Shown piece by piece: positions 1-64,000 of a stretch of 64,000 nt of DNA. The translations under genes were made by a program, and so were the position numbers. The notes under the pieces are model-generated. The model was not told where the DNA came from and did no database searches. It was given only the letters and a program-made list of their open reading frames with translations. Source of the DNA: Prorocentrum cordatum (lineage: Eukaryota); assembly GCA_963575745.1 (NCBI GenBank), contig CAUYUJ010000259.1, forward strand, positions 124,001 to 188,000, given 5' to 3'. The number at the start of each line of letters is the position of its first letter. Positions within the stretch are counted from its first letter, which is position 1.

Positions 1-321
1 CCTGGGCGAACCGCTAGACCTCGCGCGCCCTGCGCCGCCAGCGGTCGCCTACCCCACGGAGGTCTACCTGCAGGCGCGTGCAGAGGTGGCTACCCGAGCT
101 GCCGCACGCCGGGCCGAAGCTGCTGGACAGGCAAAAGCCGAACGCCAGTCGAGGGCTGCACTACCAGACCCACCCACACCAGCGCAGCAACCCCCGATTG
201 CTGGCAAGACGTCCTGTGCGGGGAGGGCGCGAATACGCCAGCGCAGCAATCCCCGCTTGATGTGTGCAGTATGTATAGTGCGAGTGGCACATGGGCACCC
301 GTGGCGGGCATGCTCGCACCG

Positions 322-343
322 TCCGCGGCCATTTTGGCTCAAG
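322..343 (+). other. Dinoflagellate spliced-leader relic
   Basis: TCCGCGGCCATTTTGGCTCAAG matches the canonical DCCGTAGCCATTTTGGCTCAAG at 20/22; lies 70 bp upstream of ATG 413. Confidence 0.9.
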
Positions 344-412
344 CGCTGACGTGCGGCTCTCGTTGTGTCCCTGCCGGTCGATCTTGGGCTTCTCTCGGCT
401 CTCGCGATTGCG

Positions 413-1780
413 ATGGATTCCGGCGGCTTCCCCGACGCGCCGCCGGCTCCAGCCACCGTCGGGGGTGGTGCTCTTCGCGGGCCTTTCCCCAAGGCAGCGG
501 CGGCGCCGCGTGGCACGCCGTCGGCAATGGCGGGGCTCACGCCAGACAATCCTCGAGACAACCGGTTTCGGCGGTGACTTGGCTAAGGCGTTGGTGGCGG
601 CCGTTGGCGGGGACTCGGGCCCTGCCGTCGCGGACTTCGTGGCCATCTTGGAGCAGGTCTTGGTCAACGTGCTCAGCCAGCTCGAGGTCGAGGGCATTCC
701 GGCGTCGCCCATCGTCCACGGCCGCGCTGTGCGGGCGATTCGGGCCGTCTTCGACGCGGCGGGGCTGCCGCCGCCCAGCTTGGGCGCGCCAGTGTCCACG
801 GCGGCTGCGGCTCGGCCTTCTGGGGCCCCGCAGGACGAGCCCTCGCCCGCGCCGGCGGCGGGCGACAAGCCGCGGTTCTCGGACATCATCGACCCGGGGG
901 CGGAGGGCGCCTTCAACCACCTTCTCTCAAAGGACGACGTGACGGTGGCGCGCGAGAGGCGCGTCGCGGTCACAGGGGGGCCCCCGCCCGAGCACGCGCG
1001 GCCTTCGGCCGCGCAGATCTCGGGGCTCGCGGCGCTGCTAAAGGCCAAGGCCTCGCCCTATGTCGATTTCGCCGTGTTCGGGACGTTTGGCCGCAGGAGG
1101 GCGAAAGCCGGGCAGTTCGAGGCGCAAGCCTTCGTGGACGGGCGCCTCGAGACGAGGGTGCTGTCGGGCCCCTCGAACTTCGAGGCCTGGCGGTCGTCCT
1201 GGCAGGTCTTGCGCTCGTGCTTGATCTGCCTGGGAGCCGCCCCGTCCGCGGCGTCGGACGCGTGCGAGGATGGCACCCGTCAGCTCTCCATCCTGTGCCC
1301 GTCCAACTGGGGCGTCATCCTCGGGGCCGACGACGCGGTCAGGTCCGAGAAGTGGGGCGCTCTCCTGGAGGGGCACCTCGCATTCAACCCGGATGACGAC
1401 CAGGCGCGGGCGCACGTCACCAGCGCCACCGCCCCCGGCGGCGAGCCGCCGGTTGCCCGGTCGGCCCACCGGTGGTGGATGCGCGTCGGCGCCCCCTGCA
1501 CTCCCCGCCGCGGATGGGGGGGCCAGACGGGCTCTCTGGTCGACCGTCTGGAGGGCGCCCCAGCCGGGACGCTTCCGGACCCCTCAGCCCCGCCGCCCCG
1601 CGCCCAGGCGGGCCGGCAGCGTGGCCCGCGGGGCGGCGGCGGCCAGGCTGGCGGCCAGCAGCGGGCGCAGCCGCCGCCGCAGCGGCAGCCGCAGCAGCAG
1701 GGCCCGGCAAGGCAGGGTTCGAGCGCTGGCGGGGGCGGCGCCCCGGCCGCTGACAAGCCCACCGAGGCGTGCAACCTCTG
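413..1780 (+). pseudogene. Gag-like ORF1 of the retrotransposon, 5' part
   Basis: ATG 413 (MDSGGFPD...) frameshifts near 545 into ORF 291..1805 (ILETTGFGGDLAKAL...PYVDFAVFGTFGRR...GPSNFEAWRSSWQVLRSCLICL...EACNL), which stops matching at the transposon left end. Confidence 0.7.
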
Positions 1781-1995
1781 CTTAGAGATTCTTCGCGCCT
1801 GTTAAGTGTTATAGGGCTGTTAGACATCTTAATATGAGATAACATGAGATATCTGATGTATGTTATAGAGGAAGTTGTAAGACTTATAGCTCGACTTACT
1901 ATCTCAGATATCTCAGTGGTCCACAGCTGGCGTTTCCCCTAAGCGGTGGGCAAGCCGCGTAAATCCGATAAATTTGGCAGCCCGCGTTTCGCCCC

Positions 1996-2107
1996 AGCGG
2001 TCTTCCAACCGCTTTCCAGCGGTCTTCCAACCGCTTTTCGTCTGGGAGGCCATGTTGGTCCACCAAACGCTTGCGAGCTGAAGTGCACCAGCGGTCCCCC
2101 AACCGCT
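1996..2107. promoter_or_regulatory. Cluster of palindromic sites AGCGGT-N6-ACCGCT upstream of cargo gene A
   Basis: Perfect copies at 1996-2013, 2018-2035 and 2090-2107; further copies at 3969, 4020, 5280, 6806, 6863, 8876 and 11074. Function is inferred. Confidence 0.55.
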
Positions 2108-2199
2108 TCTCCTATCCTGTCTCCCCATTGGCATCTCGCCCGCGAGCGCCATTTGGAGCTCAAGCTGTAGTTGTCAGCTGTTTGGGGCCCGCTGCCGCG

Positions 2200-3650
2200 A
2201 TGCAGGGCGATTTGCATGCCCAGATTGAGGCTTCAGTCGCTGTAGTGAACAGCAACCCCATGAGGCGCTCGAGCGCGCAGAAAGACCGTTTGCTGGCACT
2301 CTTCAGGCAGAACCCGACTTCCGTGAGCAGCGCCGTGCCTGCGATCATGCAAGAGCGAGCCTTAGGCAAGTGGGCCGAGGCCGACCACGACGCCCTGGTG
2401 GACGCAGTGAGCGGCATGATGTCGGCGGGTTCCTCGACAGATCGTGGCGGTGAGAATGGCTCGTCCCAGCAAGATTTCCAGAGTTTCGTTCACTTTCTTA
2501 CGGCCTCTCAATGGAAGAAGCTGTGTGATGGGGGCGAAGACATCCTGGTGTTGTTGCGCCGCTTCCTGCAGTCCCTGGGCTGCCGCAACCCTTGCGAGAA
2601 GACGTCCAGAATTGCGACTGTAGCGTTGGCCCTGGTGTCTGACCCTTGGAAAAAAAGTTCGGGCGATGAATGCTGGCATCTGGCAGCCCATGCACGACGC
2701 CACGAAGGGCCACCTGAAGACCCATCTCAGGGGCGTGCCTCCGTTCAAACACTTGCCCAATACGCCCGCTGAGTTAAAGGAGAAGCACCCGCACTTCTAC
2801 AGCGAGTTGTACAGGGATGAAGGTCCGACCGCGCGCCCCTTCACTGCCGTCCAGATCGGCTTCATTAAAAGCGGGATTCGCTGCAGGGGTGCGAAGCAGA
2901 GGGGCGCAGGGCCCAGCGGTGCTGGCGCTGGCCCAATGGTCGCCGTTGCAGGTGGCACTGGGTTCGATCAGTTCGCGAATGTTTTGGGCTGCGCGGTGAA
3001 GCAGGTCATTGACGGCCAGTCCAAAATCCTCGAGATGCTCGCTGGCATCAAGAGCGGCCCGTCGGCCCCCAACCTGTGCAACTTGAAGATCTTCGGCCGG
3101 GATCGTGGTCAGCATGGCCAGCCGCGCGGCAGACTCGGATTGCCCGAACTCGGCGCAGGCGATCTCGGGAACGCGATGTCGGCCGCGCCCCCCTCGGCAA
3201 GAGCCGCCGCCGAGGACGGGGCCGAAGGCGAGGAGGGGGGGGGGGGGGGGGGCAAGGGCGAGCCCGCGGACCAGCCGACGACAGCGCCCCCCACGGCTAC
3301 TCCGGGCCCAAAGGCGCCGAAGGTCAGCGGCAAGGAGGCGATGGAGATTGTCCAGAAGGCCATGGGCTCCCGCAAGAAATCCGACGAGGCCCCCCGCGCG
3401 AAGTCCGACGAGGCCCCTGGCGTGACCATGAAGCGCCCCGCGGCATGCAACAAGAGGCCTGCAGCGCACGACGACGGCAGTAGAAAGAAGGCTTCGTGGA
3501 GCGTCGAGCGGCCCCGCGGCAGGGCCATGGCTCGCGCGGGCCCCAAGGGTGCCTCCGAGAACGTCGGGTTCCGTTTCAAGGACTATGGCGGCCATCGAGG
3601 CGGCTGAGAAGTGGGTGGCCACGAAGAATCGCGAGATGGGCTTTGATTGA
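2200..3650 (+). pseudogene. Transposon cargo gene A: unknown N-terminal domain, KRPAA motifs, possible AP2-like C-terminal DNA-binding domain
   Basis: ATG 2200 (MQGDLHAQ...QDFQSFVHFLTASQW...LGCRNPCEKT), frameshift at the A-run ~2650 into ORF 2666..3607, second shift ~3590 to AIEAAEKWVATKNREMGFD*. Confidence 0.65.
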
Positions 3651-4455
3651 GCTGCGTCGCCCAAGCATGCATCTAGGTGACACTTTTCGGGGCGAGTGCA
3701 CAGAGCTAGAAAGGTTCCATTGTAAATTGAATCGTGATGTGTCTTGGAAGGTGCAAACAACAAATACCACATCATTAGTGTTGCTCCCTCCACTCCCCCA
3801 TCCAACCATTCCCCATAATTCTTGGTTGCGTTATCACGGGCGACCTCCCTGGTGGATCCATGGGGTCCGTTCACGCCTGCGGGGGAAGGGGCGAGGGGCG
3901 GCGACGGCCACCTGCCATCATCTGTTCTATGGGCCCGGCCGCTAATGTCAACGGCCAAGCGTTATGTCAGCGGTCATCCAACTGCTAATGCAGCGCATGG
4001 GTCGGTAAAGCGTTATCTCAGCGGTCATCCAACCGCTAATGCCACGGACGGTCAAGCGCCCTCCTCCCTCCCCCCTCCCTCCTCCCTCCTCCCTCTCTCC
4101 TACCTCCTCCTCCCTCCTCCCTCCTCCCTTCTCCCTCCCTCCTTCCTCCTCCCTCCTCCCTGCCTCCCTCCTCCTCCCTCCCCCCTCCTCCCTCCCCCCC
4201 TCCCTCCTCTCTCCATCATCCTCGTGCTAAGCCTACTCCCCCATTGTTCTGTTTAGGCTCCTTCAGGTCAAAAAATGCCGTGTGAACCCCTGGCCCCAAG
4301 AGGCCCGTCTCGTCAAACAGCGTCGGGGTAAATCCTGCCCAGACGCACGAACTTGCCATTGCGCTGAGCCCCCTCCTCCTCGCCAATCTCATCTGTCATA
4401 TTTTGCTCGAGCTTGGCCTCTTTTGGCGCCTTGCGCAAGCGACCCATCGCCTGCA

Positions 4456-4919
4456 ATGGGACGCCTTGGCGACGCCGTTGCCCAATCGGACGCCCACTTC
4501 GAGGCGTTCCAGGAGCTCTGCGCAGCTTGGCTACCAGGCGGCGCCCACTATCAGGAGCCTGGCTTGCCAGTTCAGGGCGCGCCCGCTGCTTCGAACGAGG
4601 TCGACAGCGCGCAGCGCGGGACCATCATTATCCCCATGGATGGTTCGGGCCCTTCGGCAGCTCCGGCTCCAAGCCCTTTGGCAGCTCCAGCTCCAGCTAC
4701 AAGCGCGGGATCAGCTGCAAGTTCAGACCCTTCGGCGTCCACGTCGGCTTCGCGCAAGCGCAGCGTCTCTGAGGCCGAGCTGAACGCTGGGGCAACAGCG
4801 GCGGGCGCAATCAGGAGCACTTCAAGGAGTGGCACAAGCAGTTCTACAAGGCCAAGTGCGAGGGCAGACTGCCAGAGTTTCACCAGCAGCACGGTTCCAG
4901 GCCTGTGCCGCCGAAGTAG
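4456..4919 (+). pseudogene. Transposon cargo gene B: small protein of unknown function
   Basis: ATG 4456 (MGRLGDAVAQSDAHFEAFQELCAAW...), low-complexity linker, frameshift ~4790 to GNSGGRNQEHFKEWHKQFYKAKCEGRLPEFHQQHGSRPVPPK*. Confidence 0.6.
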
Positions 4920-5394
4920 CGCGACGCCGCGTGGCGCCGCTGAGTTGGGCCGCAGTGCGCTCGGCTGCCCCGACAGGTCCGCTGAAGGCGCGACGGGTTT
5001 GAAACAACCAGCGTCGACCCAAACTCTTCGGGAAGGAGGGGCCGATGGGATTGAGCGGGGTCTGGGCGTCTGGGGGCCTAGGGGGCGAAGCTGCCGAGGG
5101 GGGCCAGGGGCCACGGAATCGAGCGGATGCGACAGGGGGGGCGGGTGCGGGGGGGGCAAAGGGGTGGCGTTTAGGTCGGGGGAGGGGGGCGGGGGCGGGG
5201 GGGGGGGGGCGAGGGGCGGCAAACAAAAACGATTTCCCCGAAACTGGACCAAAGGTCAATGTGCGCCCCCGCACGTATTAGCGGTCTGCCAACTGCTGGG
5301 GCACCTTCGTTTCTCGGTTGCCATTCGAGCGTGTAGGCGCTTTGGCTCGAGACACCCGCTTGCCCGCTCATTCTTTTCAAATCGAGCTCGCCGC

Positions 5395-6201
5395 GTGGCC
5401 GACGACGATCGCAGCCGCGAGGGGTGGGCGGCTGGGGGTACCTGGTTCTATTGCAAAGAATGCCCGATGGCCGAGCAATGCTCCAAGAGGGCTTGGTCTA
5501 GCGCAAAGGTCTGGGGCTGGACAATGGGGGGGTGCACGGACAGACTCGAGGCCCACTTGGCGCAATCTGGTCTCCGCATGGGTGAGATCCACTCGCAGCT
5601 CAGGCTGGAGAACCTCATCGAGGAAGCAGAGTACGTCGAGGTTTCTATTGCGCAGACGGAGGCCGACGCTCACGCCAAGGAGCTGAAAGAGTGGCTGCTG
5701 CAGAAGAAGCAGAAGTAGAAGACCTCTGATGACGCCCCACGTGTCGCCATTCCGAAGACGCTCGCACCAACGACACCGCCGCGCATGCAGGAGCCTATCG
5801 TGGTAGACCCACCAGGCACCGAACAGCCGAAGAAGCGCCTTTCTGTCGTCCCGAAGCCACCACCTGGGCCTCATCGTGCTGAGGTTGCCCAGCCTGCGCA
5901 CGCCGCGTGCGACCAGCAAGACGCACTGGCGCTGCCGCAATCATCGTCGGGACCGAGCGGCGCTGCGACCACCCCGCAGCTTCGGGCCAGGCTGTCCCGC
6001 GGCGACCCCAACTGCGCCATCGTCATTCGCTCGGTCGAGCTCCAGGCTGTGATCGACGCGGCGAGGCGCTCGAGCGCCGCAGCTAAGTCTGCTCAGCGCA
6101 TTTGCGAGCAAGCAGCGCGGTTCTTTGCTTCTGAAGCCAACGTTCAGGATCAGAGCGTGGTTGACGTAGAGGCCAGGATGCCCGTCGCTTTCGGTCTTTA
6201 G
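5395..6201 (+). pseudogene. Transposon cargo gene C: Cys/His (Zn-binding-like) N-terminus and Ala-rich helical C-terminus
   Basis: FYCKECPMAEQCSKRAW...EAHLAQSGL, stop at 5716-5718, continuing in ORF 5785..6201 (ELQAVIDAARRSSAAAKSAQRICEQAARFFASEA); start appears as GTG. Confidence 0.6.
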
Positions 6202-6323
6202 ATTGCGCGGGGCCTCGTCGGGGCGGGCCAGACCGCCGCTTGCAACGTTCAGTGGCACACTTGCGCCGACATCGCGCTGCGGACGAGCAAACCAAAAACA
6301 TCATCGCCATCATCGCCGTGGTC

Positions 6324-6590
6324 CCGGTACATATCGATACATCTCGATGCGCCGTCGATACGCGTCCCGGTGCACCGCCGATACACCGCCGATGCGCGAC
6401 CGATGCGTCGCCGATACACCACCGATACATGCCGATACACGCCGATACGCGCCGATACACGCATCGGCGCGCATCGGCGTGTATCGGGCGTGTATCGGGC
6501 GTGTATCGAAACATGTATCGAGATGCACCGGTACCTGTATCGACCCTGTATCGACCCTGTATCGAAGCGTATCGAACCCTATCGGCTCGT
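6324..6590. repeat. CGAT-rich palindromic repeat between cargo genes C and D
   Basis: Runs of GCCGATAC/GTATCGG; inverted repeat 6324-6342 / 6513-6531. Confidence 0.7.
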
Positions 6591-6970
6591 ACCGCTCAGT
6601 TCTGGCTTGGGGCCTCCGTCCCGCTGGTTGGGGGTTTCATGTTGGATGGTTTTGCGTCCCTCGATTTTATATCCCATGTTTCTGAGGACGCTCATCTTCG
6701 CTTCTGGCGTGTCAAAGTTGACCTTCGGCCTGCCCTTGCAGGCGACGTTCTATCTATATATCCTTCCTTATGCTTGGGGGGGGGGGCTCCTCTTGCTCGG
6801 CCCCAAGCGGTCTTCCAACCGCTCCCATCGCCAACATTGCGAATCTATATTTCCCGACTCCAAGCGGTCCGCCAACCGCTACACAGAGGACCGCGGAGAC
6901 CAGAGTGCCCGCTGCATATTCAGCTGGCTCTGCAGCGCCGCGAACAGCCTCGGCCTTCCGCGTCGCTCGC

Positions 6971-8446
6971 ATGAAGGGGGCTGCCGCGCTCTTCGGCGGC
7001 AAGGAAGGGCTCGCGGCGGCGCGGCAGCAGAAGCGGGGCGCAGACGCAGCCGCCGCTGCAGATAAGGCGGCGCAGAAGAAGGCGAAACTTGCTGCGACAA
7101 GAGAGGGCACCAAGAGGCTGAATAAGCAGGCCCGAGAGGCGATCGCCGAGGTCTTCGCCAAGATTCCCGAGCCAGGAGATGAGGCGCATCCAACTGCCGA
7201 GCCCGAGGGTGGAGCTGACAGCGTAGCAAGTGGTGTCAAGGCGGAACAGGTCGTTGAGGACGAGGGCTTGCACACGGGTGGCGCGCCGCCCCCCACGCTG
7301 GCACGCGATCCTGATGTCAAGGCCGATTTCGCCGAAGTCACGATGGGGTTGGTGACGGACACCAGGTGCATGCGTTGCTGCAAGGTGGTAAACACGCTGA
7401 AGGCGACCCAGAAGACGAAGACCAAATGGATGTGCTTCTCGTGCGGAGCAAGGGGCACGAAGTTGTTCCGCATGTACGGCAGCTGGCCCTGCTCGGAGTT
7501 CCAGGGGCTCCCACAGTCTGAACAAAAGGCCTTTTGGGGTGCTCCTGTAGAGAACGACTCCGACGCAGCACTCGAGAAGCTCGTGGTGGGGAGCATCGCC
7601 AAGTCCATCGCTGACAAGGAGACGGACGTGCACGAGGGAGGTTTCCAGCCCCTGTCGCACTGGGAGAAAAAAGGGTACGACGTGGAGATGATCCAGAACA
7701 ACGCCCCGAAGCACATGCAAGAGTGGCGCAGCCAGCTTGGATAGACCTACAACGTCGCCGTTCACAAACAGAGCAAGGGCAATATTTTCGAGACTGTGCG
7801 CACCCAGATTCTACAGAAGAGAACCGACGTGGCCATGGCCAAGGGCAGCGGCTCCCCGCGGCCATCTTTCTTGGCGCCTGGAGGTATCACGGGCTCGAAC
7901 CTCACAAACGTCGGCGCGAGTGCAGTCAAGGGGATCGAGACGGAGAAGGGCGACGCTGGGGAGAGAGGCAAGAAGGACAATAATAACAAGAAACGTAAAT
8001 CTTCTTCGAGCTCGTCGGGCTCGAGCGCCAAGAAGGCCAATCAGAAGAGGAGGGAAGCCAAAAAAAGTAAAGCAGGAGGAGAAGGAGCGCATCAAAGCAG
8101 AGAAACTCGAGAAGTCCACCGGGGACAAGGCCACGAGAAGCAACCACTCATGCTCCAAAAAATGATTCAGAAAGCTAGCGCAGTGCAAGTCTCGTTGGAT
8201 CGTGACCTCGTGGATTCGTTCCTCAAAGAAGTCCCGAGCGTCGTGAAGGCTGCTGCGGAAAAGGCCTACAAAGAGATCAGAGCGCTGGTGGAGAAGGCGA
8301 CGGATAACCTCGGGAGCGAGTCGCCTGAAGCTTGGGAGGATGACTTAGTGGATACGTTTCCCACGAAGGTTCCACGGTGGGTCGAAGCCGCTCAGTTGCT
8401 GGCAGTCCAGCTTAGCGCTGTCAAGAAGGTGCCAGAGTCGATGTAG
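6971..8446 (+). pseudogene. Transposon cargo gene D: CxxC...CxxC Zn-ribbon-like protein with Lys-rich and helical C-terminus
   Basis: ATG 6971; RCMRCC...WMCFSCG...YGSWP...GGFQPLSHWEKKGYD; premature stop at 7742-7744, frameshifts, continuing into ORF 7796..8446. Confidence 0.65.
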
Positions 8447-9061
8447 AGCTGCCGCCTCTTTTGCCCGAATCGGGCACAATGCCGGCCGATGGGGTCACGC
8501 ATAGCCCGAGCTATGGGTGAGACGGGCCTGGCGCGCTAACTCTTGAGGACCGCCGCATGGGGAGGCGCATCTATCACCTAACGTCGTGCGCTTCTGACGG
8601 AAAAACAAATCGTTGCATCGCCTGTCCAAGGTGAGACCTCGGCGAGCCGCGAGCCCTGGAGGCGCTGGCGCCGTCGCCATTAAGCATGCGATCGCACGTG
8701 ACGTTTATAATGCGCCCCACATTCTGACCTCCTCCATCCTACTCCTTGAACCCCGTTCATCCTTCTCCCCCTCCCCCGTTCCTCTTCCTCCTCCGCCTCC
8801 CTGTTCCGGAACTATTGATGCTCGGTTGTCCCCCCCCCTCCATCCGCCTCCTACCACCGGGCCCCCCTTCCTCCAAGCGGTTAGCCGTCCGCTAGCGCAC
8901 CGCGCATTTTGCGAGCGCGCACCTCGGAGGCTCATGTCACGGCGAGCGGGGCCGCCTTCATCGCCGCCCTATCTCCCCCACCCCCTCTGCCCCTTAATTT
9001 CTTCATTGGCATTTTGCCAGGCTTGCGTGCCGTAGGGTTTGGGCTCAGGCAGGCTCGCCCG

Positions 9062-11069
9062 ATGTTGGCCCAAGCCGAGAAGAGGAATATTTTGGTTACA
9101 CTCGAGAGCGGTGTCTCATATAAGGCACATCGCCGCGTCACGAAGCGCCTGGCCGCCGATCCTGATGGGGCCGCGGATGTCCTCGACCCTGCTTCGATTG
9201 AGAGGGCGCTGGAGGAAGAATATGGCCCGCTGAGACAGAATATTGAGCTTTCGACGCATGACGCCAAAACAAAGACCCATGGCACATTTACGTGGGGAGT
9301 TGCACGCTGCGACAAGATAATTCCCCATTATTTGCCATCAAACGCGTTCGCCCCGTTCGCGTTGCAAGCCCTGAAACAATGCGGCAACAGCTGCGACAAC
9401 CCTTGGCATTTGGTATTGTACTGCGACGAGCTGTTCCCAGGTGCTGCCAAACAAATCAATAACTCGAGGAAGACGCAAGCTTATTACATCAATGTCCTCG
9501 GGTTGCCCAGCGCTTTACAGTTTCACAGGGAGGCGTGGATCCCGATGGGGTTCCTGCGTTCTCCAGTTGGAAAGGATGTGGCGGGCGGTTGGTCGACGAT
9601 TGCTGCGAAGCTGTTGGAGCGGATGTTTCTGGGGCCTCTGAGCATCCGCGATGCTGGCATCACGTTGCAATTACCAGGCTGCGCACCGAGGGTGCAGTTC
9701 TTCGAGATGCATGCCACCATCGGTGATTCGCCAGCGCTGCAGCAAATTTGGGGCACCTTTGGATGCAACGCGAATGTGCCATGCACCCTGGGTTGTCTGA
9801 ATTTGGTGTCGCGTTCACCAGAGATTGTTGTGAATGACGCATCTGGCATCCTAGTGGATATTCTTGCGCAGACCGTTCTCGCTTTATTCGGGCAACAAAC
9901 GAGGACGTGTGGGAGAAGTTCGACATGCTTGCAGCGGCCAAACCCACGACTGGCAAGACTGCGTTCCAACGAATGGAAACGGCGGCTGGGATACACTGCG
10001 TGGAGACAAGCGTGCTGGGCAACGCCGCCCTTCGACGGTACATGCGCCCAGCAGACCAGGCAATGTGACCCCACGCATGTACTTGTTTCAAATGGTGTTG
10101 TGAATTCATGATGTGTACGATATGTTCTCGCATTGCGGTCTCGCCCGTTCTTATGCGAGTATGCGCGCCGTTTCAACGGCCAATTGGAAAGTCCCGAAGC
10201 AGTTCTCGACAGTCGATTTTTCTCGACCTTTCGACGCATACCATCAGACAGCTTCTTACGACGGTGATGGCGCATTCAAATGCCAAGCGAGTGAGATGCT
10301 GAGCGCTGTGCCCTTGATTCGGTATTATGTTGACAGCACTCTTGCGCGATACCCATCACTGAATTTGCAGGTGTCTTCGTTTCGCGCTGTCCACGATCTT
10401 CTTACATTGACGATGCAATGCAAGGCACTCGGCAATGATAGGGTCGATCCTGTCGAGATCGTCCGAGCTGTCAGCAGGCACATGCTCGCTTTTCAAGCTG
10501 CGTATGGGGCTGACAAGCTCAAGCCGAAGCACCATCAATAATTGCACGTCGCCGACAATGCCAGGAAGAATGGTGGCATATTCGATTGCTTCACACAAGA
10601 GCGCAAAGGTGGTTCTGTCAAGCGTGCTGCGGGGCACATCGAATTCGGAGGCAGGTTTGAGCGCAGTGCATGGTTCCGCGTTTGGCACGAGGAGCTTCGA
10701 TCTTTATCTGTGCCCCACCTTTGGTTCAATAATCTGGTGGGCAAGCAAGAATTTTGCTCTTATCTGGATTGTAATGTGGCCCGTGGTGTTTCCTGGAACC
10801 ATGTGCAATGCATGGTCGGCGACATCATCATCGACGACGCTGGGGCGATGGCGTTGATAGTCGCAGCGTGCTGCGCCGCTGACGGGCGGTACTCGCTCCT
10901 TGGCCCTTGTCTCGTCGATGGCGTGCGGGAGACCAGCACGGCCACGAGGTGGCGGCTCGCCAAAGAAGGCGGCCCACAATTGTTTCCTCTGCGTGACGGT
11001 GCCTTGATCAGGCACGCTGCGATGTGGAGCTTTGAAGATATTTCACACGTGCTGGTTATTGAACGGTAA
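9062..11069 (+). pseudogene. DDE transposase, CACTA/Mirage/Chapaev (CMC)-like, inactivated
   Basis: LVLYCDE (first D), IGDSPAL (second D), PCTLGC, DPTH (DxMH-like), KPKHHQ*LH, FTQERK (E): the motif order of CMC/Transib-type transposases. Frameshifts near 9865 and 10065, stops ending at 10111 and 10541. Confidence 0.75.
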
Positions 11070-11405
11070 AAAGAGCGGTCGACCTACCGCTGGGGGGTGG
11101 GAGGGTGGGCACCAGGGCCACTGAGATATATGAGATATTAGCATATATATATATAGCTATATATATATACATAGATCAGATCAACCGACAAGAGTAATAT
11201 ACGTGTGTCACCTACATGCACTCATGATAAGCGGAATAAGCTCATACATTACACCATGTGGGCTTATATCTACGTATACAGCAAATACCACATATTAGGC
11301 TTAAGCTGGCATTTGATGTGGGATCATGGGACATATAGGCCAATATATATATATATATATGCTTTACCAAGCTTGCTTCTCCTACAACCACGCAGAATCT
11401 CTAAG

Positions 11406-11507
11406 TGGAGCAACGAGTCCACCGGATGCAGGGCGCCGTGCACGCGGGGCCGCCGGCGCGTCTGCCGCGCCTGCGGCGGCCAGCATCGGGCCGTCGACCA
11501 GCATTGA
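11406..11507 (+). pseudogene. Gag-like ORF1, 3' part (zinc-finger tail)
   Basis: Removing 1781-11405 and one TG gives in-frame EACNL-WSNESTGCRAPCTRGRRRVCRACGGQHRAVDQH*, a Cys/His-rich finger. Confidence 0.85.
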
Positions 11508-11739
11508 GAGGGGCGCGGGCCCGAGGCCACGGGGGCTGCGCCCCGGGCCCGAGCGCCTCCCTTGCGGCGCCAGCCGCGCCGCCCTTCGCGCACGTCGCCC
11601 CCGCGGCGACGCCGCTCCCGTCGGGGCTGGGCTCGCCGCTCGCCGATCCCCCAGGGGGGCGAGGACGACGCGGCGGTGGCACTGCTGGCGCGCACCGCCT
11701 CCGGCCGCGCGCATCGGCATGTCCTCCGCGGTCGGAGTA

Positions 11740-13091
11740 TGCCGCGTGCCAAGCGGGTCTGCGAAACCCAGGGAACCTGTGACGAGCGTGGCCTGGCCTC
11801 TGGTCCACGATGGCGCCGATCGCGGATCTCATAGCTGCGCGCCGTCGGAGGGGGCCCTTGCTTCAGGGGTTTGCCGGTGCGTGCGGCGTCTCGCCTAAGC
11901 GCCCGCCGCCGCCGGCGGAATGCCAGCGCTGCCGCTGCGCCACGCGCTCGCCGGGCACTTGGGCATCGGTGCGGCGGCGTCGGAGCGGCGCCACCCCGCC
12001 TCGACGTGGCGGCCAGAGATCGCGCGCGGTGCAGCGGCAGGCGGGGGGCCCTGACCGGGCCATCGCGGACTGGCTACTGGAGGGCGCGCCGATGGGGACC
12101 AAGCGGGACCCCCCCCCGGCGGGCTTTTTTCCAGCGGCGGTCTCAGAGGCGCCCATCGACCTGGACGCGCTCCTCGAGCGCGCGGCCGACCTGGGAAGCC
12201 ACCCGTCTTTCTACGGGCGGCGCGGCCAGGATCGGCTGCCAGGCGTCGAGCAGCTGCAGAGCTTGGTCAACCAGGGTTTTCGGGATCCTCTTCGAGGACC
12301 GAGCGGCGGCGGAAGCTTTCTAGTCCACCGCCGTCTTCCCGGCGCCCTTCGGCAACATCGCGCGGGCGAAGCCCGACGGCGCGACCGAGCGCCGTATCAT
12401 CCTGGATCTGAAGGCGAACCACGTGAAGTCGGCGGGGACCCTTGCCGAGCGCCAGGTACTGCCGGCTATCATCGACCACGCTTTAGACGTCGCCCTGCTC
12501 TCCTTCGGGGCTCAGGAGGGCGTCGCGTCCTGGACGCTGGTGCTGGACTTCGCGGACGCCTTCATGTCTGTGCCGCTGCGCCCCGACGAGCAGCCGCTCA
12601 ACTGCGCGCACGTCGGGCACGCGCTGCGGAGGGACAGGCCGCTGGCGCACCCGCAGGAGGCGCGCGAGGGGCGATCCGTGGTCTGGCGGGTTTTGGGTTT
12701 CCGGCGGCAAGCCTGGCCCCGTCGTGTTCGGGCGCGTGGCGTCCTTCGCCGCGCGCGCCGCGCCGCGCAGGCCCTGCTCCGGCCATTCGCGCGGTCGGGA
12801 GTGGGCCGCGCTGCCGCTGCCGCTGGGCGCCTGCAGCTCTACGTCGACGACCGGGGTCTCGCCGTTGCGGGCGCGCCACCAGCGGCGCAACTGGCGATCG
12901 ACCTCGTGCTCACCTGGTGGCTCCTCCTCGGGGTGCCGCTCGCCTGGAAGAAGGGCGCGCTCTACGCGCGCGAGCACCAGTGGATCGGGGCCATGTTCAT
13001 TCCCTGCTCGCCAGGCGTGGTACACGTCATGTTGCCCAACAAGTTCTTGGCTGATCTCTTCGAGCTCCTCAGGCCCTTCGCGGCAGGGTCA
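11740..13091 (+). pseudogene. Reverse transcriptase (pol) of the retrotransposon, frameshifted
   Basis: GLRNP...IADWLLEGAPMG...GFFP, then LVLDFADAFMSVPL (~12538), WRVLGF, YVDD at 12840-12851, WIGAMF; spread over several frames and ending at the N gap. Confidence 0.85.
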
Positions 13092-13191
13092 NNNNNNNNN
13101 NNNNNNNNNNNNNNNNNNNNNNNNNNNNNNNNNNNNNNNNNNNNNNNNNNNNNNNNNNNNNNNNNNNNNNNNNNNNNNNNNNNNNNNNNNN
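13092..13191. other. Assembly gap (100 N)
   Basis: Run of n characters. Confidence 1.
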
Positions 13192-13900
13192 GCGGAGGGG
13201 GCAGCGCGCTGGGCTGCTGAGGAGAGGGAGGTGGGGTTTGGGGGGGGGCGACGACGACGCCGAAATAAAGTAGTCGGGCCGGAGGGGGCGGTGCGCTGGG
13301 GTGCTGGGGAGCGACGCATAGCGACGCATGTCGGCAGAACGCCGAAATAAAGTGGTCGGGGCGGAGGGGGCTGCTGAGGAGAGGGAGGTGGGGTTTGGGG
13401 GGGGGCGACGACGACGCCGAAATAAAGTAGTCGGGCCGGAGGGGGCGGTGCGCTGGGGTGCTGGGGAGCGACGCATAGCGACGCATGTCGGCAGAACGCC
13501 GAAATAAAGTGGTCGGGGCGGAGGGGGCAGCGCGCTGGGCTGCCTAGGAGAAGAAGAGGGGGGGGGGAGGGGCGACGACGCCGAAATAAAGTCGTCGGGG
13601 CGGAGGGGGCGGTTCGCTGCGGTGGAGCGACGCATGGCGACACATACCGACACGCATCGACATATAGAGACATGTATCGACACACACACATATCGACGCA
13701 CAGCGACACACAGCGACACATGGCGACGCACACATGGAGACGCATAGCGACACACACCGACACACACACACACACATACATCGACACATGTAGCGGCACA
13801 TGAGGGGCACAAGGCACACAGCGACACATATAGCGACACGTGAAGGGCACAAAGCAGCTGGGGGGGAGCGACGACGGCGCCGAAATAAAGTGGTCGGAGC
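13192..13900. repeat. Tandem repeat (GCCGAAATAAAGT-containing ~75-83-bp units) plus CA-rich tract
   Basis: Motif at about 13259, 13341, 13416, 13498, 13580 and 13878. Confidence 0.85.
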
Positions 13901-13904
13901 ACTA

Positions 13905-14259
13905 GACACCCTGTGCAAGAGTATTAATGGCGGCGATGGACCGCGAGGAGCTGAACGACCTGGCGCGATACTTCCGCATCGAGAAAACGTACCGAGGACA
14001 ACCAGAAGGCAGACCAAGCGAAGCTGCACGTCATGCTGAGCCCGATTGCCATCAGCCCGTTTCACAGGCCCCAGCTGATTCAGAGGTGCAAGGAGAAGAA
14101 CGGCGACCAGTCGGACATGCTCAACGCCACGATCGACGAGATTCGGTTGCGCATCATCAAGGGGCTGGTCGCCAGCGGCGGCATCGGGAAGATAGGGGGC
14201 CCACCGCCAGGGGCGCTGGAGCGAGCGTCTCAGGCAGCGGTGCAGGAACAATCGGTTTA
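13905..14259 (+). pseudogene. Frameshifted coding remnant, possibly the C-terminus of a retroelement ORF1
   Basis: MAAMDREELNDLARYFRIEKTY then KLHVMLSPIAISPFHRPQLI...IGGPPPGALERASQAAVQEQSV*; coding-like composition between repeats. Confidence 0.4.
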
Positions 14260-14563
14260 GGCGGCCTACGACACATGGCTCATGCAGGCAGCGAACGAGC
14301 TCGCCAATTGCTCCGGGATCTCAAGGGACAGGAGAGATGAAGCGAGAGAGGGCTGCCGATGCTGGCCCACGCCTTCTCGAGCTTGACGGTGAGATGTGAG
14401 GGCATCCTGGGCTTCCTGCGCTGGGTGCTGTTTGAGCGTTCGGCTCATGCTGTTTTCTTTTCTGTCTTCTCTGCCTCGGGGCCGTTTCCTGGGTGAGTTG
14501 GGCAGACGGGGAGGTAAATCACATGCTGCCCTTTTCGTGCTGGATAGTTGCTCACGGGTCGTG

Positions 14564-14609
<46 letters not shown>

Positions 14610-17600
14610 CGGGGGGTGGGGGGGGGTGGGGGGCGGGCGACCTAGACACGCGAAGGCGCACCCACAACTACTTACCTAGCGGTCCGACGGGATCGATGCA
14701 CTGTTTTCGCTTTCGACGGCCCCGAGTTCCCTGGGCCCCCTCTCCGCGCCCGTCAGCCCTGCGGTTGAGGTGATGGGCCCAAGCGCTCTAAGCCTCAACC
14801 CACAGCGACTTGAATGAAGTGTGGTGCGCCTTCGTGCTAACGCGGGCTTTGAAGGTCCGTGATGGGCTATAAAGGCCCGCGGGCGTGCTCGAGATGCGGA
14901 TTGAGTTTACCAGCAGCTACAGTCAGGGCTACAGGCCTTACCCCGAAGAGGTGAGCCACGCAGCGATAGACACCAGCTGCCACGGTCTTGCTTGCTTGCT
15001 CCACCTCACCCCCCCCCCGCCCCATGATCCTCCCCCTCCCCCTCCTCCTCCGCCTCGCTGTCTTGGGTCCGCTCTGGCCAACATGTGGTATGTTTTGGGG
15101 CAGTTTCGGTGCCTGTGGGCGAGCAGGGATCTCTGGAGTTCTTCAGAGAGACCTCCAGGGATGAGGGGGAGGAGGAACCCTGAGGGGCGCGTCTACGAGA
15201 ACAGAAGGGCGCTCGGATGGAGAAGGCACAGTGGCTGGGGGGGGGTACTGAGATGTCCAGTTTGAGGAGGAGGTGGAGGTGCAGGAGGACGAAAAACAGT
15301 AAGAAGACGGCGGTTCGGCTTTGTCTTTGTGCGTGGTATCATCGTCGGCCTACCGATCGGAGAGTATAAGTTTCATGTCTGTCGGCCACGCGCAAAAGGG
15401 GGTTTGGGGGAGGGGAACAGCTTCTTAGAAACACCCCTGCTTCTTAGAAGGCGCCGGCCTTGCCTATAGATGTGGGGCTGACGCCTTTATAAGAGGGAGC
15501 CTCCTAAGAAACCCTCGCGCCCTGTCCTTAGCCCCTCTTTCGCGCCGCCAACACAGGCCACTGAAGCACCAGACAGCAGCATGACTTGTGTCCTTTCAGC
15601 ATTGTACGTGTCGACGCTCAGAGGAGGAAAGGGTACCTCATCCGCTTCCCCTGCTTCTTTTTCGCCTTTCTGGGCCTCCTGGGAGGCCCCTTGTCGCCAC
15701 CGCTGGATTTGCATCGAAATCCTGGTCAGAGAGCACTCCATCAGCGGTCCGGGGAGCAGCAGCATCGGCACCTTGCAGTTCCCCCATATTTCCGTACGCG
15801 ACATGTCGACGCGGCGGCCTTCCCGCCGCGGGCGATCAGGGATGAGCGCCGCCAGTGGCCCAGAGTCTGCCATGATGGAGGGATCTGGCAATCGAGAAGT
15901 TGCCGATCGTTCGAGAGGTCGAACGATTCACGCGGGGTCAGAAAGCATCGCCGGGGTCGTCACGACACAAACTTGCCGTCGCCTGTGTTTGGTTAGGCTC
16001 AGCGCGCTCAGTCCGAGAGGGTAGACGCCAGCTTGCAAACTCTGGCGGAGCCTGGCACAACTAAGCTCGATGACATCATCTCACATGGTTTTCGGAGGTC
16101 CCAGAGTTCCCAAGAGGCCACTGAAGGCCCCTTGACCCCAGAGGTTCCAAAACTGGTGCGCTCGATCTTCGATAGTCCAGGGCTTCCAAACACCGCTAAT
16201 CTCAATTCTCCGAGGATCGATCAGTAGAGGAGCAGGAGGGAGCAGGAGGACGGGGTCCAGGGGAGACTTTCTATGGCCGTCTCTGGGTCACCGGGGGAGC
16301 CTTTCTTGGGATCTCTTGGACTCTCCGAGGGTGGACAAGAGAGATAGAGAGAGAGAGAGAGAGAAAAACACCGACTCGCCCAAAGACATACGGACAACAT
16401 ATGTTTTTTTACGCTTGGACCTTGAGATCCGACCTTGCTAAAGTACAACATTGCAAAGCCTCACGGCGGGAGCCCTCGACCCCATCTCGCTGCGGCATCT
16501 TCCGAGCCAGATCAGTCTGTGATGGCCTCGGGTCCCGAAGCCCGGCGAAACCGCCCAGCGTGGAGAACGAGCAGCGCCCAGATCTCAGGCGCCGCGATCC
16601 CGAACCTACGATGCCCCGATCCTTCAATCACGGGGTGCCCCTTCTGCATTCCCGTCTTCTCCCCTCGAAGAAGACCATGGCATACACATAAACTTTTGGC
16701 GCTCCGCGCGGATTTCTCGGATTCGCGCTGGGGCCCTCCTGGCGGTCGCGCGGAGCGCCACAAAGTTTATGTCTGTGCCGCTTTTTTTTATCTTTTCCCG
16801 CCCGTCCTTGGGGCCCCATATCGGCGTCACCCTAACATACTTGTACTATATGTACGTCGCCCCCCCAGAGGCGAGGCGCGCACCGAGAAATCTTGTATAT
16901 GTCTCGTGGCGGACGCTTTCTGGCCGCACCGCTCGGGAAACGATATACTGCAGGATGGGTATACTTTCTGTTCGGGTCGGACGCGCGCCTCCAAGGAGGA
17001 CATATAGTACCCGTATGTCTCTGTGCGTCCCACTATAGACCGCTTCCCCGGGGTCGGTCCTCTGCCCGGGACGGTTTTTGGACGGCCCTGCGGGGCTCGG
17101 CGACAGGCCCCAGACGCTGAGACAACGACGAAGCACCAAGCGCTGGAGCTCTCCGCTGCGTGGGAGGTCCGGGCCTTCCTGGGCGCGTGTGAGCTTTAGA
17201 CATCAGTCGGGCCTGCCCCTCTACAGGGCGAATATTCAGAAATAGTTTTAAAAAGTAGTCAGGGGACGATTGTTTGAGTAATTTTGGGCATGCCTTGGGC
17301 ATTTTGTGGGTATTAATTTCCCAACCATCCTGTGGTGTTGGGTCCTCGTTTTGAAGAGACAGCGCCCCGCGTCTTCTTCCCTCCTCCCTCCCCCTCCTCC
17401 TTATTCCTTGCGTTTCACCCACCCTGCACAGCATTTCGTGGCCCCGTAGGGAACTCCACCGAAGGCTCCAGTGCAACCGCCCGCATGCGTCACCCATACC
17501 CATTTCGGCACACCCCTCACACGTTTCGTGGCCCCATAGGGAGCTCCACCGAATGCCCCAGTGCCACCGTCCGCATGCGTCACCCACACCCATTTCGTCA

Positions 17601-18200
17601 CACCCTCACGTTTCGTGGCCCAGGGAGCTCCACCGAAGGCCCCAGTGCCACGGCCCGCATGCGTCACCCACACCCATTTCGGGACACCCCTCACACGTCT
17701 CGTGGCCCCATTTGGAGCTCCACCGCAGGCCCCAGGGCCACCGCACGCATGCGTCACCCACACCCATATTGGGACCCCCCTCGCACGCTTCGTGGCCTCA
17801 TAGGGTGCTCCAGCGAAGGCCACAGTGCCACCGCCCGCATGTGTCACTCACGCCCATTTCGTCATACCCCTCACATGTTTCGTGGCCCCATAGGGAGCTC
17901 CACCGACGGCGAATAATTGGTGCCACCGCCCGCATGCGTCACCCACGCACATTTCGTCACACCCCTGAAACGCTTCGTGGCCCCATAGGGAGCTTCACCG
18001 AAGGCGCTATTGCCACCGCCCGCATTGTCACTCACGCACAAACCGGCGCACCCCTCACACGTTTCGTGGCCCCACAGGGAGCTCCACCGAATGCCCCAGG
18101 GCCGCCGCCCGCATGCGTCACCCACACCCATATCGGTACACCCCTCACATTTGACGTGGCCCCCCTTAGGGAGCTCCGTCTCAAGGAATCCGTCCTGGCC

Positions 18201-18248
18201 CCGTAGCCCCGTAACCATTTTGGCTCAAGGAGTCCGTCTTGACTCAAG
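18201..18248 (+). other. Tandem spliced-leader relics at the LINE 5' end
   Basis: CCGTAGCC, then CCGTAACCATTTTGGCTCAAG (20/21 to the SL), then a degenerate GTCCGTCTTGACTCAAG. Confidence 0.9.
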
Positions 18249-18392
18249 CCGCCAAGAGCGCTTTCTATTTACTTACACTCGCATTCACAATTCCGAACTC
18301 CGTTCCCTTGTCTCTACCCTCTGATACCATCGGGCCCCATGTCGGCGCCGATGGCCTGATCGCCTCGGAATCTTCAGTAGGAGTTGGAGGCC

Positions 18393-19580
18393 ATGATGTC
18401 TCCCACACCACCTCCGAAGAGTGGGAATACCCGCATGGCTGGCACTCCTGTCGGAAGTCTCGTGAAGGACCCATGGGGACATATGAGGGAGGACAAGAAA
18501 TCTCGGATTGGACATGGTCCTCATTCCCCCCTTGCTCCTCTTCTCGGCGAGGAACGCCCAGGACACCGCGAGCAGCGGGAGGGCTACGTCCCGATGCCCG
18601 AGGATGATCCCGAAGACGAGCTGATCGAGGCGCCGGCCCGCAAGCCGAACTTCGACCAGCAGAACGACGTGACCATGGCTGGCATCGCTAGCCTCCTGCA
18701 TGAACAGCTGTTCCCTGTAATGTCAGCGATCAAGAGCCTGCGCGCAGAACCCGGCAAGTTCGATGCCAAGGTCACGAGCATCGGAGAGACGCTGGCTGGC
18801 CGCGTAGACCACGTGGAGACTGCCATTTTCGATGTCGAAGCGCGGGCGGAGAAGCTGGAGAACATGCACGAGCTGCTGAAGGGTGAGCCGACCTACGCCC
18901 CCCCAGGAGCTTGACACCATGATTTAGGACTATATCAGGGAAGCCGTGACGCAGGAGAGCACGCAGCATACTCCAGTCTGCGCGCAATCCGCGGGCGACC
19001 CGAGCGCAGAGACACGCTCAGTGACCATGGTCGTCGGCAACATTTCCTGCCTCGACACCCTTTTGAAGGCCGAGGAGTGGTTGCAGGAGAAGCTGACGTC
19101 CCTGAAAGCCCCCATCCTGACCAAGACCTACACGAAAGGGGATTGCGTTGGAGTGCTGTTCGCGGAGTTCTGGAACTTTGTGGAGAGGAACGCCGCCGTG
19201 GACGTCTCGAGGTGGACTGTATTGCAATCGGGTGGGAAATGCGCGCGGGCCAACCAGGACCGCCCTAGGAATTACTGTTTTGGATACAGCGCCTATTCAA
19301 AAAAGGCATGGGACATTCCATTCACAGCGTCCGTCAACGGTTCTGCTCTTTACGCGGTGGCAGTGGGCGGCGAGCTCGCACTGATTGCGCATGTGTTCCC
19401 TGGTCGCGTGACCCGCCAGCGGCGCGTGGGGTGGGCTGGGCGGGAGGAGCTTCGACAAAGCCCCGAACTCGTGAATCTCCTGGGCAGGTCGAACCACTTG
19501 GTCGCAAAGGCAGCGGCCGGCATGAGGGGTTTGAAGGGCCGCGTCAAGGGCTCGCCGAACGGGGCCGCAGGGCGCCATCC
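18393..19580 (+). pseudogene. LINE ORF1 (coiled-coil-like region followed by a globular domain)
   Basis: ORF 18384..18914 (VTSIGETLAGRVDHVETAIFDVEARAEKLE) and ORF 18946.. (TMVVGNIS...KAEEWLQEKL...KGD...LFAEF), directly upstream of the endonuclease. Confidence 0.65.
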
Positions 19581-19755
19581 AGAGTGGGAAATAACAGACA
19601 CAATTATCTTATTCGCAGTCGGCCATACTGCTCCTATATATCGATTGAGAATTCACGAGTTCATTCAAGGCGCGACCAAAGCACGGCAAGGCAACGCCAG
19701 CACTGGGCGAGGAATGGTTGGTTTCCGAGGAGGGTGCTCGCAATCTAGCGCAGTG

Positions 19756-22560
19756 GATATCGTTATCGGTTCGCAGAATGTCGAGGGCATGGCGGGGGCG
19801 GCGGATGATAAATTGCATAGCTATACTGAGAAGCTGGGCAACGACGAGCTCATCTAAGAGACTCACAAGCACGAGTCCTTTTATTATACGACCGAACGTA
19901 AGTTGTTTGGTATTTCTTTCTGGGAGCCCTGGCTCCGATGAGACTGCTGGAGTTGGTTTTCTCGCGTCGCCGCGGGCTCGCAGGAGCGCTACTGGAGTCA
20001 ATCTGATGGGCGAGAGAATTTCGCACGCGAAGCTTCGTTCTCGCGGCGGAAAGGTGCCGATCTTCAGCGCGCGCGCCCCTCATAAGGGGAAGCTGGGCCA
20101 TGATGGGCAAGCCTTTTTGCGATCAGTTGGCAATATTCTTGCTGGCACTTCCAGACATGGACATGCCGTGGCGCTGGGGGGCCCCGCCGCTAGGCCCCGC
20201 GGGCAATTCGGAGGGGAGGGGTCGATTCTGGGAGGCCGCGTCTTCGGAGACCCGCGCACTCCGCGCAACCCTCTATCCAACCCAAGCCTGCTCGTGGAGT
20301 TATGCCAGAGAGAGGGGCCGGCTGTCACCAACGCGTTCTTCGACCATTCCGCGGATTACCAGATCATGTGCTAGAATGCGGGGCCCCATCCAGGATCCGG
20401 CTGTGCCGCGACATTCTGGTCGCGCCGATTTGTTTTTCATGCGACGCGGGCTGCGTGAATCTGGTGGCAGACATGTTGGGCAGCCGGGAGTATGCACTTG
20501 CTTCGCATCACTTTCTGTCACAATTCCGCGCGCGCATAGAGATTCCGAAATCGAAGCGCGAGAAGGGCTCGAAACGGGACCAGTCAGCAATGGCCAGCAC
20601 TGCAGGCCGACATTTGTTCGTTGATACTCTCACCAACCATGTGCCCGCATGGTGCCAGCACCAGTCCCTGGACAGCTTGCGCGATGCAGTGGCCAATGCT
20701 TTCGCTGCTACCGCAGAATGCCTCCCGCGAGAGGCGGAACGAAGAAAGCAACCGCGGGTGAGCAGCGCCACGATGGAGCTCATCACCAGTCGGAACGAGG
20801 CGAGACGACACGTGGATTCAGCGAAGGAAACACGTTTTCGCGGAAATATCGGAGCACCCATCAAGATGGACACGGAGCACTGGTCGCACGGACTGTTGGA
20901 GAACGGCGACTGGGACCAGGCGCGCAAGCTCTGGAAGCTCTGCGGCGCCACCCAAGGCGATTGCGGAGCCTGCGCAGCCAAGAAGTTGATAGAGACGAGC
21001 TGGCCCAGACGCTCGCCGAGAATTTCGCGACAGTGCAGTGGGCCGTGCGGCCGGTCACTGCCGCGGACGATCCCGAACCTATGGGGCCCCAGCTACCAGC
21101 GCAGGCATGCCCGATTACCCAGGCGGAAGTGCGCGCGGCAGCGCGCGCGCTGAAACGGAATCGCGCGGTCGGCAATGGCGGCGCCCCAGCTGGGTTTTCG
21201 AAATCTGCAGCTCAGACACGCCAGCGCGCGAGTGGGCCGCTCTGCGTTGCAATCGGTGTTGGGCGGAAGCGTATGTGCCCGACGCCTGGCGCGAGGCGAT
21301 TGTCGCGGCTATCTTCAGGAAAGGCGACGTCGCCGAGCGCGAGAGTTACAGGTCGATTTCACTCTTACCCATCTGGCGCAAGCTCTGCGCCCCGAAATTG
21401 CTTGCACGCTTGAAGAGCGCGGGTGCCGAGGACCGGATTCGGGGAACGCAGTTCGGACTCAGATCTGGTAGCGGAACGGCCGACGCACTGTTCGTCGCAC
21501 GGCGGCTGATCGAGGACACCGTGGACACAGCGTCTGGGAGGCTGCTTCTTCTCGCACTCGAATGGGCTAAAGCATTCGACAGCGCGTCGCCAGATAGCCT
21601 CCTGCTGGCGTTGATCCGCGCCGGCATCCCTGTGCACTTCGCCGCCGCTGTGAAGGAAATCTACCGCAACAGGAGCCTCCGCGTCCGGGAAGCTGGCTCC
21701 ACTTCCGAATCTTGGCCGCAGGCGTTCGCCATGTCGCAGGGGTGCCCATTCTCATTTGTTGTTCTCGATCGCGGCGGCGGTCTTCGTGCACGACGCGAGG
21801 CAGAGCTTTGCTGGTCACGGGATGTTGCAATCCAATTCAATTCCGTTTAGCGAGTTCATGCGCGCGCCCTTGTAGTCGGAGCAGAATAAGAGTTCGTCTA
21901 CCAGCTGATGGAGAGCGTGCGCGTGGCCAGGAGGAACTATGGATTGGGGTTCAATTGGGGCAGTGTCGCGGTCCTGTCCGCGGGGTGCGAGACGCATATT
22001 GCCAGACCGCGCGAGTCAACAATTCCGCAGAGTGGCAGCGTGATCTACCTGGGCGGGCTATTGAACGCCGACGGCGGCAGCGGCCCCGCGCTGAGCAGAG
22101 GGATCGGCATTGCACGCAGGCAATTCCATAGTTTGTGCAAAATTTGGAAGCAAGCGAAGCGTTCACTTTCCAAGAAGGCCTTGGATTTCCAGCCTTGCGT
22201 CGTATCTGGCCTGATGCGTTGCTTGCGCACTCTGTGGCTGAACCAAGCAGAACTCAGAAAACTGGATGCTTTCCAAGCGCGCTGCCGCCGCAGAGTGGCT
22301 GGCGTAGCGCGCCGGTTTGCCAGCCGCGTTTCGAATGATGCCGTCTTGGCCCAGTGCAGCAATCAGACATGCAGCAGCCAGTAAGCATGCCGGCAGCTTG
22401 TGCTGGTGGGTAAGGCGGCCCATTTGCCAGACGACAGCGCCGTCCGACGCTGCAGTTTCGCCCCTGGGTCATTCTCGCTTTCCCGCGTGGGATGTCGCCG
22501 AAACGCGGCCGGCCGAAGAAACCGCGGAAGCCCAATGCGCGCGCCGCGACTTGCAAGGCA
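19756..22560 (+). pseudogene. LINE ORF2: APE endonuclease plus reverse transcriptase, multiple frameshifts and stops
   Basis: IGSQNVEG, I*ETH, AGVGFL, IFSARAPH, VTNAFF, SHHFL; RT: VPDAWREAIVAAIFRKGD, YRSISLL, QFGLRSG, AKAFDS, SQGCP, YLGGLL, KLDAFQARC. The YADD region is not recognisable. Confidence 0.88.
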
Positions 22561-22631
22561 GCCGGCGATGCTGACAGATTGTGTCGATTGCAGTTTGTAC
22601 ATGACTGCCAACGCACCTTTGACGTGCATGG

Positions 22632-22668
<37 letters not shown>

Positions 22669-23410
22669 ATAGGGGGCTCCAGCGAAGGCCTCGGTGCCAC
22701 CGCCCGCATGCGTCACCCGCGCCCATTCCAGCACACCCTTCACGCGTTTCGTGGCCCCATAGGGAGCTCCACGGGGGGCCCCGTCACCACCGCCCGCATG
22801 CGTCACCGACACCCATTCCGGCACACCACTCGCGCGTTTCGTTGCCCCATGAGGGGGCTCCACCGAAGGCCCCAGAGCCACGGCCCGCATGCGTCACCCA
22901 CACCAATGTCGGCACACCCCTCACACGTCTCGTGGCCCCATATGGGGGCCTCACCGACGCCCCAGTGGCTGCGTTCGCATGCGCCCACCGCACCTACTTC
23001 GTGACCCCAGAGGGAAGTCTACCGACGGCCCCAGTGGCTGCTTCCGCATGCACCCACCGGACAAATTTTGGCGCACCCCCCTCTGGCCCCATAAGGGGCT
23101 AATGCGGTGCACATGACGACGGTATGCGCAACTTCGTATGACGACGGCGAGCGCGGGGGGAAATCAGAAGGAAAAATGCCATTTCAGCAGGAGGCGGGAC
23201 TTTTCAGAAACCTTCCCGCCTTCTGAGAAGTTGTTTCTGTTTTCGGGAAAAGCTCAGCAAACTTTATCAGAAATCCGGGGGGCATCCGAAGTTTCCGAGA
23301 ACGCACGCCCATATAAGTTTCCCCCCAGTTCGCCGCCTACTATGATTGGGTCCTCCGCCAAGCGAATTATTTGTCCAAATTCCGCCTGTAGGGGGACAGG
23401 CCCGACCTAA

Positions 23411-23635
23411 CTCAAGACCTCTTAGATGGGGCCCGAGTGGTTGGGCTCGGAGGACCGCGCCCTATCATCGGTGCATCGACGACGCGGCTCGTGGACGAGC
23501 CCGGTTTTCATGTACGCTGGCGTCGCCGATGCGTCGCCGATGCATCGCCGATGCGTCGGCGATGTGTCGCCGATGCGCCAATGCATCGGCGTCGGCGCGA
23601 TCCTCCAAACCCATTTACTCTGACCCCATCTAGGA
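23411..23635. mobile_element. MITE-like palindromic element (CTAGATGGGG...GCATCGCCGATGC...CCCCATCTAG family)
   Basis: Same ends and interior as 53402-53647; other copies at about 41155-41310, 52278-52512 and 54301-54370 (partial). Confidence 0.7.
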
Positions 23636-25051
23636 TTACGCTGTTCCAGCCTACTTTAGCCTGGTCCACTTGAAAACACTTCGGGCCCCTGGAAGCGATA
23701 CCTCGCTGGACCCTGTCTCGGTGCGTTTTCCTGGGTGCCCGAGATGTTTGTTTCTTGGATGTGGTCTTCAAGTACGATGGGAGCAATAGCAGGCCTGTCG
23801 TGGAGGGATGACGTCGAGCGTTCTCCTCGGTTCGCGCCGGCCTTCCGGCCCCTCGGGGTGCCCATCCAGACGCCGCGCCTCGAATCGGGGGGCGGTCCCG
23901 GGGCCGCCGATCGGCCGCCGGATGGCTGCCGCGCTGTGGCAGCGACGGCTCGACTGATCGCGTGTCAGCTTGTTGGTGGGGATGAGCTCTGGGCCGGCCC
24001 ACGCGTTCTGCCACCAGCCATTACTGAAGGGCCTGTTTTCCACCACCCCCACCGCGTCGTCCTCCTCCTCTTCCTTCGTCCTCCTCCTCCTCCTCCTCCT
24101 GCCGCTACTCCTCCGTCTCCCTGTCCTTCTTCCCCCCATCCAACATATGGTGGTGGTGGTGGAAAACAGGCACATCAGTCACGGTGACCCCCCCCGCATG
24201 CCTACGCATCATCGTAGCATGCCTGGGCAAGGCCGTGTCGATGCCTCGGATGCCCAGGCATCCGCACGGGTGTGCCTGCGCATGCATCGAGGGACGCGTC
24301 CATGGACGTAGCTGGGCGTAGCCGATGCCCAGGCATCGACCTGGTGATGCCTAGGTATCGAGCTGGCGATGCCTCGGCATCGGCAGGAGGGTGCGCAAGA
24401 TGGGCATCGATGGTTCCAGGTACCAGAGCCACTGGGCCGTCAGGGGTGGACGCCTCGACCCAGGAGGGTAAAAAACACAGACGCCATTGATCGCCGGTTC
24501 CCAGAAGAATGCCATCCAGGAGGCCTCCATATGAGCGCGAACACGCGACCCCTGGACGGGCCGGGGCCTCGTGGCAGGCAGACGCCGGCGACGAGCTCTT
24601 CGAAGAGGCGGCTGCCGAGCTGGGCGCCGCCGCTGCCGGCGCCGCGGAGGCCGACGAGGCCCCCCCACCCGCGCGCGTTGGGTCGCCGGCGTGGTCGCGG
24701 CCGCCGTGGCCGTCGTCGTTGTGCCCTGAGGTCCCAGACCTCCAGCGTGTGGCAGACGTCACGACGCACGTGTGTGCTCGACCGAGGTTCCTCCCCGCAA
24801 GCGGAAGGACCACATCCCAGAAACAATTTCGGGCACCGAGAGCGGTATCGAGATATTGTCGAACGAGTATTGCCTCCGGGGGCCCGACGCGTGAAAACCC
24901 TCAAGCGTCAGTACTTTCTTGGTGCTCGAAAGTATTACTTGCGATCAAGGCTACACTAGGTTTGAACATCTGAATCCCAGACCTCTAAGGTGTCGAAGAA
25001 GTCAAGACGGGTATGTTCCTCGACGAAGAACACCATGAGCATGCACTTTTG

Positions 25052-25180
25052 GCGCTCCGCGCGGATTGCTTGGATCCGCGCCGGGCCCCCCAAGCGGCGC
25101 CTCCGCCGCCGCCCCTGGCGCGCTCCGCGCGCCAGGGAGGGGGGTTCCAGCGCAGATCCAAGAAATCCCCGCGGAGCGCC
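25052..25180. mobile_element. ~130-bp MITE-like element (GCGCTCCGCGCGGAT...ATCCGCGCGGAGCGC family)
   Basis: Inverted ends; related copies at about 16698, 28222, 30219, 37135, 38899, 54388 and 56801. Confidence 0.7.
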
Positions 25181-25265
25181 GGCAGTGTATGTTTACTGCG
25201 TTTTTCTTCGTTGTAGTTTTAAGTGAGGCACGTCCCTCTACAAGAAGAATATTCAAAAATAGTTG

Positions 25266-25868
25266 TTCCCAACCATCCTGTGGTGTTGGGTCCTCGTTTT
25301 GAAGAGACAGCGCCCCGCGTGTCCTCACCTTCCTTCCTCCTCCCCCTCCTCCCTCCTCCCCCTCCTTGCCTCTGTTCTCGGCACACCTCTCACACGTTTC
25401 GTAGCCCCATAGGGGGCTCCACCGAAGGCCCCAGTGGTTGCTCTCGCATGCGTTTCCCCCACCCTGGGCAGCGCTTCGTGGCCCCATAAGGGGGCTCCAC
25501 CGAAGGCCCCAGTGGTTGCTCTCGCATGCGTTTCCCCCACCCTGGGCAACGTTTCGTAGCTCCATAGGGAGCTCCACCGAAGGCCCCAGTGGTTGCTCTC
25601 GCATGCGATTCCCCCGCCCTGGGCAACGCTTCGTAGCTCCATAGGGAGCTCCACCGAAGGCCCCAGTGGTTGCTCTCGCATGCGATTCCCCCGCCCTGGG
25701 CAACGTTTCGTGGCCCCATAGGGAGCTCCACCGAAGGCCCCAGTGGTTGCTCTCGCATGCGTTTCCCCCACCCTGGGCAGCGTTTCGTAGCCCCATATGG
25801 GAGCTCCAACGAAGGCTCCAGTGGTTGCTCTCGCATGCGTTTCCCCCACCCTGGGCAGCGTTTCGCAG
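25266..25868. repeat. Satellite-carrying element, copy 2 (77-78-bp units), right end missing
   Basis: Same hairpin head at 25266; units start at 25396, 25473, 25551, 25628; preceded by a MITE left half at 25219-25265. Confidence 0.85.
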
Positions 25869-28698
25869 CGTTTTACAACCTCGTCAAAACAGTTGTTCAG
25901 CACAATTGCAACATGGATGTTCCTTGAGTCTTGCAGAACAGGGTTTCAGAATCTTGCCCCAACAGCTTGAAGGCTTAACAACCAGTGTTCGGCAGGTTCA
26001 GAACCAGAGCTCGACATTGGAATCTGCCTCTGAACATGTTATGGTTCATCTCGCAGCACGTTTGAAATTGACAATCCAAGTTGGGTTATATATATGTTAT
26101 ATTATATATAGATATGTAACACGGTGGTCATACAAGTCGATACGATAGTCAATATAACCATGCTAATGTCTTTATACATTCGATTCACTTCTATGAAGTC
26201 TAATAAATTGTTGCAGAAAGGCGGATTCATTCAAGTGGCTTTGCACTTTTTGCACCACGGGCGACTCTGGCTCGCTTCGGGCCCCCCTGGGCCCTCACGG
26301 ATCGCTCTTGCTCGGATCGTTGTTGCAACAAGAGTGGGCCCAGGGTTCCGGCCGAGATTTCCTGAGATTTTTGTGTATGTTTTTGTGTTTGATGTTGGGG
26401 TGGTCGTCGAGTCGTCGCCGCGGTCGTCGCCAGCCCCGGCCGCCTCCCGCTGTGCCGGGCCCGTGCCACCGCATGCTGCATGTCAACATAGAGCGAGGCG
26501 CACGCACATGAGGTCAACGCGTCACGATCGGACCGAGGTATAGATCGAGATCTGTTCGGGGAGGGTGCCCTGATGTTCTTCGTGTATCTTGGCTGTTCCC
26601 GTGCATCCTTGGGGAGGGTTGCCTCGAAGATTTTTCATATTGGCCGGCGGATGGTCTCATGTTGTTGAGGGGTGTTCTTCTGTTCTAGATCTGGCCGTAT
26701 CCCTATAGGCGATAAAAGGGCGTCACCGGGGGAGTGATGGAGTTGAAGGGGGCCATTACCGTACGTTTTTTCGCTCCGGCGCCGTCTGGGGATGTCGAGG
26801 AAGAGCGAAAGACAGCTTGAGCACGAATCGCGACGTCACCTCGGGTCGTGAGGATGGCGGCCGGGGCCGGTAACGGCCGCCATCACGAAACATAGAACCA
26901 CATAGATACGCCAGGCGATCATCTCGAGGCGGCCCGCGCTGTTCCACGGCTAGCTGAGCTCACTCTTCGCCACTGCACGGACGCTCGGCGATGCGGTGAC
27001 TCTGGTAGGCGCTCTGGTTCGAAGCTACGCCCCCGCCGCCTGGGCCGTCGCTGGCGTCGGATCTCGGGCTGCTCGTCGTCGTTGCCACGGTCGTCGCCGT
27101 GGCCGTTGCCGCCGAGCCCAGGTCGTGTTCGCCGTGGCCGTGGCCGCAGTCGTCGCCGTGGTGGTCGTCGTCGCGGTCGTCGCTGTGGTCGTCGCAGCCG
27201 TGCCGTCGCCGTGCCCCGCCGCCTCCCGCCCCGCGGCCCCCATTGTGTTGTGCGCAAGCGTTGGCGCGTGCCAGGAGCCTCCTCCATGACAAGCATGGAT
27301 CCCTCGCCTCTCCGTGCTGCATCTGTGCTGCTTTCGCGTTTACGCGTTACTCCGCGCGGGGCGGCGGAGTTTTTGACTATAGAGAGAGAGCTGGAACAAA
27401 ACAACAAAGAAAGAGAACACGATAACCATGCAATGACCACTGGCCCGAGACAAAACACAGCAACAAACATCATGCCATGCGCAATCGAACAGGGGGAGCT
27501 GCGTACAGAGGAGGAGGAGGAGGAGGAGGAGGAGGAGGAGGAGGTGGAGCAGGAGAGAATGATGATGATGATGAGGAGGAGGAGGAGGAGGAGGAGGAGG
27601 AGGAGGTGGCGGGCGAGCAGGAGAACGAGCAGGAGGAACGGGGGAGGATGAGGAAAGGAGGGGGGGGGGAGCGAGCAGGATGGAAGGATGGATCATGTGG
27701 GGAAAACAATGCCGAAACTGTGATCTACGCGTCCCTAGTCGCGACGGCTGGATTCTTCTCGAAGGCCTGGCCAGAAAGCGCCCTAGGAGCGGTCTGGGGA
27801 GTAGCAGCATCGGTACCGTTCTGCCCCCCCCAGTGAAGGCAGGCGGAAGGGAGGAGGTGATGGGGTGGAAGGGGGGGGGGCGAAGGGAGGGGGGAAAGAT
27901 GGAGAGGGGAGTACAGGGAATGGGGGAGGGAGGGAGGAGAGAGGAGGGACTGCTGGAGCTTGCTTGGGGTCGCCGCCCCCCCCCCGGGCATCGAGGAGGT
28001 GGCCGCTGGGCCGGTGGGCGCCACCGCGGGAGCCCCGCGGTCCCCAGAGGACCTCTGGCCTCCGCCAGCGGTGCCACTGCCCGCCGCTCGCCGCCGCCGC
28101 CGGCCCTCACGAGCGACGGACAGCCCTGGCCCCGTTCCTCGAAACAAAGAGAGCAACGGCACGAGCATGTGGTCGAAACCCATGTGGAAGAGGACACATC
28201 GGCAAATCAACATAAGCCTGTGGCGCTCCGCGCGGATGTCTTGGATCCCCGCTCGACCCATCCCGGTGGCGCCTCCGGCGCCGCAGATTTAAGCAATCCG
28301 CGCGGAGCGCAAACACATGGACAGTTCTAATACAGTGGAAACCCATGCCGAGGTTTCTTGGGACTCGGTGGTTTTGCTGTGGAGACCGTGACGTTCACAC
28401 CAAAAACTAATGGAAGTCCTTGAGTTCCAGTGTTGGGTTTCTTGTTGAGGGCTTCTTTTGGTCGAGCTCCCACTGTATTTTGTCATGGGCCAGCAGAAAT
28501 ACTGGGGAGGCTTGTCCGAGTGGTGGTGGTCCAGGTGGTGGGGAATCCGGATCGTTGCTGGGTTGTCCGAGGGGTTGTCCGGTCCGCGTTGTATTGTCAG
28601 CTCGTGCGCGTGCCATTATCGTGCATACCATTAAGCCGGTCCTTTTCCGTGTATAGGAGGAATATTCAAGAATAGTCATAAATAGCCTGGGGACGATT

Positions 28699-30074
28699 TT
28701 CCGTGGTGTGTGGTCCCCGTTTTGTGGTGTTCGGTCCCCGTTTTGAAGAGACAGCGCCCTGCGTTCTCCCTTCCTCCTCCTCCTCCTCCTCCCCCCCCCT
28801 CCTCCCCCCCCCTCCTGGCCTCTGATCTTCGCATGTTTCTGTTTCGGCACACCTCACACATTTCTTGGCCGCATAGGGAGCTCCACGAAGCCCCCAGTGG
28901 CAAAGTTCGCATGAGGTTCCACTTCGATTTTGGCACACCCTCACACGTTTCTGTAGTCCAATAGGAAGCTCCACCGAAGGCTCCAGTGGCAAAGTCCGCA
29001 TGCGGTTCCACCCAAATTTCGGCACACCCCTCACACCGTTCGTGGACGCATAGGAAGCTCCACCGAAGGCCCCAGTGGCAAAGTTCGCATGCAGTTCCAC
29101 CCAAAATTCGTCGCACTGATCACACGGTTCGTGGCCCCATAGGGAGTTCCACCGAAGGTTCCAGCGGCAAAGTTTGCATGCGGTTCCAACCAAACTTCGG
29201 CACACCAATCACACGTTTCGTGGCGCCATAGGGAGCTCCACCGAAGGCCCCAGTGGCAAAGTTCGCATGCGGTTCCACCCCCATTTCGGCACATCCCTCA
29301 CACGGTTCGTGGCTCCATAGGAAGTTCCACCGAAGGCTCCAGCGACAAAGTTCGCATGCGGTTCCACCCAAACTTCGGCACACCAATCACACGCTTCGTG
29401 GCCCCATTGGGAGCTCCACCGGAGGCCCCAGTGGCAAAGTTCGCATGCGGTTCCACCCCCATTTCGGCACACCCCTCACACGTGTCGTGGCCCTATTGGG
29501 AATTCGCAGGAAAGTTCGCATGCGGTTCCACCCCCATTTGGGGACACCCCTCACACTGTTGGTGGCCCCAGAAAGAGCTCATTCGAAGGCCTCAGTGGCA
29601 AAGTCCGCTTCGCATGCGGTTCCACCCCCCATTTTGGCACACTCCTCACGCGCTTCGTGGCCCCATAGGGAGTTCCACCGAAGGCCCCAGTGGCAAAGTT
29701 CGCATTCGGTTCCACCCCCCATTTTGGCGCACCGCTCACACGTTTCGTGGCCCCATAAGGAGCTCCACCGAAGGTTCCAGCGGCAAAGTTCGCATGCGGT
29801 TCCACCCCCAGTTCGGCACACTCCTCACACGCTTCGTGGCCCCATTAGGAGCTCCACCGGAGGCCCCAGTGGCAAAGTTCGCATGCGGTTCCACCTCCAT
29901 TTTGGCACACCCCTCACGCGCTTCGTGGCCCCATAGGGATCTCCACCGAAGGCCTCATTGGCAAAGTTTGCATGCGGTTCCACCCATATTTGGGCACACC
30001 TCTCACACGCTTCGTGGACGATGATCACACTTGAGGCACCTTCACCTTCGCACGTTTGGGTCCTTCGCCAGGCC
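28699..30074. repeat. Satellite-carrying element, copy 3 (89-bp units), inside a MITE
   Basis: Variant head, units at 28895, 28984, 29073, 29162, 29251..., end TTGGGTCCTTCGCCAGGC at 30056-30073; MITE halves at 28631-28698 and 30075-30139. Confidence 0.85.
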
Positions 30075-30914
30075 AATGCTGACTATGTGTTTGCTCTTTC
30101 TTCCAAAAGCCGCTTGTTGGAGGACATGCTGGACCTACACATGCCATCCACAGCATGTCACCACCAGGGCCGTTCCTCGAAGGATAGAGAATGGCATGAC
30201 CATAAACCGTGTGAGCCTCGAGCGGATGTCCTGGATCGGCTGTGGGCCGCCTTGGCGGCGCCTCCGGAGCCGCCCCTCTGGCGCGCTCCCCACGCCGCGG
30301 ATGGAGTCCAGCGCCGATCCAGGAAATCCGCGCAGGGCTCCAAAAGTGTGCTTATGTCGTTCGTATTCCCTCTGGTTCCGTGCTCATATGTTCCTTCCTC
30401 AGGTTGCCAAGATGGCTCATGTTGTTTCTAGCTCAGCTGACTTCCCGTTGTTTCCGGGTTACCCGTGATGATGTTATGGTGTATAGCGGTGCCGAGTAAT
30501 TCTGTGAAAATACAGGCCATTGCCATACACATGCGCATTCATTTACGCATACATACATATACGTTTTAGGCAGCGTGGACCCCAACCAGCGTGCTTCTTG
30601 CAATCCATGTTGTGCAGTCCATGTTGTGCAATTCATGTTGTGCAATCCATGTTGTGCAATCCGTGTCTCTCATCTGTGCAACATTTGTAGTGCAATTGAT
30701 ACGGCGCAATACATGTGGTACATTCTATGCTGTGCAATTCACTTGCCGAACTTGATGTTGTCAACTCCACTGCTCGCGCAATCATCCCACCCACCCACCC
30801 GCAACTTGGTTTGCAAAACCCATGCGGGACCGAGCACAGATATTGCTCCGGGGTCGTCTTGGAGCCCTTGGGGGCGTCTCAAGAGCGCCCCAAGAAGGCC
30901 GGAGAAGCAAGACG

Positions 30915-31440
30915 GCCGACGACGAGGAAGACGACGACGGCGGCGGCGACGACGACGACGCCGACGTCGACGAAGACGACGACGCCGAGTCCGACGACGA
31001 CGACGAAGACGACGACGATGTCGCCAACGAAGACGACGACGAGGGAGGAGGGAGGACGACGACGGCGACAACGACGACAACGACGACAACGAGGGAGGAG
31101 GGAGGACGGCGACGACGCGAACGACGAAGAAGGAGGAAGGACGGCGACACCGACGACGACAACGACGAGGGAGGAGGGAAGACGACGACGAGACGACGAC
31201 GACAACGACGACGACGACGGCGACGAAATAGGAGGGACGACGACGAGACGCCGACGACGGGCGACGACGACGACGACGACGAGGGAGGAGGAGGGAGGAC
31301 GACCACGACGACAACGACGACGGAAACGACCACGACGCCAAAGAGGACGACGACGACGAACACGAGGAAAGACACAGGACGACGTAGGCGACGACGACGA
31401 CGACGCGGGAGGGGAGGACGGCGACGACGACGACGACGCC
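30915..31440. repeat. (GAC)n-rich microsatellite
   Basis: Degenerate GAC triplets interspersed with GAGGGAGGAGGG. Confidence 0.9.
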
Positions 31441-32000
31441 GCAAGAGCGCGCGCGCACGCTTTTGTTGAAAATCCGTGTTTCGAAACCTTGTGTTTTTGT
31501 AGGGTTTTTGAACGCGCGATTTTGAAGTCCTTCCGAAACCGATGGGTTTTGAAGGATTTCGGCGTAACCCCGGGAAGCAATCAGTAAACCCCCCTCCCCC
31601 CCCCCCCCTCATCAGAGGAAATTATAACGCTTCCGGCACCGGGGCCGGTGCGGAAGCGATATCCCCCGCAGGTCACAAAAGGTCCGCGGAGGGGAGGTCC
31701 CCGGAGGTTCCCGGGAGGCATCCAGAAAGGCCTCCACAAGCCTCTGAATACCCGGTCCCCTTGTAGTCCAGAGCCCAGCGACAATGCACACCTGCCCAGA
31801 GTCGCTTCCTGTGATTCTGTGCGTTTCTGTTGGATTCCTCAGAGATTCCTTTGATACTCCGATTGGCTTCTTTTAAGATTCCTTGCCGTTTCCATTGTGA
31901 TTCTTTTTGGGCTCCTTTGAGACTCCTCTGGTGTTCCTTTGATGTTATTCTGGGGGTTCCTTGAGGTTCTGGTCATATCCCTTTGATGCCCCATTGCTTA

Positions 32001-32764
32001 AGGGAGCATCACATCGACATCCGGGGCCGGTGGATTATTTTATTTTCAATAAATGTGCTAACATATCGCGGGGGTGTTCGCGGAATTCGTCTGCGATATC
32101 CCTCCGTGGACTCTCCCATAGGATCCCCTGAAATAATCAATTGCACTATTGCTGTCGCAATAGGGATTGCTTATGTCCACGCGAGCCCGCGTTTTCCAAA
32201 TTCCTTAGATTCCTTCGTGGTTCGTTTGAGCTGCCGCTGAGATGCCTTTGCGATTTCTGTTGGGCTCCTTTGAGATTGCTTTGAACTTCCATTGGTTCCT
32301 TTGATATTATGCGTCGTATTCCTTGTGATATTCTTATGGGATTCCTTTGGGGGTCCTTTCAAGTTCCTCTGACATTCCTTCGGCAATCCCTGAAGGGAGC
32401 ATCACATCGACCTCCGGCGCCTGTGGATTATTTTATTTAAATGTGCTAACATATCGCGGGGGGGTTCGCGGAATCCGTCTGCGATATCCCTCCGTGGACT
32501 CTCCCCTAGGACCCGCTGAAAAAAAAAAAAAAAAAAAAAAATCCCCATTGCGGTCGCAAAAGGGCTTGCTTATGTCCACGCGAGCCTGCGTTTTTCAGAT
32601 TCCTTAGATTCCTTCGTGGTTCGTTTGAGTTGCCGCTGAGATCCCCTTGCGATTTCTGTGGGGTTCCTTTGAGATTACTTTGAATTTCCAGTAGGGTTCC
32701 TTTGAGATTCTGCGTGGGCTTCCTTCTGAGATTCCTCTGGGATTCCTTTGGGGGGTCCTTTCAA
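32001..32764. repeat. Tandem duplication of a ~390-bp unit
   Basis: AGGGAGCATCACATCGAC...ATGTGCTAACATATCGCGGGGG...CCCTCCGTGGACTCTCCC at ~32001 and ~32394. Confidence 0.9.
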
Positions 32765-34084
32765 GTATAGTTGCTTGCGGTGATTTCATTGTTTGTCATG
32801 TTGGATTTACCCTTGATATTCGATGCGCGTCAATTTCCCAGTGTTCTAGCAAGGCGGGAACCCATGGGCAAGCTTTCGTGCGCATTGGTTCTTCAGGCTG
32901 TCGCCTCACGTTGCCGCCAGCTTCGGGCCCAGGGGAAGGAAAATTAGTTATTATTGTATTTAAAACAAATTCTTATGTGCTAAAGATATCGCCGGAGGGC
33001 GCCGCCCAACATGATTATTTATTTTATTTTCTGTGCTAGCGATATCGCCGGGGGGTTTACAGTTTGCTTCCCGGGGTTACGCGCGCGACGACGCGCGCGT
33101 CTGCACCTCGTCCCTTTTTTCCGAGGATTCTCGCGACGGCGTACGCGCAAGGGCGTTCGACAGATTTCGACATGCGCGCGCAACGCCCGTTTGGTAGCAT
33201 GTTGTGAAAATCTTGTACAAAACCAATGTTTTTTGTTTTTGTTTTAAAGATTTTGCAAGAGCTCGCGCGTAAGCTTTTTTAACACACCAGTGTTGCGAAG
33301 CCCTGTGTTATTGTATGTGTTTTGGGAAACTCGATTGCGAATTTTTTTCCGGTGCCGAAGGTTTTTAAATACAGATTTTGGCATGCGCGCGCGACGACGC
33401 GCGCGTGCGCATTTCGTCATATTTGTTGCAAGGGGTTCGTGACAAAGTGTTGTGTTAGAACAACAAGTGTCACCGCATGTTTTTTTTTTATATTATAAAC
33501 AAGGGAATTTCAGGGGGGGAACCCGATTGGCCTGGGACATTGTGCTTTCATTTTTAGGATGGACATGTGGTCATAATCATATGTGATCTACATACCCGAA
33601 GTGGGGGCGATAAATCCGGGGGGGGGGACTCTATTTTCCTTTTAGAATGGAGAATCTACGTGGAACAATACATGTGGTACAACCTGTGTTGTGCAACATA
33701 TGTGGTGCAACATCAGCTGAGCTATATATGTGGTGCGTCCTATGCGATGCAACATCCGTAGTGCAACCAATGTGCCGCCATGGACGATGTGCAACATATC
33801 GGGTCCAACCTAGGTCATGCAACATACGTGGTACAATCTAGGTTGCGCCATCTATGTTGTGCAGTCACTATCATGCAGTGAAGATGGCGCACTATAGGTT
33901 GTGCAATATGCGTGATACAACCGTGGTTGTAGAAAACATAATGCACGGCTTATGTGGTACAATCTCTGTGGTGCAATCGATTCTCGGGCGTAGCCCGAAT
34001 TTGTTTCTCGCGAGGTGAAGTGGACTGGACGGGACTGGACTGACGTAAACTCAACTGAATTGGACGGACTGGCCGCACTCGTTA

Positions 34085-35010
34085 CGCGACGGTTTTAATC
34101 TCGGCGGCTGAGGGCGCAACCTATGGCGCAACCGATAGGAGACTGTTCTATTCTCGGCCGCCGTGGGCGCAACTTATCGCGCAACCGATCGGAGACTGTT
34201 TTGTTCTCGGCCGCCTGGGGCGCAACCAATGGCGCAGCTGATAGCAGACGGTCTTATTCTCGGTCGCCGAGGGCTCAATCTATGGCGCAACCGATAGGAG
34301 ACGGTCTTATTCTCGGCGCCAGATGGCGCAACCAATGGCGCAACCGATAGGAAACGTTCTTGTTCTCGGCGGCCAAAGGCGCGACCTATAGCGCAACAGA
34401 TAGGACATGGTTTTATTCTCGGCCGCCGAGGGCGCAACATATGGCGCAACCGATAGAAAATGGTTTTATTCTCGGTCTCCGAGGGCGCAACCTGTGGCGC
34501 AACCCACAAGAGACGGCTTTATTCTCGGTGCCACAGGGCGCAAGTTATGGCGCAACCGATAGGAAACGTTTTTTTTCTTCGGCGGCCGAGTGCGCAACCT
34601 GTGGCGCAACAGGTAGGATTGGTTTTATTCTCGTCCGCCGAGGGCGCAACCTGTGGCGCAACAGGTAGGAGACGGTTTTATCATTGGCGGCCGAGGGCGC
34701 AACTTATGGCGCAACCGCTAGGAGACGTTGTTATTCTCTTCGGTCGGGGGCGCCACCGATGGCGCAACATATAGGAAACGGTTTGATTTTCAGCCGCCGA
34801 GGGCGCAACCTATGGCGCAACCAATAGGAGACGGGTCAGCTCGCAACCTATGGCGCAACCCAGAGGAGACGGCTTTATTCTCGGCCGATGGGGCTCAACC
34901 TATGCCGCAACCCAGAGACGGCTTTATTCTTGGCGCCAAAGGGCGCAACCTATGGCGCAATCAATCGGAGACGGCTTTATTCTCGTCGGCCGATGGTGTC
35001 AACCTATGTG
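34085..35010. repeat. 53-bp minisatellite (GGCGCAACCTATGGCGCAACCGATAGG core)
   Basis: TTCTCGG-like motif at 34098, 34151, 34204, 34257 and onward. Confidence 0.95.
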
Positions 35011-35769
35011 TGCCCTTGGCACGACCAGGGCGCCGTCAACGCACTCACCGTGCTGGGGGCCCGCGAGTAGTACGAGGACGAAGCGTGGGCATCCAAATGT
35101 ATGCGGGGCTACACCCGATGAATGCTCGCCGTTTGGGCTGGCGGTGGGGCCGGACTTGGAGCTGTCAATTCCACTGCTCGCGCAGACATCCCGCTGGCCT
35201 TCCGCAGCCTGGTTTGCAACCCCTATGCGACGGCGATTGCGATGAGTGCTTGGCGTGGGCTGGAGCATTTCTGCGGCCGTGCTAGCCTTTCTCGGCGTCG
35301 CGAAAATGATCGAGCGTCGCGCATCGTTGGGCGCGTAGGAAGTCAATGGACCTAGCAAGTGTTGGTGTGTCCCAGGGCACGTGTTGGGTCCCCGTGTCCC
35401 TTGGAGGGGTCCCAGGCCAGGGGCCCGGGATCCTCTTTGCTCTAGGACCCGTTTCCACCTGGGCGCGTGCGGGCGCCCACGCGGCGTGCGCACGGATCTG
35501 GCGTTCGCTCGGTCGTTTTGGGAACCGTTTCCTGCATGCTTGAAGTACTGGTGTGCCCATCTGCGGCTTATGGTCGTCCCATCTCTCGGGAGGGAAACAA
35601 GGTGCATCAACGACACGCCGAAGTTGGCAGCCCGTCAGCCGTGTTTGTCCGACGACCTTGTGTTTCTTACGCAGGAATGCGCGGATGGCTTCCCAACGGG
35701 CGCGTGCCTGTTTGGATGGCCCACCTCATAGTCTTCCTTGCTCTTCTTCCTCCTCCTCTCGTCCTCCAT

Positions 35770-36330
35770 TCCTTTTCCGTATGGATAACTCCTCCGTTCT
35801 CATCGCTTATGATTTTGAAGATGAATCCTTGACACATGTGGCTCTCGCTTTTCCCCGGCCCACATCCGTTATACAACTTGTACGTGTTTCACGGGTTTAG
35901 GGCGGTTCGTTTTCCACATGTGGTTCGCGTTTTAGCGCCGCGCACATCCGTTTTTGTTAACATTGCAAGTGTTTAACGGATTGAGGCGGCTCGTTTTCAA
36001 CATGTTTTCTTGCTCCAGCGCCGCTCACACTCGTCATAAGCATTTGCTAGAGTTTCATGGATTGGGGGCGGTTCGTTTTGAATATGTGGATTTTCGCTTC
36101 AGCGCCGCGCGCAGTCTTTGAAACCACTTGCAAGAGTTTCACGGACTCTTGTGGCCAGCGTACCGTAAGTTGTGCTCTGGAAGGATGCAGGGATGTATGG
36201 GTGCAACAGTTTAGTTGATTCTCGATGTTGAGGTCCCAGGAATGATGTTCTGGCAAGATTCAGGATCGTCAAGACGCAGCAGTCATGTTGACCCGTCGCG
36301 TTGGAGTCCCGAGAAGGATGGTTTGCATGC
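35770..36330. repeat. Dispersed element with internal tandem units; inverted copy at ~41470-42190
   Basis: ACTTGCAAGAGTTTCACGGA, CCCAGGAATG..GTTCTGGC and TTCC.TATGGATAAC recur reverse-complemented at 41810, 41545 and 42165. Confidence 0.75.
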
Positions 36331-37542
36331 TTCAGGGTCTTCAAGCGGTTGTCTCCAAGCGAGGCAGTTCGCTCAGTGGAAATGAACCCGTGCAGGGGTC
36401 TATGAAGAGGAAGCTCGGAGGGTGGGTTTATTTGAACATCATTGATAAGTCTTGGGTTTACACTGGTCCTTCTCGTCCTCCTCATCCTCCTTCCTCTCTT
36501 CGCTCCTCCTCTCCCTCCTTCGTCCTCCTCCCCCTCGCTCCTCCTCTCCCTCCCTTGTGATTTTCCCCCGTGCTCCTCCTCGCCCCTTCCTTCTTCCTCC
36601 TTCCTCATTCCTCCCTCCCTCCGCCTTCCTTGACTCTGGCTTCTTCTCCCCTCGCATCTCCCGCGCCCCCCCCCGCAGGAGTGAGACCCTGCCGCGGCCC
36701 CCACCCGCATCCGCGAGGCTGGCCGGCTGCCGCGCGGTCGTCGCCGATCGACGTCCGACAACGCCGACGCGGAACGACGAGCGACGGCGCCGACCACGCA
36801 CGCAGGTCGGAGGCAACGACAGGGGCGAATAGCAAAGGGGGGAGCAATACATGTATCCGGGGTCCGGGGGCGCCGATGATCTATGTCTTCGACAAGGCTC
36901 CCGGACGAATATGCGTAACGCCTGCCCCTCCGCTATTGGCCCCTATCGTCGCCCCCGAGCAGGGCCGCCTACGATCCGATTCGATGCGATTCGATTCGCA
37001 AGTTAGGGCTGCGATCCCGATTCGATTCGATTCGGCTCGATGCATCAGCCTTGGGCCAGCCAGAGCGACGGCACCGACCACGACGACGCCGCCGACGATC
37101 TCGGGAGAAGAGACAGAATCAGCATATACTTCTAGCGCTCCGCGCGGATTTCCTGGATCCGCGTTGTGGCCCCCCCGGGCGCGCGGAGCGCAGAGCGCGC
37201 CTCGGGTGGCCACGGCCCCTGGCGCGCCAGGGAGGGGGGGGTGCAGCGCAGATCCGGGAACTCCGCGCGGAGCCCCAAGAGATCCTCTTGATGGCTTTGT
37301 TTCTTCTTCTGGACGAGCGACGTCGCCGACCTCGACGCATCCCGGAGATCCGACGCTCCGAACAGAAAGTGGAGCGGTCGGTTCTTGGCCGTTGTCGGCC
37401 TCTGGAGGCCCTCGCCCAGCCTCGGGGCCGTCAAACAAGGACTCGGGACGAAAGTGCGGCCCGATTGGAGTGGCCCAGACTTCCGGGGCTCACGCATCGG
37501 CAGAATTGGCTGGCTACGCGCAGAGGGGGGTCAGGGGGAGCA

Positions 37543-37652
37543 GGGGGAAGGCTTCTTAGAAGCACCCCTGCTTCTTAGAAGGCGCGGGCCCTGTCTGTAG
37601 ACATCAGGCAGGTGCCCTCTAAGAAGCAGTCTCCTTCTAAGAAGCCTTCCCC
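37543..37652. mobile_element. Small MITE-like element (TIR GGGGAAGGCTTCTTAGAAG)
   Basis: Inverted ends GGGGAAGGCTTCTTAGAAG / CTTCTAAGAAGCCTTCCCC; related copy at ~15410-15515 and a half copy at ~38388-38430. Confidence 0.7.
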
Positions 37653-39618
37653 CCTTCCCCCATCCCCCTCTGCGCGCCGCCAAATTGAAGCGGCGCCAGA
37701 CATGCGACTTCCTGATTTTTTCAGGACGGCGTTCCTGGAAGTCTCGACCCTTTCCCTGGGACCGGTTTCTCGTCCCGAGTCCCGGCGAGGCCCACCCGGG
37801 GCCGAAAATAGCCAAAATGTTCCCATCCTGGGGCTGGATGCTTGGCAACGGTCGACGATTGGCAACCGTCCGCGCCGACGACGGCGAGGGCCACGACTGC
37901 GAGGACGCCGACGAAGGCGACGACGACGCCGAGCAGGCGGGCGGCAGCCGGGCGCGCGCCCTCCGCTCCAGGGGGGGCGGGCGCGCCGCGGGGTGTGGGC
38001 GCCGCCGCGCCCGGAGGCGAGCAGGGCGTGCAGGACGGGGCCGCCCTGCGAGGAGGAGGAGGAGGAGGAGGAGCTGGAGGAGGGGGAGGAGGAAACGGAG
38101 GAACAGGAGGAGGAGGGGGAAATGGAGGAGGAGGAGGAAGTGGAGGAGGAGGAGGAGGAAATGGAGGAGGAGGAGGGGGAGGAAGAGGAAATGGAAAAGT
38201 AGGCGAAGGAGGAGGAACTGTAGGAGGAGGAGGAGGAAATGAAGGAGGAGGAGGATGGAACGTCGAGGAGAGGGAGGAGGATGATGTGAAATGGAGGAGA
38301 AGGAGGAGGAGGATGAGGAAGTGTAGGAGGAGAAGGAGGAGGACGAAATGGAGGAGGAGGAGGAGGAAATGGACGAGGATGTATAGCCAGCGCCTTCTAA
38401 GAGGCAGCCTCCTTGTGAGAAGCCTTCCCCACTTCCTCCACCCCTGTGCGCGGGCCCCAACGTTTGCGGGAACTCAATCCCCCGCTTTCGCCGCCCGCGT
38501 CGCGCCCCGCCCGCGCGGCCGCCCTCAGCGCGCCGCCTGGCGGAAACACGGAAGAGAAACATCGCGGCGATCGTGTTCTCATTCTTCGGTTCGCCGATCG
38601 GCGCGGGCCCTCGCACCCCCCTTCTCAGGGCGCTTTCCGACTCCTCCGGGCCGATTCGAAACGATTTCCCAGGATTTCCGTGGGGGTGGGGAGAAGGCTT
38701 CTCCCCAACCCCACGGAGTAGATCTCGGCTGGTTTTGGCGCCTGTCTCGAACCTGTGTGGTCTCCCCCCACGGCGCAGGGTTGCAGACAGACGCACTGAG
38801 CAGTCTGGAGCTAGACCCCCCCCTTCCCCCCTTCCCGCCCAGTGTCGAAACGCAGAAAAATGTAGGGGAACAACAAGTGGCATAAACAACACAACTCGGA
38901 GGTCCGCGCGGATTTCTCGGATCGGCGCTGGACCCCCTTCCCTGGCGCGCGGAGCGCGCTAGGGGCGGCGCCAGAGGAGGGCCCCAGCGCCGATCCGAGA
39001 CATCCGCGCGCACCTCCGAGTTTTTATGCTCATGCCACTTTTTGTTCCCCTAAAATGCGGGAAGCGCGTCCTGAGGGAAACATGCCTGGAGATTTTCCTC
39101 GCCGTCTTGGTGTTCTTTGGGGCCCTCCACGGGCCCCTCGGACTGTCCGAGAACGATTCGTGATGAGAAGCTCGTCTTGGAGGAAGGCACCAGAGTCCAG
39201 GTGGAGGGTTCCTCCGAAGGGCTGAGGCGACCCGTGGTCCTTTTCCTCCTCCTCCTCCTCCTCCTCCTCCTCTTTCCTCCTCCTCCCTTCTCCCTCCTCC
39301 TCCTCCTCCTCCTCCGCCTCCGCCTCCGCCTCCTCCTCCTTCTCCTCCTCCCTCCTCCCTCCTCCCTCCTCCCTCCTCCTCCTCCTCCTCCTCCTCCTCC
39401 TCCTCCTCCTCCTCCTCCTCCTCCCTGGGGGAAGCCGTGCACTTGGAGGAAGGCGCTGGCGTCCAGGACCGGCCTCCCCCAGGTGCACGCTTCCCCCATG
39501 CCAGAAGCACCGCTCCAGGGTCTTTTGGGTGCCATGCTGCCCCGTGGACCCCGGCGTTGTACAGAGGGGCACCCCGCGAGCGGCAGCACGTGGGTTCTGG
39601 TGACTGCCCCCCTACTTT

Positions 39619-39784
39619 TCAGTCGGGCCTGTCCTGTTACAGGAGGAAACTTTTAAAACAGTTGTTTGTTTAGACAAGAGTCAGGGGACGACTTGTCCAC
39701 TACGTTTGGGCCATTGGGAGCCTGTTTTGACAATTTTGCATTTTTCGTCCAAAAGCTGAATGTAGGAGGACACGCCCGACCTAA
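39619..39784. mobile_element. Intact ~165-bp GTCGGG-TIR MITE
   Basis: AGTCGGGCCTGTCC...GGACACGCCCGACCTAA with an AT-rich interior. Confidence 0.75.
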
Positions 39785-40764
39785 CCCTACTTCGGGACAT
39801 CTGTGCCAGATTGAGGAAGCTTCTCGGAGGCGCGCGCGTGTCTGTGTGTTTGTGTGTCTTTGTGTGTGTGTGTGCGTGCGTGTTTGTTTGTTTGTGTGTG
39901 TGTGTGCGCTTGTGTGTGTGCTTGTGTGTCTGTGTGTGCGCGGACGACGCGGGGGTGGCGATGAGGGAATTCGTTGTTCCGTCTGGACTCTGGGGGGTCT
40001 TCTGTGCTGTACGTGTTCTTGCTGGCCTCATGCATTAGTTCCGTACATGTTGTTGCACCTGTATCTGAAGTTGTTTCGGAGAAGCTCAACAATCGCGTCC
40101 AATTTTTCGTGAGAACCCATGTTGCCAAATTGATTGAGATCCCGAGTGTCGAGCTTTGTGGGTCGGCCCAGCAGCAAGTCGTGAGATGATGTGGCGTCGT
40201 ATTTTCTGTGAGTGAGTGGCCGTTCGTGTCCAGTCTGTTGCTTGTTGTTTGTCTCTTGCGCTCTGCGAGCAGCACCATCACGAAGTGGCGCTCCTTGTGG
40301 GGCAGCTTGCAGGCTTGCGAGGACCCACACGCCCATGTTCGAATGGCTGAGGCAGCGTTGGGCTCTCTTTACTGGCAGGATCATGCCTTTGTTCAGGAGC
40401 TCGCTATGGTTTCCGAGGTTTTCGTTGATTGACCGCGCCCCAGAGACCCTCTTGAAACAGGCTCGAGCTGCTGTCGGCGAGGCGCTGGCTGCCGACCCCG
40501 CGGCTCCCGTGCAGGGGACGATCTCGCGCACCCTCGAGGTTCATCTGATCAGAGATAACTGTTCGGCCCTCATTCTCAAACGCCTTGAAAAGTTGACCTT
40601 CCGACCCTTGTCTGTGCATGCCAAAGCGGGATGCAGCTGGCTGGGACGCCATGTGTGTGTGTGTGTTCTTCGGCACCGCCTGTTTTCTGAGCCCTCCGGC
40701 CGCCTGAGGCCCCGCCCGCCCGCGCCCTGTCTCCCCAATTAGGGCTACCCGCGTCCCGTTTAGC

Positions 40765-40816
<52 letters not shown>

Positions 40817-40820
40817 TGTG

Positions 40821-40870
<50 letters not shown>

Positions 40871-42192
40871 GGCCCCCCCCTTCCTCACGCGCGGCAGGCC
40901 TCGATCCTGAAAGCTCTGGTGAGTGCGTGTGTGTGTGTGTGTATGTGTGTGTATGTGTGTGTGTGTGTGTGTGCGCGGGGGCGGGGCTGCGGGGGGGGGG
41001 CCCAGGAGGGGAAGACAGAACGGTGGGTTTCCCAGGTGGATCAGGCTTGCAACTTCGGGCACTCCGGCGAAACTGATCCCCAGTCACAGCACACGTCTTG
41101 CGCCCACTTGTGGGGGGGCGGCGCAGGTTGTGTGGATCCCGTCCACTCCGACCTGTCTAGGCCTCCCATGTGGGGTCAGAGTTGATGATGGCGGAGGATC
41201 CCGCCGACGCCACCGATGCATCGCCAGCGGCGATGCACTGGCGACGTTTCGTCGATACGGCGCGGTCCTCAGATCCCATCTACTCGGACCCCATCTAGGA
41301 AGTCCCTTGAGGAGGAGATGTAGGGGGAGGAGGAGGAGAAGGAGGAGGAGACCCATTGATGTTGAAGTACACCCTTCCTCCAAGCTTCCTCTTCACAGGC
41401 ACTAGGATGCATCATTTGCACTGTGGAAGTGCCCCGTTCGGGGACAATCCGTGTCAAAATCCAGACGTGTGCCAAAACACCGTCCTCAGCATTTCAACGC
41501 CGCGAATCAACCTGATTGTGGCGCCTTGACGACACTGTACCGTGCCAGAACACCATTCCTGGGATTTCAACGCCGCACATCAACGTAACTGTTGGGTCGC
41601 GGCAGTCCTGAACCGTTTTGAAATACCGTTTCTGGCACGTTAGCCGTGGTTCCACAAATCATTCATACAATTTGTAGAAGGGAATGTGCACGACGCTAAC
41701 GCGAGAATCCAATTTTGAAAAGGAACCGCCGGAAATCCGTGAAGCACTTGCAGTTCTGAAAACGAATGTGCGCGGCGTTAGAGCAACATTTCAAACACAC
41801 CCGCCCTCAATCCGTGAAACTCTTGCAAGTTGTTGGAACGAATGTGCGCGGCGCGTAGGCGAGAGCAACAGTTTGAACATGCCGCCCAAAATCCGTGAAT
41901 TTGTGAAACAATATGCAAGCGAACGTACGCAGCACTAAGGCTGGAACCACATTTTGAGAACTACTCGCTCTGAACTCGTGGGTCGCTGGCATTTTTTGGA
42001 AACGAATGCACGCGGCGCAAAGGTGGGAACCACATTTTGATAGCGACCCGCCCTCCATTTGTGAAACTGTTGTCAGCTTGTATGCGTCAGGCCCCTGAGT
42101 GGTAAGGAAGTCTCGGGCGAAGCACCCGGCCCGCCTTTCCGACTGGCCTCGGGATGCGGCAGGGAGGGGTTATCCATATGGAACAGGAGTGA

Positions 42193-42226
<34 letters not shown>

Positions 42227-42529
42227 GGTGAAGGAGGAGCGGGGAGGAGGAGGGGGAGGAGGGAGGAGGAGGAGGAGGAGGAGGAGGAGGAGGAGGAGGA
42301 GGAGGAGGAGGAGGAGGGGGGAGGAGGGAGCCAGCACGCGGACGGTCGACGGTCCTCCCCCATCCCCCCCAAAGGCGCTTCCCCCTTTCTCCCCCCCCCC
42401 TCAGCCCCCCTGTCCTCTCTATTTCCCCCCTCCTGCGCCCTCCTCCTCCTCCTCCTCCTCCTCCTCCTCCCCTCCTCCTCCTCCTCCTCCTCCTCCTCCT
42501 CCTCCCCCCTCCTCCCCGCTCCTCCTTCA

Positions 42530-42562
<33 letters not shown>

Positions 42563-42924
42563 TCACCTCCTCCTCCTCCACCCCCCCTCCGACCCTTCCC
42601 CCCCATCCGTCCCCCCTCCGCCCGCGGCGACGACCGACCGACCGACCGACCGACGACGACCAGCGACGGCGAGTGACGAAGGCGGCGGACCGTCGACGGC
42701 GGACGACCGTCGACGCACGACCGCCGACCGACGGCCGACCACCCACGGCCGACGGCCGACGACGAGCCCCCGCCCCCGAGGAGGACCGACGGCCAGCACG
42801 GGGTGGGGGGCGCCGCTGCCGGCGCGCGTCTCGCGGGCCCCCGCCACGGCGCGCTTCGCGGGCTGCCCGCGACGAGCGGGCCGCGCGAGGCCCGCAGGGA
42901 GCGAGGAGCGAGGGCGGAGGCGAG

Positions 42925-43230
42925 TATCGAGGATCGAGGACAGGGGATGGAGCATGGAGGATCGAGGATCGGGGATCGGATCGAGGACCGAGGATCTGGG
43001 ATCGGGGATCGAGCAGGGAGGATCGAGGATCGGGGATCGATCGAGTATGGAGGATCGAGGATCTGGGATCGAGGACATAGGATGGAGTATGAAGGATCGA
43101 GGATCCGGGATCGAGTATGGAGGATCGAGGTTCGGGGATTTGGGACCGAGGATAGTGGAAGGAGGATGGAGGATCAGGGATCGAGGATGTAGGATGGAGG
43201 ATCGAGGATCGGGAATCCAGGATGGAGGAT
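42925..43230. repeat. 7-bp (GGATCGA)n-like repeat
   Basis: Degenerate GGATCGA/GGATGGA tandem array. Confidence 0.9.
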
Positions 43231-44220
43231 CTGCTGCAGAATCCTGCATTTTGATGTACATCTTCGGTGTGAAGACAAGGGTCCGCTTTCGTCGCGTATG
43301 GACACTGACGCTGGATGGAGGGGCTACCGACCTGACTGTTCGCGATGTGACATGCGAAGTGAACGTGGGGTTCACCACGCATTTGGTTTCGGCATGCTTG
43401 GTTGCCAGATCGCTCCACATGTCGCTTGCGTTTGAATTATCTCTGGGCTTGGACGCGCCCGAGCTGGATTGCAACACTCGGTAGCAATCGACGCGGTGCT
43501 TTGGCGAGGGCACGGGGTCGGCTTCTCGCGCGCGGCCCCGATTCCAGTGGGATCGCAACATTTCAGGAAAGCGAGGATCAATCCGTGCGATTGGCCGAGG
43601 GGGATGCGTGAAACGTGTGTGGAAATATTTCTCGCGCCGCGCTTTAGTAAGAGCGGCAGGTTGCTGTCCCCGTCATGCCTTTAGCAACGCCCACGAAGGA
43701 ACGTCAATGTTGAGAAGGCCGACAACTATTTGTATTGATGGTTGATCGGTAGAGTTGAGGGGTCCCGTTTTGTTTCTGTTATGGCGACACCGAGCTAGAT
43801 GATATGATAATGCTCGCCCAAAGCGCGATAGGAGGGGGGTGGGCGGAGGAGGAGGGGGACAGGGGCAGAGGGAGTGGGGGAGGAGGAGGAGGAGGAGGAG
43901 GAGGAGGAGGAGGAGGAGGAGGAGGAGGAGGAGGAGGAAGAGGGTGAAACGGAACCCTGTTTGGAGTTTGTCTAGGTGGAAGAGGCGGAGCAGGTGGAAG
44001 ACAAGAAAATCATGATGTCGTCGCTCCACTCCTTCCATCCTTCATCCTCCCCCTTCCGCTGCCTACGCCTCTGTCTCCTTGTCCAGGTCCTTCACCTTCC
44101 TAATCCGCCTCCCCTCCTCGATCTGCTTTTCCTCCTCGTCCCCATGACCCTCCTCCTCCTCCTCCTCCTCTTCCTCTTTCTCTTTTTTGCCGTCATCGTC
44201 ATCAGCAGCAGCATCATCAC

Positions 44221-44287
<67 letters not shown>

Positions 44288-44759
44288 GCCAGTCTATTCT
44301 TGTTATGTTGTCTCTCATTCGTGATACTCTTAATTTTCATATTTGTCTTCATCTCCTCCACCTCATCATCATCTGCATCACCATCCGCAGCCATAATTTT
44401 TCAAGGCCGATGAGGGTTCCAGTGGCCGCGGTTTTCCTGGGCGTTCCGAGGTGCAGGACCGCTCTGACGCCGAAGGCCGAACCTTTTTGGACCTTTCGGG
44501 GATATTGAAATCCCGGCTTCTTCCCACACCCTAAATATTGTCAGGTGGAACGCGACCATGGCTTCGATTTCTCTTGTCTTCGCGGTTGTGACGGCTTTGG
44601 CGGTGGCTGCACCTGTGGCGGCAACCAGCACGGTGGAACACGGAGTTTTTTTAGCGACGGTTACTTTAGGTTCAGCTTTCCCCGTGGCGTCTCGACAGCT
44701 ACGGCAACAGCAGTGGACGTTTGCTGATCAGACCCAGGAGCTAGGGTCAAGTGATCAGC

Positions 44760-46460
44760 GGCGGTGGAATTACTGCCGACCGCCAGAGCGCCAAGTGCGG
44801 CAAGTGGTTCCGGACTGATCAATTGGCAAGAGCAGGCTACGAGTGCAAGTGCGGCGGCAAAGAGCGGGAACCAAATCGCCAGTGGAAATTCAGCCTGGCC
44901 TCCACGGCGAAACTACGAGAAGGACTTCAAAACCCATGGCACCTCCACCTTGGCTTTCGAACTGGTGGTGCTGCTCGAAAAGGGAATGGCAAGAACCGCG
45001 CCGAGGAGTTTTTTCAACAGCGTGGCACCGACGCCTGCAGGAGGTGGATCTCATCAACCAGCCCTGGGCTCGCGAGCAGCACGTCGAGCAGTTGAGGTCG
45101 CAGCGCAGAAGTCCGCGTGCGAGCAGCAGGAGCCATGCCGTCGGCGAGTGTGATTTCGCTCAGAACGCGAGCAGGCGGAGAAGGACTTCATGGTCCGCTC
45201 GGTGCAGGTTTCTCACGCAAGGGGTTGCGTCAAGGTGGAGCTGCGGCGACGCCTTCTCGGGTTTCAACCGTCGCGCCAAGGAGGGGTTGGGGGCGTGCCC
45301 GCGCTGCCTATCGCGGCGATGCTCTGCGACTGCGACCTGGAGATGGACGTGGAGGGGTTGGGCCCAGGGGCCTTGAGGATGGGCGGCTTGGGCCACTGCG
45401 AGGGCGCCGCGGCGGCGGGGCCGCGGCCTAGGAGGCTATTGCATCAGCAGCGGAGACGCTCGAAGGACGTGTGTCTGCGCAGCAGGGAATGTCGAGGGGG
45501 CCTCCAAACCGCGAGGAGAAGCAGGAGTGCCGGCAGGGGGGGCGGCGCCTGGCGCGGCGGCATCTTCGGCGATCCGGATTGCGACTGCCGGGGCGCAGGC
45601 GATGGTCAGCAACGCGAGTTAGGAGGGGGATGAGGAGTTGCAGAATGAGAATGACGTTACGGCGGCAGCCGTGCCTGCGGCGCGAGCGAAGGGCGGCGGC
45701 CCCAACGGGAACCAACCGCGAGGAGGGCTACCGCGCCATCTTCGCGCAGAGCATTTCGACGCGGGGCCCGGGGTCCGAGGGGGGGCTCGACGACCTGAAG
45801 GACGGCGGAGTTATATTCCCAGAAACGCACGTGGGCAGCTCGGGCAGCATAGAGATCCTGCAGCTCATGGGCATGCGAGTCTGCAAGGCTGTAGTGACGC
45901 CAGCCGAATAGGACAAGCGCAGTGAGCTCGCGCGAGAGGTCGTCGCTGCGAGCAGGTCGCACTTCGCGGCGACGAGCCCGAGGCGCATGGCGGCCGAGCA
46001 GTCGCATGTGTCGTGGCTGCGACAGTTGGACAGCGACTGGAAAGTTGGGCCCGTCGACTTCTGACCTGGCGGTGCTCAACTGGGCGTGGAAGGGCTGGCG
46101 GTGATGATCATGGGCGCATGCTTCGCATCGTTCATCGGTTTGTGGGGCGAGAAATTGTAGAAGAGAAAGACGAACGTGCCGAGGGTGGCATCGATGGCGC
46201 GGGGTCGCGGAAGGGCCACTGGCAGTGATTGGCGATAGGAACGTGAAGCCGCTCCAGTTGAAAAGGGGCCGGGTGGTTCGTGAATTCCATCGCGGAGGCG
46301 CGCGCGCCAGCAGGCATTTTGCGCGCCTGCGCGCGGGGCCGGGCGAGGGTGCTTGACAGCGCGGTGCTCTCGAAGTCGTTCCCGATCTTGCGGGGCGCGT
46401 CTGCGTGGGTCAAGTGGGCCCAGGAGATCGCTGCGGAGTTCGAATACATTTACGAGGAGA
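44760..46460 (+). pseudogene. Heavily decayed second LINE-like remnant (Cys-containing ORF1 start plus endonuclease)
   Basis: KCGKWFRTDQLARAGYECKCGG; YRAIFAQSIST...VIFPETH (~45729-45830); PLAVIGDRNVKP (46216-46251, GDWN-like). No RT core recognisable. Confidence 0.55.
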
Positions 46461-48879
46461 CGCAGAGGCAGCAGCGCTGGGGGCGCCCCGCGCGCCGACG
46501 CCGCCCCCTGCCAAACGCGCCCGCGCGGGCGACCGACCCCGCCGGCAGGCGGGTTTGGTCGCGGGAAGAAGCGAGGGGCGAACGGGCCTTGAGGGGGGCG
46601 GGGGTGGCGGCCGGGCCATCTGAGCCCCCCTCCTTCAAGGGCCAGAGTTGGGAGTGCGCGAGGTCAGGTGCCAAGAATTCCCCGGGGTCGGCGCGGGGCA
46701 TGCCGACGCGGGGGGCTGATTTGGCGACCGCGAGACAAGCGGCGACGAGGGGGGGGGAGGGCGACTGCGAGGGGCCCGGGGCACGGGCGCCGCCCGTGGC
46801 GGAGGGGGGCCCGACGAGCTCCTCGGCCTGAGCGGGGGCGAGAGGGGCGCGCCGCGGGAGATGGAGCTCGGGGCTGCGGCGAAAGAGGGCGGCGAAGCGT
46901 GGCGTTCGCCACCGCGGCGCGCGCAGAACGCGGCGGCGTGTCACTTCGACGACGTCGCGCCCAGGGGGCCCAGCAGCTGGCGCGGCAGCTGGGCACGAGC
47001 GGTGGAACAGATCGAGTTGGAGGGCGGTCGGCGCGATCGCTGGCGCGGCGAGCGCTTGAACTCCAGCCCCGCCGCTTCCACGTTGGGGGCGGGCGTCGGG
47101 GCCGACTGGGGCGAGCCCTCCAGATGGCGGGGCTCGGCCACCCCTGCTGCCGCAGGCGCTGCGGCGCGAGGGCGAGGGGGCGCAGGCGTCCGAGCTGGAG
47201 AGCCCGCGCAAGGGCATCGTCGGCGCGATGCCAACTGGCGGCGTCGTCCAGCTTGCGGCGCAGCAAAGCGGAAGTGGACGCCAGCGCTCGGCGAGATCAA
47301 TGCCGTGGGCAGCGCGCAGCGGCGGCAGTTGGGCGCGGAGGTGGCGGGGGTGCCCGTCAGGCGCGTGATGGGCAGGGAAGTTCTATCGGGGGGCGAAGGC
47401 CTGCCGAGACGCGACAACGAGATTCGCATACATTGCAAGGGGGCACGCGGCGTGCTCCAATGCATTGGCGAAGCGTCGGCGCAATAGAGGAAGGAGTGGG
47501 CGAGCTCGACGCCGAGGGCGGATCTGCTCGGCGCTCGCGACCTCTGGATGGGGGGTGGCCATGGAGGAGGACTGGAGCGTTCATCGCCACAGAGGCGCTG
47601 GGCCGCGCCACCGACGCGGCGGCGAGGAGCACGGCGAAGGGAGTGGAGCTGATATAGGCGCTGGCATTTTCAGTGATTACCAGTTAACGCGCGCGATGAG
47701 CTGATGCAGCTGACTGAGAGCGCCGAGCACGTGGGCACCAGGTCTTGGCAGCAGCTCATCACGCTGGTGATTTTGTCGAGGAAGGGCGCTGGAGGGTCCT
47801 GGTTCGAGCCTCGTTCACGGGCCGCGCCGCGCCTCGGCCGCAAATAAGCATAATCGAAAAGATCGTCTTCATGACCATCGCCATCATCACCATCATCATC
47901 ATTTGCATGGTCACCAGTATCAGTATATGCATCGCCATCGTCTTCGTCATAGTCGTCATCTCCATGCCATCTTCACCAGAATCCTCATCTTCATGGGCAT
48001 CTTTTTCGCCGTCACCAGCCTATTCTTTTGCTAAACATCACCATGCCCCGCGCCACCGTCATCATCCCACCCGTTTTCCTGCCCCTTGCGGCTGGTTGCT
48101 CCGCTCTTTTGCTCGTCCCTTCCCCTTGGTGTTCCGCTGCCGATCCGCCTGTCCTGTTCCCCCATACGTGTTTTTCTTATTTTAGCAAGTTGCTTTAATC
48201 GGATATAAAAATCGTTGTTAAGATTATGAATGGTAATAAAATGCCAACGAGGATCAATCAACGTGTTCCGGCCTATGGGGCCCAAGAATGCACACTTCCA
48301 CCGCTTCCCTCCCCCCCCTTTTTCTTAGATCAGAAGGAAGCGAAACAGGAGGCGGCGGGAAAAGGCGGAAAGGGGGGCGAAGGTGGTGGTGGTGAGCATC
48401 TTTGGGGCCCGCGCTTCCTTGAAGCCCCGACCGTTTTCCCAGGGCTGGTGTTTCACCCCGGGTCGTGTTTTTTTTGAGTGGCCCCCGTTCCCGGTGAGGC
48501 CCCCTGGAGGCGGAACAAGGGCAAAAGGCACGCGGTCCCTGGCCGCGAATGGGCTGTTCCCCAATCCAGATTTGCAGGGGCGTCACGAAGACAGGGAGAG
48601 TCCCCGTTGGCCGACGCGTCGTTTTTCCACGTCGCCGACAAGCTGTTGTCCCATGTTTGTCGGACGGATCCACCGTTAAGTCGGACATGTCCCTCTACAG
48701 GAGGTGTATTCGAGAATCGTTAAAAGTACTTGGCACCCCGCAGATGCGGATAACAGTGAAGGGGTGGAGGGGACGTCGGCAGTGTACGAGACTCTCGGAG
48801 AAACCCGCCGCAGGCGCCACAATTTCACAAATTATGCAACGAGCTCGCCGCAGGCGCCGACTTTTTCGTTGAGTCAATG

Positions 48880-49468
48880 TGGGTTGGTCGCGGGTGGGTC
48901 GCTGTTGGGTCGCGGGTGGGTCGCGGGTGTAGAGGTTAGAAAGACCATTCCAGAATAACCACCCCGACAAGCGAAGCCGTTTAGAAAACGCACACAAGGA
49001 ATGGATCGAACAGGGCATGGGTTTTTAGTCAACGCCAAGGGCCGTTATAGCAAACGCCAATTGTCGGGTCCGGGTGGTTTTTCGTCCCTTGAGGGTGGGT
49101 CGCGGGGTGGGTCGCAGGTAGGTCGTTGGTGGGTCGCGGATGGGTCGCGCATTGGTCGCGGGGCACGTCGCGGGTGGGTCGCGGGGTGGGTCGCTGGTGG
49201 GTCGCGGGTAGGTCGCCGGTGGGTCGGTGGGTGGGTCGCGGGTGGGTCGCGGGGTGGGTCGCGGTTGGGTCGCGGGTGGGTCGCGGGGTTGGGTCGCGGG
49301 GTGGGTCGCGGGGTGGGTCGCGGAGTGGGTCGCCGGTGGGTCGGTGGGTGGGTCGCGGGTGGGTCGCGGGGTGGGTCGCGGGTGGGTCGCGGGTGGGTCG
49401 CGGGGTTGGGTCGCGGGGTGGGTCGCGGGGTGGGTCGCGGAGTGGGTCGCCGGTGGGTCGCGGGTGGA
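48880..49468. repeat. GGGTCGCGGGT 11-12-bp minisatellite
   Basis: Tandem array mainly at 49095-49468, with a short run at 48880-48928. Confidence 0.95.
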
Positions 49469-49909
49469 ACGACGACAACAAACAACAACATCAACAACAG
49501 CAATCATTTTAAAATTGTTCGCTCCTATCTGCTCACGTGCTAGTTAATGCGTATGACACAATAACTCGGTACCCGCCCTCGTCGTCTTCGATCGCACCCC
49601 CTTGGGGGTATACCTTCCTTACCTGCCATGCGTCTTCAGCCCCTAAAACAAGGGAAGAGAGGACGGGTGGAAGGGGAAGGGATAGTAATGGAGCACGAAA
49701 GAAATTAGCAGGAGGGGGGTAAGGAGCAGAACACAAGTGGTAGAAACAGACGGGCAGATCGTGTGGACAGACCCATAGCGGGTATGTCGGGCAGGCGGGC
49801 CCAGGCGACGAGGTCGAACAGGCGGGTTGCTGAAACGTGGGTCCTGCATGAATCGCGATGAAGGCTCGAGCGATCGCACAATTCTTGAGTAAATAGTGAG
49901 AGAAGCCAG

Positions 49910-50330
49910 CGTGGGCCACGAAAGGCATACAATCCGAGGCCACAGAGAGCAGCGACGGGGCCGCTGAGGGCAGCACTGTGGCCACGAAGGGCAGCGAGGG
50001 GGCCACAAAGGGCGACAGCGGGACCACGAAGGGCATGCATATGGGACCACGACGGGCGTGAGCGAGCGGGGGCCACGAAGGGCATTCTTATACGGGGCCG
50101 TAAAGGCGACAGCGCGGGGCCACTGAGGGCAGCCAAGGGGCCACGAAGGGCAGCGACGGGGCCACGAACGGCGACAGCGGGGCTACGAAGGGCATGCGTA
50201 TGGGGCCACGACGGGCGCGTGCGAGCTGGGGCCACGAAGGGCATATAATGCAGGGCTACGAAGGGCAGCGACGGAGCGACTGAGGGCAGCAACGGGGCTA
50301 CGAAGGCGAGCGAAGGCGACCGCGGAACCA
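49910..50330. repeat. ~20-bp minisatellite GGGGCCACGAAGGGCAGCGA
   Basis: Degenerate tandem copies. Confidence 0.9.
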
Positions 50331-52100
50331 GTACGAGCAGCGAGGGGCATCGAACGCGGGCGAAGGGCAGCGGGCGGCGACTGCAGTTATTAACGGGCTG
50401 GTCGGGCGGGTCGAGCGGGTGGGTCGTTGAAGCGTGCGTCCTGCTTGAACCGCAAGGCAATATGTAGCGGGAGCGCGATTCCTGAGTGTCGAGGACCGGC
50501 ATCTGAACCAATTGTGAGGAAATATCAAGCGAAGCGGTTCGGTGGTAAATTGCGACGAAGTCCCGAGCGAGAACGCGATTCTGCGATACATTGTCAAGAA
50601 GTATCGAGCGGGAGCCGCAATTCTGCGGTAAATTGCCAGGAGGTCCCAAGCGAGGGCGCGATTCTTCAATATGTGAGCAAGTAGCAGGCGGGAACCGTTG
50701 TTGCTATTGTTCTAAATTTGGGGCCAACGATGCAATTTGAGCTTCAATATTTTCCTGGATAAAATAAAAACAGGGTGCGAGCCCCGGGAGGGACAGTTCA
50801 AGTGACAAATACAATGACCAGGCGGGGGGATAAACTATAATTATTTTCAGAAATGAGAGTTTAACAACAACAACAACAACAACAACAATCATTTAAGACT
50901 GGGGACACTCCGTTCTCACCAGTGCCAGGGTTTTCATAGGAGGCGGGCAATACCCCCACTTTGTGGGGGGGCCGGTTCAAGCTCTACCAAATTTCCAAAC
51001 GACTCTTCGCCACCACCCACACCCAGCTTCCCGCCCTATGACGTTCGGACACTTCACTTCGTGGCATGCGGACGACCGTGGCTACTATTCAGGGCCCCGC
51101 GGCCGACGACGACGGCGTGCGCGCGCGAAGAAAAAACGAATGTGTCCCGCATGGTATTATTTGACAGGGATGATGGCCCTGGCAGGTGCGCAACCGTTGT
51201 CGCAGAAGTTCGAAAAAGTTGCTCGCAAAAGCCCGTTTGACAGAAATGTTTAAAAAGTGTTGGGTTTCCTACGAATCCGCAAGAGCGCGCGGGATGAGAT
51301 TTTGACATTTTTTTGTTGAAAAACCATTGGTTTTTTGATGTTTTTATGTTAAAATCGCTCCGAACACTAAGCTTTTGGAAGGATTTCGTCTTGCGCGCGC
51401 GAATGTCCACTTTACCTTATTTTTTGCAAGGGATTCTTGAAATTTGATTATATTAGAACAAGAAATGTCATTTTATAGTGTTTTTTGCAAGGGAAAACGG
51501 ATTACAACAAAACAACCGGATCTGGATCACATCGTTTTACCTGAGGCTTCCTCACGAAAATTATGAAAATGTGGCTGCGGCCTAGGCGCGGGGGGGGGGG
51601 GGCGTGCACCAGGGGGCCCAACAATAATTATTCTTTCGAATAAATAATGTTCAACAACAACAGCAGCAGCAGCAACAACAACAACAACAACACAAACAAC
51701 AAAAACAATAACATCAACAACGTTGCAACAAACATACTTCTCACCACGAAGTCCTTTTCCAGCCACGCACCCAGGGACAATGAAAGACCGTTCAGCCCCC
51801 TCACTCTGATTATGACGAAGGTTTTCCATGTTTTGGTCATGCTTGAATATGTTTGGACTGTTTTCCAGTTCTCTTCCAAAAGCCGCCTGTCACGGGACAT
51901 CCCCGACGTAGATTTATCGAGCTGTGAGCCGCAGCAAGCGGTGAGCGTTCCTATGTGTCTTTGCTTCGCCGCGCCTTTCCTGGCCGTGGGTTGCCTGTTT
52001 CCTCAGTGTTGCTGTGGCTGTCGAAGCCGCGCTTTCCTGTGGCTCTGCTGCGCCCCCTCTCTAGACGCGTGCGGTCTGGGGCGGTGGTGAGTATGAGAGA

Positions 52101-52142
<42 letters not shown>

Positions 52143-53401
52143 CCCCGCGTTCCGCGCTGTGCCGCCCCGCCCCCCCTCCGCGCCAGGCCCTCGGCCGCCG
52201 GCCGCCCAGTCCGCGCGCCGAGCGCGCCGAGGGCGCCGCGCGGGCCGCGCGCCGCGTGCGTGGGCGGCGGTCTCCATGGCCTCCTGAGGATGGGGTCGCA
52301 TCGCTCCGGAGGATCGTGATCGCTCCGGATCCCCGGTGCATCGGCGATGCGGCTGGGTGTGGCGCCCGTGTCTCCCCACGCCGGCGTCGCCGATGTTGCG
52401 CCGACGTTGCCAGTGCATCGCCGATGCATCCTCGGTGCATCGCCGATGCAGCGGCCCATGCGGCGCGCTCCTCCGACCCCATCCAATCGGACCCCATCCG
52501 GGAGGCCTCCTACGGCGGCTTTAGGCACAACAGAGAAGCTCGGGCCGGACGAAAGGGGGGGATTGGGAAAGGGGGGGTTACGAAATTTGCTGCATGCAGC
52601 CAGTTTCGGCCCCACCGAGGGGCCCATTCCTCGATACATGGGCGCCTCCGGCGCCGGGGGGCGCCGGGATAATCAGCTACGTGAGCTGATTCTCACCCCC
52701 CCCCCTTTGCTATCCCCCCCTTTCGCCCGACCCGAAAAGCACAACCAGAGCTAACTTCGTGGCAGGGAGGGGGTCTGGACCCTCCAAGACAAGCCATTTC
52801 AGACGCCCCCCCGTGGGAGAACCCTCCAAAACATCGTCCCCAGACCCCCCCCAGGCCCTCCAAGATAGCTTGGAAGAGACCCCCCCAGAAATGAGACCCC
52901 CCTCCCTTTATTACGAAATCTGGAGTAACTTCGTGGCGGGGAGAGGTGCCCACAGCGCCAGCTTCCTTTCTCTCCCAGCTCGTGCCGGGCATCCTGCCGG
53001 GGGGCCGTCGTCGCCCCCGCTGGATTCGCTGGGGCCTTCTCGCCACAACGCTCCCTGCAGAGGTCCGGGCCTCCTCCTCCTCCTCCTCCCTCCTCCTCCT
53101 CCTCCTCCTCCTCCTCCTCCCCCTCCCCCTCCTCCTCCTCCCCCTCCTCCTCCTCCTCCTCCCCCTCCTCCTCCTCCTCCTCCTCCTCCTCCTCCTCCTC
53201 CTCCTCTTCCTCCTCCTCCTCCTCCCCACTGGCGGTATCGGTACCCTTCGGCTTCCCCAGCAGCGTGTTGGCTCGGGGAGGCCCCTCAAGGGGAGAACCC
53301 GCCGACCTCGACGTGGGCACGCTGGCTGTGGTTGTGGTCGAGTTGGGGCATCCTGGGCCCCCGGATCGACCACGACCCGTCCGAAGCTGGTTTCGGTGTT
53401 T

Positions 53402-53647
53402 CTAGGCCTCCTAGATGGGGTCGGAGCAGATGGGGTCGGAGGATCGCGCCGCATCGCCGATGCGTCGGCGATGCATCGGCGATGCGGGTTCGATGTGGGG
53501 CCCAGTTTTCTCCACGCCGACGTCGCCGATGCACCGCCGACGTCGCAAGTGCATCGCGGATGCATCGGCGATGCATCGCCGATGTATCGGCGATGCGGCG
53601 AGATCCTCCGACCCCATCTACTCGGACCCCATCTAGGAGTCCTCTAG
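53402..53647. mobile_element. Best-preserved CTAGATGGGG palindromic MITE
   Basis: Long imperfect TIRs CTCCTAGATGGGGTC.GAG.AGATGGGGTCGGAGGATC / GATCCTCCGACCCCATCTACTCGGACCCCATCTAGGAG. Confidence 0.8.
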
Positions 53648-53927
53648 TGTTGCGGAATGTTGCGTGGCCTGCGCAGGACATCCCCCAGGGTTTGCCCCGG
53701 TGCCGCTGCTGGTCGCACCAGCCCACTCGACACGGAAGTCTTCGCGTCGGAGTGCCCCCCCCCCCTCCTCCTGTCCTCCGCGCGGCCGCCCCTTCCCCCC
53801 TGCTCCCCCTCTTGAACGCTGGTTAATTCGATTTTCGGTCGCCCCGAATCGCCATCCGCTGAAGCAGCTTCTTTGCATCCCCGCCGACGAAGAAAAAGTG
53901 TCCTTGATGTGGTTGTGGTCGTTTGTT

Positions 53928-56900
53928 TTAGGTCGGGCGTGTCCCCCTACAGGCGGATTGTATTACGAAAAATACAACACAGCCAAAACATGCTCAAACA
54001 TTGACAAAAATAGTGCTGCAATCGTCCCCATGTTTTTTTGGGGGGGAGTTTGTTTCAACATTCCTCCGGTAGAGGGACATGCCCGACTTAACGCTTGTTG
54101 TCCCTTCAGTCTCGCCCCAGCGCGCCAGCGGGAACCCGCCCGGAGCGCGCGCGCCGCACGCGTTGCGGCATAGGCGCCTCGGCCGCGCCCCGCAGCGCGG
54201 TGCGCCGAGAAGGGAGCCGCCCTGCTGGCGTCCCAGGAGGAGGAGGAGGAGGAGGAGGAGGAGGAGGAGGAGGAGGAGGAGGAGGAGGAGGAGGAGAGCA
54301 TCCCAGGTGGGGTCCGAGCAGATGGGGTCCGAGGATCGCGCCGCATCGCCGATGCGTCGGCGATGCTCGCCATCAACAAACTGTGGGCGTTTCGCGCGGA
54401 ATCTTTGGATCCGCGCTGGGTCCCCCCCCCAGGCGGCGCCTCCGGCGCCGCCCCTGGCGCGCTCCGCGCGCCAGGGAGGGAAGTCCTGCGCAGGTCCAAG
54501 GAATCCGCGCAGACCCTTCTCTCGTTTTCCCCTTTTTGGGCCACGTCGCCGCCGCTGGACTCGCCTCGAAATCCTAGTCAGAACGCGCCCCAGGAGAGGT
54601 CTGGGAATCAGCGGTATCGGTACAAACAACACACGCACACACACATACCCGTCGTTGAAAGTAGGTATTTGTGGACCGCCTTTATGCTTCAATGATCGAG
54701 TGGCTGCACCTTTTTCGTCCTTCGTAGAGAGCGGACGGAACCCACTCTACTTTCAACGCCGTCCTACTTCATGCTTTCTACCTGCTTCTTCCGACCGACG
54801 GGTAATAACTTTTGTAGCTCCGCCGCGGAGTTCTCGGTGCCCCCCACCCAGCGTGGCCCCTTGTCCCTTCCCGCGGCCACCGCGGCGCGGCCTCGGGGCG
54901 CCTCCCTGGGCGGGGCGCGGCGATGACGGGCCTCGCCCATCCGCTGCTGAGCGGGAGCCCCCTCGCGTGTGGTGCGGCTCCCGCTCCCAGGTTTGAAGTC
55001 GGGCGTGCCCCCCTGCAGGAGGAATGTTCAAAAATAATGCAACAATAGTCCGGTGACGATCTGCCGACTATTTTTGACCTTGTTGGGGGTCTGATTTTTT
55101 GCTATGTTTGATTGTTCGTCCAAGATCCGCCTGCAGGAGGGCATGCCCGACCCAACCCTCGCGTGTGCTTCGGCTCTCTCTCCCAGGTCCGGGTAGCAGC
55201 GGGGAGGGGGCGCCTCTGTTGGGAGCCCCCAAACCCAGGGCTCGTATCGATTCCTCCGATTTGATTCGATTCGACTTCGATGGCTTCCGTTTCGATTGGA
55301 TTCGAGGAGTTGGGATTCCGATGTTGGGCTCCGAATCCTCAGTGGAGGCGTACTAGCCTTTCGATTTCCGCCGATTCGACTTTTCCCGACTCGGGTGCCG
55401 ATCCCTCCGACCCGATTTCTGTCGATCGCCGATCCGACTTATCGATTCGATTCTGGGCTCTCCTACAAACCATGTGGTGAGGTATCAGGTTGTGATTTGG
55501 AATCACCCCAAAAAGTAGGCACCGCCGGGTCTTGGAGCTCGGGGTCGCCGCATGGTTTTGTGACTCCTGGGCCCACCAGCGTTCGGGACATCTTCGAAGA
55601 AGCACACGAGTCCCCAAACCGGGTGGTGACACCAAATCGCCCGAGACTCATCGCCCTGTGTTGTCGCCACCACGTTTGGGGACTCCCAATTGTGGCGCTT
55701 GCCCGCCCCATTCGGCTGCAAATCATGGGAGCCTGGTATACCCTCTTGATTATGTCTTTAGCGTCGGCTAGCGTCGATTAGCGTCTGGGAGTCGATGGGA
55801 TAGCGTTGATTCGTGTCGATTTATAGCGTCGATAGGCGTCGACTTAGCGTCGGCAAGCGTCGATTCGCAAGAACCAACAAGATGGTACGGGAGGCTCCCA
55901 TGAGTTGCCACCGATCGCTCCGCAATCCGAAGAACAACAAGCGGCATAAGCAATACTCCGCGGGCGGCATGGGCCCGTGGTGGTGCTTTGGCATCGCTCG
56001 GGTGCGTGCATTGTTTCATCGGCGATGCCATCGAGGAGCAACCTGGATCATCTGGCAAGAAACGCACGTACGAAACCGAAACACGCACGAGGAATGGACG
56101 TCCGAGCGATGGCAAGCAAGAGGTGAGATGCTGCTCTCTTGGTGACGGTGATGCCTGGCATGCGCGCCCAGAGCGCGCTCGGATCGATGCATCAGGCTGC
56201 GGCAGAGCAGAAGGCACATGCCGATCAGTTTAGACTAAGTCGGGCCTGTCCCTCTACAGGGGGAACATTCAAAAATAGAAAAAGATAGTCTGGGTACGAT
56301 TTGTTTACTATTGTTGGTCATTCGGGAGTATTGTTCGATATTTGTTTCGCTCAAAATCCCCCTGTATGGGGGACAGGCCCGACTTCAGTTTAGACAGGAG
56401 CAACAAGATGCCAGATGAGGTGAGAGGAGGCGCCAGAGTCGCACTGGGCTAGGACGAGGATGAATCCGCTCGAGAGCGTTCAGAAACGCTCTAAGAGCAT
56501 TCCGGGACGCTCTGAGAAGGCCGTGGCGCCCGAGACTTCCTCTTGACCCGCTGGATCTCAGAGATTCTCGATTCGTCCTCACCCGATTCTATCCTCGTCC
56601 TGGCTTCATCTACGCATCTGTATATCCACACCCCGTTCGTCTTTGACTTTCTTGGAAGGGGCGCCGGGCGGCCGATGGATCAATATCGAGCCTCTAGAGG
56701 CGAGACTTGTATCCATATCCAGTGCGCCTCGTGTTGCTGGAGAAGGGAGCCCGAAACTCCCAGCTGCAGCGGATATGGGCGGGTCTTGCCCGCATTCCTC
56801 GGAGGTCCGCGCAGATTTCCTGGCTCGGCGTTGGGCCCCCCATGGCGCTTCGGGCGCCGCCCCTGGCGCGCTTTACGCCGCGATGGACGGCGGGCGGCCC

Positions 56901-57960
56901 AGCGCCGATCCAAGAACTCCGCGCGGACCTCCGAGGAGTGGCGCGTGCTGCGCCGTGGTCGTGTCGTGTCGCCCGGCGTCCCCGTCGTCGTGTCGTGCCG
57001 CCTCCCTGCCACGAGAGTCTCTTCTTGCGATGCGGAAAACCAGCTGCACGACATGAGGTGTGTGTGCGTGCGTGTGTGTGTGTGTGTGCGTGCGTGCGTG
57101 CCGCCGCGCCCAGCTCCCCTCCCTCCGCCGCCGCCCCTTTGCCGCCTACGTGCGGGCAGACTCGCGACGCCCTGGCCCCGACGCACGTGCGGCCCGCCCC
57201 TGCCGTGGTGGGCGATCCGTCCCCCCAGGAGTGGCCCTTGCTTCTCCCCCCCCTCCTCCTCTCTTTCCTCCTCCTCCTCCTCCTCCTCCTCCTCCTCCTC
57301 CTCCTCCTCCTCCTCCTCCTCCTCTCCCCCTCCTCCTCCTCCTCCTCCTCCTCCCCTCCCCCTCCTCTCCTCCTCCTCCTCCTCCTCCCCCCTCCTCCTC
57401 CTCCTCCTCCTCCTCCTCCTCCTCCTCCTCCTCCTCCTCCTCCTCCTCCTCCTCCTCCTCCTCCTCATCCGCAAAGAGGGGGATAAGGGACGGAGCGGGT
57501 GGGCCTTCCCGCGGCCGCCCGCTCCGTCCCTTATCCCCCTCTTTGCGGATCGAGGTCCCTGCCTGCCAGGTCTTCCCAGCAGCTGGCCAGCGCGTTATCG
57601 CAACGCTGCGTCTCTGGGTCGGTGGCGAGCGTGGCCCGCAAAGCGTGCTGGCTTGCAGCCCCAGCGTAGGTTGTGAGCAGGCTTCCGGCTGCTAGCCTGC
57701 GCAAGCCGCGCCCCGCGAGCGGGTCACTCCGCTACAGCGGTGCTCCCGTTGAGTTGGCCTCTGCGGCCGGAACACAGGCGACCCCTGCCTGAGCCTTGAA
57801 GTCGGGCCTGTCCCTCTACAGGAGGAAGATGCAGAAGTAGCCAAGAAATGTTCGGGGGACTACTTTTGGATTATTTGTTGTGACCATTTTGGAGTATGTG
57901 TTTGGTCTTTCTCAAATTTTTCCTCCAGAATCCCCCTGTCGGGGGACAGGCCCGACTTAA
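53928..57960. mobile_element. Cluster of four separate ~155-165-bp GTCGGG-TIR MITEs
   Basis: Copies at 53928-54091 (reversed), 54994-55155, 56235-56387 and 57797-57960, each with paired TIRs. Confidence 0.8.
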
Positions 57961-58199
57961 GCCTAGGCGCTGGCGCAGCAAAAAACGTGTGTTGTGGCGC
58001 CTGTTGTGCCTCCAGAGGCGGAGGGCGCTCCGCGCCTGCTCCTCCGCGGCGCGTGCGCGGCAGGCCGCGGGCAGCAGCGTGCCTGGCCTGGCCCGCGCCC
58101 CGCGCACAGACGCCGGCGCCCGGACTACCTGGACTGGTATTAGTCGGATGCGTGTGATTACGACTGCTATTATTACGGCGACTACCACCTGTTTTTTTG

Positions 58200-58262
58200 T
58201 TTTCGCTATTATTACAACTGTTACCACTACGACTACGACTACGACGACTACTACTACTACCA

Positions 58263-58294
<32 letters not shown>

Positions 58295-58497
58295 GCTACT
58301 ACTACTATTCCTACTACTGCTACTACTATTATTACTACTACTACGACTGCGACTTCTACTCCTACTACTACTTCTACTGCTACTACTACTACTACTACGA
58401 CTACTACTACTACTACCACTACTACTACTATTGCTTCTGCTCCTGCTACTACTACGACTACTACTACTACTACGACGACTACTACTACGACTACTGT

Positions 58498-58532
<35 letters not shown>

Positions 58533-58662
58533 TTAATACTACTACTACTACTACTATCACTAGTATTATTACTACTATACCACTACCAGATGTATTACAA
58601 TGACGACTACGACTACTGCCACGACATACTGCTACTACCTCTATTACTACTCGTATTTCTAG

Positions 58663-58713
<51 letters not shown>

Positions 58714-58756
58714 GACTACTACCACTACGAATACTATTATTATTACTACTACTACC

Positions 58757-58789
<33 letters not shown>

Positions 58790-58872
58790 ACTACTACTTC
58801 TACGACTACTTCTACGACTCCTGTTACGACTACTACGACGACTACGACTACGACTACGACTACGACTACTCT

Positions 58873-58912
<40 letters not shown>

Positions 58913-59469
58913 GCTATTACGATTACTGCTACTGCTACGACTACTCCTAGGACTTCTACTACTACTACTACTACTACTGCTACTACTACTACTACTACTA
59001 CTACTAATACTACTACTACTATTACTACGACTACTACTACTACTACTACTTCTACTACTACTACTACGGCTTCTACGAGTACGACTACGACTACCACGAC
59101 GACCATTACTAGTCTTACCACTACCATTACTACTACTACTACTACTACTACGACTACTACTACGACTGCTACTACGACTGCTACTACGACTACGACTACT
59201 ACGACTACTACGGCTACTACGACTACTACGACATACTACCATTACAACTATTTCTACCTTTACTACGACTACGACTACTACTACTACGTCTACTACTACT
59301 ACTACTATTACTACTACTACTACTACTACTACGACTACTACTCCTACTACTACTCATTCTACTACTCAGACCCCTACGACTCCTACTACTACAAGTACTA
59401 ATGCTACCACTACGTCTACTTCTACTTTTACTTCTACTGCTTCTACTCATACTAATACTACTACTACCG

Positions 59470-59512
<43 letters not shown>

Positions 59513-59747
59513 CGCTACTACTACTACTACTGCTACTACTACTACTACTACTACTACGACTACTACTACTACTACTACTACTGCTACTACTACTACTACT
59601 ACGACTACTACTACGACTACTACTGCTACTACTACTACTACTACTATTACTACTACTACTACTACTGCTACTACTACTACTACTACTACTGCTACTACTA
59701 CTACTACTGCTGCTACTACTACTACTACTACGACTACTACTTACTAG

Positions 59748-59787
<40 letters not shown>

Positions 59788-59797
59788 GCTACTGCTG

Positions 59798-59834
<37 letters not shown>

Positions 59835-60010
59835 ATCTAGGACTACGACTACGACTTTTACCCTTACCATTGCTGACACTACGACTACCATCACAACTAC
59901 TTCCATTACTCGTGGTATTACTCTTTCCAGCGCTATTACTACTACTGCTACTACGACGACGACTACGACAGTCATTACTTCAACAATTGCAACAACCAGT
60001 GCTATTACTA
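58200..60010. repeat. ~1.8-kb (CTA)n microsatellite
   Basis: Degenerate CTA triplet run. Confidence 0.98.
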
Positions 60011-60891
60011 CGTGGGCCCTCTTCGAGCCCTCTTGGGCCCTTTTGGAGCAATCTTGAGGCTCGGGAGGTCATCGGAAACGAACATGCGAGAACGTAACAA
60101 TCATTTACATGTCCGTAGGTTTTGGACGGATTTCGGCATCTTCGGGGCCTCTTTGGGGAGCTTTTTGGCCATGTGGAGCCGTCTTGGATCGGTGTTGGGG
60201 CCTCTTGGGACATCTTGGGAGCCATCTCGAGGCATCTTGGGGTACCTTGAATTGTTTTGGAGCTCATATTGGGCTCTCCGAGGCGCTTTTGGAGCCGTCT
60301 TGGGCCATCGTGGGCGCTCCAACCCCTCGCGGGACCCCCCGTCCAGGTCCAGGGAAAAGGGGTAGGGGAAGGGGTCACGCTACCCACCCGCCCGCAAGTT
60401 GTCTAGCTCACTCCCACCCGCCCTCCCAACACAACAGTAACACCTGAGACTGAGCATGTTGAGCGGTCGCCTTTGGATGGACAGCTACTGGGAACCAACG
60501 CCGGCCCCAGGTGCGCGACGCTTGGGCGAGGTGCGCCACGCGTGCCAGGGGCGCCGCGCGCGCCAGGCACCCCTGCGGCCCGAGCGTGCAGGCACGCTTG
60601 TTGCGCCAGATGCGCCACGTGCTCCGAGTGCGCCAGGTGTGCCGCACACTCCAGCCAGGTGCGCCATGTTCGGGGCACGTGCAGACTGCGTCAGGTGCGC
60701 CTGCGCACGTGACAGCACACATCGGGAAACATGTCGGCCTCCGCCATTCTTGTCGAAAACCAATGCTCATCATTGTGTCTGATGGGCCTGCGCACAGCAG
60801 GCCATGCGCCACCGTCACCGTCACCATCTGGCAGTAATCGCGGGATGGCCGCGCACGATCCAGATTCTGCCGCGAGGTGCATGTTGTATTG

Positions 60892-61462
60892 TTCCCAACC
60901 ATCCTGTGGTGTTGGTCCTCGTTTTGAAGAGGCAGCGCCCGCGTCCTCCTTCCTTCTCCTCCCGCTGCCTCCCCTCCCCCTCCTCCTTCCTTCCTTGCGC
61001 TTCATCCACCCAGTGACAGCGTTTCGTGGCTGCCATAGGCAGCTCCAGCTATGGTCCCAGTAGCGGAACTCGCATGGCGGCTCCGCCCCATTTTGGCACA
61101 CCCCTTACACGTTTCGTGGCACCGTAGGGAGCTCCACCTAAGGTCCCAGTGGCGGAACTCGCATGGCGGCCCCGCCCCATTTCAGCGCACCCCTCTCACG
61201 TTTCGTGGCCCCGTAGGGGGCTCTACCTAAAGTCCCAGTGGCGGAACTCGCATGGCGGCCCCGCCCCATTTTGGCACACCCCTCACACGTTTCGTGGCAC
61301 CGTAGGGAGCTCCACCTAAGGTCTCAGTGGCGGATCTCGCATGGCGGCCCCATAGGGAGCTACACCTAAGGTCCCAGTGGCGGAACTTGCATGGCGGCCT
61401 CGCCCCATTTTGGCACACCCTTCACACAGTTCGTGGCCCCATAGGGGTTCCACCTAAGGCCC
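60892..61462. repeat. Satellite-carrying element, copy 4 (89-bp units), right end missing
   Basis: Head TTCCCAACCATCCTGTGGTGTTGGTCCTCGTTTTGAAGAG; units at 61056, 61145, 61234. Confidence 0.85.
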
Positions 61463-62181
61463 ACCCGCCCCCTGTGCAGGCTGGCTGGCCCCTGCTCCCT
61501 CTTCGCCCGGGGAGGACGTCGACTTGAACACGTTGCACGGCTGGCACATCGAGGAGACGCTCCGGTCCAGCAGGATGAGGAGGAGGGCGAGGAGGAGGGG
61601 GAGGAGGAGGACGAGGAGGCCGAACGACGGACGAGGAGGAGGACGAGGGCGAGCTCGAGGAGGAGGTGTAGGAGGTGGACGAGGAGGAGGACGACGAGGG
61701 GGCGGACGAGGAGGAGGACGAGGACAAGTGAGCACAACAGGACCAGGATCAGAAGGGCGAAGAGGGCCAGAGTGACCCCTAGGATGTCTCAGCGATTTGC
61801 GATCCATCCTCCCGTCCTCATGAGTCCCTACACGTATGTGTTCCTTGGCATTGCGGGAAGCGCTCCTTTTGGCAGACGAACGCCCGTCTGGCCGGAGGTG
61901 GGACTCCGTTGTGCGATTCAAAAGACATGAAAGCTCAGAGCAAGAGGACTCATACAAGCAAATTGAGTGTTCACCGACAGCCTCCAGTGGAGACCGGTTT
62001 GCCTTCCATCCGTGAAGTTGTTTTCGGACTGTTCCAATTTCCGGACCGTTAAAACGAGCAGCCTTTGCCATCCGTGTAGGTTTTGTACCATGCTGAACTG
62101 CGGGTCGTGGAATCAGCGGATCCTAAAGCGGGATTTCAATTCCGCAAACGTGTCGCCGTCAATCCGTGAGTCTGGTGTATT

Positions 62182-62357
62182 TCCCCACATCCTAAGTGGA
62201 TTTCTTGTTTTCTCTGCACACTTTCCGCGCAGGATCTCTCCTCCTCCTCCTCCTCCTCCTCCTCCTCCTCCTCCTCCTCCTCCTCCCTCCCCTCTCCGCC
62301 TGCTTGCTTCCTCCTCCTCATCATCTCCTCCTTACCCCCCTCTCTCACTCTCCTTCA

Positions 62358-62427
<70 letters not shown>

Positions 62428-62428
62428 G

Positions 62429-62461
<33 letters not shown>

Positions 62462-62529
62462 GCATCAGCATCAGCATCAGCATCAGCATCAGCATCAGCA
62501 TCAGCATCATCATTATCATCATCATCATC

Positions 62530-62565
<36 letters not shown>

Positions 62566-63980
62566 GCACTCATCACCACATCATCATCATCGTCATCATT
62601 CACCCACCCACCCACCCACCCACCCACCCACTCACTCACTCACTCACTCACTCGTCACCGTCACTTGCGTATGTCACCCGAGGAAGTCTCAGGTGGGAGC
62701 CCCCTCCCTATGTGCCCCGCACTTCATGTTGGTAATTCGAGCGGGTCATCGGCAACCTGTAACTGTCGCCACTTTTGGGAACCTCAGGCCTGAATTTGGA
62801 GGATGTAGCGAGCGGGAGCCTCGTCTGTGAGTGAATTGTGAGGAAGCCTCAGGTGGGAGCCCCCTCCCTATGGGCCCGCACTTCATCTTGGTAATCCGAG
62901 CGGGTCATCGGCAAGCTGTGACTGTCGCCACTTTTGGACTCCTCAGCCCTGACTTTGGAGGAAGTATCAAGCGGGAGCCTCGTTTGGGAGTGAAGTGTGG
63001 AAGTCTCAGGCGGGAGGCCCCTCCCTATGGGTCCGGCACTTCATTATGGTAATCCGAGCGGGTCATCGGCAACCTGCCATCCCCATCTTCCTCTTTGTTT
63101 TCAATACATTCCCCTGTCACACCACCAAGCGTTTGCTAAGGGTTTCTCCTAGGACGTCGTCTCAACTTGCCGCATCGGCGTTGGAATTCCCACCAAATAC
63201 ATGGATGGAATACAGGTTGCTTTCAAACTGCGTCTGTAGCCCTTGTTTCCGCAAATCCTTGTTTTTCCCCACATCCTAAGTGGGGTTCTTGTTTTCTCTG
63301 CACACCCTCCGCGCAGGATCTCTCCTCCTCCTCCTCCCTCTCCTCTCCTCCTCCTTGCTTCCTCCTCCTCCTCATGATCATCTCTTCCTCACCCCCCCTC
63401 CCTCTCAATCTCCCTCTCATCATCATCATCATTATCATCATCACCACCATCATCATCATCGCACTCATCATCACTCAACGTCATCATCATCATCATCATC
63501 ACTAACCCACCCACCCACCCACCAACCCACCTACTCACTCACTGACTCACTCACTCCCTCACTCATCACCGTCACTCGCTTATGTCACCCGAGGAAGCCT
63601 CAGGCGGGAGCCCCCTCCCTATGGGTCCGGCACTTCATGATGGTAATCCGAGTGGGTCATCGGCAACCTGTAACTGTAATCACTTTTCGGCTCCTCGGGC
63701 CTGAAATTGGAGGAAGTATCAAGCGGGAGCCTCGTCTGTGAGTGAATTGTGGGGAAGTCTCAGGCGGGAGCCCCCTCCCTATGGGTCCTGCACTTCATGT
63801 TGGTAATCCGAGCGGGTCATCGGCAACCTGCCATTGTCGTCACTTTTGGGCTCCCCAGGCTTGAATTTGGAGGAAGGATCTAGCGGGAGCCTCGTCTGTG
63901 AGTGACTTGTGAGGACGTCTCAGGCGGGAGCCCCCTCCCTATGGGTCCCGCACTTCATGTTGGTAATCCGAGCGGGTAAT
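62182..63980. repeat. Duplicated composite: CCT/CAT microsatellites plus ~160-bp satellite
   Basis: TCCCCACATCCTAAGTGG at 62182 and 63266; units at 62682, 62842, 62999, 63593, 63753, 63913. Confidence 0.9.
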
Positions 63981-64000
63981 CCGCCGAGGAAAATCGATTT

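What the first reader, a model, noticed from the sequence alone, without database searches (positions are those of the whole stretch)
1942..11091. Palindrome AGCGGT-N6-ACCGCT marks every intergenic region of the transposon
Seen: 18-bp sites (consensus AGCGGTCNNCCAACCGCT) at 1996, 2018, 2090 (before A; degenerate at 1942), 3969 and 4020 (before B), 5280 (before C), 6806 and 6863 (before D), 8876 (before the transposase) and 11074 (just after its stop). The 6-nt spacing is constant and I found no complete site inside the ORFs or elsewhere in the window. Inference: an operator-like site for a dimeric protein coordinating an element-encoded regulon, or recombination sites delimiting gene cassettes. 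Defined promoter elements are poorly known in dinoflagellates.
Basis: partly seen in the sequence, partly recalled or inferred. Interest (0 to 1): 0.85.

Follow-up and report, generated by a model that had tools for sequence, protein, structure and literature searches.

The report
Conserved palindrome flanking dinoflagellate transposon genes
A five-gene jumping element in dinoflagellate-like DNA carries the same 18-letter mirror-image word in front of each gene and after its last gene, two distant relatives carry that word before and after their jumping-enzyme gene too, and it looks like a docking site for a protein that keeps the element switched on, though no such binding has been shown.

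Summary
In detail: 10 AGCGGT-N6-ACCGCT sites (chance mean 0.24), all with a 6-nt spacer, all non-coding, all inside one 9.6-kb decayed DNA transposon (1776-11410; inverted ends, 4-bp duplication CAAC). Its transposase family folds like RAG1/Transib (CMCT clade). New evidence: two metagenome relatives with 45-46% transposase identity carry 6 and 11 perfect sites, clustered before the transposase and just after its stop; two relatives at 22-27% carry none. Over 27 sites the arms are almost invariant, the spacer length is fixed, and the stem does not extend, unlike bacterial REP-like hairpins. That fits a site for a dimeric protein, not a hairpin or cassette recombination site; a duplication in one relative breaks away from the sites. 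Cargo A ends in a beta-beta-beta-alpha domain whose best named structural match is an ApiAP2 domain (Z 6.9, middling; no Pfam hit), a candidate reader. Best reading: a clade-specific operator system working like Arabidopsis VANDAL/VANC or Spm/TnpA, in a lineage with almost no defined promoter elements. Binding, reader and effect are inferred, not shown.

The parts
1772..1775 (+). Left copy of 4-bp target-site duplication CAAC
   Evidence: removing one copy puts the host frame ...PTEACN | ESTGCRAPC... in register
1776..1802 (+). Left terminal inverted repeat (starts CTCTGCTTAGAGAT)
   Evidence: I19, 27 nt, 78%; the same end, as CCCTGCTTAGAGAT, closes L011
1803..1922 (.). AT-rich subterminal region with TGAGATA/TATCTCA words and an inner inverted repeat (1897-1922 with 11115-11140)
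   Evidence: (I14)
1942..1959 (+). Degenerate site
1996..2107 (+). Three sites (1996, 2018, 2090) before cargo A
2148..2164 (+). Spliced-leader-like word ending 57 nt after the last site
   Evidence: 0 of 1000 shuffles reach the score
2200..3650 (+). Cargo A, broken by two frameshifts (near 2660 and 3595); intact relatives P0189/P0191
3485..3647 (+). C-terminal AP2-like domain of cargo A (split by a frameshift here); candidate reader of the sites
   Evidence: relative's domain folds beta-beta-beta-alpha; no Pfam hit
3969..4037 (+). Two sites (3969, 4020) in a 51-nt direct repeat before cargo B
   Evidence: D18
4275..4985 (+). Cargo B, heavily broken, limits approximate, no family found
5280..5297 (+). 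Site before cargo C; spliced-leader-like word ends 54 nt after it (5351)
   Evidence: 4 of 1000 shuffles
5380..6201 (+). Cargo C, internal stop at 5716-5718, Cys/His-rich N-terminus, no family found
6806..6880 (+). Two sites (6806, 6863) before cargo D
6971..8446 (+). Cargo D, internal stop at 7742-7744; CxxC...CxxC zinc-ribbon-like part; homologue upstream of the transposase in L011
   Evidence: 42% over 180 aa; sub-threshold zinc-ribbon hits on the L011 homologue
8876..8893 (+). Site before the transposase (one arm mismatch)
9062..11069 (+). RAG1/Transib-fold DDE transposase (CMCT clade), two frameshifts and one internal stop
11074..11091 (+). Site 4 nt after the transposase stop; also present after the stop in L010 (1 site) and L011 (3 sites)
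11384..11410 (-). Right terminal inverted repeat
   Evidence: (I19)
11411..11414 (+). Right copy of target-site duplication CAAC

Best explanation
The palindrome is a double-stranded DNA binding site for a dimeric protein, specific to one subclade of dinoflagellate CMCT (RAG1-fold) transposons. Shown: two half-sites C-N-ACCGCT face each other at a fixed distance (centres 12 bp apart), sit only in non-coding DNA, in clusters 70-240 nt before each start codon and right after the last gene, and are kept across elements whose transposases differ at over half their residues. Inferred: bound clusters keep each gene's promoter open or active against host silencing, each gene being transcribed from a portable module of site cluster, about 30-35 nt, spliced-leader-like word, start codon, and the terminal site marks the element's right flank. 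It would work like VANDAL/VANC or Spm/TnpA without being a member of either.
For: Conservation: L010 6 and L011 11 perfect sites, 0 in 500 Markov shuffles each; the three motif-bearing elements lie on three sub-branches of one 17-row clade (SH-like 100), the two without it outside. Sequence rather than structure is kept: 3 changes in 324 arm positions, no compensatory change, spacer 6 in 27 of 27, inner pair 7/12 complementary in 2 of 20 distinct sites, outer pair in 2 of 27. Lone half-sites not enriched. Sites multiply as short tandem repeats (22, 25-26, 32 and 51 nt units), as VANC targets do (PMC5735166, passages). Last site to spliced-leader-like 3' end is 57, 54 and 51 nt in three independent genes. 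In L011 the whole module was duplicated in front of a new short frame. The ends carry a different word (GAGAT core), a separate candidate for the transposase. Cargo A: fold, nearest named structure PfSIP2 AP2 6sy0 (Z 6.9, rmsd 2.6, 58 aligned), language-model lead to an AP2-bearing cluster (0.87, 15% of members).
Against: No binding, expression or methylation data. The AP2 call is soft: no Pfam hit, no sequence match to solved AP2 chains, Foldseek found nothing at E<=0.001, Z under 8 is common by chance, dsRBD-like folds follow closely (Z 5.8), and the model is single-sequence. Cargo A is not shown to be linked to the motif in any relative (L010 and L011 do not reach that far left). Only 3 motif-bearing and 2 motif-lacking elements could be compared. 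The fixed spacing fails for the window's transposase (+156) and no significant leader-like word was found for B, D or L010. The motif is unchanged across the clade, whereas VANC and TnpA motifs diverge between families. CpG ratios near the sites show no protection. The post-stop site is not explained by promoter function alone.
Confidence: 0.55

Rival explanations
1. The site is read by a host dimeric factor that the element has co-opted as promoter or boundary element; cargo proteins do other things.
For: Invariance across 45% transposase divergence and apparently different hosts fits a slowly changing host protein. No element protein is shown to bind.
Against: No full site in the other 54 kb of the window, including before leader-like words at 323, 18209 and 44385; absent from L013 and L014.
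Confidence: 0.2
2. The sites are transposition enhancers: an accessory protein (TnpA-like) or the transposase binds them to bring the ends together; they are intergenic only because coding DNA cannot hold them.
For: A site follows the transposase stop in 3 of 3 elements and tripled there in L011; sites 1942 and 11074 lie at similar distances inside the inner inverted repeat. TnpA is required for Spm transposition (bioRxiv 10.64898/2026.08.24.746577, section 3).
Against: Most sites are internal and close to start codons; long non-coding stretches (3651-3968, 6202-6805, 8447-8875) lack them; all point the same way instead of mirroring at the two ends.
Confidence: 0.13
3. The word acts as a small RNA hairpin (6-bp stem, 6-nt loop) in the precursor RNA, guiding trans-splicing or 3' processing between co-directional genes.
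For: Uniform orientation, position about 50 nt before a leader-like acceptor, presence after the last gene; the two C-to-T arm changes would give G-U pairs. ApiAP2-fold proteins occur in an RNA machine (PMC11742926, passages).
Against: No compensatory change in 27 sites; stem does not extend (2 of 20 inner, 2 of 27 outer pairs), whereas bacterial REP-like hits with the same core do (48 and 51 of 67). The C-to-T changes are also at a CpG.
Confidence: 0.08
4. The sites are recombination sites that delimit exchangeable gene cassettes.
For: Inverted arms around an asymmetric 6-nt core, all in one orientation, one cluster per gene.
Against: Cores differ within an element (7 or more versions in the window); arms are only 6-8 nt; clusters of 2-5 sites 4-50 nt apart; the L011 duplication (1801-2030 / 2299-2610) does not break at a site; D-transposase order is kept; no recombinase family found in the cargo.
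Confidence: 0.03

Closest known systems
VANDAL transposons and VANC anti-silencing proteins of Arabidopsis (PMC5735166, passages)
   Same: Multi-gene DNA transposon; short element-specific motif in intergenic and terminal non-coding regions; motif accumulates in tandem repeats.
   Different: VANDAL is Mu-like, this element is RAG1-fold CMCT; VANC motifs are 8-9 nt without spacer and differ between families, this one is a spaced palindrome fixed across a deep clade; no VANC-like protein detected; binding and demethylation untested here.
En/Spm TnpA and its binding motifs (bioRxiv 10.64898/2026.08.24.746577, abstract and section 3 parts 1-2 of 3)
   Same: Same transposase clade (CMC/CMCT); an accessory protein reads clustered, family-specific motifs and activates the element.
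   Different: TnpA binds at the termini and uses tandem helix-turn-helix motifs; TnpA-like proteins are said to be restricted to flowering plants. Here sites precede every gene and the candidate reader is AP2-like.
[quoted passage not shown]
   Same: RAG1/Transib fold, conserved D, D, E with Cys pair and H(3)H, inverted ends, 4-bp duplication.
   Different: Ends are CTC..GAG / CCC..GGG rather than CA..TG; C(3)C in this subclade; no Pfam family; four cargo genes; not placed against named superfamilies in a tree.
AP2/ApiAP2 DNA-binding domains (6sy0; PMC4117751, passages)
   Same: Three strands then a helix; AP2 domains are often tied to mobile elements and can dimerise on DNA.
   Different: Below all sequence thresholds; single C-terminal domain behind an unknown helical region.
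Relict DinoSL retrogenes (PMC5585692, passages)
   Same: Leader-like words 10-50 nt before start codons of A, C, the transposase and two L011 genes.
   Different: Ordinary relicts have no conserved upstream palindrome at a set distance.

Membership tests
CMCT clade | DDE triad with RAG1/Transib-like fold | tested here: met
   D126 invariant, D226 and E518 at least 90% in 100 sequences; model of relative P0004 (pLDDT 94) matches RAG1 at E 3.3e-8, Transib at 3.3e-3
CMCT clade | C(2)C and H(3-4)H between second D and E | tested here: met
   C245/C249, H496/H500; C(2)C in most of the family, C(3)C in the window and its nearest relatives
CMCT clade | 2-5 bp target duplication | tested here: met
   4-bp CAAC, one copy only
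CMCT clade | 5'-CA..TG-3' termini (most cases) | tested here: not met
   CTC..GAG here..GGG in L011; the source says 'in most cases'
VANDAL/VANC system | Motif confined to non-coding intergenic and terminal regions of the element | tested here: met
   10 of 10 window sites and 17 of 17 exact sites in L010/L011
VANDAL/VANC system | Motif accumulates by tandem repeats | tested here: met
VANDAL/VANC system | Mu-like transposase | tested here: not met
   RAG1-fold transposase
VANDAL/VANC system | Element-encoded protein binds the motif and removes silencing marks | not testable with these tools
   needs binding and methylome data
Spm TnpA system | Motifs concentrated at the termini | tested here: not met
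   6 of 10 window sites are internal
Spm TnpA system | Accessory protein with tandem HTH domain | tested here: inconclusive
   no family hit for any cargo; only one cargo domain was folded
AP2 domain (cargo A C-terminus) | Three-stranded sheet followed by one helix | tested here: met
   E12-18, E23-29, E35-41, H48-65; best model pLDDT 77, single sequence
AP2 domain (cargo A C-terminus) | Structural match to solved AP2 domains | tested here: inconclusive
   6sy0 Z 6.9, rmsd 2.6, 58 aligned; tied with three Toxoplasma mitoribosome chains whose identity was not verified; dsRBD-like rows at Z 5.8
AP2 domain (cargo A C-terminus) | Pfam PF00847 score | tested here: not met
   0 families at E<=10
Site-specific cassette recombination (tyrosine-recombinase type; features recalled) | Identical core between partner sites | tested here: not met
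   cores vary within each element
Site-specific cassette recombination (tyrosine-recombinase type; features recalled) | Rearrangement breakpoints at the sites | tested here: not met
   one duplication examined
Bacterial REP hairpins (label recalled) | Stem extending beyond the core | tested here: not met
   2 of 20 and 2 of 27 against 48 and 51 of 67

The most novel reading that the evidence does not exclude
These transposons run their own transcription system inside the dinoflagellate nucleus: an element-encoded AP2-like dimer binds the palindrome cluster, transcription starts about 30-35 nt downstream at a genome-encoded spliced-leader mimic, and the module is copied in front of newly captured genes. 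That would be a first defined factor-and-site pair able to drive gene-specific transcription in a dinoflagellate, and a ready-made expression tool for a group that is hard to engineer.
Probability: 0.2. Interest if true: 0.9.

Novelty: new variant of a known kind. Interest (0 to 1): 0.68.

Why it matters
Dinoflagellates lack a TATA box, have few sequence-specific factors, and no upstream element has been firmly established in the passages read (PMC11453091; PMC5029490). They silence transposons with unusual marks (5hmU; PMC11572971). A sharply defined, deeply conserved 18-bp site with a candidate cognate protein makes gene-specific transcription and anti-silencing directly testable in this lineage, and suggests that the VANC/TnpA strategy arose again outside plants. 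I found no description of this motif or family in nine full-text searches (listings only), which miss most subscription journals and repeat databases.

Tried and rejected
No whole genome is held, so genome-wide enrichment and copy comparison were not possible. Sequencing-run search: no RNA holder listed; one DNA run held 0.26 of the words; no read or contig layout was obtained, so this is no evidence. Rfam: 9 sub-threshold miRNA-type hits, all on the repeat at 6348-6589, none on the sites. Viral contigs: 9 single matches of the 16-base consensus, 2 tandem matches that are coding-type tandem repeats, no transposase or cargo A relative. Prokaryote genomes: 32 tandem matches, mostly REP-like hairpins, none near an element-like gene. 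Of 170 candidate stretches in the metagenome scan 5 were relatives; L012 has almost no flank and is uninformative. Cargo D had no relative of 451-2000 aa. Pfam and PHROGs gave nothing significant for any cargo or the transposase. Foldseek on the cargo A domain gave nothing at E<=0.001; plant AP2 structures were not among the listed rows. CpG ratios were flat. I considered the inner inverted repeat (1897-1922 / 11115-11140) as the true end; rejected because it has no direct target duplication and L011 shares the outer end. A recalled F-box likeness of cargo B got no Pfam support. The tree used 58 rows (45 of the 100 in alignment A1, 8 more proteins, 5 DNA-derived rows), FastTree only. No complex prediction was run. 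No supplementary files were opened; supplements of the cited papers could bear on family naming.
Full report
Observation. Only the 6-nt spacer gives a cluster, a matrix built from the sites finds no comparable match elsewhere, and 1942 is a weak degenerate copy. All 10 are outside the five reading-frame spans and share one orientation. Lone half-sites occur at background rate inside the element (4 in 9.6 kb against 28 in 54 kb; list), so what is enriched is the spaced pair.

The element. A 27-nt inverted repeat (1776-1802, 11384-11410) is flanked by CAAC on both sides, and the interrupted host frame reads on across it. The flanks look like a retroelement (weak reverse-transcriptase hit, E 0.004). 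Inside are four cargo frames and a transposase, all on the + strand and all broken, so this copy is dead. Near-perfect spliced-leader words at 323 and 18209 (leader sequence as in PMC5585692) point to a dinoflagellate host; earlier notes of this scan say Prorocentrum, which I did not check. The transposase has intact relatives at 69% identity and 3308 relatives among 50%-identity representatives. A model of relative P0004 (pLDDT 94) matches RAG1 (E 3.3e-8), BbRAG1L and Transib; the D, D, E, Cys pair and H(3)H are conserved, as described for the CMCT clade (PMC12730594, passages). The termini are not the usual CA..TG.

Relatives keep the motif. One metagenome scan returned 5 relatives from 170 candidate stretches. 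L010 (46% identity) has five perfect sites in the 175 nt before the transposase leader region and one about 20 nt after the stop. L011 (45%) has 3 + 5 sites upstream and 3 after the stop. L012 has almost no flank. L013 (27%) and L014 (22%) have none, with 840 and 1537 nt of upstream DNA available. L011 also carries a cargo D homologue upstream (42% over 180 aa) and the same right end. In a FastTree tree of 58 rows the window, L010 and L011 fall on three sub-branches of one 17-row clade (support 100), L013 and L014 outside. With 3 against 2 elements this shows conservation within a clade, not co-evolution.

What kind of signal. Over 27 sites (20 distinct per element; L011's are partly duplicates) the arms differ at 3 of 324 positions, the spacer is always 6 nt, position 11 is C in 25, position 12 is A or T in 26, and position 8 is G in 17 (16 of 17 in the two relatives), giving a half-site C-N-ACCGCT. 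Positions 7 and 12 pair in 2 of 20 and the first outer positions in 2 of 27. Bacterial loci that carry the same core in tandem (32 loci) are REP-like hairpins whose stems extend (48 and 51 of 67 sites), a useful contrast. Fixed letters, fixed distance and no covariation are what a dimeric DNA-binding protein leaves (inference from general knowledge). Cassette recombination is disfavoured: cores vary, and the duplication in L011 (1801-2030 / 2299-2610) starts about 70 nt before the first site and ends at the ATG. That duplication put the complete module in front of a new 97-codon frame. The last site lies 57, 54 and 51 nt before the end of a significant leader-like word for A, C and the L011 genes; the window's transposase has 156 nt, and B, D and L010 have no significant match.

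Candidate reader. Cargo A has intact relatives P0189-P0191. The last 69 residues of P0189 fold into three strands and a helix. Against 48,161 chains the top four rows are three Toxoplasma mitoribosome chains and the Plasmodium SIP2 AP2 domain (Z 6.9, rmsd 2.6, 58 aligned); that ribosome contains four ApiAP2-domain proteins (PMC11742926, passages), but I did not verify that these chains are those. A language-model search independently listed a cluster with 15% AP2 members at 0.87, a lead only. Against this: no Pfam, PDB-sequence or Foldseek support, and Z under 8 is common. AP2 domains are often tied to mobile elements and can dimerise (PMC4117751, passages). No relative locus reaches far enough to show cargo A together with the motif.

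How it most likely works. Shown: position, conservation, geometry, tandem growth. Inferred (0.55): an element-made dimer binds the clusters and keeps each gene and the element's flank active, as VANC does on motifs in intergenic and terminal regions of VANDAL (PMC5735166) and TnpA on clustered motifs of Spm (bioRxiv 10.64898/2026.08.24.746577). Rivals: co-opted host factor (0.2), transposition enhancer (0.13), RNA hairpin (0.08), cassette recombination (0.03). It is not a VANC or TnpA member: wrong transposase for the first, wrong motif layout for the second.

Novelty. Nine full-text searches (listings only) showed no account of the motif or of this family; subscription journals and repeat databases were not covered. 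Earlier unchecked notes of this scan report other RAG1-fold elements of the same genome with a different private palindrome; if right, element-specific words are a recurring theme in this genome, which fits the reading but is not evidence for it. Verdict: real, conserved, undescribed as far as searched; a new variant of a known kind of system; interest 0.68.

Noticed in passing
L017-L048 (prokaryote genomes): The same AGCGGT-N6-ACCGCT core forms paired REP-like hairpins in several bacterial groups (for example Paludibacter, Verrucomicrobia, Poribacteria records). Probably coincidence, since the search pattern forced the match; no control pattern was run.
   Followed up: partly
window 291-1775 and 11415-13050: The transposon sits in the Cys/His-rich end of a gag-like frame of a retroelement (weak RVT_1 hit at 12423-13028); that frame is itself preceded by a near-perfect spliced-leader word at 323-343.
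   Followed up: partly
window 6300-6600: Palindromic array of 10-11-nt CCGATACA-type units between cargo C and D; similar low-complexity arrays at about 13620-13840. Likely a later repeat insertion.
   Followed up: no
L011 1801-2610: Tandem duplication of the upstream module; the first copy heads a 97-codon frame with no family hit, a possible newly captured cargo.
   Followed up: partly
P0004 residues about 575-670; window 10750-11069: The transposase ends in a beta-rich domain; the fold search lists a BAH domain at E 0.11, a possible chromatin-reader-like part.
   Followed up: no
window 18209-18229 and 18946-21850: Near-perfect spliced-leader word (1 mismatch) upstream of LINE-like frames (likeness recalled, not tested); no palindrome before it.
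   Followed up: no
P0001-P0191: Many intact transposase and cargo A relatives lie on contigs only slightly longer than one gene (1.8-2.9 kb), which would fit separate transcripts per gene, but the nature of these contigs is not given.
   Followed up: no
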